Below, piece by piece: positions 1 through 47,211 of a stretch of 47,211 nucleotides of DNA (within the stretch, counting starts at the first letter, position 1; each line of letters begins with the position of its first letter). The notes beneath the pieces were generated by a model that saw only the letters and a list, made by a program, of their open reading frames with translations, did no database searches and was not told the origin of the DNA. The DNA comes from Gemmatimonadota bacterium (lineage in GTDB: Bacteria > Gemmatimonadota > Gemmatimonadetes > Longimicrobiales > RSA9), in contig JBBDRO010000028.1 of the NCBI GenBank assembly GCA_040905425.1, forward strand, positions 2,265-49,475, read 5' to 3'. Made by a program: the position numbers and the translations under genes.

Positions 1-927
<927 letters not shown>

Positions 928-1038
928 GGCGTGACAACCTCGGTCATGGGCGCAAGGTAACGGGCGCGGCGGATGCCGCCATAGCAGGATCCGCCACCCC
1001 GGGCAGGGGGTCCGTGCCGACCCGGGGCGCCGGCGGTA

Positions 1039-2637
1039 CTACGCCGGCTGCTTCGGGCCGGCGGCCAGCACGGCGTCCGAAACCTCGGCCTCGAACTGCT
1101 TGAAGTTCTCCCGGAACATCCCCGCCAGCTTGGCCGCCTGCTCGTCATAGGCGGCCTTGTCCGCCCATGTGGCACGGGGCTCGAGCACCTGAGCCGGGAT
1201 ATGGGAGATCGCCACCGGTACGTGCAGGCCGAAGACTTCATCCTCACGCGTGGGAGCGTGCTTCAGCTTACCCGACAGCGCGGCGTGCACCATGGCCCGC
1301 GTGTGGGCCAGCTTCATACGGTGACCGGTGCCGTAGGCGCCGCCCGTCCAGCCGGTGTTCACCAGCCAGCACTGGGCGTCGTGCTCTTCCAGCTTCTGGC
1401 CCAGCATGCGTGCATACTCGGACGGGTGCAGCGGCAGGAAGGGCGCCCCGAAGCAGGCGCTGAAGGCCGCCTTGGGCTCCGTCACGCCCCGCTCGGTGCC
1501 CGCCACCTTGGCCGTGTACCCGGAGAGGAAATGATACATGGCCTGCTCACGCGTGAGTCGGGAAATCGGCGGCAGCACGCCGAAGGCGTCCGCCGTGAGG
1601 AAGACCACCGTGTTGGGATGCCCGCCGGCACCGCTCGGCACGGCCCCGCTGATGAAGTCGATCGGATAGCTGGAGCGCGTGTTCTCGGTGATGCTGCCGT
1701 CCTCGAAGCACACGGCCCGCGTCTCCTCATCCAGCACCACGTTCTCCAGGATGGCCCCGAAACGCCGGCTGGCCGCGTAGATGAGCGGCTCGCCGTCGGC
1801 GGACAGGTTGATGACCTTGGCATAGTTGCCACCCTCGAAGTTGAAGACGCCGCGATCCGACCAGCCGTGCTCGTCGTCTCCGATGAGGAAACGGTCGGGG
1901 TCGGCCGACAGCGTGGTCTTGCCCGTGCCGGAGAGGCCGAAGAAGAGCGCCACGTCCCCGGCGGCCCCCGCGTTCGCGGAGCAGTGCATGGGCAGCACGC
2001 CCTCCAGCGGCAGCAGGTAGTTCATCACGGTGAAGATGGACTTCTTCATCTCACCGGCGTAGCGGGTGCCCCCGATAAGGACGGTATGATCGTCGAAGTT
2101 CAGCACCACGAAGGTCCCGGACCTCGTGCCGTGGCGGCCGGGATCGGCCGTCATCTCGGGCGCGTGCAGGATGGTGAAGCCGGGCTCGAAGGCGGCTCGC
2201 TCCGCCGCGGAGGGTTGGATGAACATGTTGTGCACGAAGAGCGTGTGCCACGCGTTCGGTGAGATGGAACGCACCTTCAGGCGGTACGCGGGGTCCGCGC
2301 CGGCGTGGACGTCCCGGACGTAGAGCTCCTGGCCCGAGAGGTGCTCCACCACATCGGCCTTGAGGGCCTCGTACTTGTCGGCGTCCAGCGGGACGTTCAC
2401 GTTGCCCCACCAGATGCGCTCTTCACTGGCGCCCTGGCGCACCACAAATTTGTCGTTCGGGGACCGGCCGGTGTGGGGAGCGGTGACGGCGGCGAAGGCA
2501 CCATCCCGGGTCAGCTGGCCCTCGCCTGCGCGCACGGCGCGTTCGACGAGTTCAGCGGGACTCAGGTTCCAGTGCACCTCACCCGTGGGCCTCAGGCCGT
2601 AGCGGGACAGGTCTCCGGTGGAAGGATTTTCGGCCAC
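1039..2637 (-). CDS. pckA: Phosphoenolpyruvate carboxykinase (ATP)
   Basis: Motifs TGRSPNDKF, YAGEMKKS, MHCSAN, GLSGTGKTTLS, LIGDDEHGW, ENTRSSYP. Start placed at GTG 2637 behind a GAGG RBS. Confidence 0.95.
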   Translation of the reverse strand: MAENPSTGDLSRYGLRPTGEVHWNLSPAELVERAVRAGEGQLTRDGAFAAVTAPHTGRSPNDKFVVRQGASEERIWWGNVNVPLDADKYEALKADVVEHLSGQELYVRDVHAGADPAYRLKVRSISPNAWHTLFVHNMFIQPSAAERAAFEPGFTILHAPEMTADPGRHGTRSGTFVVLNFDDHTVLIGGTRYAGEMKKSIFTVMNYLLPLEGVLPMHCSANAGAAGDVALFFGLSGTGKTTLSADPDRFLIGDDEHGWSDRGVFNFEGGNYAKVINLSADGEPLIYAASRRFGAILENVVLDEETRAVCFEDGSITENTRSSYPIDFISGAVPSGAGGHPNTVVFLTADAFGVLPPISRLTREQAMYHFLSGYTAKVAGTERGVTEPKAAFSACFGAPFLPLHPSEYARMLGQKLEEHDAQCWLVNTGWTGGAYGTGHRMKLAHTRAMVHAALSGKLKHAPTREDEVFGLHVPVAISHIPAQVLEPRATWADKAAYDEQAAKLAGMFRENFKQFEAEVSDAVLAAGPKQPA

Positions 2638-2801
2638 ACGTGCCTCGATTCGATGCCTATGATTCAAACCCGCCACGAACGCGGGATGATGTTCCGGATC
2701 TGTCAGAAAGGTTCGGCGGCTTTCCCCGTAGCCCCTATGCGGGCACGGTGACGCCGCCGAACGCTGCACAGCGGGCGCAGCTTAGGCCTGCCCGGAAGGT
2801 C

Positions 2802-4628
2802 GTGTCAAGCTGCGTAGGCGGCCGCGCCGCACGCGCGGGAACACGTCTCACGCGCGCGGCTGCGCTCGGGCTGGCGCTGCTCACACCGGCCCTGGCGCGC
2901 GCCCAGGTGCAACCGGAAGCCGCCTGCCCCGCGGGGCGGATCGGTATTGTCTTCGTGGACAATCATTCCATCTTCGACCTTGGCGATCCCGACCTGGATG
3001 AGCGCTTCGACTGGGCGTACCGCCTGGCCAACACGCTGCACACGCGGACACGGGCTGAATTCATTCAGCGTGAGCTGCTCATCCGGCCAGGGGACTGCTA
3101 CGACCCGTGGCTGGTCGAGGAGACGGCGCGTCTGCTCCGCAACTATGACTTCCTGGCGCACGCGGAGGTGGAGGCCGAGCGCATGGCCAACGGCACCTGG
3201 AACCTCACGGTGGATACGCGGGACGAGTGGAGCACCGAGGTGGACGTTCGCTTCGCGGGCGGTGACGAGGGCTTCGGCGTGGAGGGCGTGCGCGTCACGG
3301 AATCCAACCTGCTCGGGGCTGGACGCGAGCTCGGGCTCTTCTATTTCCAGCGGGACGCCAGGCGCGACTACGGCGTCTCCTACTATACGCCGCAGCTGGC
3401 CGGCACACGCTGGGACCTGCGGGGCGCGGGCGGGCGGACGCGTGCGGGGACGTTCGTGAACGGCGTCGTCGCTTACCCGTTCGTGGGTGAGGTGAGCAGC
3501 TGGTCCGGGCGCGCGTTCTTCAGCCGCAGCGACCAGTTCTTCGACTACGTGGTCGTGGACGATCCAGAGCTGGCGGCGGACCGCACGCTGGCGCCCACGC
3601 GTGAGAAGTACCTGGAGCTCTCGGCCGTGCGGCGCGTGGGCTCACAGGGGAACGTGGGCATGCTCGGCGCCGGCGTGAGCTTTCAGGAGCTGGCCTACCC
3701 GGGCCTGCCGCAGCGCGCGATCGGTGGTGATTACAACGACCTCGAACCCGCCGACAGCGCCCTCGGCGGCCCCGTGGCGTCCCAGCTTTACCCGCTGAAC
3801 GCCATCCACGCCTTCCTGCTGCTGGGCCACCGCAACGTCTGGTGGGTGAAGCGCACCGGCCTGGACAGCATGCGCGGTGAGGAGGACGTGCGCCTGGGGG
3901 CGGAGGTGGGGCTGGCGCTCGGGCGCTCCTTGCCGTCGCTGGAAAACGACGATGACCTGATCACAACCCTCTCGCTCTACACGGCCGTGGAGGCGGGTGA
4001 CGCCCTGCTCGTGGCCTCCGCCCGCGGCGATGTGCGCCGCAACCTGGCCGCGCCGGCCTCCCGGCCGGAGTGGGAGGACCTGTACGGCGAAGCCGAGTTG
4101 CTGGCCTATCTGCGACCCACCGGATGGGACCGCCATACCTTCCTGCTTCGCGTGGCCGGCCTCGGCGCCTGGCACACGCGCACGCCCTTCCAGCTCACGC
4201 TGGGCGGTCTCCGGGCCGTGCGCGGGCTGCATCCCGACCGCTTTCCAGGCGGGCGGCGGGTGGTCGTGGGGCTGGAGGACCGCTTCTTTCTGGGCTGGCC
4301 GTTCCGGGACGTGCTGGACCTGGGGCTCACCGCCTTTGCCGACGCCGGCCGGATGTGGCCGGGAGACGTGCCGTACGGGACGGATTCGGGGTGGCAGGGC
4401 TCGGTGGGAACGGGGCTCCGCGCCGCCTTCCCCGCGGGCAGCCGCTCCACCTTCCGGCTGGACTTGGCCTGGCCGCTGAAGCAGGGTGCCGGCTTCTCCG
4501 ACGCGCGCATCACTTTCTCGTTCACCGAGATCGTGGGGCTGACGCGCCGCGACGGGGAAGTGCAGCTCCTGCGCTCCCGCCCCGATGGCCCCGCCACCAC
4601 CCTCTTCCAGTTCCAGGAGCGGCGGTGA
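2802..4628 (+). CDS. BamA/TamA (Omp85)-family outer-membrane protein
   Basis: Signal-peptide-like N-terminus, POTRA-like segment (RTRAEFIQRELL...ETARLLRNYDF), ESNLLG, VRG loop motif, C-terminal strands (FRLDLAWP). Start codon uncertain. Confidence 0.7.
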   Translation: MSSCVGGRAARAGTRLTRAAALGLALLTPALARAQVQPEAACPAGRIGIVFVDNHSIFDLGDPDLDERFDWAYRLANTLHTRTRAEFIQRELLIRPGDCYDPWLVEETARLLRNYDFLAHAEVEAERMANGTWNLTVDTRDEWSTEVDVRFAGGDEGFGVEGVRVTESNLLGAGRELGLFYFQRDARRDYGVSYYTPQLAGTRWDLRGAGGRTRAGTFVNGVVAYPFVGEVSSWSGRAFFSRSDQFFDYVVVDDPELAADRTLAPTREKYLELSAVRRVGSQGNVGMLGAGVSFQELAYPGLPQRAIGGDYNDLEPADSALGGPVASQLYPLNAIHAFLLLGHRNVWWVKRTGLDSMRGEEDVRLGAEVGLALGRSLPSLENDDDLITTLSLYTAVEAGDALLVASARGDVRRNLAAPASRPEWEDLYGEAELLAYLRPTGWDRHTFLLRVAGLGAWHTRTPFQLTLGGLRAVRGLHPDRFPGGRRVVVGLEDRFFLGWPFRDVLDLGLTAFADAGRMWPGDVPYGTDSGWQGSVGTGLRAAFPAGSRSTFRLDLAWPLKQGAGFSDARITFSFTEIVGLTRRDGEVQLLRSRPDGPATTLFQFQERR

Positions 4629-6037
4629 GCGAGCCGCGCCCCACCCGCTACCTGGCACGCTGGGTCGTGCCGGTGTCCGCGGAGCCGATCGCCGACGGCG
4701 CGCTGCTGGTGGACGCCGCCGGCCGCATCGCGGCGGTGGGCCCGGCCGCTACGGTGCCCGCGCCGCCCGATGCGGCCGAGGTGGACCTGGGGGAGGCAGC
4801 GCTCCTCCCCGGTCTGGTCAACACGCATGCGCATCCCGAACTGGTGGCGCTGCGCGGACTGCTCGAGGACCTGCCCTTCCACAGCTGGATCCCGCTCCTG
4901 CGCCGCGCCAAGGTGGCCGCCGAGCTGGATGCGGAGGACTTCGCGGCCGGTGCCCTGTGGACGTGCGTGGAGGCGGTGGCGGCGGGCATCACCACCCTGG
5001 GCGCCACGGAAGACTCCGGAGCGGCCCTGGGGGCCTTGCGCACCGCGGGGCTCCGGGGCGTGGTTTACCGGGAGGTGTTCGGACCGGATCCCGCGCAGGC
5101 GGAGGGCGCCGTGGCGCAGCTGCGTGAGCGCGTGCTGGCCATGCGCGCCCTGGAGACGGACCTGGTGCGCGTGGGCGTCTCCCCCCACGCCCCCTACACG
5201 GTCTCCGATCAGCTCTTCAGCGCCACGGCGCGCCTGGCCCTGGAGGAGGAGCTGCCGCTGGCGGTCCATACCGCCGAAGCACAGGTGGAGGAGGAACTGG
5301 TGGTGCGCGCCGCGGGGCCCTTCGCGGCCGGGCTCCGCGCCCGCGGCATCACGGTCCAGCCGCGCGCCCACTCCACGGCCGCACTGCTGCACCGGCTGGG
5401 CGTACTACGCGCGCGGCCGTTGCTCATCCACTGCGTCCGCGTTCACCCGGATGACGGTCGTCGGCTGGCGGACGCGGGTGCCACGGTGGCGCACTGCCCG
5501 GTGGCCAACGCCCGGCTCGGCCACGGCACGGCGCCCGTCCCCGAGCTCCTGGAAGCGGGTGTGCGTGTGGGACTCGGCACGGACTCCATGGCCGCCAACA
5601 ACCGCATGGACATCCTGGAGGAGGCCCGTACCGCCCAGCTCGTGCAGCGCACCCGCCTGCGCCACGCGGGCGTATTCCCCGCCGCTGATGTGCTGCGCAT
5701 GGCCACGCTGGGGGGCGCCGAAGCGCTGGGACTGGCCGAGCGCACGGGGAGCCTGGAAGCCGGCAAGGACGCCGACCTGTGCGCGGTAGCTCTGGAGGCG
5801 CCGCACACCCGGCCCGTCCACGACGTGGCCGCGGCCGTGGTGCACGCGGCACGGGGCAGTGACGTGGTGCTCACCGTGGTGCGCGGCCGGGTGCTCTACG
5901 AGGGCCGCAACTGGTTGACGCTGGATCCGCCCGCGATCCTGCCGCGCGTGGAGGACTCCGCCCGCCGGCTGCACCGCGCGGTGCTCGCGGCGCTGGCGGG
6001 CACGCCCGCGGCCGTGCCTGCCGCCGAGCGACGGTGA
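4625..6037 (+). CDS. Metal-dependent amidohydrolase (MTA/SAH deaminase-like)
   Basis: PGLVNTHAH, HTAE, HCP, GTDS, GSLEAGKDAD motifs. GTG start overlaps the upstream TGA (GTGA). Confidence 0.85.
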   Translation: MSEPRPTRYLARWVVPVSAEPIADGALLVDAAGRIAAVGPAATVPAPPDAAEVDLGEAALLPGLVNTHAHPELVALRGLLEDLPFHSWIPLLRRAKVAAELDAEDFAAGALWTCVEAVAAGITTLGATEDSGAALGALRTAGLRGVVYREVFGPDPAQAEGAVAQLRERVLAMRALETDLVRVGVSPHAPYTVSDQLFSATARLALEEELPLAVHTAEAQVEEELVVRAAGPFAAGLRARGITVQPRAHSTAALLHRLGVLRARPLLIHCVRVHPDDGRRLADAGATVAHCPVANARLGHGTAPVPELLEAGVRVGLGTDSMAANNRMDILEEARTAQLVQRTRLRHAGVFPAADVLRMATLGGAEALGLAERTGSLEAGKDADLCAVALEAPHTRPVHDVAAAVVHAARGSDVVLTVVRGRVLYEGRNWLTLDPPAILPRVEDSARRLHRAVLAALAGTPAAVPAAERR

Positions 6038-6921
6038 GACGGCCGCCCGGCGCTCACCCGGCGCTGCACGGGCAACGCGTCCGGCGCGTCCTGCTGCTCA
6101 CCCTGGCGGCCAACGTGATCGTGGTGCTGGCCAAGGCTGCGGCGGGTCTGGCCTCGGGTTCGCTGGCCGTGCTCGCCGACGCGGGGCACTCCTCGGTGGA
6201 CGCCTGGAACAACGTGGTGGCGCTGGCCCTGGCCGCCGTGGCCGCGCAGCCGCCCGACGAGCGCCACCCGTACGGCCACGCCAAGTTCGAGACACTGGGT
6301 GCGCTGGCCGTGGTGGCCTTCCTCTCCATCGGCATCTTCGAGCTGGTGGAGTCGGCCCTGGGCCGGCTGGCCGGCCGCGGGGAGCCGCCCGTCGTGGGAC
6401 CCTTCGTGGTGGGGGTCATGGCCGCCTCGGCCGTGGTGAGCCTGGTGGTCTCCACGTACGAGGACCGGCGCGGCCGGGAGCTGGACAGCCAGCTCCTGCG
6501 CGCGGATGCGGCGCACACGCGCGCCGACGTGTACGCGTCGCTGGCCGTACTGGGCGGGCTGGGCCTGGTGGCGCTGGGCTATCCCGCCGCCGACGCTCTG
6601 CTCACCCTGGTGGTGGCGGCCATCATTGCCCGCGCCGCCTGGCAGATCCTGCGTCGCGCGGTGCCCGTGCTGGTGGACGAGCGCGCCGTGGAGGAGGACG
6701 CCATCCGCGCCACCGCGCTGGCCACCGAGGGCGTCCGCGCGTGCTTCGACATCCGCTCACGGGGCAGCGCCGGCGCCGTCTTCGTGGAGCTCACGGTGAC
6801 CGTGGCGCCCGCGCTCACGGTGGTCGAGGGCCACCGCATCGCGGACGTGGTGGAGCGCCGGGTGGCGGAGGCCATCGGCGCCACCGAGGTGGTGGTCCAC
6901 GTGGAGCCGGCGGACACGTGA
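6034..6921 (+). CDS. Cation diffusion facilitator family transporter (FieF-like)
   Basis: ADAGHSSVD, HPYGHAKFE, ADAAHTRAD, C-terminal VHVEP, several transmembrane segments. Confidence 0.92.
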   Translation: MRRPPGAHPALHGQRVRRVLLLTLAANVIVVLAKAAAGLASGSLAVLADAGHSSVDAWNNVVALALAAVAAQPPDERHPYGHAKFETLGALAVVAFLSIGIFELVESALGRLAGRGEPPVVGPFVVGVMAASAVVSLVVSTYEDRRGRELDSQLLRADAAHTRADVYASLAVLGGLGLVALGYPAADALLTLVVAAIIARAAWQILRRAVPVLVDERAVEEDAIRATALATEGVRACFDIRSRGSAGAVFVELTVTVAPALTVVEGHRIADVVERRVAEAIGATEVVVHVEPADT

Positions 6922-7619
6922 GGCCGCTCGCGCGGCGGGAAAACGCGCCGGAACTGCTGGACGCCCCCGCGCACGACCCCGCCGTGCTGGCGCACAGCCT
7001 GGCCCAGGTGGCGGATGTGAACCGCTGGCTCGGCGGCACGCGCTCCGTGGCGCTGGCGCTGGCCGAGACCTTCCCCGGCACCGGTGCCCTCCACCTGCTG
7101 GACATCGGCACGGGCGCGGGGGACGTGCCGCTGGCCCTGAGCCGCTCGCTCGAGCGGCCCCTCCGCTGGACCGCGGTGGACCTGCACGCGCAGACCGCGG
7201 CGCTGGCGGGCGCCGCGGGACTCCAGGTGGCCAGGGCCGACGCCGCGCGCCTGCCCTTCCCCGCCGGCGCCTTCGACGCGGCGCTCCTCACCCTCACGCT
7301 GCACCACTTCGACGGCGCCCTCCGCCTGCGGGTGCTCCGTGAGGCGGGGCGCGTGGCCCGGTTCGTGATCGTGAGTGACCTGCGCCGCAGCCGCGTGAAC
7401 CTCATGGGGGCCCGGCTGCTGGCCGCCACGCTGTGGCGCGGCAACCCGCTGACGCGCCACGACGGACCACTCTCGGTGCTGCGGGCGTTCACGGCGGGCG
7501 AGCTGCTGGCGGACGCCCGCCGCGCCGGGCTGCGCGAGCCCAGGGTGCGGCGGCGCTTCTTCCAGCGCCTGGTGCTCACGGCGGGCGGAACGGAAGGAAG
7601 GCAGGATGAGAAACCCTGA
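6918..7619 (+). CDS. Class I SAM-dependent methyltransferase
   Basis: LLDIGTGAGD motif I, ADAARLPF, LTLHHF, N-terminal ELLD...VNRWLGG. GTGA overlap with the upstream gene. Confidence 0.85.
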   Translation: MRPLARRENAPELLDAPAHDPAVLAHSLAQVADVNRWLGGTRSVALALAETFPGTGALHLLDIGTGAGDVPLALSRSLERPLRWTAVDLHAQTAALAGAAGLQVARADAARLPFPAGAFDAALLTLTLHHFDGALRLRVLREAGRVARFVIVSDLRRSRVNLMGARLLAATLWRGNPLTRHDGPLSVLRAFTAGELLADARRAGLREPRVRRRFFQRLVLTAGGTEGRQDEKP

Positions 7620-8859
7620 TGTCCTCGTGGTGGGCTCCGGGCCGGCCGGCTCGGTCACGGCCCTCCACCTGGCGCGGGCCGGCTACGCGGTGCGCGTGCT
7701 GGAGCGGGGCGCCCATCCGCGTGACAAGCCCTGCGGCGACTGCCTGAGCGCCGAGGCCAACCGCACGCTGGCGCGCCTGGGGCTGCTGGATGCCGTGACG
7801 GCGCTGGCGCCGGCCCGGCTGCGCGGCTGGCGCGTGATCTCCCCCGGCGGCCACGTCATGGAGGCCGGCTTCGCGGCGGCGGCGGAGGGCGCGGAGGACG
7901 TGGGCCACGCGCTGGCCGTGCGCCGCGCCCGGCTGGACGCCGTCCTGACAGCCGCGGCCGTTGCCGCCGGCGCCGAACTGCTCGAGGGCCAGACGGTGGA
8001 GGCGCCGCTCCTGGACGGGGACCAGGTGGTGGGGGTGCGCGCCCGCACCGCGGACGGCCGCGCCGAACACCGCGCCGCGTGGACGGTGGACGCCTCCGGT
8101 CTCCGCTCACCGCTCGCGCGCCGGCTGGGCGGCGTGGGGCGCGCGGGCCGGCTGCGCAAGCTGTCGCTCACGGCGCATGTGCGTGGACTGCCCTGGGAGG
8201 ACGGGCTGGGGCGCATGTACCTGGCCCCCGGACGCTGCTGCGGGCTGGCGCCGGTGGAGGATGGCGCGGGACGCGGCGCCACGGACGTCGCTTGGAATCT
8301 TACCCTGGTGACCGACAGCGCCCACGGAGGACGCGAGGTGGCCGCGGACGCCCATGGGTTTCTGCGCCGGACGCTGGGCGGGATTCCGGCGCTGGCCGCC
8401 CTGGTGGACGCGCTCCACTTCGAGCGCCATACGGACGGCGGGACGCTCCTGGCGTCCGGCCCCTTCGACGTGCCGGGCAAGCGCACCACCTTCGCCGGCG
8501 GCGTGCTCGTGGGGGACGCGGCCGGCTACTACGATCCCTTCACCGGCCAGGGCATCCACCATGCGCTGGTGAGCGCCGAGGTACTGGCCGACGCCCTCGA
8601 TACGGCACTGGCCCGCGGCCGCACGGACGCCGCCGCGCTGGACCATTACGCGCGCTTCCGGCGGCGCACGGTGGGCGGCGCGCGCCGCGTGCAGCGGCTG
8701 GTCGAGGCGGTGCTGGCGCGTCCGCGGCTGGCCGACGCGGCGCTCCGCCGGCTGGGCGCGGCGCCCCGCGCCGCGGAGGCGCTGGTGGCCGTCACGGGTG
8801 ACCTCCGGCCGCCCTCCGCCTTGCTGCGCCCGCGGCTGGCGCTCAGCTTGCTCCGATGA
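7606..8859 (+). CDS. FAD-dependent oxidoreductase (geranylgeranyl reductase / halogenase-like fold)
   Basis: VVGSGPAGS, RDKPCGD, RRARLD, DASG, VGDAAGYYDPFTGQGI motifs. Confidence 0.88.
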   Translation: MRNPDVLVVGSGPAGSVTALHLARAGYAVRVLERGAHPRDKPCGDCLSAEANRTLARLGLLDAVTALAPARLRGWRVISPGGHVMEAGFAAAAEGAEDVGHALAVRRARLDAVLTAAAVAAGAELLEGQTVEAPLLDGDQVVGVRARTADGRAEHRAAWTVDASGLRSPLARRLGGVGRAGRLRKLSLTAHVRGLPWEDGLGRMYLAPGRCCGLAPVEDGAGRGATDVAWNLTLVTDSAHGGREVAADAHGFLRRTLGGIPALAALVDALHFERHTDGGTLLASGPFDVPGKRTTFAGGVLVGDAAGYYDPFTGQGIHHALVSAEVLADALDTALARGRTDAAALDHYARFRRRTVGGARRVQRLVEAVLARPRLADAALRRLGAAPRAAEALVAVTGDLRPPSALLRPRLALSLLR

Positions 8860-9377
8860 GCATGCCCACGGCCATCACCGACGAGCGCGTCATGGGCGCC
8901 CCCGCGGCCACCTGCTTTCAGGTTGCCGCTGACGTGGAGCGCTGGCCGGAGATCCTGCCGCACTACCGGCGTGTGGCCTTCCGGCGGCGGGACGCCTTCG
9001 GGCACGGCCTGGTGGAGATGGCCGCCTGGCGGGACTTTGCCGGCCCGCTCCGCTACCCAACCTGGTGGGTCTCCGAGATGACCTGTAACGCCCGCGAGCC
9101 CGTGGTCCGCTACCGGCACGTGGACGGCATCACCACGGGCATGGACGTGGTGTGGAGCTTCGAGGCGCTGGACGCCAACACCACCCACGTCCGCATCGTG
9201 CATGCCTGGCCTGGACCGCCCTGGCCGCTGATCGGCGGCGTGGCGTGGCGTGCCGTCATAGCACCGGTCTTCGTGAGCGTCATCGCGGGCCGCACCCTGG
9301 CGGGCGTGGCGCGGGAGGCGGAGCGCAGAGCGGCCGCCGAGTCAGAGCGGAGGGCAGATGGCCATGCTCAGCCCTAA
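8856..9377 (+). CDS. SRPBCC/START-fold polyketide cyclase/dehydrase family protein
   Basis: AADVERWPEILPHY and WWVSEM...GMDVVWSF pattern. ATGA overlap with the upstream gene. Confidence 0.8.
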   Translation: MSMPTAITDERVMGAPAATCFQVAADVERWPEILPHYRRVAFRRRDAFGHGLVEMAAWRDFAGPLRYPTWWVSEMTCNAREPVVRYRHVDGITTGMDVVWSFEALDANTTHVRIVHAWPGPPWPLIGGVAWRAVIAPVFVSVIAGRTLAGVAREAERRAAAESERRADGHAQP

Positions 9378-10617
9378 CGGCGGCCCGCGACGCGTGGTGA
9401 TCACGGGCCTGGGTCCGATTACCGCGGTGGGCATCGGGGCGGACGGGTTCTTTGCGGGGCTCCAGCGGGAGCGCTCCCCCGTGCGCCGCATCACCCGCTT
9501 CGACCCCACGCCATGGCGCTCCCGCATCGCGGCCCAGGTGGACGACTTCGAGCCGCGTGACTTCGTGGACGGCAAGGACGCCCGCCGGCTGGACCGCTAC
9601 GGCCTGTTCGCCGTGGCCTCCGCCCGTCTGGCGCTGGCGGACGCGGGGGTTGGTGCGGAGGCTTTCGACCCGGACCGGGTGGCCGTACAGATGGGCTCGG
9701 CGCTCGGCGGCACGGCGTACGCCGAGGAGCAGGCGGGGCTCCTGCATGCGGGGGGGCTGCGCGCCGTGGACCCGCGCGTGGCGCTGACCACCTTCGGCGG
9801 GGCCGCCAGCTGCTCTGTGGCCATTGCCCTGGGCTTCACGGGCCCCAACACCACGAACGCCATGTCGTGCGCCTCCGGAACCATTGCCATCGGTGAGGCC
9901 TTCCGGCTGATACGGGAGGGCTACGTGGACGCGGCGGTAGCGGGCGGCGTGGAGGCGCCGCTGGCGCCGCTGTGCTTCGGCGCCTTTGCCCTCATCCGCG
10001 CCATGAGCACGCGCAATGATGACCCCGCGGCCGCATGCCGCCCCTTCGACCGCGACCGGGACGGCTTCGTCATGGGCGAGGGGGCGTGCGCGCTGGTGCT
10101 CGAGGAACGGGACGCGGCGCTGGCCCGCGGCGCACGCATCTACGCGGAGGTCACGGGGTACGGCACCACGAACGACGCGCACCACATGACGGCGCCCCGC
10201 CCCGACGGCAGTCAGGCCGCCCGCGCCATGCGGCTCGCGCTGGCCATGGCGGGCGCGGATCCGGCCGAGGTGGACCTGCTGAGCCCGCACGGCTCCTCCA
10301 CCCCGCTGAACGACGGCACCGAGAGCCTGGCGGTCAAGCACGTGCTCGGTGAGCGCGCCTATGCGGTTCCCGTGAGCGGCACAAAAGCGTATCATGCACA
10401 CGCTCTGGGCGCTTCCGGGGCCATGGAGGCGGCGGTGTGCTGCCTGGCCATGGCGCGGGGGTGGACGCCGCCCACGCTCAATTTCGAGGCTGGCGACGAG
10501 GATTGTAACCTGGATTATGTTCGCGCCGGGGGACGCGCGGTACGGCCACGCCTGGCACTTTCCAATTCCTTTGGCTTCGGAGGAGTCAATGCCTCCCTTG
10601 TTATGCGTGCTCCGTGA
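9358..10617 (+). CDS. Beta-ketoacyl synthase (FabF/KS-alpha-like)
   Basis: RRVVITGLG, catalytic Cys (MSCASG), His (HGSST), His (HALGA), RPFDRDRDGFVMGEG, SNSFGFGG. Confidence 0.93.
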   Translation: MAMLSPNGGPRRVVITGLGPITAVGIGADGFFAGLQRERSPVRRITRFDPTPWRSRIAAQVDDFEPRDFVDGKDARRLDRYGLFAVASARLALADAGVGAEAFDPDRVAVQMGSALGGTAYAEEQAGLLHAGGLRAVDPRVALTTFGGAASCSVAIALGFTGPNTTNAMSCASGTIAIGEAFRLIREGYVDAAVAGGVEAPLAPLCFGAFALIRAMSTRNDDPAAACRPFDRDRDGFVMGEGACALVLEERDAALARGARIYAEVTGYGTTNDAHHMTAPRPDGSQAARAMRLALAMAGADPAEVDLLSPHGSSTPLNDGTESLAVKHVLGERAYAVPVSGTKAYHAHALGASGAMEAAVCCLAMARGWTPPTLNFEAGDEDCNLDYVRAGGRAVRPRLALSNSFGFGGVNASLVMRAP

Positions 10618-10658
10618 CGACCGCAAAAAGGTGTACTCCGGGACCGATTCGCAAACTG

Positions 10659-10674
10659 TGGCAAGGTTCCTGCA
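10659..10674 (+). promoter_or_regulatory. Putative sigma-54 (-24/-12) promoter
   Basis: TGGCAAGGTTCCTGCA has exact GG-N10-GC spacing, ~95 bp upstream of the OMP start. Confidence 0.45.
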
Positions 10675-10768
10675 AACGGATCGCCCGGACCCGTACTCAA
10701 TGCTCTTGCGGGCCGGACGGCGCACCGTTGGTGCGTTCGTCCGCATGACTGAATCGACAGGAGGGAAC

Positions 10769-12124
10769 ATGGGGAAGTTCAGTAGGGTGGCTCTTGCCAC
10801 GGCGCTGATGGTGCCCCTGGCAACGGCCCCGGTCTGGGCTCAGCAGTACAAGGCCGATTTCGGCGTCAACGGCGGTGCCTCGTGGTACTCGGCAATGCTC
10901 GGGGGCAGCGAGACCGGCCTGGCTGATGATGCTGCCGGGGAGGATGTCAGGTTCAAGGCGGGCTGGCTCGCGGGCACGCAGCTCACGTTCTGGCTGAAGC
11001 CCAAGCTCGGTCTGCGCGCCAACGGTACGTATTCGGAGCGTCCGATCGACGGTGAGGCGTTCCAGATCGACGACATCAACCTCTGGAGCCTGACGGGCGA
11101 TCTGCTCTTCCGGTTCGCGGAGCCGAATGAGACCTGGAACGGCGCGGAGTTCCTGCCGTACCTGGCGCTCGGTCTGGGCGGCTTCTGGCACAACCCGGGT
11201 GGTGACAACATCACGTGCGTCGACGCCGAGGAGGGGAAGAACTGGTCGTGCACGTACTGGACGCATTCGAACGGCCGCCAGTTCGCGCTCGGCGAGCAGA
11301 AGGTGATTGCCGGTCTGGTGGGTCTGGGCGCCGACTGGCGCATGAGCCCACGCTTCGCGCTGCGCCTGGAAGCCAATGACCGCATCTACAAGCCGCAGGT
11401 CTACGAAGGCGCGCCGCAGCCGGGCACGCCGACCACCTTCAACCTCACGGATGGTGACGCCATCGTGAGCAAGATCGTGCATCAGCTGTCCGGCCAGGTC
11501 GGCCTGCAGATGCTCCTGGGTGTGGACGCTCCGGAGATGGTGGCCGTGCAGCCGCTTCCCCCGCCGCCGCCGGCCGCGCCGCAGCCCGAGCCGGAGCCGC
11601 CCCCGCCGCCCGCGGAAGAGAACATCATGGTCTGCGTCGTGGATCCGATGTCGGGCACGGGTGTGCGCATGCAGCCGGCCATCCGCATGATCCAGAGTGG
11701 TGACACACTGGTGATGCAGGGCGGCCAGCGTGTGGCCCTGCGGACCGCCTTCGGCAACGTGCGGGTAGCCCGCAACGCCGACTGGTACGTGGCCGGCCAG
11801 CCGCTGGTCATGGAGGTCGGGCCGGACCGTGTGGAGTTCATCCCGTACGGCTCCGCCAGGGCGGTGGAGGCCGATCAGCTCACCTTCGTGGGCAACGTGA
11901 ACGGCTATCCGATCTATGTGGAGTCGGATGAGGCGATGGATGTGCGTCAGGCACTGAACTCCCTCCGTGACGCCCGCATGACCGGGGACCTGGGAGAGAT
12001 CCTGGCCGAGGAGCGGGATCTGCACGACGAGATGGCGGACATCCAGTACTGGTATGTGCCGCTCAGCGCAACGGACTGCGTATTCCAGCCGCTGCAGCGT
12101 AGCCTGCCGGTCATCAAGAAGTAG
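10769..12124 (+). CDS. Outer-membrane beta-barrel protein with Pro-rich hinge and uncharacterised C-terminal domain
   Basis: AGGAGG RBS, signal peptide (…APVWA/QQ), amphipathic strands (PYLALGLG, RFALRLEAND), PLPPPPPAAPQPEPEPPPPP linker. Confidence 0.75.
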   Translation: MGKFSRVALATALMVPLATAPVWAQQYKADFGVNGGASWYSAMLGGSETGLADDAAGEDVRFKAGWLAGTQLTFWLKPKLGLRANGTYSERPIDGEAFQIDDINLWSLTGDLLFRFAEPNETWNGAEFLPYLALGLGGFWHNPGGDNITCVDAEEGKNWSCTYWTHSNGRQFALGEQKVIAGLVGLGADWRMSPRFALRLEANDRIYKPQVYEGAPQPGTPTTFNLTDGDAIVSKIVHQLSGQVGLQMLLGVDAPEMVAVQPLPPPPPAAPQPEPEPPPPPAEENIMVCVVDPMSGTGVRMQPAIRMIQSGDTLVMQGGQRVALRTAFGNVRVARNADWYVAGQPLVMEVGPDRVEFIPYGSARAVEADQLTFVGNVNGYPIYVESDEAMDVRQALNSLRDARMTGDLGEILAEERDLHDEMADIQYWYVPLSATDCVFQPLQRSLPVIKK

Positions 12125-12158
12125 CAGTCAGGGCGCCTCAGAGAGGTGCACCGCAGGA

Positions 12159-12194
12159 GCGAGAGAGCCCGGCCACATGGCCGGGCTCTTTCGC
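12159..12194 (+). terminator. Intrinsic terminator
   Basis: AGAGCCCGGCC-acat-GGCCGGGCTCT followed by TT, ~35 bp after the stop codon. Confidence 0.7.
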
Positions 12195-12224
12195 GTTCCG
12201 GCCCCCCGTCGGTACGTTCGGCCC

Positions 12225-13202
12225 ATGCCCGCACTGGAACCCTTCGCGATCCTGCTCGGTCAGCTCCTGGCGGTGGCCTTCGCCTGCGGGTTGAACCTGT
12301 ACGGCACCCTTCTCCTGCTGGGCCTGGCGGCGCGGCTGGGCTGGTTCGGCGGCCTGCCCATGGAGATCCGCGGCCTGGAGAACGGCCTGGTGGTGGGCCT
12401 GGCGGGCGTGCTCTTCATTGTCGAATTCGTGGTGGACAAGATTCCCCAGGTGGACTCCGCCTGGGACGCCGTGCACACGCTGGTGCGGCCGGCGGCGGCG
12501 GCGCTGCTCGCGGCGCTGGCCCTGCAGGGGCTGGGCTGGCCGTGGGCGCTGGGCGGCGCCACGGTGGCGGGCGTGACCGCGTTGGCGGCCCACGGCAGCA
12601 AGGCCGGTCTGCGCCTCCTCCTGAACGCCCAGCCCTGGCGCGGCCGCAACGCCCTGCTGAGCCTGGCCGAGGACGTCCTGGCCCTGGCCCTGGCGGCGGC
12701 GGCGCTGATCTGGCCGGCCGCCGCCATCGCCGTGGCCGGCGGGGCACTGCTCCTGGTGCTGCTGGTGGGGCCGCGCTTCTGGCGCTCCGCCGTGCTCGGC
12801 CTGCGGGGTCTCAACGCCCGTGTGCGGGGTTTCTTCGGGCGCGCCGAGTGGCGCGCGCCGGCCGACCTGCCGCGGCCGCTCCGCAGGCTCGTGCGGGAGT
12901 CCCCGCTCGGCAGCGGCGCCCCGCGCACCGTACGGGCGGCCGTGAAGGGGCTCAAGGGCGTGAGCGCCTACCGCAACGGCTGGCTTGTGATCGAGCCGGA
13001 CGCGCGCGCCTTCCTGTACCGCTCCTGGCGGGGCGTGCGCCGCGCGGAGGTCCCCCTGGCCACCGAGGTGCGCGTGCGGCCCGGGGTGTGGGCGGACGTC
13101 CTGGAGCTCGACGGGGCCGAGGGTGGCTGCCTCATCTTCCTGCTGAAAGACGGCCCGGACCCGGCACTTACGGCCGCTGAGCTGCAGCAGGCGGAGGGGT
13201 AG
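12225..13202 (+). CDS. DUF4126-like membrane protein
   Basis: GLNLY, EFVVDKIPQVDSAWDAVHTLVRP, AHGSKAG, SLAED motifs. ATG at 12225. Confidence 0.8.
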   Translation: MPALEPFAILLGQLLAVAFACGLNLYGTLLLLGLAARLGWFGGLPMEIRGLENGLVVGLAGVLFIVEFVVDKIPQVDSAWDAVHTLVRPAAAALLAALALQGLGWPWALGGATVAGVTALAAHGSKAGLRLLLNAQPWRGRNALLSLAEDVLALALAAAALIWPAAAIAVAGGALLLVLLVGPRFWRSAVLGLRGLNARVRGFFGRAEWRAPADLPRPLRRLVRESPLGSGAPRTVRAAVKGLKGVSAYRNGWLVIEPDARAFLYRSWRGVRRAEVPLATEVRVRPGVWADVLELDGAEGGCLIFLLKDGPDPALTAAELQQAEG

Positions 13203-13217
13203 CGTGGAAGAAAGGGG

Positions 13218-13247
13218 TTTACATGCTTCGAGATTTCCGTTTATATT
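13218..13247 (+). promoter_or_regulatory. Sigma-70-type promoter TTTACA-N18-TATATT
   Basis: Near-consensus hexamers in an AT-rich patch ~150 bp upstream of the sigma gene. Confidence 0.6.
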
Positions 13248-13278
13248 GAGCCGACTGGAACTTCACACCTAGACGGGG

Positions 13279-13386
13279 ATGAGCCGGGTGCGGAACGGTA
13301 CGAACATCATCACACCCAACGCTTTCCCCCGCATTGAAGCAGCGAGCGCCCGCAACCCCCGGCGCTGGCTGCTTTTCCTTTTTTAA
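13279..13386 (+). CDS. Possible 35-aa leader peptide (uORF)
   Basis: ATG..TAA open frame MSRVRNGTNIITPNAFPRIEAASARNPRRWLLFLF spanning the leader hairpin. No clear RBS spacing. Confidence 0.25.
   Translation: MSRVRNGTNIITPNAFPRIEAASARNPRRWLLFLF
13337..13384 (+). terminator. Terminator-like hairpin with U-tract inside the sigma-factor 5' leader
   Basis: AAGCAGCgAGCGCC / GGCGCTgGCTGCTT stem followed by TTCCTTTTTT, ending 14 nt before the ATG. Confidence 0.55.
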
Positions 13387-13398
13387 CGGGATCCTGGT

Positions 13399-14271
13399 AT
13401 GGCTCGATCCATGTTCGTCAGCTCACGCGCCCTCGACTCCTTCGACCAGTACCTCTTCGACGTGGAGAAGTACCCGCTCATTGAGGAGGCCTCCGAGGAG
13501 CGTGAGCTTGCCCGGCGCGCGCGCACGGGTGACAAGGAGGCCGCCGAGCGGCTGGTCACGGCCAATCTCCGCTTCGTCATCTCCTATGTGAAGAAGTACC
13601 AGGGGCGGGGCCTGGGGCTCTCCGAGTTGGTCTGCATCGGCAACGAGGGGCTCCTCAAGGCCGTCAAGAAGTTCGACCCGGACAAGGGCGTCAAATTCAT
13701 CTCCTACGCTGTCTGGTGGATCCGCCAGACGGTGCTGCAGGCGCTGGCGGAACAGACCCGCTCCGTGCGCATCCCGCTCAACCAGAACTCCAATCTGGTC
13801 AAGCTGTCGCGCACGGACACGGCGCTCACCCAGCTCCTCGGCCGCTCACCCACGGACCAGGAGATTGCCGAGGAGATGCAGGAGCCCGTGGAGACCGTGC
13901 GGGCGCTGCGCCGCGTGGCCGCCTCCGAGCTCTCCCTGGACGCCCCGATCGACCGCGGGGACCGGGACAGCGCCTCCTTCGGCGAGCGCTTTGCCGGCGC
14001 CGAGGCGGAGGACATCGAGGAGAACGTGGAGTCGCAGGCCCAGCGGGAGTTCCTGGACCGCATGTTCTCCAAGTACCTGACCGAGCGCGAGCAGAAGATC
14101 CTCTACCTCTACTACGGCCTGGATGACGGTGAGGAGCGCACGCTCGAGGAGATCGGCTCACTGCTGGGCGTGACCCGCGAGCGCATCCGCCAGATTCGCA
14201 ATCGCGCGTTCGAGAAGCTGCGCGAGAGCCCCGACGGTGAGGCGCTGGAGACCTTCTGGAGCGCCCACTGA
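13399..14271 (+). CDS. RNA polymerase sigma-70 family factor (RpoD/RpoS-like, no region 1.1)
   Basis: ANLRFV, GNEGLLKAVKKFDP, KFISYAVWWIRQ, RTLEEIG...VTRERIRQI motifs. 290 aa. Confidence 0.93.
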   Translation: MARSMFVSSRALDSFDQYLFDVEKYPLIEEASEERELARRARTGDKEAAERLVTANLRFVISYVKKYQGRGLGLSELVCIGNEGLLKAVKKFDPDKGVKFISYAVWWIRQTVLQALAEQTRSVRIPLNQNSNLVKLSRTDTALTQLLGRSPTDQEIAEEMQEPVETVRALRRVAASELSLDAPIDRGDRDSASFGERFAGAEAEDIEENVESQAQREFLDRMFSKYLTEREQKILYLYYGLDDGEERTLEEIGSLLGVTRERIRQIRNRAFEKLRESPDGEALETFWSAH

Positions 14272-14296
14272 CGCGCGATCGGCGCCGCGCAGGACA

Positions 14297-14334
14297 CGGA
14301 GAGCCCGCCGGCCACGGCGGGCTCTCCGCATTTC
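14297..14334 (+). terminator. Intrinsic terminator
   Basis: Perfect 14-bp stem CGGAGAGCCCGCCG / CGGCGGGCTCTCCG with a 4-nt loop, then CATTTC. Confidence 0.65.
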
Positions 14335-14356
14335 TACACCCCGGATGTAAGCGACG

Positions 14357-16465
14357 ATGCCCGTGACCTCCCCGGCGCGCCTTCTGGCCGCACTCCTCCT
14401 CTGCCTGCCGTGCGCCGCTCCCGCGGCGCAGGCGGCGGCGCAGGCGCCGGCCGCCTGGAACGGCCCCCGCGCCATGGAGCTGATCGAGCGCGCCCGCATC
14501 CGCCGGGAACAGCCCCGCGCCGACTCCCTGCTGCGCGACTATGCCGCCGAGGCGGGCGGCTGGGTCTACTTCTACCTGGACCGCCGCGACTCCGAGGAGC
14601 GCACGCTGGTCAAGACGGACCAGATCGCGCTGCGGCTCTTCTGGCGCGCCCCCGACCAGACCAAGCAGCAGATCGTGGGCATGCGGGACGAGAGCCAGCT
14701 GCCCAACCGCATGCACTACCACCTGGACCACCTCACCGTGGTGCAGAACGGCTTCGGGGACCGCATCGTGGTGGGCGATGGCGACGAGGTGCGGGACGTG
14801 GTCCACCCGGCCGCGCCGGGCGCCGACTCGGTCTACGACTACCGGCTGGTGGACTCCCTGACCATCCGCCTGCCCGGGCAGGAGGAGGTGCGCGCCTACG
14901 AGGTGCAGGTGCGCCCGAAGCGGGCGGATGCGCCCGCCATCCTCGGCTCGGTGTTCGTGGACCGCGCCACCGCCGACCTGGTGCGCATGACCTTCACCTT
15001 CACGCCGGCCTCCTACGTGGACCGGCGCCTGGACTACATCAACATCTCGCTTGACAACGGCCTCTGGCAGGGCCGCTACTGGCTGCCGCGCGAGCAGACG
15101 GTGGAGATCCGCCGGCAGATCCCCGAGCTGGACTTTGCCGCCGGCGCCGTGATCCGCGGCCGACTGCACGTCACCGGCTACGAGTTCAACCAGGAGCTCC
15201 CGGCCAGCGTCTTCTACGGCTACCCGGTGGCCGCCGTGCCCGAGCTCGAGCGTGAGGCGTACGCATTCGAGGAGGAGCTCTACGCCGATCTGAACCAGCA
15301 CGGGCTGGAGCCGCCGGACCCCTTCGGCACGCTGCGCGAGGACGCGGCCGAGCTGCTCGGCGTCTCTTACCTGAGCGGCCTGCCGCGCCTGCGGCTGAAC
15401 CTCCCGGACGCCTCGAGCGCGCTGCGCTACAACCGCGCCGAGGGGCTGCGGCTGGGGGCCGGCGCCACCTACGCCCTGGGGCCTATCTTCCGGGCGGACC
15501 TCACGTTGGGCTACGCCTTCGGCGCGGAGAAGCCGTCGCTCGACCTGGCGCTGGACGGCCGGGCGGGCGAGCGCGCGCGCATGAGCGCGGCGGGCTACCT
15601 GAACGAATTGCGGGACACCCACGTGCGCCCCGCGCTCTCAGGCGTCATGAACACCCTCTCCGCCGCCGTGCTGGGGGAGGACTACCTGGACCCCTACCTG
15701 GCCAGCGGCGGGCAGCTTGGCTACACCCGGACGCTCGGCGGCCCCTGGGAACGCGCACTCGGTGGACGCTGGGCGGCCACGCTCGGCGTCAGCGCCGAGG
15801 CGCACCGCTCCATGCAGCGGGTGGAAGCGCACGCGCTCCTGGATGACTCCGCCGCCTTCCGGCGCGTCTGGCCGGTGACGGAGGGGACGCTCACGGCCGC
15901 GCACATCCGGTTGGATCGGCCCGCGCCCGTGGCGAGCGGCCTCGTCTGGGAGGCGCACGGTGAGGTGGAGGTGGGGCGCATGGATGAGCACACGTACGGC
16001 CGCCCCACCGGGGAGGGGGCGCTCCACTACCGCACGCCGTCGCGCGCCTTCGACGCGCGCCTGCGGCTCGCGGGCGGCGCGGCCTTCGGGCTCGAGCCCC
16101 TCCAACGGCGCTTCTACCTGGGCGGGCCCAACACGCTGCCCGGCTTCCGCCACCGCGCCTTCTTCGGGGACGCCTTCGCCCTGGCCGACGTGGTAGCGGC
16201 CCGCGACGTCTGGGCCCCGTGGCTGCGCCTGCGCGCCCTGGCCGCCGCGGGCACGACCGGCTGGCTGCCCGACGACCAGCTGGACAGCGAACTGATTCTC
16301 GTACCGGGAGCGCCCGGTCCGACCGACCGGTGGAAGGCCAGCGCCGGCGCCGGTCTGGGCCTCTTCTGGGACATCCTGCGCGTGGACGCCTGGCGGCCGC
16401 TGGAGCGCGGCGGCGAGTGGGTGATCCTGCTCTCGGCGCATCCGGACCTGCACAGCATTTTGTAG
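14357..16465 (+). CDS. Exported/outer-membrane protein (DUF5686-like N-terminal region plus beta-barrel)
   Basis: Signal peptide, HPAAPGADSVYDY, YWLP, RYNRAEG, YLGGPNTLPGF, C-terminal LRVD strand. Confidence 0.6.
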   Translation: MPVTSPARLLAALLLCLPCAAPAAQAAAQAPAAWNGPRAMELIERARIRREQPRADSLLRDYAAEAGGWVYFYLDRRDSEERTLVKTDQIALRLFWRAPDQTKQQIVGMRDESQLPNRMHYHLDHLTVVQNGFGDRIVVGDGDEVRDVVHPAAPGADSVYDYRLVDSLTIRLPGQEEVRAYEVQVRPKRADAPAILGSVFVDRATADLVRMTFTFTPASYVDRRLDYINISLDNGLWQGRYWLPREQTVEIRRQIPELDFAAGAVIRGRLHVTGYEFNQELPASVFYGYPVAAVPELEREAYAFEEELYADLNQHGLEPPDPFGTLREDAAELLGVSYLSGLPRLRLNLPDASSALRYNRAEGLRLGAGATYALGPIFRADLTLGYAFGAEKPSLDLALDGRAGERARMSAAGYLNELRDTHVRPALSGVMNTLSAAVLGEDYLDPYLASGGQLGYTRTLGGPWERALGGRWAATLGVSAEAHRSMQRVEAHALLDDSAAFRRVWPVTEGTLTAAHIRLDRPAPVASGLVWEAHGEVEVGRMDEHTYGRPTGEGALHYRTPSRAFDARLRLAGGAAFGLEPLQRRFYLGGPNTLPGFRHRAFFGDAFALADVVAARDVWAPWLRLRALAAAGTTGWLPDDQLDSELILVPGAPGPTDRWKASAGAGLGLFWDILRVDAWRPLERGGEWVILLSAHPDLHSIL

Positions 16466-16627
16466 GGCGGGCGGCGGCGAGGCGCCTGCCTCCCGGCGCA
16501 TCCAGCCGCCGACCACCTCAACCGCTGGCCGCCATTGGCTGGCGGGGAGGGCGGCCGGCACCTGACCGACCGCCGTCCCCGACGGCACTTCCGGGCGCGT
16601 CAGTCGCGCTGTGTCAGCCGCGCCGCC

Positions 16628-17023
16628 TCAGGCCGGCACCTCCTCCAGCTCCGGCTCCACCCCGTCCGCCGCGTCCACGGCGGCGGCCCGCCCGTTCGGC
16701 GCCCCGAGCATGACCAGCTCGCGCACGTGCACCTCCGCCGTGGGGATGGTCACACCGTTCTTCTCGTAGGAGTCATACTCCATGCGCCCCTCCACGTAGA
16801 TCCGGTCACCCTTGCGGATGTACTCCTCCGCGATCTGCGCCAGGCGGTCCCAGAGCGTGAGGCGGTGCCACTCCGTGCGCTCCTCCTGCTCGCCGTCGCG
16901 CGGGATGCGCCGGCTCGTGGCCATGGAGAAGTGCGCCACCTTGGTGCCGGCGGCGGTGGTCTGGATGTCCGGGTCCCGGCCTACGTTGCCCACCAGGATC
17001 ACCTTGTTGATCGAGCGGCCCAT
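16628..17023 (-). CDS. ssb: Single-stranded DNA-binding protein (short form)
   Basis: SINKVILVGNVGRDP, TEWHR, KGDRIYVEG OB-fold motifs. GGAGG RBS before ATG 17023. Confidence 0.92.
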   Translation of the reverse strand: MGRSINKVILVGNVGRDPDIQTTAAGTKVAHFSMATSRRIPRDGEQEERTEWHRLTLWDRLAQIAEEYIRKGDRIYVEGRMEYDSYEKNGVTIPTAEVHVRELVMLGAPNGRAAAVDAADGVEPELEEVPA

Positions 17024-17236
17024 GCTAGCCTCCAGCGTGTAAGGGAGCCGTCCGGCAGCGTTCGGGAGCGCCGGAAGCGGACGCCAGGCGAAGCACCGGG
17101 ATGTGGCGCCGTCGCCTGACGCACACACAGGATGCGTCCGGTCGTGGGGCAGGTGAATGGCGGGATGGGGCGGAATTCGGGGCGCGGGCGTGGCCGCCGG
17201 GTGGCTGACTTGGTCAGGACTTGAAATGGGTAGCGC

Positions 17237-17281
17237 GTTAACACGTCGTTTAAACGTGTTAAAATACGCGGTATTTTTAAC
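17237..17281. repeat. AT-rich inverted-repeat element just downstream of fic
   Basis: TTAACACGT-N7-ACGTGTTAA overlapping GTTAAAATAC-gcg-GTATTTTTAAC. Shares TGTTAAAATACGC and TTAACACGTC with 18429-18479. Confidence 0.75.
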
Positions 17282-18364
17282 CTATTCAGCGAGAATGCGC
17301 AGGAGATCGGTGTTCAGGTAGTAGATCTCACGGCCGCTCCGCACTGCCGCCAAGAGATTCATCTCAGCCAGGGCCTGAAGGTACTTTGAGGCCGTCTGCC
17401 GCGTAGCCAGGCCGGCCTCCTCGATGAATCGGATCTTTGTATACGGATTTCGAAACACGATCTCGATGAGTTCCCGGGAGTAGATCTTTGGTCGCTCCGA
17501 CCGCACGCGTTCAATCCAATGATCCATGAGGGACCGAATTGCGCGAATCCGGTTCTCCGTGTGCCGGGAAGTGGATTCCACTGCATCCAGGATGTAGAGG
17601 ATCCAGGCTTCCCAGCGGCCCCTCTCAGTCACGGCGCGGAGACCTGCATAGTAGTCCGAACGGCGCTCCAGGATATAGCGGGAGAGATAGAGCACCGGGA
17701 TGTCCAACAGGTTCCGCTCGGTGAGGAAAAGGATGTTCAGAATGCGACCCGTGCGCCCGTTGCCATCGGTGAAGGGGTGGATAGCCTCGAACTGGTAATG
17801 CATCACCGCCAGCCGGACCAGCGGGTCGAGATCGTCCTCCATGTAGAGGTACTTCTCCAGATCCGACAGCAGATCACGCAGCCGTGCCTCCCCCTCGGGT
17901 GGGGTGTAGATCACCTTGCCGGCTGGCGTTGCCAGGCGCGTCCCGGGAACCCGTCGGACCCGCGTCTCCGATCCGCGGATGGTCGAAGCCAGTTCCTCGA
18001 AAAGCCGTGTCGTGAGCGGCCGGTCTTCCTGCCGGATCGCGCGGAAGCCCTGGTCGAGCGCCCGCCCGTAGGCCAGCACTTCCTTCGTGGCCGGATCCGC
18101 CGTCCTTTCGTCGTCCGCCAGCGCCTTGTAGAGCTGATCACTGGTGGTCACGACATTTTCAATCTCGCTGGATAGACGGGCCTCCTGGAGCCCGATGGTG
18201 CAGAGGAGGAGGGCCTGGTCAGGGATCCGTGCGCCTACGCCCTTGAGATCCGCCAGGGCCGTGCGCGCGGCAATCACGCGCTTCAGGACCGCCCTGGTCT
18301 CCAGCTCGACGGGCGGTGGCAGCCGCGGCAGGTCGTTATACGGACGGCTTCGTTCGAACGTCAC
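17282..18364 (-). CDS. Fic-family protein (class II-type AMPylase with C-terminal winged HTH)
   Basis: Catalytic HPFTDGNGRTGR, inhibitory SSEIEN motif, C-terminal ATRQTASKYLQAL helix. Confidence 0.92.
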   Translation of the reverse strand: MTFERSRPYNDLPRLPPPVELETRAVLKRVIAARTALADLKGVGARIPDQALLLCTIGLQEARLSSEIENVVTTSDQLYKALADDERTADPATKEVLAYGRALDQGFRAIRQEDRPLTTRLFEELASTIRGSETRVRRVPGTRLATPAGKVIYTPPEGEARLRDLLSDLEKYLYMEDDLDPLVRLAVMHYQFEAIHPFTDGNGRTGRILNILFLTERNLLDIPVLYLSRYILERRSDYYAGLRAVTERGRWEAWILYILDAVESTSRHTENRIRAIRSLMDHWIERVRSERPKIYSRELIEIVFRNPYTKIRFIEEAGLATRQTASKYLQALAEMNLLAAVRSGREIYYLNTDLLRILAE

Positions 18365-18414
18365 AGCTTGCTCTTTCGCGATCAGGGGCCGGAACGACCC
18401 AGGACGGGCCGATC

Positions 18415-18479
18415 GACATGGTTACACGTGTAACATGTCCGCGCGATATGTTAAAATACGCTACGGATATTAACACGTC
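18415..18479. promoter_or_regulatory. Array of alternating TAACAYGTC-like half-sites including palindrome GTTACACGTGTAAC, upstream of fic
   Basis: GACATGGTTA (18415), TAACATGTC (18431), GATATGTTA (18445), TAACACGTC (18471). Confidence 0.6.
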
Positions 18480-18503
18480 TACTTCAGGTGCGCCTTCTTG
18501 CGG

Positions 18504-21500
18504 CTACCCCGCCGCCGCCAGTACGTCGGGCAGGAAGGCGTCCAGTTGCTGCGGATCGCGGCACACTCCGAACCGCCAGCGCCCCAGCCTGCCCCAGTTG
18601 GTGACGGCGTCAGCCCAGCGTTCGGCGGCGGTGTGCTTCTCGCGATCCTCTTCACGCTCGTAGCCCTTCACCTCGAGCACCAGGTGCGTCCCGTCGGCGA
18701 GCCGCACCACGAAATCGGGGAGGTAGCTGCGGGCCAGCCGGTTGAACTCATAGGGGATGAGCAGCCCCAGGTGATCGTTACGGACGTAAGCCGAGACGCG
18801 GTCCGAGGCCTCGAGGGCGAACGCCGTTGCCTGCTCCCAGGAGCCGGTGTCAGCCGCGACCAGGTTGACGTGACTCCGCCGCGTTTCGAAGCACGGCTTC
18901 ACGGTCTTGAAATCCACGCTCCCCGAATCCAGGATGGGCCGGTACCGATTCAGTAGCGGCAGGAGCTTCCGCTCGCCCGCGGCCTCATCCGGCCGGATGG
19001 CTGTAAAGACTCGATTGGCAATCTCTCCGGCGTAGCGGTCGAGGCCGATCTCACGCGGGTCGCAGCCGCGGAAGTCGACGCGGCGCTCCGTGTACGCCCG
19101 GACGATGCTGAACGCCTGGGGAAAGAGCTGGTGGGCGGCCCCGCGACCGGCACCGCCGTCCTGGGCCCCCAGGATACGCCGCACCACCTCACGGGCGATC
19201 TCAAACTGGATGGTCTGCAGGTGCGTGCTGTCATAGTAGGCCTGCCGGTTCTGCTGCTCCATCTGGAACCCGCCGCCGAGCCCTGGCTTGCCGCCGGTCC
19301 CCACCTGCGGCTTCACGAACACCGCCTGCGGCGCCTCGACGGGATCCAGGCGCAACGCAGCAATGCCGTCCACGTCCGCACGGATGGCGTTGCGATGCAA
19401 CGCGAATGCGTAGCTCTCCACCATGGGGAAGCGGATGGCCAGATGCGCCTGCTCCGGGAGGGCCCTGACGTGTTTCTGTGGCGGCGGATCCACGGGCGTG
19501 GCGTCTGTGGCGCGGCCCCGGAATGGCAGTAGCGAAAACGGCACCCCGTACACATCCACGTACTCCTCGGTGAGGAGCCCCGTCTCCGGGTCGGGCACGT
19601 AGTCCATGCGCCGCAGGCCACGGCCCACCACTTGCTCGCAGAGGAGCTGGCTGCCGAAGGCCCGGAGCCCCAGGATGTGGGTCACGTTGTTGGCGTCCCA
19701 CCCCTCCGAGAGCATCTGCACCGAGACTACGCAGCGCACCTGCTCTCCCGGCTTCCCCACCTGCCCCACCGTGGCCACGATCTCCCGCAGCCGCTCGGCG
19801 GCATCGGCCCTGCTCCCCGCCTCCACGCGGGACTCCGCCTCCTCCAGCAGCTTCGAGTCGATGCGGATGGTGCGCAGAGGCTCGGCGGCGGTGTTCGACA
19901 GGAGCTCCGGGAAGACGTCTCCTTTTCCGTAATGGATCACCTGCTTCTTTCCCAAGCGACGACGCGGCGCGGCGTCTTCCGCATCCGCCACCTCGTCCGC
20001 GTCCTCATCTTCCACCTCGGCCTCGTCTACCACCTCCTCACCGGAGATTTTGCGGAAGAAGATCTCGGCCACCTGGGTATTGTCGCAGACGATGATGAGC
20101 ACGGGCGGGGTCCGGTCCACCCCCGGGCCGGTGGCCTCCTGGAGCTGCTCGAAGCGCTGCTTCCACTGGGCGGCCAGGGTAAGGAGGGCGTCCTCCGCCT
20201 CCCGCCACACCACCTCCGGCTTCGGCTTCCCCCGCACCAACTCGGCACGCTGGAGGTCTGCGGTGATGTGCCGCCAGAGGGCGTAGTACTTGGGCTCGGG
20301 GCGGCCGCTCTGGTCGGCCACGGGGAGCCGTGGGATCTTGACGATCCCCGACTCGATGGCGTCCACCAGGCCGAAGTCGCTCACCAGCCACGGGTGGGGT
20401 GAACCCTCCGGATACCCGCTCCCAGCCAGGTAGAACGGTGTGGCGGACAGGTCCACACAGAAGGACACACCCGCGCCGGCGTTCAGCCGGTCCAGCCCTT
20501 CCACCCAGACGGTGGCCTCCTCCCGCTCCTTGCGCTCCTCCCGTCCCACGTTGTCCTCACCCGTGGGGGCGGGCCGGTAGGCGTGGTGCGCCTCGTCGTT
20601 CAGCACCATGAGGGGACCACGGTCGTAGAGGTCCCCGAGCACACGCCGACCGAACGCTTCCGGCCCTTCTTGTCCCTTGTTGACCACCGTGTAGGTGGAC
20701 CCGCTCTCGGTGTGGGGGGACTCGGGGAGGAAGCGGTGCCAGTTCTCCACCATCACCCGCCCCTGGCGGAGCTCCGTGAGCAGGGAGGAGGGCACCAGGT
20801 CGAAGGCCTCGTAGTAGTTGTCCCGGGCCTCGGGCCGCAGGACCCGCAGCCGCTCCTTCACCGTGAGATTCGGGCACACCACCAGGACCGCATCCGCAAA
20901 GCGGCGGTCCGCCCGCCGCCGGCCCCGGTTGCAGAAGGACCAGGCAATCAGCATGGCCATGACCACGGTCTTGCCGCTCCCCGTGGCCATCTTACAGCCG
21001 AGGCGCACCAACTCGGGGCCGCCCGCAGGCGAATCCCCCAGCCGAGGATACCAGGCCTCCTCACCCTCCACGAACCCCGGCCGCTCGCCGAGCTTGAGCC
21101 TACCGAAGTCTTCCCGCGAGAGGTTCAGCTTCCGCCAGGGCAGAGATTTCCCCGCCTCCAGGATCTCCCGCATGTAGATGAGGGTCTCCACCGCCTCCCG
21201 CTGGCAGAAGAACAGCCGGCGGGGCAGGTCGGCGCTGGCCCAGTGGCGGAGGAGCGTCCGTGTGACCTGCTCCGCACCGGGATAGCCCGCCTCCCGCCAG
21301 CGCTTCACATCGGCGCGCAGGAGGTTTACCAGTTCCAGCTCGTCCCGGTTCTCCTCCGCCATCATGTCGAGCTGCGCGGCGCCGGTGCGACGGCTGGTGT
21401 AGAAGTAGCTGGCGGGCCTGCGTCCGGGTGCGCGCGTGGGGGGCGCGCCCTCGGCGTCGTAGACCCAGTGCTCCGCGGGCTCCTCGTAAGGGCAGCAGAG

Positions 21501-21563
21501 GATGGGGCGGGAGACCGCCTGGACGGGCGGCGTGGTCGGGATGACCTTGGCCTTCCTGGTCAC
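18504..21563 (-). CDS. Type III-like restriction endonuclease subunit (SF2 helicase + PD-(D/E)xK nuclease)
   Basis: MATGSGKT, DEAHH, SATP, MLSEGWD, QVVGRGLR, PDFVV...LEVKG motifs. Confidence 0.9.
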   Translation of the reverse strand: MTRKAKVIPTTPPVQAVSRPILCCPYEEPAEHWVYDAEGAPPTRAPGRRPASYFYTSRRTGAAQLDMMAEENRDELELVNLLRADVKRWREAGYPGAEQVTRTLLRHWASADLPRRLFFCQREAVETLIYMREILEAGKSLPWRKLNLSREDFGRLKLGERPGFVEGEEAWYPRLGDSPAGGPELVRLGCKMATGSGKTVVMAMLIAWSFCNRGRRRADRRFADAVLVVCPNLTVKERLRVLRPEARDNYYEAFDLVPSSLLTELRQGRVMVENWHRFLPESPHTESGSTYTVVNKGQEGPEAFGRRVLGDLYDRGPLMVLNDEAHHAYRPAPTGEDNVGREERKEREEATVWVEGLDRLNAGAGVSFCVDLSATPFYLAGSGYPEGSPHPWLVSDFGLVDAIESGIVKIPRLPVADQSGRPEPKYYALWRHITADLQRAELVRGKPKPEVVWREAEDALLTLAAQWKQRFEQLQEATGPGVDRTPPVLIIVCDNTQVAEIFFRKISGEEVVDEAEVEDEDADEVADAEDAAPRRRLGKKQVIHYGKGDVFPELLSNTAAEPLRTIRIDSKLLEEAESRVEAGSRADAAERLREIVATVGQVGKPGEQVRCVVSVQMLSEGWDANNVTHILGLRAFGSQLLCEQVVGRGLRRMDYVPDPETGLLTEEYVDVYGVPFSLLPFRGRATDATPVDPPPQKHVRALPEQAHLAIRFPMVESYAFALHRNAIRADVDGIAALRLDPVEAPQAVFVKPQVGTGGKPGLGGGFQMEQQNRQAYYDSTHLQTIQFEIAREVVRRILGAQDGGAGRGAAHQLFPQAFSIVRAYTERRVDFRGCDPREIGLDRYAGEIANRVFTAIRPDEAAGERKLLPLLNRYRPILDSGSVDFKTVKPCFETRRSHVNLVAADTGSWEQATAFALEASDRVSAYVRNDHLGLLIPYEFNRLARSYLPDFVVRLADGTHLVLEVKGYEREEDREKHTAAERWADAVTNWGRLGRWRFGVCRDPQQLDAFLPDVLAAAG

Positions 21564-22654
21564 GTCTCCTCCTCCGCCGACTCGACTGACTCTGTCGTAC
21601 GCAACTCGTTCTCCAACTCCGCGACCGTGGGAAGTGCTCCTTCGAGACCTTCTGGAAGCGTTGCCGTATGGCGGTATTCAGCCACTCCCATGGGCTGGCT
21701 CATGCCGCGCAGAGCATACTCCACCACCAAGCGGTTCCGCTCCTTGCAGAGGATCAGCCCGATGCTGGCGTTGTCATCCTGATGGCGGATCCGCTCGTCC
21801 ACGGCGGCCAGGTAGAAGTTCATCTTGCCTGCGAACTCCGGCTCGAAGCGGCCCATCTTCAGGTCGATCACCACGTAGCAGCGCAGGCGCAGGTGGTAGA
21901 AGAGCAGATCCAGCCGGTACTCGCTTCCCTCGACGTCGAGCGGGTACTGGCTCCCCACGAACGCAAAGCCCAGCCCCAGCTCGAGGAGGAAATCTTTGAG
22001 ATGAGCCAGGAGACCTCGTTCGAGATTGCGCTCCTGCACAGTGGCTTCGAGTCCCAGAAATCCGAAATTATAGGGATCCTTCAGAAGTTCGCGGGCAAGG
22101 TCCGATTGCGGCGACGGCAGCGTAGCGTCGAAGTTGGTGATGGCCCTGCCCTGCCGGAGGTGCAGCCTGGATTCGATCTGGTGCACGAGCACGTTGCGGC
22201 TCCAGCCGTGTTCCAGAGCCTGGGCAGCGTACCAGAGGCGATCCTCGCGGTTCTCCAGCTTGTCGAGCAGGACCACGTTGTGGCCCCAGGCAATTTGTGC
22301 AACAGCCTGTTGCACGATTGCTTCGTCTGGATAGGCCGCCGCAAACGCCCTCATGTACCGCAGATTTCGCCCGGAGAATCCCGTCATTTCCGGAAAGGCC
22401 CTGCGCAGGTCGGCGGAGAGGCGGTCGACCACCTTCCCTCCCCAGCCGACCGCGTCCTGCCGAGCAAGGATGTCCCTGCCGACCTGCCAGTAAAGCTGCA
22501 CCAACTCCCTGTTCACCGCTACCACAGCCCGCACCGAAGCTCCGCTGATCCTCTCCTTCAACCCGCGCAGGAGCGCACCGTATTCGCCCGCCTCGGCAGC
22601 GTCTGCTCCGGGCCCGGAGCTGGTTCCGGAGCCACCCCCGCGAGCAAGCGGCAC
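21560..22654 (-). CDS. yhcG: YhcG/DUF1016 PD-(D/E)xK nuclease-domain protein
   Basis: NRELVQLYWQVG, GFSGRNLRYMR, KDPYNFGFL, ELGLGFAFVGSQ, DLLFYHLRLRCYVVIDLK, GKMNFYL. GTG start 22654. Confidence 0.9.
   Translation of the reverse strand: MPLARGGGSGTSSGPGADAAEAGEYGALLRGLKERISGASVRAVVAVNRELVQLYWQVGRDILARQDAVGWGGKVVDRLSADLRRAFPEMTGFSGRNLRYMRAFAAAYPDEAIVQQAVAQIAWGHNVVLLDKLENREDRLWYAAQALEHGWSRNVLVHQIESRLHLRQGRAITNFDATLPSPQSDLARELLKDPYNFGFLGLEATVQERNLERGLLAHLKDFLLELGLGFAFVGSQYPLDVEGSEYRLDLLFYHLRLRCYVVIDLKMGRFEPEFAGKMNFYLAAVDERIRHQDDNASIGLILCKERNRLVVEYALRGMSQPMGVAEYRHTATLPEGLEGALPTVAELENELRTTESVESAEEET
22291..22320. repeat. Imperfect palindrome inside the yhcG coding sequence
   Basis: CAAT-tt-GTGCAACAG-c-CTGTTGCAC-g-ATTG, encoding IVQQAVAQI. 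Confidence 0.8.
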
Positions 22655-22655
22655 C

Positions 22656-25640
22656 TCAGTCCTCTCCCGTGAGCCGGTGCACCCGCATGACCTCATTCCC
22701 CCGCGGATCGATGACCTTCACCGCCACCCGCTTCTTCTCCCCCGCCCGGAACGGCAACGACCGGGTCCCGGACAGCGCGTCGAAGCGCTCCTCGTCGATA
22801 GTGCCACGGAGGGCCCGCTCCAGCTTCTTCCACGCCGTGCGATCCGGAAAGAACGCCTGGGTGATGCAGAACGTCCGGCCGTCGTAATCCGTGTCCAGAA
22901 ACCACGCCGCCACCCGGTCCGCCCGGGTGGGATGGATGGTGTTGGCCACCGGGTCGTAGATGTCCACGCCCTCCATCTCCACCACGTACTCCTCCCCCTG
23001 CTTCTCCAGCGTCGTGCGGGGCTGACCGAAGACAGTGAAGAGCTGGCTGTCCGCGGCCGTCTTCAGCAGGTCCCCCATCTGCACGTCGGGGGCAATGTGG
23101 GCCAGGTGCGTGCGCACGTGGGGGTGCAGGTCATCCTGGATGGCGGCCTGGGCGGCGCCGTCGAAGGAGAAGCCGGCAAAGACAATGTCATCCGCGCCGC
23201 GGCGGTTGGCCTCCCGGAGCGCCTCCTCCACCTGTGGTGCACTGACGGCCCCGTGCTCAGGACCAAGGGACACTACTATGCGACGAGGCTCGTCACCTTC
23301 CATGGCTCCTGCCCACTCTCCCTCTCCCTGCAGCGCCACGCCGGCCTCCACCCGGTCCAGCCGCTCGAACAGCTGCGTGCGGTTGTCGGGAAAGCGGATG
23401 CCGGACTTCAGGAGCAGCCGGAGGATGCGGTCCACGTAGCCCTCGGCGTTGGCCGCCTCGGCCTCCGGGTCAAAGGTCCCGAGCTCCTCCTCCGGCCCGC
23501 CGCCGAAGCCGCCCTCCTCGGACAGCTCGGCCGGCATCACCGCCTCCATCGTGAACGGGCCTGTTACACGTGTAACACCCTTCTCCACGTCCGGCTGGTC
23601 CACCAGCTCCTCCTGCGGCGCACTGGCGGCAATGGTGTCATTCACCTCGTCCATCTTGGCGCGCCATGCCTTCCGGTAGGCCGTCAGCGCCTCCTGGAGG
23701 GGCGCGGGCCAGTCCTCGTCCGTGTCGAAGGGGACCTCCCACTCCTGCCACTCGGATTCCGGCAGCTTCCAGCGACGGGTGTCCGCGTCCGTAATGGCGC
23801 GCTTCCCCTCCGCCTTCTGCTTGTCCACAAGCTTGCGGGCCAGCTTCTTCCGCAGGTCCGGGGTGACGTGCTGCTGGAGAGCGGCGTTCAGCTCGGCCAG
23901 GCGGGCGTCCAGGACCTTCTGGTGGCGCTCGAAGATGGGATCGAGGGCGGTGTTCTGGGCTATGGACTTCAGGGTGATGTGCGGGACCGTCCTGTACTTG
24001 AAGCCACGGCCCGGATCCGCCTTGCCGTCCGACGCGTCGTCACCCTCGACGGCATAGTGGTCGAATGTGGAAGTGAGGAGGCGCTGGCGGGCCAGCGAGA
24101 GGGCCACCCGCGACGTGTCCATGGTGATCCAGCGACGCCCCCACTGCTCGGCCACGTAGGCGGTGGTGCCGCTGCCGCAGGTGGGGTCGAGGACGAGGTC
24201 ACCGGGGTCGGTGGTCATGAGGAGGCAGCGCTCGATGATGGTTGGGTTTGTCTCGACGACGTATTTCGGATTGGGAGCGCCACCCAGCCCCGTCCAGAAG
24301 TTGGTTATCGCGACTCCTGGGAAGTCGTCAATGAAGTTCTTATACCGAAGCTGGTTCTTTCCAACAAACAGACGCCCCGAAAGATCTAGCCTTCGCATGC
24401 CTGAGAGGCCGCCGTCAGTCGGAACGGCAGTCGTCTTCCAGCACGCACCCCGACCCGGATTATAGGTTTGACCCCGAAAACCGTACGGAAGTGACTGATT
24501 GGTCCGCTCTCCGCCGCTCGTGAGCGGATTAGATGCAAAAGGGCGGTCCTCTTCGTTGGCGTCACTTGTTCGCACTTCCGCGCCGGTAGCCTGTTCGGCG
24601 AAGCGATAGCTCTTACCGACGCGTGCGTGGTCGCGTCTAACCGTATGCAACCGTCGAAATTTCTGTTTCGCGACTTCCTTGTTTCGCGTGTACCAGAGCA
24701 GATAGTCATTGATTGGCTGAACGAAGTCGCCCTTCTGACTGCCCTTCTTCTGTACGATGAACGTCACAACATAATTTTCCGGCTGGAACACCTCGTCCAG
24801 AACTGCCTTGGCCCGATGGAGATTGTCATCACCAATTTGTACGAAGATGCTGCCGCTGTCCGCGAGTAGCTCCCGTGCCATCATCAGCCGGTCGCGAAGG
24901 TACGCGAGGTAGGAGTGCACACCCAGATGCCATGTGTCCCGGAAGGCCTTTATCATCTCGGGCTCACGGGTCAGGTCACGGGCACGATCCGTGTCGCGAT
25001 TTGGGTGGCGCCCGATCTCCGGCTGGAAGTTTGACGCGAACCTGATCCCGTACGGCGGGTCCATGTAGATCATCTGGACCTTGCCGGCCAGGTCCTCCCG
25101 GTGGGCCAGGGAGGCCATGACCTGGAGGGAGTCCCCCAGGATCATGCGATTGGCCCAGTCCACGTCGTGCTCGTAGAAGCGGACGGCCTCCCGGTAGTCC
25201 TGCTTGGGGTCCGCGAAGAGATCCTTCTGCACGTCCTCCCGCTTCACGGCGGACAGGATGGCCTGGGTGGAGACCCGCTCGTGGATGTGGAGCGCCACGG
25301 GGTCTACCACGAACTCCTGCGCCTCCCGCTTCCCCGTCCATTCCAGCCACGGCTCCCGCTGGCGGAGCATGTCCCGGAGCTCGGCGGTCTCCTCCTCCGT
25401 GAGCGGGCCGTCCATGGCCTGGCCCAGGAGGGCGTCGGCGCGGTCCCAGTAGCCGGTGGGGTCGGAGCGGAGGACGGGAGGCAGGTGGGGGTCGTAGGCG
25501 TAGTGGAGCTTCGGCGTCTCCCGGGTCTTGCCCTGGGAGGCCAGCCCGGCGGGCGGGTTGTTCAGCCGCTTCGCGTCGTCGTGCCGGTAGTCGGACACGT
25601 TGCCCGTGTTGCCGCCTGCCTTCTTTTTTCGACCCGCCAT
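22656..25640 (-). CDS. Type III-like DNA methyltransferase (Mod; beta class, N6-A/N4-C)
   Basis: IYMDPPYG (motif IV) precedes VLDPTCGSGTT (motif I). C-terminal AVKVIDPRGNE. ATG 25640 behind GGGAGG. Confidence 0.92.
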   Translation of the reverse strand: MAGRKKKAGGNTGNVSDYRHDDAKRLNNPPAGLASQGKTRETPKLHYAYDPHLPPVLRSDPTGYWDRADALLGQAMDGPLTEEETAELRDMLRQREPWLEWTGKREAQEFVVDPVALHIHERVSTQAILSAVKREDVQKDLFADPKQDYREAVRFYEHDVDWANRMILGDSLQVMASLAHREDLAGKVQMIYMDPPYGIRFASNFQPEIGRHPNRDTDRARDLTREPEMIKAFRDTWHLGVHSYLAYLRDRLMMARELLADSGSIFVQIGDDNLHRAKAVLDEVFQPENYVVTFIVQKKGSQKGDFVQPINDYLLWYTRNKEVAKQKFRRLHTVRRDHARVGKSYRFAEQATGAEVRTSDANEEDRPFASNPLTSGGERTNQSLPYGFRGQTYNPGRGACWKTTAVPTDGGLSGMRRLDLSGRLFVGKNQLRYKNFIDDFPGVAITNFWTGLGGAPNPKYVVETNPTIIERCLLMTTDPGDLVLDPTCGSGTTAYVAEQWGRRWITMDTSRVALSLARQRLLTSTFDHYAVEGDDASDGKADPGRGFKYRTVPHITLKSIAQNTALDPIFERHQKVLDARLAELNAALQQHVTPDLRKKLARKLVDKQKAEGKRAITDADTRRWKLPESEWQEWEVPFDTDEDWPAPLQEALTAYRKAWRAKMDEVNDTIAASAPQEELVDQPDVEKGVTRVTGPFTMEAVMPAELSEEGGFGGGPEEELGTFDPEAEAANAEGYVDRILRLLLKSGIRFPDNRTQLFERLDRVEAGVALQGEGEWAGAMEGDEPRRIVVSLGPEHGAVSAPQVEEALREANRRGADDIVFAGFSFDGAAQAAIQDDLHPHVRTHLAHIAPDVQMGDLLKTAADSQLFTVFGQPRTTLEKQGEEYVVEMEGVDIYDPVANTIHPTRADRVAAWFLDTDYDGRTFCITQAFFPDRTAWKKLERALRGTIDEERFDALSGTRSLPFRAGEKKRVAVKVIDPRGNEVMRVHRLTGED
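23562..23577. repeat. Perfect 16-bp palindrome TGTTACACGTGTAACA (parS-like) inside mod
   Basis: Read directly. Encodes V-T-R-V-T using only A/T-ending codons. Confidence 0.9.
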
Positions 25641-25842
25641 GGCGCAGTTCGCCTCCCGTCGTCGGGGGTGATTGGAAATGGGTGCGATCACGAGGTGGCG
25701 TGCCGCATCGCTCGATGGCGTGGACGCCCGTCGGTCCCAAAGTAAACGTTGCGGCTGCCCGCCGCGACGTACGTGCGGGCGCCGCGCGCGCAGAGTGTAC
25801 GCGCGAGGCTGGACGGGGGACGTCGCTTACGACGTACGAGGG

Positions 25843-25866
25843 GTCACCCCACCTCACGGCATGTTT
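25843..25866. repeat. 24-bp direct repeat, copy 1 (GTCACCCCACCTCACGGCRTGTTT)
   Basis: 23/24 identical to 26197-26220. Confidence 0.9.
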
Positions 25867-25897
25867 TCTGTCCCCCGGTTCAGCAGCCCGGAGGGCT

Positions 25898-25911
25898 TGT
25901 TACACGTGTAA
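25898..25911. repeat. Degenerate copy of the palindrome (TGTTACACGTGTAA)
   Basis: First 14 bases match the 16-mer. Lies just downstream of the polA remnant stop. Confidence 0.9.
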
Positions 25912-25924
25912 TTCCTTCTCGAAC

Positions 25925-26053
25925 TCACTTGCACTCGAACCAGTTGCCGTACACCTCGGGCACGTAGCGGCGCCGACCGGTGATGGTCTCGACGTAGCCC
26001 TGCTGGCGGGCCTTTGCGATCTGCTCATCCAGCCAGCGGCGCACGTGGGCGAA
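25925..26053 (-). pseudogene. polA: Internally deleted, diverged polA 3' remnant
   Basis: Translates to FAHVRRWLDEQIAKARQQGYVETITGRRRYVPEVYGNWFECK*. 25952-26053 has 13 mismatches in 102 nt against 26746-26847. 25920-25946 is identical to 26432-26458. Confidence 0.9.
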
Positions 26054-26196
26054 GTGACGGTTTATCGCTCACGGATTCGCGGCAAGCTTCTTTGTCGCTC
26101 ACATAGGCGCCATAAGTGATCGACAAAGCCGGTTCCAGCGAAACTCTGCACATCAACCCACCTCCCGCCACTCAGCGATATCGAGAAGAGCTGGCT

Positions 26197-26220
26197 GTCA
26201 CCCCACCTCACGGCGTGTTT
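26197..26220. repeat. 24-bp direct repeat, copy 2
   Basis: 23/24 identical to 25843-25866. Confidence 0.9.
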
Positions 26221-26225
26221 CCTTT

Positions 26226-26384
26226 TCACCTGTCCAGCAACCAGTCGGACGCCGCGCGCCATTCCAGCCGCCCGGGTAAGGGCCGCGACGGCGGCGTGGG
26301 GTCCAGAGTTATGAAGATCGGATGCGCCTCCGGATACGCCTCCGAGGCCATGGCCAGGGAGCGGACTTCCCGCTCCCTTTTTGT
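26226..26384 (-). pseudogene. Possible C-terminal remnant of an AAA+ ATPase (COG1373/DUF4143-like)
   Basis: Manual translation TKREREVRSLAMASEAYPEAHPIFITLDPTPPSRPLPGRLEWRAASDWLLDR* resembles the RE.R.L...ITL...WLL tail of that family. Recognised from memory only. Confidence 0.4.
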
Positions 26385-26408
26385 ACTTCTGACAAGAGTA
26401 AACGAACC

Positions 26409-26424
26409 TGTTACACGTGTAACA
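26409..26424. repeat. Perfect palindrome TGTTACACGTGTAACA 12 bp downstream of the polA stop
   Basis: Read directly. The 35-nt context is 30/35 identical to the copy in mod. Confidence 0.9.
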
Positions 26425-26436
26425 CCCTCCGCGAAC

Positions 26437-29199
26437 TCACTTGCACTCGAACCAGTTGGCCCCCACCCCCGTGGACACCGCCAGCGGCACGTCCAGCGCC
26501 ACGGCGTTCTCCATCCGGTCCACCACCAGCTCGCGCGCCTCGTCTACGCGGTCCTCGGGCACCTCCAGCACCAGTTCGTCATGCACCTGCAGGAGGATGC
26601 GGATGCCGGGCTCGTGGTCCGGGGAGGAGAGGGCGGCGTGCAGGTCGATCATGGCAATCTTGATGATGTCCGCGGCGGAGCCCTGCACGGGGGCGTTGGT
26701 GGCGGCGCGCTCGCCGAACTGGCGGATGTTCCAGTTCTTGGCGTGCACCTCCGGCACGTAGCGGCGTCGGCCCGTGATGGTCTCCACGTAGCCTTGCTGC
26801 CTGGCCTTCTCGATCTGCTCGTCCAGCCAGCGACGCACGTCGGCGAAGCGCTCGAAGTACTGCTCGATGAACGCCTTGGCCTCGGCCTGGCCGGTGCCCA
26901 GCTTCTGCGCCAGCATGAAGGGGCCGATGCCGTAGATGGTGGCGAAGTTGACCGTCTTGGCCGCGTCCCGCTGCTGCGGGCTGACGTCCTCGCTGGCCAC
27001 GTTGAAGATGACGGCCGCGGTCTCCCGGTGGATGTCCCGCCCGGCGCGGAAGGCCTCCACGAAGGCCGGGTCGCCGGCCAGGTGGGCCAGCACGCGGAGC
27101 TCGATCTGCGAGTAGTCGGCGGAGACGAAGCGGTGGCCGGGGGCGGGCACGAAGCCCTTGCGGATCTCGGCGCCCATCTCCGTGCGGATGGGGATGTTCT
27201 GGAGGTTGGGGTCCACGCTGGAGAGCCGGCCGGTGGCGGCCACCGTCTGCGCGAAGGAGGTGTGGATGCGGCCCGTGTCGGGGTTCACCATCTTCGGCAG
27301 GGCGTCCACGTAGGTGCCCTTCAGCTTGTCCACCTGGCGGAACTGCATGAGCTGGAGCGGCAGCTCGTGGCCCTGCGCGGCCAGCTCCTCCAGCACGCTC
27401 ACGTCCGTGGAGGGGCCCGTCTTGGTCTTCTTGATGACGGGCAGTCCCAGGCGGTCGAAGAGGATCTCCCGCAGCTGCGGGGTGGAATTGATGTTGAACT
27501 CCTCCCCGGCGATCTTCCAGATCTCCTCCTGGATGAGCTGCAGCTCGGTGCCCAGCTTCTCCCGCATGCGGCGGAAGAAGGCCTCGTCGATGCCGATGCC
27601 GGCCCACTCCATCTCGGCCAGCACGGGGATGAGCGGCATCTCGATGTCATCGAAGAGCTTGCGCAGCTCGGCCTGCTCCAGGTCCTCCTCGAAGATGGCC
27701 TTCAGGCGCAGCGGCACGTCCACGTCCTCGCAGGCGTAGTCCTTGACCCGCTCCACGTCACACTCGGCTATGGGCACCTGATCCTTGCCCTTGCCGCACA
27801 GGTCACTGTACGTGGTGGTGCGGTGGTTCAGGAAGGTGAGCGAAAGGGCGTCCATGCCGTGCTCACGCCGGCCCGGGTCGAGCACGTAGGAGGCCAGCAT
27901 GGTGTCGAAGGCCAGGCCACGCAGCGCGAGACCCGCGCGGCGCAGCGCCAGCATGTCATACTTCAGGTTCTGGCCGACCTTGCCCACCTCCGGGTCCTCG
28001 AGCAGCCCCACGAGCGGACGCATCTCGGCCGAGGTGAGGGGCGGCAGGTTCACGCTGGCGTGGTCCCCCAGGTCCAGCTCGCCGGGGCGGGTATGGCGGA
28101 AGGGGAGGTACCAGGCGGTGCCCGGCTCGATGGCCAGGCTGATGCCCACGATGTCACAGCGTAGCGGGTCCAGCGACGTGGTCTCGCAGTCCACGCACAC
28201 CTGCCCGGCCGCGCGGGCGGCGCGCACCACTTCCGCCACCTCCGCCGGCTCGCGCACCAGGCGGTAGTCCCGCTCCTCGAGCGGCTCGGCGGCGTCCTCG
28301 GCGCCCTCCGCGTACTCCCGCGCCAGGGTGCGGAACTCCAGCTCCATGAAGAGGTCGCGCAGGCGGCCGCGGTCGGGTTCGACCACCTTCAGCTTCTCCA
28401 GGTCCAGCTCGAGCGGCAGGTCCTTACGGATGGTCACCAGCTGCCGGGAGAGGCGCACGTTCTCCGCGTGCTCCTGGAGCGCCTCGCGGGCCCGCTTGCC
28501 CTTGAGGTTGGGCGCGGCGGCCAGGATCTCCTCCACGCCGCCATACTCCTGGATGAGCTTCAGCGCGGTCTTGGGGCCGATGCCGCGCGCGCCCGGCACG
28601 TTGTCCGAGCTGTCCCCGATGAGCGCCAGGTAGTCGATGATCCGCTCGGGCGGCACGCCCAGCCGCTCGGCGGCGTTGCGCGTGTCCACCCACTCCTCGT
28701 CCACGCCGTGGGGGCCGCCGCGCCCCGGATTCAGCAGCGCGATGTCCGGGCAGATGAGCTGGTAGAAGTCCTTGTCCCCGGAGACGATCACGCTCTCCAC
28801 CCCGGCGTCGCACGCCAGGGTGGCCAGCGTGCCGATGACGTCGTCGGCCTCCTGCCCCTCCAGCTCCAGCACAGGCACGCGGAAGCCCTCCATGAGCTGG
28901 CGGATGCGCGGCATGGAGGCCGCCAGCTCGTCGGGCATCTTCTCCCGCGTGGCCTTGTACTCGGGGTAGAGCTTCTCGCGATCGCTCATGCCCGCGTCCA
29001 TGACCACGCCCAGGTAGTCCGGCTCGTGCTCCTCCAGGATCTTGAGCAGGAAGCGCGTGAAGCCGAACGCCGCGGAGGTGTTCTCCCCGCGCGAGGTGGT
29101 CAGCGGCGCGTTGATCATGGCAAAGAACGCGCGGTAGATGAGGGCGTAGCCGTCGATCAGGAAGAGGCGCGGCCGGGTCTTGGCCGGAACGTCAACCAT
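26437..29199 (-). CDS. polA: DNA polymerase I
   Basis: 5'-3' exonuclease (LIDG..LIYRAFFA, EADDVIGTLA, GDKD), 3'-5' exonuclease DCET, polymerase motifs TGRLSS, DYSQIELR, KTVNF, QVHDEL. Confidence 0.98.
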   Translation of the reverse strand: MVDVPAKTRPRLFLIDGYALIYRAFFAMINAPLTTSRGENTSAAFGFTRFLLKILEEHEPDYLGVVMDAGMSDREKLYPEYKATREKMPDELAASMPRIRQLMEGFRVPVLELEGQEADDVIGTLATLACDAGVESVIVSGDKDFYQLICPDIALLNPGRGGPHGVDEEWVDTRNAAERLGVPPERIIDYLALIGDSSDNVPGARGIGPKTALKLIQEYGGVEEILAAAPNLKGKRAREALQEHAENVRLSRQLVTIRKDLPLELDLEKLKVVEPDRGRLRDLFMELEFRTLAREYAEGAEDAAEPLEERDYRLVREPAEVAEVVRAARAAGQVCVDCETTSLDPLRCDIVGISLAIEPGTAWYLPFRHTRPGELDLGDHASVNLPPLTSAEMRPLVGLLEDPEVGKVGQNLKYDMLALRRAGLALRGLAFDTMLASYVLDPGRREHGMDALSLTFLNHRTTTYSDLCGKGKDQVPIAECDVERVKDYACEDVDVPLRLKAIFEEDLEQAELRKLFDDIEMPLIPVLAEMEWAGIGIDEAFFRRMREKLGTELQLIQEEIWKIAGEEFNINSTPQLREILFDRLGLPVIKKTKTGPSTDVSVLEELAAQGHELPLQLMQFRQVDKLKGTYVDALPKMVNPDTGRIHTSFAQTVAATGRLSSVDPNLQNIPIRTEMGAEIRKGFVPAPGHRFVSADYSQIELRVLAHLAGDPAFVEAFRAGRDIHRETAAVIFNVASEDVSPQQRDAAKTVNFATIYGIGPFMLAQKLGTGQAEAKAFIEQYFERFADVRRWLDEQIEKARQQGYVETITGRRRYVPEVHAKNWNIRQFGERAATNAPVQGSAADIIKIAMIDLHAALSSPDHEPGIRILLQVHDELVLEVPEDRVDEARELVVDRMENAVALDVPLAVSTGVGANWFECK

Positions 29200-29428
29200 G
29201 GGGCCTCGGATGCTGGCGGGTGTGCGTGGCGCGAGCGGGGGAAACTAGCCGGCGGGCGGGTGATGCGCAGCCTCCGATGGCGGTTGGCGCAGCCAGCGGT
29301 GCCGGCGCCTGGGGTAGCCGGCAACGGCTGCCGGCGATCCGCACAGCTCACCGGGGCAGCTGTGGTGGGATGCCCGGGATTCTCAACCCAACATCGGCTC
29401 CGCAGAACAACTTTCTCGTATACTGTAT

Positions 29429-29458
29429 ACTATATACCGCAGAATCGTTGTGCCGCAA
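29429..29458 (-). promoter_or_regulatory. Possible polA promoter TTGCGG-N18-TATAGT
   Basis: AT-rich patch ~230 bp upstream of polA with plausible hexamers. Confidence 0.35.
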
Positions 29459-29476
29459 CGATCTCATGCGGAATTC

Positions 29477-30715
29477 TCAGAGCGTGCCAGCAGGCACCCC
29501 CAACCGGTACCGCACGATATACGGCACGTCGAACTCATCCGTCACGGTGCCCCAGACGTGATCCATGTCGGCGACCTCCACGCGGAGCTCGCGCGGCAGC
29601 GCGAGGGAAGCCGTCATCCGCCCCTCGGCGTCCAGCACGTTCCAGCGGCCCGTGCGGCCAAACCCGGGCGTCTCGCGCTGCAGCCAGATGGAGCCGTCGC
29701 GCCCCGCCACCACGTTCTTCACGGGCGGATGGAAATCCGGCAGCACGAGCCGCTCGCGGATGACCTCCTCGGCCGCGGCGGCCGACGCGAAGATGGGCGG
29801 GAACTGCCCCCCGCCCGCCGGCGCGGTGGCGCGACGCACCAGCGGCGCCACGATGGAGTCCACCTCCTCGGCGGTGACGCGCCGCGGCACGTAGGTGAAC
29901 CACCGGCGCCACACCTCCCGGCCGTCCAGGTCGAGGAGCGCCACGCTGAAGCGCGGCTCCCGCCCCTCCTGGTGGTAGGGCCGCTCCACCACCACGAAAC
30001 CGGAGCCGTCGGCCAGCGGGACATTCAGGGGGCGCTCGCTGAACGGCTGGCTGCTGAAGCTGCGGGGGCCGGTCTCATTGCGCGGGTTGCTGATCTCGAG
30101 GGTGCCACTCTCCAGCGGGATGGCCTGGATGACGTTCAGGAGCTCCCCCGCCCGGCTGAGGCGCAGCAGATGCACCTCGGTGATCTCACCGCTGGTTACC
30201 AGGTGCGATGGCGCGCTGGTACTGCCGGCGAGGGTCCCGTCCGCCAGGAGGCGACCGGCCTGCACGGTGGTGGGCCCGGCGGGACCGTCCACCGAGAAGC
30301 GGATGTTCTGGGAGGACAGGAAGGCGCCATTGCGATCGAAGAAGCTCATGCGGGCTTCCCGGTTGTCGTAGGTCCACAGCGTGTCGGCCCGCCAGCCGAA
30401 GGCGCCGATGCTGCGGAACTCGCCCGGGCCGTCGCCCGCCCTGCCGATCACCCGGAGCAGCGCGCCGTCCGGGCTCCACACGCGCAGCTTCTGCTCGTTG
30501 GTGTGCGCCGACCAGATGGCGCCCTCCGCACCGGCGCGGATGCTGGACGCCCAGTCGAACGCGTAGGTGGTGTCATCGGCGCTGCCGATGCGCAGCGTTT
30601 CCCCGGCCACCAGGCGGTCGGCCTGCGCCTGGAGCGGCGCGGCCGCGGCTGGAACGAGGAGCATGAGCGGGAGCTGGAGGACGGCGCGGGGAAGGCGGAG
30701 GCGTGGACGTCGCAT
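29477..30715 (-). CDS. Secreted 6-bladed beta-propeller (NHL-like) protein
   Basis: Signal peptide, IGRAGDGPGEF, DTLWTYD, GRDGSIWL, terminal DEFDVPYIVRYRL. GGAG RBS before ATG 30715. Confidence 0.75.
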   Translation of the reverse strand: MRRPRLRLPRAVLQLPLMLLVPAAAAPLQAQADRLVAGETLRIGSADDTTYAFDWASSIRAGAEGAIWSAHTNEQKLRVWSPDGALLRVIGRAGDGPGEFRSIGAFGWRADTLWTYDNREARMSFFDRNGAFLSSQNIRFSVDGPAGPTTVQAGRLLADGTLAGSTSAPSHLVTSGEITEVHLLRLSRAGELLNVIQAIPLESGTLEISNPRNETGPRSFSSQPFSERPLNVPLADGSGFVVVERPYHQEGREPRFSVALLDLDGREVWRRWFTYVPRRVTAEEVDSIVAPLVRRATAPAGGGQFPPIFASAAAAEEVIRERLVLPDFHPPVKNVVAGRDGSIWLQRETPGFGRTGRWNVLDAEGRMTASLALPRELRVEVADMDHVWGTVTDEFDVPYIVRYRLGVPAGTL

Positions 30716-30842
30716 GAAAGAACTCCGTGGTGATGGACCGCGGCCCGGAGCACCGCAAGCGCAGCGCGCCCCGCGGGCGGACCAGCGGGGCGCGGCTCGT
30801 GCGCGTGGCATGGTGTAGCTTGGTGTGGCGTGGCGACAGGGG

Positions 30843-31052
30843 TCAGGCGCTGGCGGCCCTACCTACGTTGGACGCCTGGAGGCCCTTGTCCGTCTGGCGG
30901 ACCTCGAATTCCACCTCTTCGCCTTCCGCGAGGGTCTTGAAACCCTCCATGGTGATCGCGGAGAAATGAACGAACACGTCTTCCCCGTCCGACTGTTCAA
31001 TGAACCCGTACCCCTTGGCGTCATTGAACCACTTCACCTTCCCCCTGGCCAT
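30843..31052 (-). CDS. Cold-shock protein (CspA family)
   Basis: [15 protein letters not shown] (RNP1), DVFVHFSAI (RNP2). GGAGG RBS. Confidence 0.96.
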
Positions 31053-31108
31053 CGAACTGCCTCCTGATTGGACGAAAACCCGCAGAACCAACAGACCTGC
31101 AGGAAGCC

Positions 31109-31138
31109 AAGGTAGGAGTGCGCGTTTCCGGGTGTCAA
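31109..31138 (-). promoter_or_regulatory. Sigma-70 promoter TTGACA-N18-TACCTT for the csp gene
   Basis: Perfect -35 hexamer with a correctly spaced -10. Confidence 0.65.
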
Positions 31139-31146
31139 GGAAAAAA

Positions 31147-33594
31147 TCAGCGATTCCCGGGAGTCGTACCTACATCAGAGTACATGTAGAGGGCACGGTA
31201 CATCCGGGCGTTCTGCTGCACGATCTTCACGTAATCACGTGTTTCCGTGAACGGAATGCGCTCCGTGAAGCGCTCGTCGTGATCGAATTCCGGGAAGGTG
31301 CGCCAGCGTTTCACCCGGGTGGGTCCGGCATTGTAGGCGGAGAGCACGATCGGCAGCCGCCCCTCATACTCGGCCAGCTGCTCGGCCAGGTAGCGCATGC
31401 CCAGATGCACGTTGAACTCGCCGCGCCGAAGCATGTCGGGATCGAAGCGACGTACGCCGGATCCACGGGCCAGCGTAGCGCCCGTCTCCGGCATGATCTG
31501 CATCAGGCCGATGGCCCCCGCGGGACTCAGCGCGCGCGGATTGAACATGGACTCCTGCCGGATGAGCGCCGCCGCCAGGAACGGGTCCACCCCGCGCTCC
31601 TCCGCCTCCGCCACCACGATGTCCCGGAAGGGGAACGGATAGACGATGCGTAGCAGGCGCGGATTCCAGGCGCCCTCGCGCCGGTAGATGTCCCAGGCCA
31701 GCGCAATGCCGGCGGCGCTGGCGCCCCGCCCGATGAGCGCCTCGGCCAGGGCGTAGTGGTGGGCCGGATCCGCGGCGAAGCGCCGGCGCACGCGCTCCAA
31801 CTCGAAGGCGGCCTCGGCGTCCAGCCCCGCGCGCCTGAGCAGGTCCACCGCGGCGAAGCCGGCGCGCAGGCGCTCCTCCAGCGCCGGGTCGCGCGGCGGC
31901 GCGGCGGCCAGGGGCACGTCCAGCACCGCCACGCCCAGCAACTCCGCCGCCTGGCCGCCGTAGTAGGAGAAGGGATCGCGCGCCCGCACCTCGCTGAGCA
32001 GGCCGCGGGCGGTGGCGCTGTCTCCCTGCTGGGTATGGATGAGCGCCGCCCAGTAGGTGGCCTGCTGCCAGCGGCGCCCGGTGGGGAAGGCGGAGCGGTA
32101 GCCCTCGAACGCGCCCAGCGCCTCCACCGGACGGCCGCGCTCCAGCATCAGTCCGCCCAGCCGCATCCAGGAGAAGCCCACCTGCTCCACGTCGGCGGGC
32201 ACGGCGGTGGCCTGGCGGAAATTCCGCTCCGCCGCCTCGAAGCGGCCATCGTCCTGGTCCAGGTCGGCCAGCAGGTAGAGCGCGCGCGCGGCGCCGTCCT
32301 GGCCCGGGAAGCGCTCGGCCACCCGGCCCAGCGTGCGGCGCGCCTCGGCCACGCCACCCGCACGGTAGCGGGCACGGGCGGCCGTGTAGAGCGCCTCCGC
32401 CCGCACGCTGGCGGACAGCACCTGGCGCTCGGCCACGCCCGTCAGCAGCGGCTCGGCCGCCCCGTACTCGCCGGCGTTGAAGAGCCCCCGACCCAGCGCC
32501 AGACGGAGCTCCTCACGCTCCTGCGGGCTTCCCAGATCGGTAGCCAGGTAGGCCTCGATGGCGGGGCGGGCGCGCGCCGCGTTGCCGTGCCGGAGCCACG
32601 TCTCTCCCACCGCCAGGCGCTGGCGCACGTCCAGGTTGCCCAGCTCACCCAGGTGGCGGGCGGCGGTCACACCCGCGGCCGTGCCGCGGCCGTCCTCCAG
32701 GATGCGCAGGAAGGTGCGGCGCGCGGCGGCGCTGTCTCCGTGCGCGAGCTGCGTCTCGCCGGCCACGGCCAGCGCCTCGGCGCGGGCGCCGGCGGTGGCC
32801 AACCGCCCGGCCGCGTCCAGCGCCGCGGCCACCGCGGCGTCCGCATCCTCCGCCTGGCTGTAGGCGCGCACACGGGTGCGCCACGCCCAGTCCCAGGCCA
32901 GCTCACGGTCCAGCGCGTCCAGCCGGACGCGCACCGCCGCGGTGTCCCCCGTGGCCGCCGACGCCTCGGCGGCCAGCACGCCCATCCAGCCCGCCGCGGC
33001 GGGCAGCAGCGCGGCGGCGCGCTCGTAGCCCATCCGCGCCGCCTCGTGATCCTGCGCGCGCGCGGCGGCGCGGGCGCGGCGGAGCTCGGCCAGGCCGCGC
33101 TCGGTGGCGTCCGTATCGGCAGCCAGCTCCAGGTAGCGCCCCAGGGCGGCGCGCCCTCCGGCCAGGTTACCGGTGGCCAGCCGCGCGCGCCCCAGCAGAT
33201 GCCAGCCGCGCGCGCCCTCCGCCGTGTCCAACCACGCCCGCCCGTCGAGCAGGCGCTCCACCTCGGCCCAGTCGCCCCAACCGGCCTCCGCCTCGGCGGC
33301 GGTGAGGAGCGCGACGGGCAGGCTGTCGGCGCGCGGCCGCAGGTAGGCGCGCATGATGGTGGCGGCGCGGAAGTAGCGGCCCTGGGCCAGTGCGGTGCGG
33401 GCGGAGTCCGGGACCTCCGCATGGGAGCCGGCGGCCATGGACATGGTCGGGGCCGCGGCGGCCGGCATGGCCCGCGCTCCGAGGGTCGGCGCTCCGGGGG
33501 TCGGCGCTCCGAGGGTCGGCGCTCCGAGGGTCGGCGTGGCCGAGGCTCCGGCCGCAACAAGAACGAGCAGGGAAAGCGTGCTGCCTACGGCCAT
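31147..33594 (-). CDS. Soluble lytic transglycosylase (Slt70-like, TPR repeats)
   Basis: IRQES (catalytic Glu), GLMQIM, AYNAG, ETRDYV. Helical repeats and a signal peptide. Confidence 0.9.
33476..33535. repeat. 15-bp tandem repeat x4 encoding (PT[L/P]GA)4 after the Slt signal peptide
   Basis: GCTCCGAGGGTCGGC units, one with a single substitution. Confidence 0.9.
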
Positions 33595-33609
33595 GCTACT
33601 CCTGTGGCG

Positions 33610-35043
33610 CTAGCGGCGCGGCTTCAGGCGTTCGGCCACGCGGCGGAACTCCATCTCGGACTCGGGCGTGAGTTCGAAACGCCCGAGCCCGGACCGGTCG
33701 TAGAAGATGAGGCGGACACCGCCGCCCGGGCCCACGCGCAGGTAGCTCCACTCGATGACGTCGGGGCGCGCGCCCATGTCACGGTCGCTGAACCGCTCGT
33801 AGGACTCATCGGGCGGGCCGAGCACGATGTAGACCTCGCCCCGGTCCGTCCGCCACCCGGGCCGGCCCGACTCGCCGAAGAGCTCGGCGGCCACGCGCAC
33901 ACGCTCGAAGAACTCCTCGCGATACTCGTTCAGCGGCGTGGCCGGCAGCGGGTCGCGGATGCGCCAGAACTCCTCCCAGCGCTCGCGCCGCTCCGCCGGG
34001 GTGCCCGCCTGCAGCGAGTCCAGCTCCTCGTTGGTGCCGATGAAGCGGAGGAACTCCAGCACCTCCTCGAAATTGGCCACCATCCACTGATCGGAGATGG
34101 TGAGCAGTAGCGGCGCGCTCGCCTGGTTGCCCGCCACGCCGTGCGGGAATACCTCCGCGGTGTGCCGCCCCAGCGGCAGGGCGTCGGCGTCCACGGTGAT
34201 CAGGGCATGGCGCACGGCGCCCTCGTCCACGCTGAGGGCGCTCGTGCCCCGCCAGATCGGCTGGCCTTCCTCATCCAGCACCCGCACCCCCACCGAGTCC
34301 GCAGCCGGCGTGCCATACCATTCCACGTACAGCCGGGGCGCCTCCGCGCCGTAGGGTACGGTGCGGCGGGGATTCACCAGCAGACGCGGGTGCGCGGCGC
34401 GGTCGGCGCGCGGCTCCGCCGCGTAGACCGACACGGGGAGGGTGAGCACCGTGGCGCCGGCGCCGTAGGCCGGCACCTCCAGGGTGTCCAGCGCGTCGAA
34501 CCCCCTCGAGCTGTTCCGGTCACCGGCCACCACCGTCACCTCGTACGTCCCCGGGGCCAGCGCCACCAGGTCCTGGAAGACCACGCTCTCCTCGGTGCGC
34601 GCGGTCTCGGCGAAGGCGGGGATGCGCACCGTCTCCTCCCGCTCGCTGCGGCGCACCTCCACGCTGTCCCGCCGGAAGACGAGTGACACCTCGTAGCGCG
34701 CGGCAAAGGAGCGCTCCTCGCGCTGGAAGCGGAGGGCGCTGTTCGGCAGGGACATGGCAAAAAGCACGTACGTGGAATCGGCGGGACCCGCCACGGTGGC
34801 AAAGGACGCCACGACCGGAAAGTGCGCCGGGCCGGCCAGGAAGCCCAGCCGGCTATAGACCGCGAGCGGGCGCGCGGCGGGACCCACGGCGGCCGCGTCC
34901 AGCGTGCGCTCGATCGTCCCCCCGCCGCAGGCGCCCGCCACGAACGCGCCGGCCAGTGCCGCGCCCGCGGCCAGGCCCCGGAACGCAAGAGGGCCGCCCA
35001 GTGGGCGGCCCTCCAACATGCTGCGGGCGGTACGCCGGCTCAC
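33610..35043 (-). CDS. GWxTD-domain lipoprotein
   Basis: EFWRIRDP...NEYREEFFERV...GWRTDRGEVYIVLGPPD. Lipobox-like VAGAC. Start uncertain (35019-35064). Confidence 0.85.
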   Translation of the reverse strand: MSRRTARSMLEGRPLGGPLAFRGLAAGAALAGAFVAGACGGGTIERTLDAAAVGPAARPLAVYSRLGFLAGPAHFPVVASFATVAGPADSTYVLFAMSLPNSALRFQREERSFAARYEVSLVFRRDSVEVRRSEREETVRIPAFAETARTEESVVFQDLVALAPGTYEVTVVAGDRNSSRGFDALDTLEVPAYGAGATVLTLPVSVYAAEPRADRAAHPRLLVNPRRTVPYGAEAPRLYVEWYGTPAADSVGVRVLDEEGQPIWRGTSALSVDEGAVRHALITVDADALPLGRHTAEVFPHGVAGNQASAPLLLTISDQWMVANFEEVLEFLRFIGTNEELDSLQAGTPAERRERWEEFWRIRDPLPATPLNEYREEFFERVRVAAELFGESGRPGWRTDRGEVYIVLGPPDESYERFSDRDMGARPDVIEWSYLRVGPGGGVRLIFYDRSGLGRFELTPESEMEFRRVAERLKPRR

Positions 35044-35047
35044 AAGG

Positions 35048-35737
35048 TCAGATGCCCTGCGCATGGAGGGCGTCCACCATCTTCTGCGCCGACTCCTCCA
35101 TGTCGATCACCATACGATCGATCTTGGAGACGAAATAGTTGTGCGCAATGTTGACGGGGATGGCGATCACCAGACCGGTGGCGGTGGTGATGAGCGCCAC
35201 CTTGATGCCGCCGGCCACCAGCGAGGCTTCCACCTCACCGGCCAGCTCGATGTTCTGGAAGGCCACGATCATACCGATCACCGTGCCCAGGAAGCCCAGC
35301 AGCGGGGCCACGTTGGAAACGGTGGCCAGCCAGACCAGGCCGCGCTCCAATGAAGCCATCTCGATCAGGCCCACGTTCTCGATGGCCTTCATCACGCGTT
35401 CGGTGCCCTCGTTGCGCCGCTCCAGCCCCGCAGCCAGGATGCGGCCGGCGGGCGAGTTGGACTCGCGCGAAGCCTTGAGCGCCTCGTCGATCTTGCCCTT
35501 GGCAATGAGGTCATCCACCTGGCGCAGGAACTTGGTGGTGCGCGCGGACTTGGCGGTGAGGTCGAAGAGCTTCCAGATGATGACGACGAGCCCGAGCAGC
35601 GCGGTGGCGCCCAGGAAGTACATCATCCAGCCGCCGTCGTTCCAGGTCTTGGCGATCCACTCGGCAATCGACAGGTCCGCGCCTTCCAGCGCTTCCGCCT
35701 GGAGAATCGCAAGGATGGGGGTGCTGAAACTGGCCAA
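35048..35737 (-). CDS. MotA/TolQ/ExbB proton-channel family protein
   Basis: APLLGFLGTVIGMI, GIKVALITTATGL, AIP motifs. TTG start behind GGAGG. Confidence 0.92.
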   Translation of the reverse strand: MASFSTPILAILQAEALEGADLSIAEWIAKTWNDGGWMMYFLGATALLGLVVIIWKLFDLTAKSARTTKFLRQVDDLIAKGKIDEALKASRESNSPAGRILAAGLERRNEGTERVMKAIENVGLIEMASLERGLVWLATVSNVAPLLGFLGTVIGMIVAFQNIELAGEVEASLVAGGIKVALITTATGLVIAIPVNIAHNYFVSKIDRMVIDMEESAQKMVDALHAQGI

Positions 35738-35814
35738 AGTGACCTCCGTGGGACGTGACCGTCGCCTTACAACGGCGGTTAAGAAGCGATTTTCGAGGCT
35801 CAGGAAACCGAGCG

Positions 35815-35843
35815 AAGGTACCGGAGCCTTCCGGGGGTGTCAA
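35815..35843 (-). promoter_or_regulatory. Sigma-70 promoter TTGACA-N17-TACCTT
   Basis: Perfect -35, 17-bp spacer, same -10 as the csp promoter. Confidence 0.7.
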
Positions 35844-35917
35844 GGCCCGCGCCGCCCCGTGTATACAACCTGCCGGCGGCGTTTCCACGCATCGTCGACT
35901 GCCGGTCGGGGACACGT

Positions 35918-37048
35918 TCACGCGCCGCGCTTCGGGCCCTCCAGCCGGACGAGCGCAGGCTCCTTGATACAGGCCGCGAAGTGTTCGGGTTCCTTCTCGG
36001 CCAGCGGCGGCACCATGCGGGCGCAGTCCGCGTCCTTCAGGGGATGGGGGCAGCGCGGGTGGAACGGACAGCCGGGCGGCGGATTCGAGGGACTGGGCAC
36101 GTCACCCTGCAGCACGATCCGATCGCGCGCCTGGCCGGGCTCCGGCACCGGCACCGCGGAAAGCAGAGCGCGCGTGTACGGATGGCGCGGCGAGCGCACC
36201 ACCGCGTCCGCGCTGCCCAGCTCCACGATGCGGCCCAGATACATGACGGCCACCCGATCACTCACGTGCTCCACCACGGAGAGGTCGTGGGCAATGAAGA
36301 GGTAGGACAGGCCGAGCTCGCCCTGCAGATCCTGCAGCAGGTTCAGCACCTGCGCCTGCACGGAGACGTCCAGCGCGGAGACGGGCTCGTCACAGACAAT
36401 GAAGTCCGGCTCCACGGACAGGGCGCGCGCGATGCCGATGCGCTGCCGCTGCCCGCCGCTGAACTCGTGCGGGTAGCGGCGCTCGCTCGTGGCCGGCAGG
36501 CCCACGCGCTGGAGCAGGTCCCGCACGCGCCGGCCGGCGTCCGCCCCCCGGGCCAGGTCGTGTACCTTGAGCACCTCGCGCAGCGTGTCCCCCACCGTCA
36601 TGCGTGGGTTCAGCGAGCCGTACGGGTCCTGGAAGACAATCTGCGCGCGGCGGCGGAGCGCGCGCAGCGCCTGGTGGTCCATGCCGAAGACGTCCACGCC
36701 CTCGAAGAACGCCTCCCCGGAGGTGGGCTCGTCCAGCCGGAGGATGGCCCGGCCGGTGGTGGTCTTGCCGGAACCCGACTCGCCCACCAGCCCCAGCGTC
36801 TCCCCGCGGCGCACGCGGAAGGTGACGCCGTCCACGGCCCGTACGGCGCCCACCTGTCGGGCAAAGAGCCCACGCCGGATGGGGAAGTGCTTGATCAGCT
36901 CGCGCACGTCCAGCAGGGTGTTCTCGGGGGGCGGCACCTCACCGGGGGTGAGTCCGCGCGTGTCACTGTCCCCCTTGGCGGGCGGCAGCGCCTCCGTGGC
37001 ATCCGGCACCACCGGCCTCACCTGGAGCGGCGCTGCGGCGGCGCTCAC
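35918..37048 (-). CDS. Oligo/dipeptide ABC transporter ATPase (OppF/DppF-like)
   Basis: [51 protein letters not shown]. Confidence 0.93.
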
Positions 37049-38196
37049 GTCTCCCCCTCCAGCGGCCCGGGCGGCGGCGCCTGCCCGAGCGCGCTCGGAT
37101 CCCGGTGGGCGGCCTCGGCGGGCGTGTCCGCCAGGGCGGGATCGTGGGCGGCCTCGGCCGGCGTGTCCGCCAGCGCCGGATCGGTGCCGAAGCCGCCGCG
37201 CTCCCGCCGCACCTCCGCGCGCCGCTCGGGATGCTCCTCCAGCCAGCAGCGGGAGCGCCGCGCGTCGGGCGCCTCCAGCAGGGGCGGCGGCTGCTGTACG
37301 CAGAGCTCCCAGCCGTAGGGGCAGCGATCGTGGAAGCGGCAGCCGGTTGGCCAGTCCGTGGCCGCCGGCACGATCCCCGGGATGACGGCCAGCCGCTCGC
37401 TGCTGTGGCTGAGGCGTGGAATGGCCTGCAGCAGTCCCTCGGTGTAGGGGTGGCGCGGATCGCGGAAGATGGCCTCCACGGGCCCTTCCTCCACGATCTG
37501 GCCGGCGTACATGACCAGCACGCGGTCACACACCTCGGCTACCACCCCCAGGTCGTGGGTGACCAGCACCACGGCCATGCCCAGCCGCTCGCGCAGGTCG
37601 GCCAGCAGCTCCAGGATCTGCGCCTGGATGGTGACGTCCAGCGCGGTGGTCGGCTCGTCGGCAATCAGCAGGTCGGGCTCGCACGCCAGCGCCATGGCAA
37701 TCATGACCCGCTGCCGCTGCCCGCCCGAGAGCTGGTGCGGATAGTCATCCACGCGCTCGGCGGGGGCCGGGATGCCCACCAGCTCCAGCATCTCCACGGC
37801 CCGCGCGCGCGCCTCCTTGCGGTTCATGCCGCGATGCAGGCGCAGCGTCTCGGCAATCTGCTCCCCCACCTTGAAGACGGGGTTCAGGGAGGTCATGGGC
37901 TCCTGGAAGATCATGCCGATGTCATTGCCCCGGACGGCGCGCATCTCCTTCTCGGAGAGCTCCAGCAGCTCGCGGCCGCGGAAGCGGATGGAGCTGCCCT
38001 CCAGGATCTCGCCGGGCGGCGTGGGCACCAGGCGCATGACGGACAGGGAGGTGACGGATTTGCCGCACCCGCTCTCCCCCACGATGCCCAGCATCTCCCC
38101 CTCCGCCACGGAGAAGGAGAGGCCGTCCACGGCGCGGGCCGTGCCCGCGTCGGTGCGGAAGACGGTGCGCAGCTCCCGGACGTCGAGGATGCTCAT
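37045..38196 (-). CDS. Oligo/dipeptide ABC transporter ATPase (OppD/DppD-like)
   Basis: [35 protein letters not shown]. Start at ATG 38196 (ATGA overlap). Confidence 0.93.
37105..37182. repeat. 39-bp tandem duplication in the OppD tail ([13 protein letters not shown] x2)
   Basis: Two near-identical units differing at silent positions. Confidence 0.85.
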
Positions 38197-39371
38197 GAGC
38201 GCAGCCGGGGATCGAGGGCGTCCCGCAGGCCGTCCCCCACGAGGTTGAAGGCCAGCACCACCAGCACGATGACCAGCCCCGGGAAGGTGGTCACCCACCA
38301 GGCGCCGAGCAGGTTGTCCCGGCCGGCCGCCACCATGTTGCCCCACGAGGGCGTGGGCGCCTGGATGCCCAGCCCCAGGAAGCTCAGCCCCGCCTCCAGC
38401 ACGATGGTGTTGCCGATGCCCAGCGTGGCCGTGACGATCACCGGCGCCAGCACGTTGGGCACGATGTGGCGCAGGATGATGCGCGTGCGCCCGAGCCCCA
38501 GCGCGCGGGCCGCCTGCACGAACTCGCGCTCGCGCAGGGAGAGCACGTCGCCGCGCACGATGCGCGTGGTGCCCGGCCACTGCGTGAGGCCCAGCACCAG
38601 GATGATGACCGCAATGCCGGGGCTGAAGAGCGCCACGATGAGGATGAGCAGCACCAGGCGCGGGAAGGCCAGCACCATGTCCGTGAAGCGCATCACGGCG
38701 GTGTCCACCTTGCCGCCGAAGTAGCCGGCCAGCGCGCCCAGGAGCGTGCCCAGCGTGACGCTGATGGCCGTGGCCACGAAGCCGATGGCCAGCGAGATGC
38801 GCGCCCCGTAGAGGATGCGCGAAAGCACGTCCCGCCCGAACTGGTCGGTGCCCAGCCAGTAGTCGGCCCCCGGCGGGAGGTAGCCCGTGGTGGCAATGTC
38901 CTGCTGCGCGATCGGATCGTAGGGCGCCAGGAAGGGCGCCAGCAGCGCGATGAGGTAGAAGACCACCACCAGCCCCAGGCCCGTCATGGCCAGGCCGTTG
39001 CCGCGCAGCCGGCGCGAGGCAATGGACCACTGGGAGTCCCCGCGATCGTCGGTGGGGCGACCCATGGCGAACAGGTCCCGGAGCGCCCACACCCAGACGA
39101 GCACCAGCATGGCCACGAGCGTGGCCAGCGCCACCCAGTCCTCCATCGTGCCGCCGCTGAAGGCGGCCGCGATGCGCCCGCGCGCCAGGACCGCCACGGC
39201 CACCAGCGCAAGCCAGCCGAAGAGCAGCCAGCCGCCGCGCACCGCCGCGCCCGCCGCCATGTGGCCCGCGCCGGGGAGCACCAGCGTGAGGGCGCGGGCC
39301 CGGCCGGACGCCTCCTCCCGCCGGCCGCCGCGCGCGCGGGCCAGGCCGGACGCCTCGGGACGCTCAGTCAT
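38193..39371 (-). CDS. Peptide ABC transporter permease (OppC-like)
   Basis: [45 protein letters not shown]. Confidence 0.93.
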
Positions 39372-40347
39372 AGCGGATGCGCGGGTCGGCCACGGCGTAG
39401 AGCACGTCGGCCAGCAGGTTGCCGATCACCACCATCACGGCAAAGAGGAAGCTGGTGGCCATGACCAGCGGATAGTCACGCTGGAAGATGGCCTCCACGA
39501 TCACCCGGCCCATGCCCGGCCAGGCAAAGATCATCTCCACGAAGACGGCGCCGCTGAAGAGGAAGGGGATGTAGAGGCCGAGCAGCGTGATCACCGGGAT
39601 GAGCGAGTTGCGCAGCCCGTGCTTCATGATCACGGTGCGCCCGGCCAGCCCCTTGGCGCGCGCCGTCCGGATGTAGTCCTGGCGCACCACCTCGAGCATC
39701 TGCCCGCGGGTGTAGCGCGCCACGCCCGCGGCCAGCGCCAGGGTGAGCGTGGCCACCGGCAGCACCAGGTGCGCCACGCGGTCCCTGATCTGCTCGCCGG
39801 CGCTCATGAAGTCATAGTCCACGCTCGTGATGCCCGTGGGCGGCAGGGAAATGGGCCAGCCCCACTCGTGCGCCTTCAGCGCAAAGACCAGCATGAGCAT
39901 GAGCGCCAGCCAGAAGGACGGCATGGAGTAGAAGAAGAGGGAGGCCACGCTCAGGGCGCCGTCGGTCACGGAGTGCTGCCGCACCGCCTGGTAGACGCCG
40001 ATGATGACGCCGAAGAAGAAGACCAGCACCAGTGCCACGCCCGTCAGCATGAGCGTATTGGGCAGCGCCTCCAGCAGGATGTCCGCCACCGGCCTGCTGT
40101 GCGCGAACGAGTAGCCCCAGTCCCCCGTGAAGAACGCCAGCATCCACTTCCAGTAGCGGACGTAGACCGGCTGGTCGAGGCCCAGGTTGGAACGCAGCTG
40201 GGCCAGGACGTCCGCGGGGATGTTGGGATTGAGGTAGAGGGAGGCGGGGTCGCCTGGTGCCAGGTTCAGAATGAAGAAGATGAGGGTGGCCACCCCCAGC
40301 AGGAGGGGGATGGCACCGAGTAGCCGACGGAGGACGTACGCCCCCAT
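39364..40347 (-). CDS. Peptide ABC transporter permease (OppB-like)
   Basis: LAPGDPA, YIRTARAKGL, KHGLRNSLIP, FAWPGMG, RDYP, DPRIRY. Confidence 0.94.
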   Translation of the reverse strand: MGAYVLRRLLGAIPLLLGVATLIFFILNLAPGDPASLYLNPNIPADVLAQLRSNLGLDQPVYVRYWKWMLAFFTGDWGYSFAHSRPVADILLEALPNTLMLTGVALVLVFFFGVIIGVYQAVRQHSVTDGALSVASLFFYSMPSFWLALMLMLVFALKAHEWGWPISLPPTGITSVDYDFMSAGEQIRDRVAHLVLPVATLTLALAAGVARYTRGQMLEVVRQDYIRTARAKGLAGRTVIMKHGLRNSLIPVITLLGLYIPFLFSGAVFVEMIFAWPGMGRVIVEAIFQRDYPLVMATSFLFAVMVVIGNLLADVLYAVADPRIRYD

Positions 40348-40416
40348 CAGCGGCCGTGGGTCATCGGCCGCGGCTCATACGCCCTGGCGCGTCGGCGGTG
40401 CGTCACCGGCCCTGGC

Positions 40417-42003
40417 TCATCCGCCGAGCGTCCATTGCGGCATGGTGAGCAGCTCGCCGCGCGGATCCATGGTCACCCCGGACACCTCGTTGCGGGTGGC
40501 AGCCAGCTCGTTCAGCCAGAACATGAAGGTGACCGGCTGCTCGCGCTGCAGCACCCGGGTGAAGTCGGCCCACACCTGGCGGGCCTCGTCCGGGTCCGTG
40601 GCGGCGCCGCCCCGCTCGATGAGGCGGTCCAGCTCGGGGATGCGCACCGCGCTCCGGTTCGTGGACTCGGCCTCGTCGGCCAGATCGGAGTGGAAGAGGG
40701 CGCCGGGCGAGGACGCCATCTGGAAGTTGTCCAGCACCCAGTTGGTGAAAACGGCGTCATAGTCGCGCGACTTGTGCGCCGCCAGCATGGTCTGGAACTC
40801 CATGACGCGGATCTCCACGTCGGCGCCCAGGCCACGCAGCTGACTCTGCAGCACCTCCACCACGGCGCGGCGCAGGGCGTCATCACTGGTGAGCAGGGTG
40901 AAGGCCAGCGGCTGGCCGTTCCGCTCGCGGATCTGATCACCGTCCGTGTCCGTCCAGCCCGCCTCCTCCAGCAGGCTGGCGGCCTGCGTGGGATCGTAGG
41001 CCAGGCCCTCCACGTCGGGGTGCAGCGGATGCCAGGGCGGGATGGTGCTCTCCGCCAGCTCCCCCTCACCGTGCAGCAGCGCGTCGATGATCTCCTGCCG
41101 GTTGATCCCCATGGCCAGCGCGCGGCGCAGGGCCGGATCGGTGAACGGCTCGCGCTCGTTGTTCCAGCCCAGGAAGTAGACGGTCCGACCCGGGAAGGAG
41201 TGCAGCTCCGCATCCGTCGAGCTCTCGATGCGGCTGGCCTGCTCCGGCAGCACGGGAATGTCCACGTGCACGCCGCCCGTGATGAGCTCCGTGAGCAGTG
41301 TGGCCGCCTCCGGCACGATGCGGAAGACCACGCGCCGCGCCTGTGCCGGTCCGCCCAAGGCCTCCGGGAAGTCCGCCGCCGGCTCGAGCACCAGGCGGTC
41401 GTTGGCGCGCCACTCCACGAAGCGGAAGGGGCCGCTGCCCACCGGATTGCGATTGAACTCGGCGTTGCGCAGGTCGGCGGCGGCAATGTCCTCGAGCAGG
41501 TGCCTGGGCATGGGCGCCCACCAGAAATCTTCCAGCGCCTGCGCGTGCGGCTCGGAGTACACGAAGCGAATGGTCTGCGCATCCAGCACCTCGGCGCTGG
41601 CCACCTTACCCAGGAACGCCGATCCGATGAGCGAGGCCGACGCCGGATCCTTGGCCATGTCGAAGGTCCACTTCACGTCCTCCGCCGTCACCGGCTGCCC
41701 ATCGTGCCAGCGCACGTCGGAGCGCAGCGTGAAGACCACGGCGGTGTCCCCCTCCTCGGTCCACGACTCCGCCAGCCACGGCTCCGGCTGGAGGTCCGCG
41801 TCATACTGGATGAGGGGGGTGAAGAGCGCGTAGTTGATGACCTCGGAGGTGTAGAGCGACGAGTTGGTGATGCTGTTGAAGCCACTGAAGTCGGAGCGCA
41901 TCCCCACGACGATGGTCTCGCCAGCGCCGCCGCCGCCGTCGCCGCCACAAGCCGCGGCCAGCAGCACAGCCGCCGTGACACCTTTGCTCCGCCAGCTGCC
42001 CAT
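40417..42003 (-). CDS. Peptide ABC transporter substrate-binding lipoprotein (OppA/AppA-like)
   Basis: Lipobox LAAAC, LAESW, WHDGQPVTAEDV, PVGSGPF, RRALAMGINR. Confidence 0.93.
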   Translation of the reverse strand: MGSWRSKGVTAAVLLAAACGGDGGGGAGETIVVGMRSDFSGFNSITNSSLYTSEVINYALFTPLIQYDADLQPEPWLAESWTEEGDTAVVFTLRSDVRWHDGQPVTAEDVKWTFDMAKDPASASLIGSAFLGKVASAEVLDAQTIRFVYSEPHAQALEDFWWAPMPRHLLEDIAAADLRNAEFNRNPVGSGPFRFVEWRANDRLVLEPAADFPEALGGPAQARRVVFRIVPEAATLLTELITGGVHVDIPVLPEQASRIESSTDAELHSFPGRTVYFLGWNNEREPFTDPALRRALAMGINRQEIIDALLHGEGELAESTIPPWHPLHPDVEGLAYDPTQAASLLEEAGWTDTDGDQIRERNGQPLAFTLLTSDDALRRAVVEVLQSQLRGLGADVEIRVMEFQTMLAAHKSRDYDAVFTNWVLDNFQMASSPGALFHSDLADEAESTNRSAVRIPELDRLIERGGAATDPDEARQVWADFTRVLQREQPVTFMFWLNELAATRNEVSGVTMDPRGELLTMPQWTLGG

Positions 42004-42030
42004 GCTCGCCTCCCTAAGAAATCGCCGCGC

Positions 42031-42966
42031 TCAGCGGCGCCAGGTCCAATCGTCCGAGCGGTAGCGCGCCAGCAGATGGAGGGCATGCCGCTGCTCGGAG
42101 GAATCCATTGGGGCCGGAGCAAAACGGGTGCCGAGGGCCGCACCGAGCGCCGCCGCGATGGGCTCCACGAGCGCGGCGGGCGCCATCACACGTCCCAGTT
42201 CGCGTGCTACCGTGGTGCTGCCATGCGACGATGACGCCGCCACTGCCGAGGGCTCCAGCCAGCCAGCCGGCGCACCCTGCGCCCCCGGATCCCGCGTGGC
42301 GGCGGTCGCCGCCACGTCCACGCGCAGGCGGGTCACCGCGGACTGGCTGCCGTCGAGCAGGATGGAGCCGTGTTGCAGGAGGGCGTCCCCCTCCCGGCGC
42401 TGCGCGCTGCCCACCAGCTTCCGGCCGCCGCACACCACCTCGCCGGCCGCGGGCACCGCAAAGCACGGCCCCGCCTCGGCCACGCTCAGCCGGCCGGCGC
42501 CGCCCGCCAGCTCGGCCGGCACGCCCACGGCGCGCAGGGCGGCCACGAGCGCCTGGTTGATGCGCAGGTAGGCCTCACGCGGGCGGCCCAGGTCGGCCAC
42601 CCGCCCCACCACGGCGTAGGTGAGCTCGTGGGTGTGAAGCACGGCCAGGCCGCCGGTGGGGCGCCGCACCAGCTCCAGCCCCGCGGCCGCCGCGGCGTCC
42701 GCGTCATAGCGGCCGCGCGCCGGCTCGTTGCGTCCGAAGGACAGGCAGGCGGGCGCCCAGCGGTAGAGCCGCAGCACGGGTGCCGCGCCCGCCCGCGCGC
42801 CGGCCAGCAGCGCCTCGTCCACCGCCATGTTGAGCGCGCCCGGCAGCGCCGCGGGCGTCCCCGGAGCCGCGTCCCCCCCGGACGCGCCACGGGCGACGGA
42901 GGCTGCGGCGCCCTCGTCGCCCGTGAACGGATCCAGGATGAGGCGCCAGGCGCCTGTGTGACTCAT
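42031..42966 (-). CDS. lipM: Lipoate-protein ligase family protein, LipM-type octanoyltransferase
   Basis: NMAVDEALL, LRLYRW, RRPTGGLAVLH, CF, KLVGSAQ, LLQHGSI. No C-terminal LplA domain. Adjacent to gcvH. Confidence 0.75.
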   Translation of the reverse strand: MSHTGAWRLILDPFTGDEGAAASVARGASGGDAAPGTPAALPGALNMAVDEALLAGARAGAAPVLRLYRWAPACLSFGRNEPARGRYDADAAAAAGLELVRRPTGGLAVLHTHELTYAVVGRVADLGRPREAYLRINQALVAALRAVGVPAELAGGAGRLSVAEAGPCFAVPAAGEVVCGGRKLVGSAQRREGDALLQHGSILLDGSQSAVTRLRVDVAATAATRDPGAQGAPAGWLEPSAVAASSSHGSTTVARELGRVMAPAALVEPIAAALGAALGTRFAPAPMDSSEQRHALHLLARYRSDDWTWRR

Positions 42967-42991
42967 ACCGGCTCGGCCGCCGGTGCCACGC

Positions 42992-43381
42992 TCACCCGTC
43001 GATGTGCGTTTCGTAGGCCGCGGCGTCGAGCAGCGCGCCCAGCTCATCGGGCTCGGTGACGCGCAGCTTGATCATCCATCCCGCACCGTAGGGATCACTG
43101 TTGATGGTGGCCGGATCGTCGGCCAGCGTTTCGTTGATCTCCACCACCTCACCGGTCACGGGGCAGTAGAGGTCACTCACCGCCTTGACCGCCTCCACCG
43201 TGCCGAAGACGTCCATCCTGCTGTACGTGCTGCCCGGCTGGGGGAGCTCCACGTAGACAATGTCACCCAGTTCGCCCTGGGCGTAGTCCGTGATGCCCAC
43301 CACGAAGACGTCATCCTCTGCCGTGGGCTTCAGGTACTCGTGTTCTTCCGTGTAGTGCAGATCCCCGGGAATCTCCGCCAT
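42992..43381 (-). CDS. gcvH: Glycine cleavage H protein / lipoyl carrier
   Basis: YTEEHEY, GITDYAQGELGDIVYVELP, lipoyl-Lys motif EAVKAVSD, INSDPYGAGW. Confidence 0.96.
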   Translation of the reverse strand: MAEIPGDLHYTEEHEYLKPTAEDDVFVVGITDYAQGELGDIVYVELPQPGSTYSRMDVFGTVEAVKAVSDLYCPVTGEVVEINETLADDPATINSDPYGAGWMIKLRVTEPDELGALLDAAAYETHIDG

Positions 43382-43458
43382 GTCCACCTCCGCTGCCGCT
43401 GCGCCAGGGCGGGTCGATCCCGCCGAGGCGGTTAGCTTAGAGGGGGGTCAGGAGGCCG

Positions 43459-43677
43459 TCAAGGAACGCGGATCTCGTTCAGTTCCCGGAGGATGGTGGT
43501 GAGGCGGCGCAGCTCCCGCTCCACGGTCTCCAGACTCTCCCGCACCTCGGGGTCGTCGGCCACCGGCTCGTCGAGCAGGAGCTGAATGTGGCCGAGCGCC
43601 GCGGTGAGGGGGTTGTTGGCGTCGTGGCGCACGCGCCGCACGAGCGCCACCATCTCGGCAAGCCGTTCATCGGACAT
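43459..43677 (-). CDS. Stand-alone HisKA (DHp) domain small protein
   Basis: 72 aa, H-box RHDANNPLTAALGHIQLLL plus a second helix. GGAGG RBS, own stop. Confidence 0.75.
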   Translation of the reverse strand: MSDERLAEMVALVRRVRHDANNPLTAALGHIQLLLDEPVADDPEVRESLETVERELRRLTTILRELNEIRVP

Positions 43678-43834
43678 GCTTCCTCCAGCCATCTACGGGT
43701 GTCATCCGAGTGTAGCGCGGCACGCGGGGCGGCGGCAAGCGGGCACCCGCCGCGCACCTCACTCGAGCCCCCACCGCGCCCTACCCTCACCCTCGCGGCG
43801 CGCCCTACCCTTGATCCCACTGCGCGCAACACCC

Positions 43835-43863
43835 TTGATCCGGCCGGGCGCATGCGTTAGCGT
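43835..43863 (+). promoter_or_regulatory. Possible sigma-70 promoter TTGATC-N17-TAGCGT
   Basis: Correct spacing immediately upstream of the structured region. Confidence 0.4.
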
Positions 43864-44012
43864 AGTCGCGACGACGCCAGCACGGCGTCGCGGGGGCCGG
43901 CACCGGGAGGCAAGGCTGAACGGTGACGGACCGCGGGATGGCCGCCGGGTTGGACCCGGTGAGCGGACCCGCCATGAAGCGCCCCAGTTTTCCCGAAAAA
44001 GGAGGTGATCCC

Positions 44013-44075
44013 TTGGCTAGTTCGAGTCTCATCCGTAACCCGACACGGGCAAGCGATCGCCGTTTCAGCGCGTAG
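44013..44075 (+). CDS. 20-aa small ORF MASSSLIRNPTRASDRRFSA
   Basis: TTG start 7 nt after GGAGG within AAGGAGGTGATCC (13-nt complement of the 16S rRNA 3' end). TAG at 44073-44075. Confidence 0.55.
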   Translation: MASSSLIRNPTRASDRRFSA

Positions 44076-44142
44076 CTGAACATCGCGAGATCTTCCCGCT
44101 ACGACGGTTGCTGAAACGCATCGCGTCGGGTTGCGGAAGACC

Positions 44143-44186
44143 AAAAGAAGCGCCCCATCGGCTGAGCCGGTGGGGCGCTTTCTTTT
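44143..44186. terminator. Strong, potentially bidirectional intrinsic terminator
   Basis: AAAAG-AAGCGCCCCATCGG-ctgag-CCGGTGGGGCGCTT-TCTTTT. Confidence 0.85.
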
Positions 44187-44226
44187 GCGGGGGTTGGGGG
44201 GGCGGGGCGGGGGCGGGCGCCGTCGC

Positions 44227-44628
44227 GCTCATGCAGCCTTCCGGCGGGGGGGGCCGGCGGCGGCGGCGGCGGGCGCGCGCTTATGCAGACTCCCGGCGTG
44301 GCGCGCGCTTACGCAGCGTGGCGCCGCCGGGCGCGCGTTGATGCAGCCCTCCGGCGTGGCGCGGGCTTATGCAGCGTGGCGCCGCGCTTATGCGGCGTGC
44401 CGGGCGGGCCGGGCGTACGATTCCCACCAAACGCGCACGCGCGGCCACCGAGCGGCGCCGTTGCAGCTCTGACCGCAATTATTGCCACAAATCCTCCAAG
44501 CGCCGGCGCGCCTCGCGCCGTTGCAGCTCTGATTGCAAATAGTGCCACAAATCCAGCAACCGCGCGTGCGGGAAGCGCGCGTGCGCTTCTGACAACATTC
44601 CCGCCGCCGCCGACCCGCGCTTATGCAG
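44227..44628. repeat. Intergenic repeat field: 7 GCTTATGCAG-like motifs plus a 45-bp direct repeat with 60-bp period
   Basis: Motifs at 44227, 44279, 44307, 44337, 44365, 44386, 44619. GCGCCGTTGCAGCTCTGA..GCAA...TGCCACAAATCC at 44455 and 44515. Confidence 0.8.
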
Positions 44629-44765
44629 CATTCCGCCCACCTCCCCGCCCCTGAGCCACACCCGCGCCCGCCCTCCCCCCCCACGCCTGGCAACCCGCCG
44701 CTGCCCACCCTACGTTAGCAACGTGGTACGTACGTTAAACGATCGATTCCACCGTGAGGCATATC

Positions 44766-45938
44766 ATGTCCGTGTTGACGCCCGACGTGGCGCACCTGCC
44801 CCTCACCAGCCTGGCCGAGGACGAGCAGATGTTCCGCGACATGGTGCGGCAGTTCGCCGAGGAAACCATCCGGCCCCTGAGCCACGACATGGACCGGGAC
44901 GCGAAGATGGACGCCGGGCTCATCGAGCAGCTCTTCGAGCTCGGCCTCATGGGCGTGGAGATCCCTGAGGAGCACGACGGGGCCGGCTCCACGTTCTTCA
45001 CCGCCGTGCTCATCGTGGAGGAGCTGTCCCGCGTGGACCCGAGTGTGGGCGTGCTCGTGGACGTGCAGAACACGCTCGTCAACAACGCCTTCCTGCGCTA
45101 CGGCACGGCCGAGCTGCAGGGGCGCTTCCTGCCGGGACTGGCCACCTCCAGGGTGGGTGCCTACGCGCTCTCGGAGGCGGGCTCCGGCTCGGACGCCTTC
45201 GCGCTGGCGTGCCGGGCGGAGGAGTTGGAGGGCGGCTTCAAGCTGACCGGGCAGAAGCTGTGGATCACGAGCGGCGGCGAGGCGGAGGTCTTCATTGTCT
45301 TTGCCACCGTGGATCCCGAGGCGGGCTACCGCGGCATCACCGCCTTCATCGTGGAGCGGGACATGCCCGGCTTCACGGTGGGCAAGAAGGAGGACAAGCT
45401 GGGCATCCGCGCCTCCTCCACCGTGGAGCTGGTGCTGGACGGCGTGGAGGTGCCGCAGGAGAACGTGCTGGGTGAGGTGGGCAAGGGCTACAAGATTGCC
45501 ATCGAGACGCTGAACGAGGGCCGCATCGGCATCGGCGCTCAGATGGTGGGTCTTGCCCAGGGCGCCCTGGACCACACGCTGGCTTACGTGCAGGAGCGCC
45601 AGCAGTTCAACCGCCCCATTGCCGACTTCCAGGGCGTGCAGTTCCAGCTGGCGGAGATGCGTACGCAACTCGAAGCCGCGCGCCTCATGGTCTACAACGC
45701 CGCCCGCCTGAAGGATGCCGGTCTACCCTTCATCGTGGAGGCGGCCATGGCCAAGCTGTACTCGTCGGAGGCGGCCCAGCGCGTGTCCTCCATGGCCATC
45801 GATCTCTTCGGTGGCAACGGCTTCTCGAAGGAGTACCCCGTGGAGAAGCTCTACCGGGATTCCAAGATCGGCACGATCTACGAGGGCACCACAAACATGC
45901 AGAAGCAGACCATCGCCAAGTACATCCTGGCGGAATAG
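44766..45938 (+). CDS. Acyl-CoA dehydrogenase (short/branched-chain type)
   Basis: YALSEAGSGSD, GQKLWIT, KLGIRASST, GRIGIGAQ, RQQF, IYEGT (catalytic Glu). Confidence 0.94.
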   Translation: MSVLTPDVAHLPLTSLAEDEQMFRDMVRQFAEETIRPLSHDMDRDAKMDAGLIEQLFELGLMGVEIPEEHDGAGSTFFTAVLIVEELSRVDPSVGVLVDVQNTLVNNAFLRYGTAELQGRFLPGLATSRVGAYALSEAGSGSDAFALACRAEELEGGFKLTGQKLWITSGGEAEVFIVFATVDPEAGYRGITAFIVERDMPGFTVGKKEDKLGIRASSTVELVLDGVEVPQENVLGEVGKGYKIAIETLNEGRIGIGAQMVGLAQGALDHTLAYVQERQQFNRPIADFQGVQFQLAEMRTQLEAARLMVYNAARLKDAGLPFIVEAAMAKLYSSEAAQRVSSMAIDLFGGNGFSKEYPVEKLYRDSKIGTIYEGTTNMQKQTIAKYILAE

Positions 45939-46046
45939 CATGTAAGCGACGACGCCCGTCCGCCTTCCGCCGCCGCGGCACGCGCCCGGAGCGCCGCCGC
46001 ATCCCCTCCATCGGGGAACGCGGCGCGCCGGGCGCTGCTCGTAGGA

Positions 46047-46151
46047 AGAGGGGTGCGCCGCGCGCTATCCAGACGAGAGGGGTGCGCCGCGCGCTACCCG
46101 GACGAGAGGGGTGCGCCGTGCGCTATCCGGACGAGAGGGGTGCGCCGCGCG
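46047..46151. repeat. 29-bp tandem repeat, ~3.6 units
   Basis: AGAGGGGTGCGCCGYGCGCTAYCCRGACG units at 46047, 46076, 46105, partial at 46134. No spacers. Confidence 0.9.
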
Positions 46152-46175
46152 TGTGGGGCCTGCGTACCGCTCGCA

Positions 46176-46931
46176 TCAAGCCGGGAAGCGCGCGCGGTGG
46201 TTGGCGTGGCCCGCGCGGCTGGGCGGCCCGGCCGCGCGTGGCTTGCGCTGCGCGCCACCCTGCGCGGCGCCGTTGCCGGCGCCGCCGTTCGTGCGACCCG
46301 CGTGCGCCCCACCACCGTTGCCCTCGGCCCCGACGGGCGCGGGCCAGGAGGTCGGCCGCTCCTCGGCGGCGATCTGGTCCAGCACCAGCATGTAGAGCAC
46401 GGCCGCGAGGGTGGGCGGCACGGGCACCATCTCCGTGTAGAGGATGCACGCCTCGTGGATGGTCCGCCGTTCCGCCACCAGCTTCACGAAGCCGTTGGCG
46501 TGCCGCACGTGCGTCTCCAGCAGCGCGGTCTGCACCACGCCGGTGTGGAGCACCACCGCGCGCCGGAGATCATCATGCACCCGGCCGCGCAGCTGGCGCC
46601 GCAGCAGGCGGAGCAGCGACCGGTCATCCTGAACTTCCTCGTCGGCAGCCGGGGGCGCGGCAGCGCGCGCCGTGGCGGCCCCGGGCGGTCGCTCCAGGGA
46701 GGCCAGCACGCGCGTGGCCAGGATCTCCCCGGCGGGCCCGGAGACATCCAGCAACCGCATGTAGATGTCCAGCATGCGCAGGTCCGGAACCCGGCCCTCG
46801 GCATGACGGATGAGTTCGAGCGCGCGCTCCACGTGCAGCTGCGCGACCGCTTCACGCGCCACCGCCGCCGCCACCTGCAGATCACGCAGGACGGCCGCCG
46901 GGAGCTTTCCTGAGGAGAATGGCCTGGGCAT
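46176..46931 (-). CDS. Hypothetical alpha-helical protein
   Basis: 251-aa ORF with GC-rich third positions, AGGAG RBS before ATG, low-complexity tail. No recognisable motif. Confidence 0.65.
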   Translation of the reverse strand: MPRPFSSGKLPAAVLRDLQVAAAVAREAVAQLHVERALELIRHAEGRVPDLRMLDIYMRLLDVSGPAGEILATRVLASLERPPGAATARAAAPPAADEEVQDDRSLLRLLRRQLRGRVHDDLRRAVVLHTGVVQTALLETHVRHANGFVKLVAERRTIHEACILYTEMVPVPPTLAAVLYMLVLDQIAAEERPTSWPAPVGAEGNGGGAHAGRTNGGAGNGAAQGGAQRKPRAAGPPSRAGHANHRARFPA

Positions 46932-47148
46932 GGATACTCCTGTCCCATGGTGCTACGGAGAGAGGTGCTGAATGCGGCAACCCCCGTTCCCGGACCGCCG
47001 CGGGGCGGGGCGAAGGCTGCCTAAACTCCTGCCCACGACCGGTTTGGGTGGTGGCGCCGGGTGGGCGGGGCGGACGGCGGGAGGTGGGCGGATCCACTAA
47101 TTCGTGCTGAGGGACGGCAAAATTTTGCGGACCCGGCGCCGGCCAGAG

Positions 47149-47211
47149 GGCGGCCTCAGCGGCGGCCTCAGCGGCGGCCTCAGCGGCGGCCTCAGCGGCG
47201 GCCTCAGCGGC
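47149..47211. repeat. 12-bp tandem repeat (GGCGGCCTCAGC) x5.25 at the window edge
   Basis: Read directly. Confidence 0.95.

Follow-up and report, generated by a model that had tools for sequence, protein, structure and literature searches.

A conserved structured RNA with a long Shine-Dalgarno sequence and a short ORF paired to its 3' UTR defines a new family in a subset of Gemmatimonadota

Positions 43870-44186 (+ strand) of the window, that is, of the whole 47,211-nucleotide stretch of Gemmatimonadota DNA analysed here, contain a real, conserved structured RNA of ~315-317 nt, which represents a new family in a subset of this phylum. The evidence for it comprises eight homologues found with nhmmer, their alignment and a consensus structure. 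The RNA is conserved, its helices covary, the geometry of its short ORF is maintained and it is independent of the neighbouring genes; from the sequence, we infer its transcription and translation, as well as any switch or output. We tentatively favour, at slightly less than even confidence, an independently transcribed small structured mRNA of ~315 nt that couples translation and folding. An invariant stretch complementary to 12-17 nt of the 16S rRNA 3' tail would set the ribosome on a TTG or GTG start. A long interrupted rod would be built from the ORF of 20-22 codons as its 5' strand and the 3' UTR as its 3' strand. Every ribosome reading the ORF would unzip the rod and, conversely, the rod, together with an internal complement of the ribosome site, could limit ribosome loading. 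The output would then be likelier at the RNA level than through a functional peptide, as state-dependent stability, exposure of the 3' strand or ribosome occupancy. The first-pass annotation of this DNA had noticed the element and proposed a ribosome-sensing switch, a ribosome-sequestering RNA or a dual-function sRNA, any of which it may be. Its observations are partly confirmed by the present analysis, and its interpretation is partly supported.

The RNA lies within a 1.07-kb intergenic gap. On one side of the gap, an operon-like group on the - strand comprises a HisKA-like gene (43459-43692, 72-77 aa), gcvH (42992-43387) and a lipoate-protein ligase-like ORF (42031-43047) that overlaps the end of gcvH. 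On the other side, an acyl-CoA dehydrogenase gene on the + strand is listed from 44754, with the ATG at 44766 as the likelier start. The HisKA-like gene, located directly upstream of gcvH, encodes a stand-alone histidine-kinase dimerisation/phospho-acceptor segment only. Its best NCBIfam stretch is AtoS 390-452 (E = 7e-10), its second ATG, after GGAGGA, looks like the true start, and tblastn retrieved the gene in 6 out of 80 loci (L007, L009, L015, L021, L026 and L070). The first 70-95 residues of the ligase-like ORF have no counterpart in relatives; tblastn matches begin at residues 72-126, so its real start is probably further in. Two tandem repeats were noted beyond the gap, a 29-nt unit repeated 3.6 times with 93% matches at 46025-46151 and a 12-nt unit, GGCGGCCTCAGC, repeated perfectly 5.2 times at 47149-47211 and continuing past the end of the window. 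ARAGORN identified no tRNA or tmRNA genes in the window.

The RNA folds at -164.4 kcal/mol (z = -5.42), and none of 100 shuffled sequences folded as well. The fold of the minus strand is just as good (z = -5.58), so the strand cannot be told from the folding energy alone. Given this equal fold of the complement, and since a consensus scan of 43400-44900 found neither a promoter nor a terminator, the window alone cannot settle the matter. The RNA is put on the + strand by a G-U pair (alignment columns 226/287) kept in eight out of nine sequences, by the ribosome site and its ORF, and by the T-rich tail. Reading by eye, a promoter-like sequence (TTGATC, 17 nt, TAGCGT) occupies 43836-43864 (+ strand) and ends ~6 nt before the proposed 5' end. 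A similar arrangement, TTGNNN and TANNNT separated by 17-19 nt (for instance, TTGCGG...TAGAGT), was read at the same place in the eight homologues.

The first-pass annotation had suggested looking for homologues near gcvH and examining their covariation. We gathered 80 loci using gcvH as the anchor. All of them carry the label Gemmatimonadota or are unclassified, and their best identity is 69%, so the set contains neither the source genome nor one closely related to it. Homologues were found in eight of them (L005, L007, L015, L021, L025, L026, L042 and L070), upstream of gcvH and on the opposite strand, with nhmmer E-values ranging from 7.7e-95 to 2.7e-48. Turning all nhmmer filters off yielded no further homologue in the 80 loci, none of which carries a second copy of the RNA, and it was absent within 6 kb of gcvH in the other 72. 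A covariance model, R1, scored the eight loci at 98.9-163.5 bits and the next best at 16.5, with nothing beyond the eight homologues below E = 0.05. Motif matches in L018, L027, L037 and L041 lie in continuous coding sequence and were rejected as homologues, while a search of a plasmid collection with the window RNA retrieved no homologue. The comparison set, thus, comprises nine sequences (the window and eight homologues), three of which are close relatives (L007, L015 and L021). All nine retain the ribosome site, a TTG or GTG start, an ORF of 20-22 codons, its TAG stop and a terminator hairpin. The alignment also contains the conserved stretch GACACGGGCAAGCGATCGCC, and its 5' domain is shorter in L070 and L042.

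The fold contains both 5' hairpins proposed by the first-pass annotation (43872-43890 and ~43933-43972), and the first of them is conserved, helix 1 being 100% paired in the seven sequences with letters there. The rest of the 5' domain (43895-43972) forms two hairpins, the second with a conserved GGACCGCGGGA...CCCGC core; helices 3 and 4 of this domain are 95.0% and 85.2% paired, respectively. Downstream, all four pairings that had been proposed between the ORF and the 3' UTR are present in the sequence and in the minimum-energy fold, with compensatory changes among the nine sequences. In the RNAalifold consensus, they correspond to three stacked helices that form an interrupted rod. Its 5' strand (44026-44069) consists of ORF codons 5-19, and its 3' strand (44110-44141) lies in the 3' UTR and includes the invariant ATCGCGTC. 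An 8-base bulge, ACGGGCAA (44045-44052; alignment G182-G190), has an invariant GGGCAA and no partner on the 3' strand. The stop codon is located near the apex of the rod; with the ORF as its 5' strand, this position means that every translating ribosome would have to unzip it.

Rod helices 6, 7 and 8 are 96.0%, 95.5% and 85.7% paired, with 5, 2 and 4 pairs, respectively, changed on both sides, as are 7 out of 13 pairs of the terminator helix 9. Across the 63 consensus pairs, 92.7% are paired, compared with 35.4-43.8% when partners are slid by 1-3 columns, and 21 pairs are changed on both sides, compared with 6-10 when slid. None of 500 shuffles reached any of five covariation measures, although kinship alone can beat shuffles in a set of nine sequences with three close relatives. 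The slid controls, together with how many different pair types occur, nevertheless make the rod between the ORF and the 3' UTR convincing.

The translation initiation region consists of AAAGGAGGTGATCC, C and TTG (43997-44015, + strand). The 16S-complementary AAGGAGGTGATCC reported at 43999-44011 before the TTG is indeed there, and it is the sole exact copy in the 47,211 bases; at two or fewer mismatches, it has seven matches in the window, compared with 0.72 expected. Counted against what we take to be the sequence of the 16S rRNA 3' tail, 14 contiguous bases are complementary in the window and 12-17 nt across the nine sequences, with a predicted pairing of -25.4 to -29.9 kcal/mol. All nine sequences share twelve invariant bases, AGGAGGTGAT and the C after it, between variable flanks, and in each of them 6-7 nt separate GGAGG from the start. 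The initiation features, like the pairing of the ORF with the 3' UTR, are therefore kept in the relatives. The ribosome site is mostly open in seven of the nine minimum-energy folds. A literature search with the motif returned only uses as 16S primers among the matches listed. The RNA is, we infer, almost certainly ribosome-bound.

Discussion of long Shine-Dalgarno sequences usually centres on harmful or stabilising effects. STAB-SD sequences, for instance, act as 5' stabilisers of Bacillus mRNAs, and the Gemmatimonadota RNA resembles them in its near-perfect long Shine-Dalgarno sequence, by which it could retain a 30S subunit and thereby be protected. If the RNA were a decoy for the 16S 3' tail or for 30S subunits, acting by titration or being itself stabilised by the bound subunit, this would explain why the conserved complementarity extends well past the GGAGG core and why its predicted pairing is so strong when the ribosome sites of neighbouring genes comprise, by reading, only 5-6 nt. 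A pure decoy, however, would need neither a start codon at ideal spacing nor an ORF of fixed length, and each RNA offers a single site. STAB-SDs likewise differ in this respect, since the site here is followed, at ideal spacing, by a start codon and a conserved ORF. We, thus, consider a decoy improbable.

In the window, the ORF (44013-44075, + strand) comprises 20 codons followed by TAG (44073-44075), and its product is MASSSLIRNPTRASDRRFSA, with TTG read as M. As the first-pass annotation had asked of its conservation, the length, the spacing to the start and the TAG stop are kept in all nine sequences: there are 20 codons in seven of them, 21 in L005 and 22 in L042, where we read two insertions of 3 nt each in the alignment. 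The start is TTG in eight and GTG in L042. This is the only frame open in all nine sequences. Two alternatives were discarded: an in-frame longer ORF (43923-44075, 50 aa) meets a stop one codon upstream of the start in four out of nine sequences and five codons upstream in one more, and a GTG ORF in frame +1 (44005-44079) contains stops in five out of nine. The minus strand has long stop-free frames (73-109 codons). A minus-strand protein was also rejected, as the open frame differs between members relative to the invariant nucleotides and has no Pfam match.

The peptides are hydrophilic, basic and rich in Arg and Ser, with no hydrophobic stretch in any of the nine sequences, in agreement with the earlier description of a hydrophilic product unlike type I toxins. 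Pfam and NCBIfam searches with the peptides retrieved no family match. The C-terminus reads TRASDR[RL]IGA in six out of nine, TRASDRRFSA in the window and RASDR in L042. The codons of this conserved end are invariant at third positions too, which indicates a constraint on the nucleotides, and the N-terminal half of the peptide changes freely. In L005, a 1-nt deletion relative to the invariant GGGCAAGCG results in an unrelated C-terminal half; despite the shift, it retains an ORF of 21 codons with TAG in nearly the same place. The number of variable columns, 8/5/8 of 19 at the three codon positions, shows no codon-position bias. Distant pairs differ by 6-8 non-synonymous and 0-3 synonymous codons, whereas L007, L015 and L021 show five synonymous and no non-synonymous differences. 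Selection, therefore, seems to act on the ribosome site, on an open frame and on how the RNA folds; the peptide does not look selected and is probably secondary. It is this pattern that makes an RNA-level output more likely.

The same data were weighed for an ordinary small-protein gene, in which the 20-residue hydrophilic peptide would be the product, and the Shine-Dalgarno sequence and the rod would only ensure that its expression is high, stable or conditional. All nine sequences keep the ORF, the purely synonymous changes in the close trio could also mean that the peptide is functional, and the C-terminal motif of six sequences has related ends in the window and in L042. Invariant third positions in precisely these codons, the unrelated C-terminus of the frame-shifted L005, an N-terminal half free to change, the lack of codon-position bias and the absence of Pfam or NCBIfam matches all count against this explanation, which we regard as doubtful, albeit deserving of serious consideration.

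Several elements were tested as parts of a possible switch. The invariant GGGCAAGCGATCGCC (44047-44061, + strand), located inside the ORF and absent from the first-pass annotation, complements the ribosome site, GGTGATCC(C)TTG, with predicted duplexes of -16.8 to -23.1 kcal/mol in all nine sequences. The duplex is part of the minimum-energy fold in two of them (L005 and L007). Equally good 16-mers amount to 134 out of 31,464 in the window (0.43%), 13 out of 24,730 in L007 and 15 out of 24,724 in L025 (0.05-0.06%), so the internal complement is statistically weak in the window. Its two sides being invariant, it cannot show covariation. Base-by-base comparison revealed that the three substitutions of L005 in this element all keep the pairing with the ribosome site; in the rod part, the non-standard AG, GA and AG found at three out of five pairs are attributed to L005. 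That the internal complement could close the ribosome site is, thus, suggestive only.

A second candidate is the hairpin within the UTR (TCTTCC/GGAAGA and CGACG/CGTCG) that the first-pass annotation had described as mutually exclusive with the rod. It is present, and when the ORF was blocked in the model, an equivalent hairpin formed in all nine sequences, the freed 3' strand pairing with an apical segment. Compared with dinucleotide-shuffled apical segments, its fold z ranges from +0.20 to -3.37; out of 200 shuffles, none was at least as stable in L005, 6-18 were in six sequences, and 52 and 115 in the other two. This alternative hairpin is, therefore, not clearly above chance.

The terminator-like hairpin with its T-rich tail (44143-44186, + strand) has 21-nt arms that are 86% complementary. 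It is GC-rich, and by reading, the T-runs of its relatives are often short or interrupted. It forms in all nine sequences, with and without the ORF blocked, which leaves no attenuation logic; being unaffected by either modelled state, it leaves no output visible in cis. The 11-nt direct repeat GAAGCGCCCCA, at 43976 and 44147, had been noted as a duplicated terminator arm, and both copies are present. They are specific to the window: in all eight relatives, copies of the arm are limited to 5-8 nt, lie at other positions and are chance-like. The proposal that the 3' arm of the terminator has two possible partners does not hold, as the repeat is not conserved and the terminator is folded in both states.

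These observations bear on whether the RNA acts as the leader or as an attenuator of the acyl-CoA dehydrogenase gene that follows it, with the ORF encoding a leader peptide. The trp and his operons are controlled by leader-peptide transcription attenuators. Like these, the RNA combines a short ORF and competing helices with a terminator that precedes a metabolic gene. In the window and in seven out of eight homologous loci, the RNA is flanked by the divergent gcvH group and, downstream, by a dehydrogenase gene in the same direction, which speaks for an attenuator. In contrast to the trp and his systems, no helix here competes with the terminator, none of the nine peptides contains regulatory codon runs or a repeated codon class, and the downstream gene looks independently expressed. 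Promoter-like and Shine-Dalgarno sequences of its own lie between the terminator and the dehydrogenase gene. By our count, 28 other loci lack the RNA although this dehydrogenase gene lies upstream of their gcvH, while L042 has the RNA without the dehydrogenase, following a TetR-family gene and facing a VWA-domain gene. The RNA is, thus, most probably a free-standing gene, and we consider it very unlikely that it is an attenuator of this dehydrogenase.

The distance from the RNA to the dehydrogenase gene is ~97-343 nt in the homologous loci and 568 nt in the window, where the spacer (44186-44700) is swollen by repeats to ~570 nt. Seven GCGCTTATGCAGC-like 13-mers lie there (44225-44629), along with tandem units of 52-58 nt and, at 44455-44574, two tandem copies of a 60-nt unit; inverted arms, G-rich and C-rich, span 44185-44217 and 44661-44693. 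An AT-richer palindrome, TACGTTAGCAACGTGGTACGTACGTTAAACG (44715-44750), closely precedes the dehydrogenase start and looks like an operator or promoter region. The dehydrogenase of the window scores below every NCBIfam equivalog cut-off (best 399.8 compared with 640) and does not qualify as an equivalog of isovaleryl-CoA dehydrogenase.

Type I toxin mRNAs with fold-back inhibition, such as hok and tisB, resemble the Gemmatimonadota RNA in the long-range pairing of the coding region with the 3' end and in the alternative closure of the ribosome site. They differ in their peptide, which here is hydrophilic and poorly conserved, and in that no antisense RNA was seen here in the consensus scan of 43400-44900. 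A toxin mRNA under fold-back control would account for the long-range pairing and for a possible closure of the ribosome site, but it is extremely unlikely given a basic peptide devoid of hydrophobic stretches in all nine sequences, a ribosome site mostly open in most folds and no evident antisense gene. Dual-function sRNAs with a short ORF, such as SgrS/SgrT, RNAIII/hld and SR1/SR1P, are similarly small, structured and terminator-ended; unlike in these, the ORF here fills one whole strand of the main helix.

Consistent with the earlier description of an unrecognised RNA, the Rfam search of the window gave no match at the gathering score. Below the threshold, only terminator-like matches and CC2171 (RF01867), a link that the first-pass annotation had missed, were retrieved, with no riboswitch or cis-regulator aptamer. 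The CC2171 model scores 18.6 bits in the window and 29.1 in its best relative, L042, compared with a gathering score of 75. We searched the plasmid collection with the L042 RNA, which produced only matches of 23-34 nt in seven records; the two inspected, H4 and H7, lie over the ribosome site. This search provided two readable alphaproteobacterial loci, L081 and L082. The latter, from Methylobacterium bullatum, contains a true CC2171 (84.3 bits). Conversely, R1 scores 13.9 bits on L082, aligning the ribosome site only, with 121 model positions deleted; this stretch is shared because both RNAs complement the same rRNA tail. Membership of CC2171 was, thus, rejected, since neither covariance model recognises the other RNA outside the ribosome site.

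The resemblance between the two RNAs lies in their layout. By our count, the L082 CC2171 has a 17-nt complement of the rRNA tail, followed by GTG and an ORF of 24 codons ending in TAG; in its fold, the ORF forms the 5' strand of a rod with the stop near the apex, and a terminator follows. Both RNAs, therefore, have a long anti-16S site, a GTG or TTG start at the same spacing of ~7 nt and a short ORF paired with a segment just upstream of the terminator. The CC2171 ORF has 24 codons in the Methylobacterium copy and is annotated with 28 in Caulobacter, compared with 20-22 in Gemmatimonadota. Moreover, the CC2171 model starts 8 nt before the ribosome site, whereas the Gemmatimonadota RNA has an extra structured 5' domain of ~130 nt, and the interior sequences and peptides of the L082 copy are unrelated to those of Gemmatimonadota, the latter being a further argument against an ordinary small-protein gene. 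The Gemmatimonadota RNA is an analogue of CC2171 and not a member of it.

The literature searches did not find a functional study of CC2171. In the dataset of Schrader et al. 2014 (PMC4117421), the Caulobacter copy, CCNA_R0051 (2404309-2404501), is marked 'Translated CCNA_03965', and its entry as a translated CDS speaks for a small-protein gene. The same dataset gives ribosome-profiling values of 0 (PYE) and 2049 (M2G) RPKM and RNA-seq values of 1334 (PYE) and 1696 (M2G) RPKM, an abundance that would suit a decoy. In Methylorubrum, CC2171 has been confirmed by Northern blot, and according to that report no condition is known to affect it (bioRxiv 10.1101/2022.01.24.477521). A predicted CC2171 copy is listed in PMC5596092, and cell-cycle data for CC2171 are listed in PMC5988900.

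The gene context of the analogues differs. The neighbour of CCNA_R0051, CCNA_02254, is entered as an isovaleryl-CoA dehydrogenase in PMC4117421 and is convergent, while the dehydrogenase is co-directional in the window and absent near the Methylobacterium copy. No such dehydrogenase gene was found within 3 kb in either L081 or L082, which also argues against the attenuator explanation. A shared isovaleryl-CoA dehydrogenase link between the window and Caulobacter was discarded, since the window protein has no equivalog score and no such gene lies near the Methylobacterium and Azospirillum loci. The recurrence of this class of dehydrogenase neighbour in two phyla may be coincidental. In L081 (2996-3194, Azospirillum brasilense plasmid ABSP7_p1), the 24-nt CC2171 initiation region, GAAAGGAGGTGATCCAATGTCTCAT, precedes an ORF of 57 codons with a signal-peptide-like N-terminus, which looks secreted and has no Rfam match. 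The maximal ribosome site is, in this locus, reused before a different small gene.

A broader reading, to which we give limited credence, is that the Gemmatimonadota RNA and CC2171 form one 'ribosome-unzipped' class across phyla. In both, a 12-17 nt stretch complementary to the 16S tail would load a ribosome, which would have to open the rod made of the short ORF and its 3' UTR. The RNA would read out or buffer free-ribosome or initiation capacity, or release a translation-dependent RNA signal, in each case with no functional peptide.

Gemmatimonadota are a widespread phylum of soil and water, for which our searches found almost no literature on regulatory RNAs and nothing relevant on small RNAs among the matches listed. 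The present analysis provides a defined RNA family in this phylum, with a searchable model (R1). For the orphan Rfam family CC2171, it adds a structural counterpart from a distant phylum, which suggests that the functional unit is the layout (a maximal ribosome site, an ORF that forms one strand of a rod and a stop near its apex) rather than the sequence. A natural RNA that holds 12-17 nt of complementarity to the 16S tail invariant would make a physiological use of long Shine-Dalgarno sequences testable.
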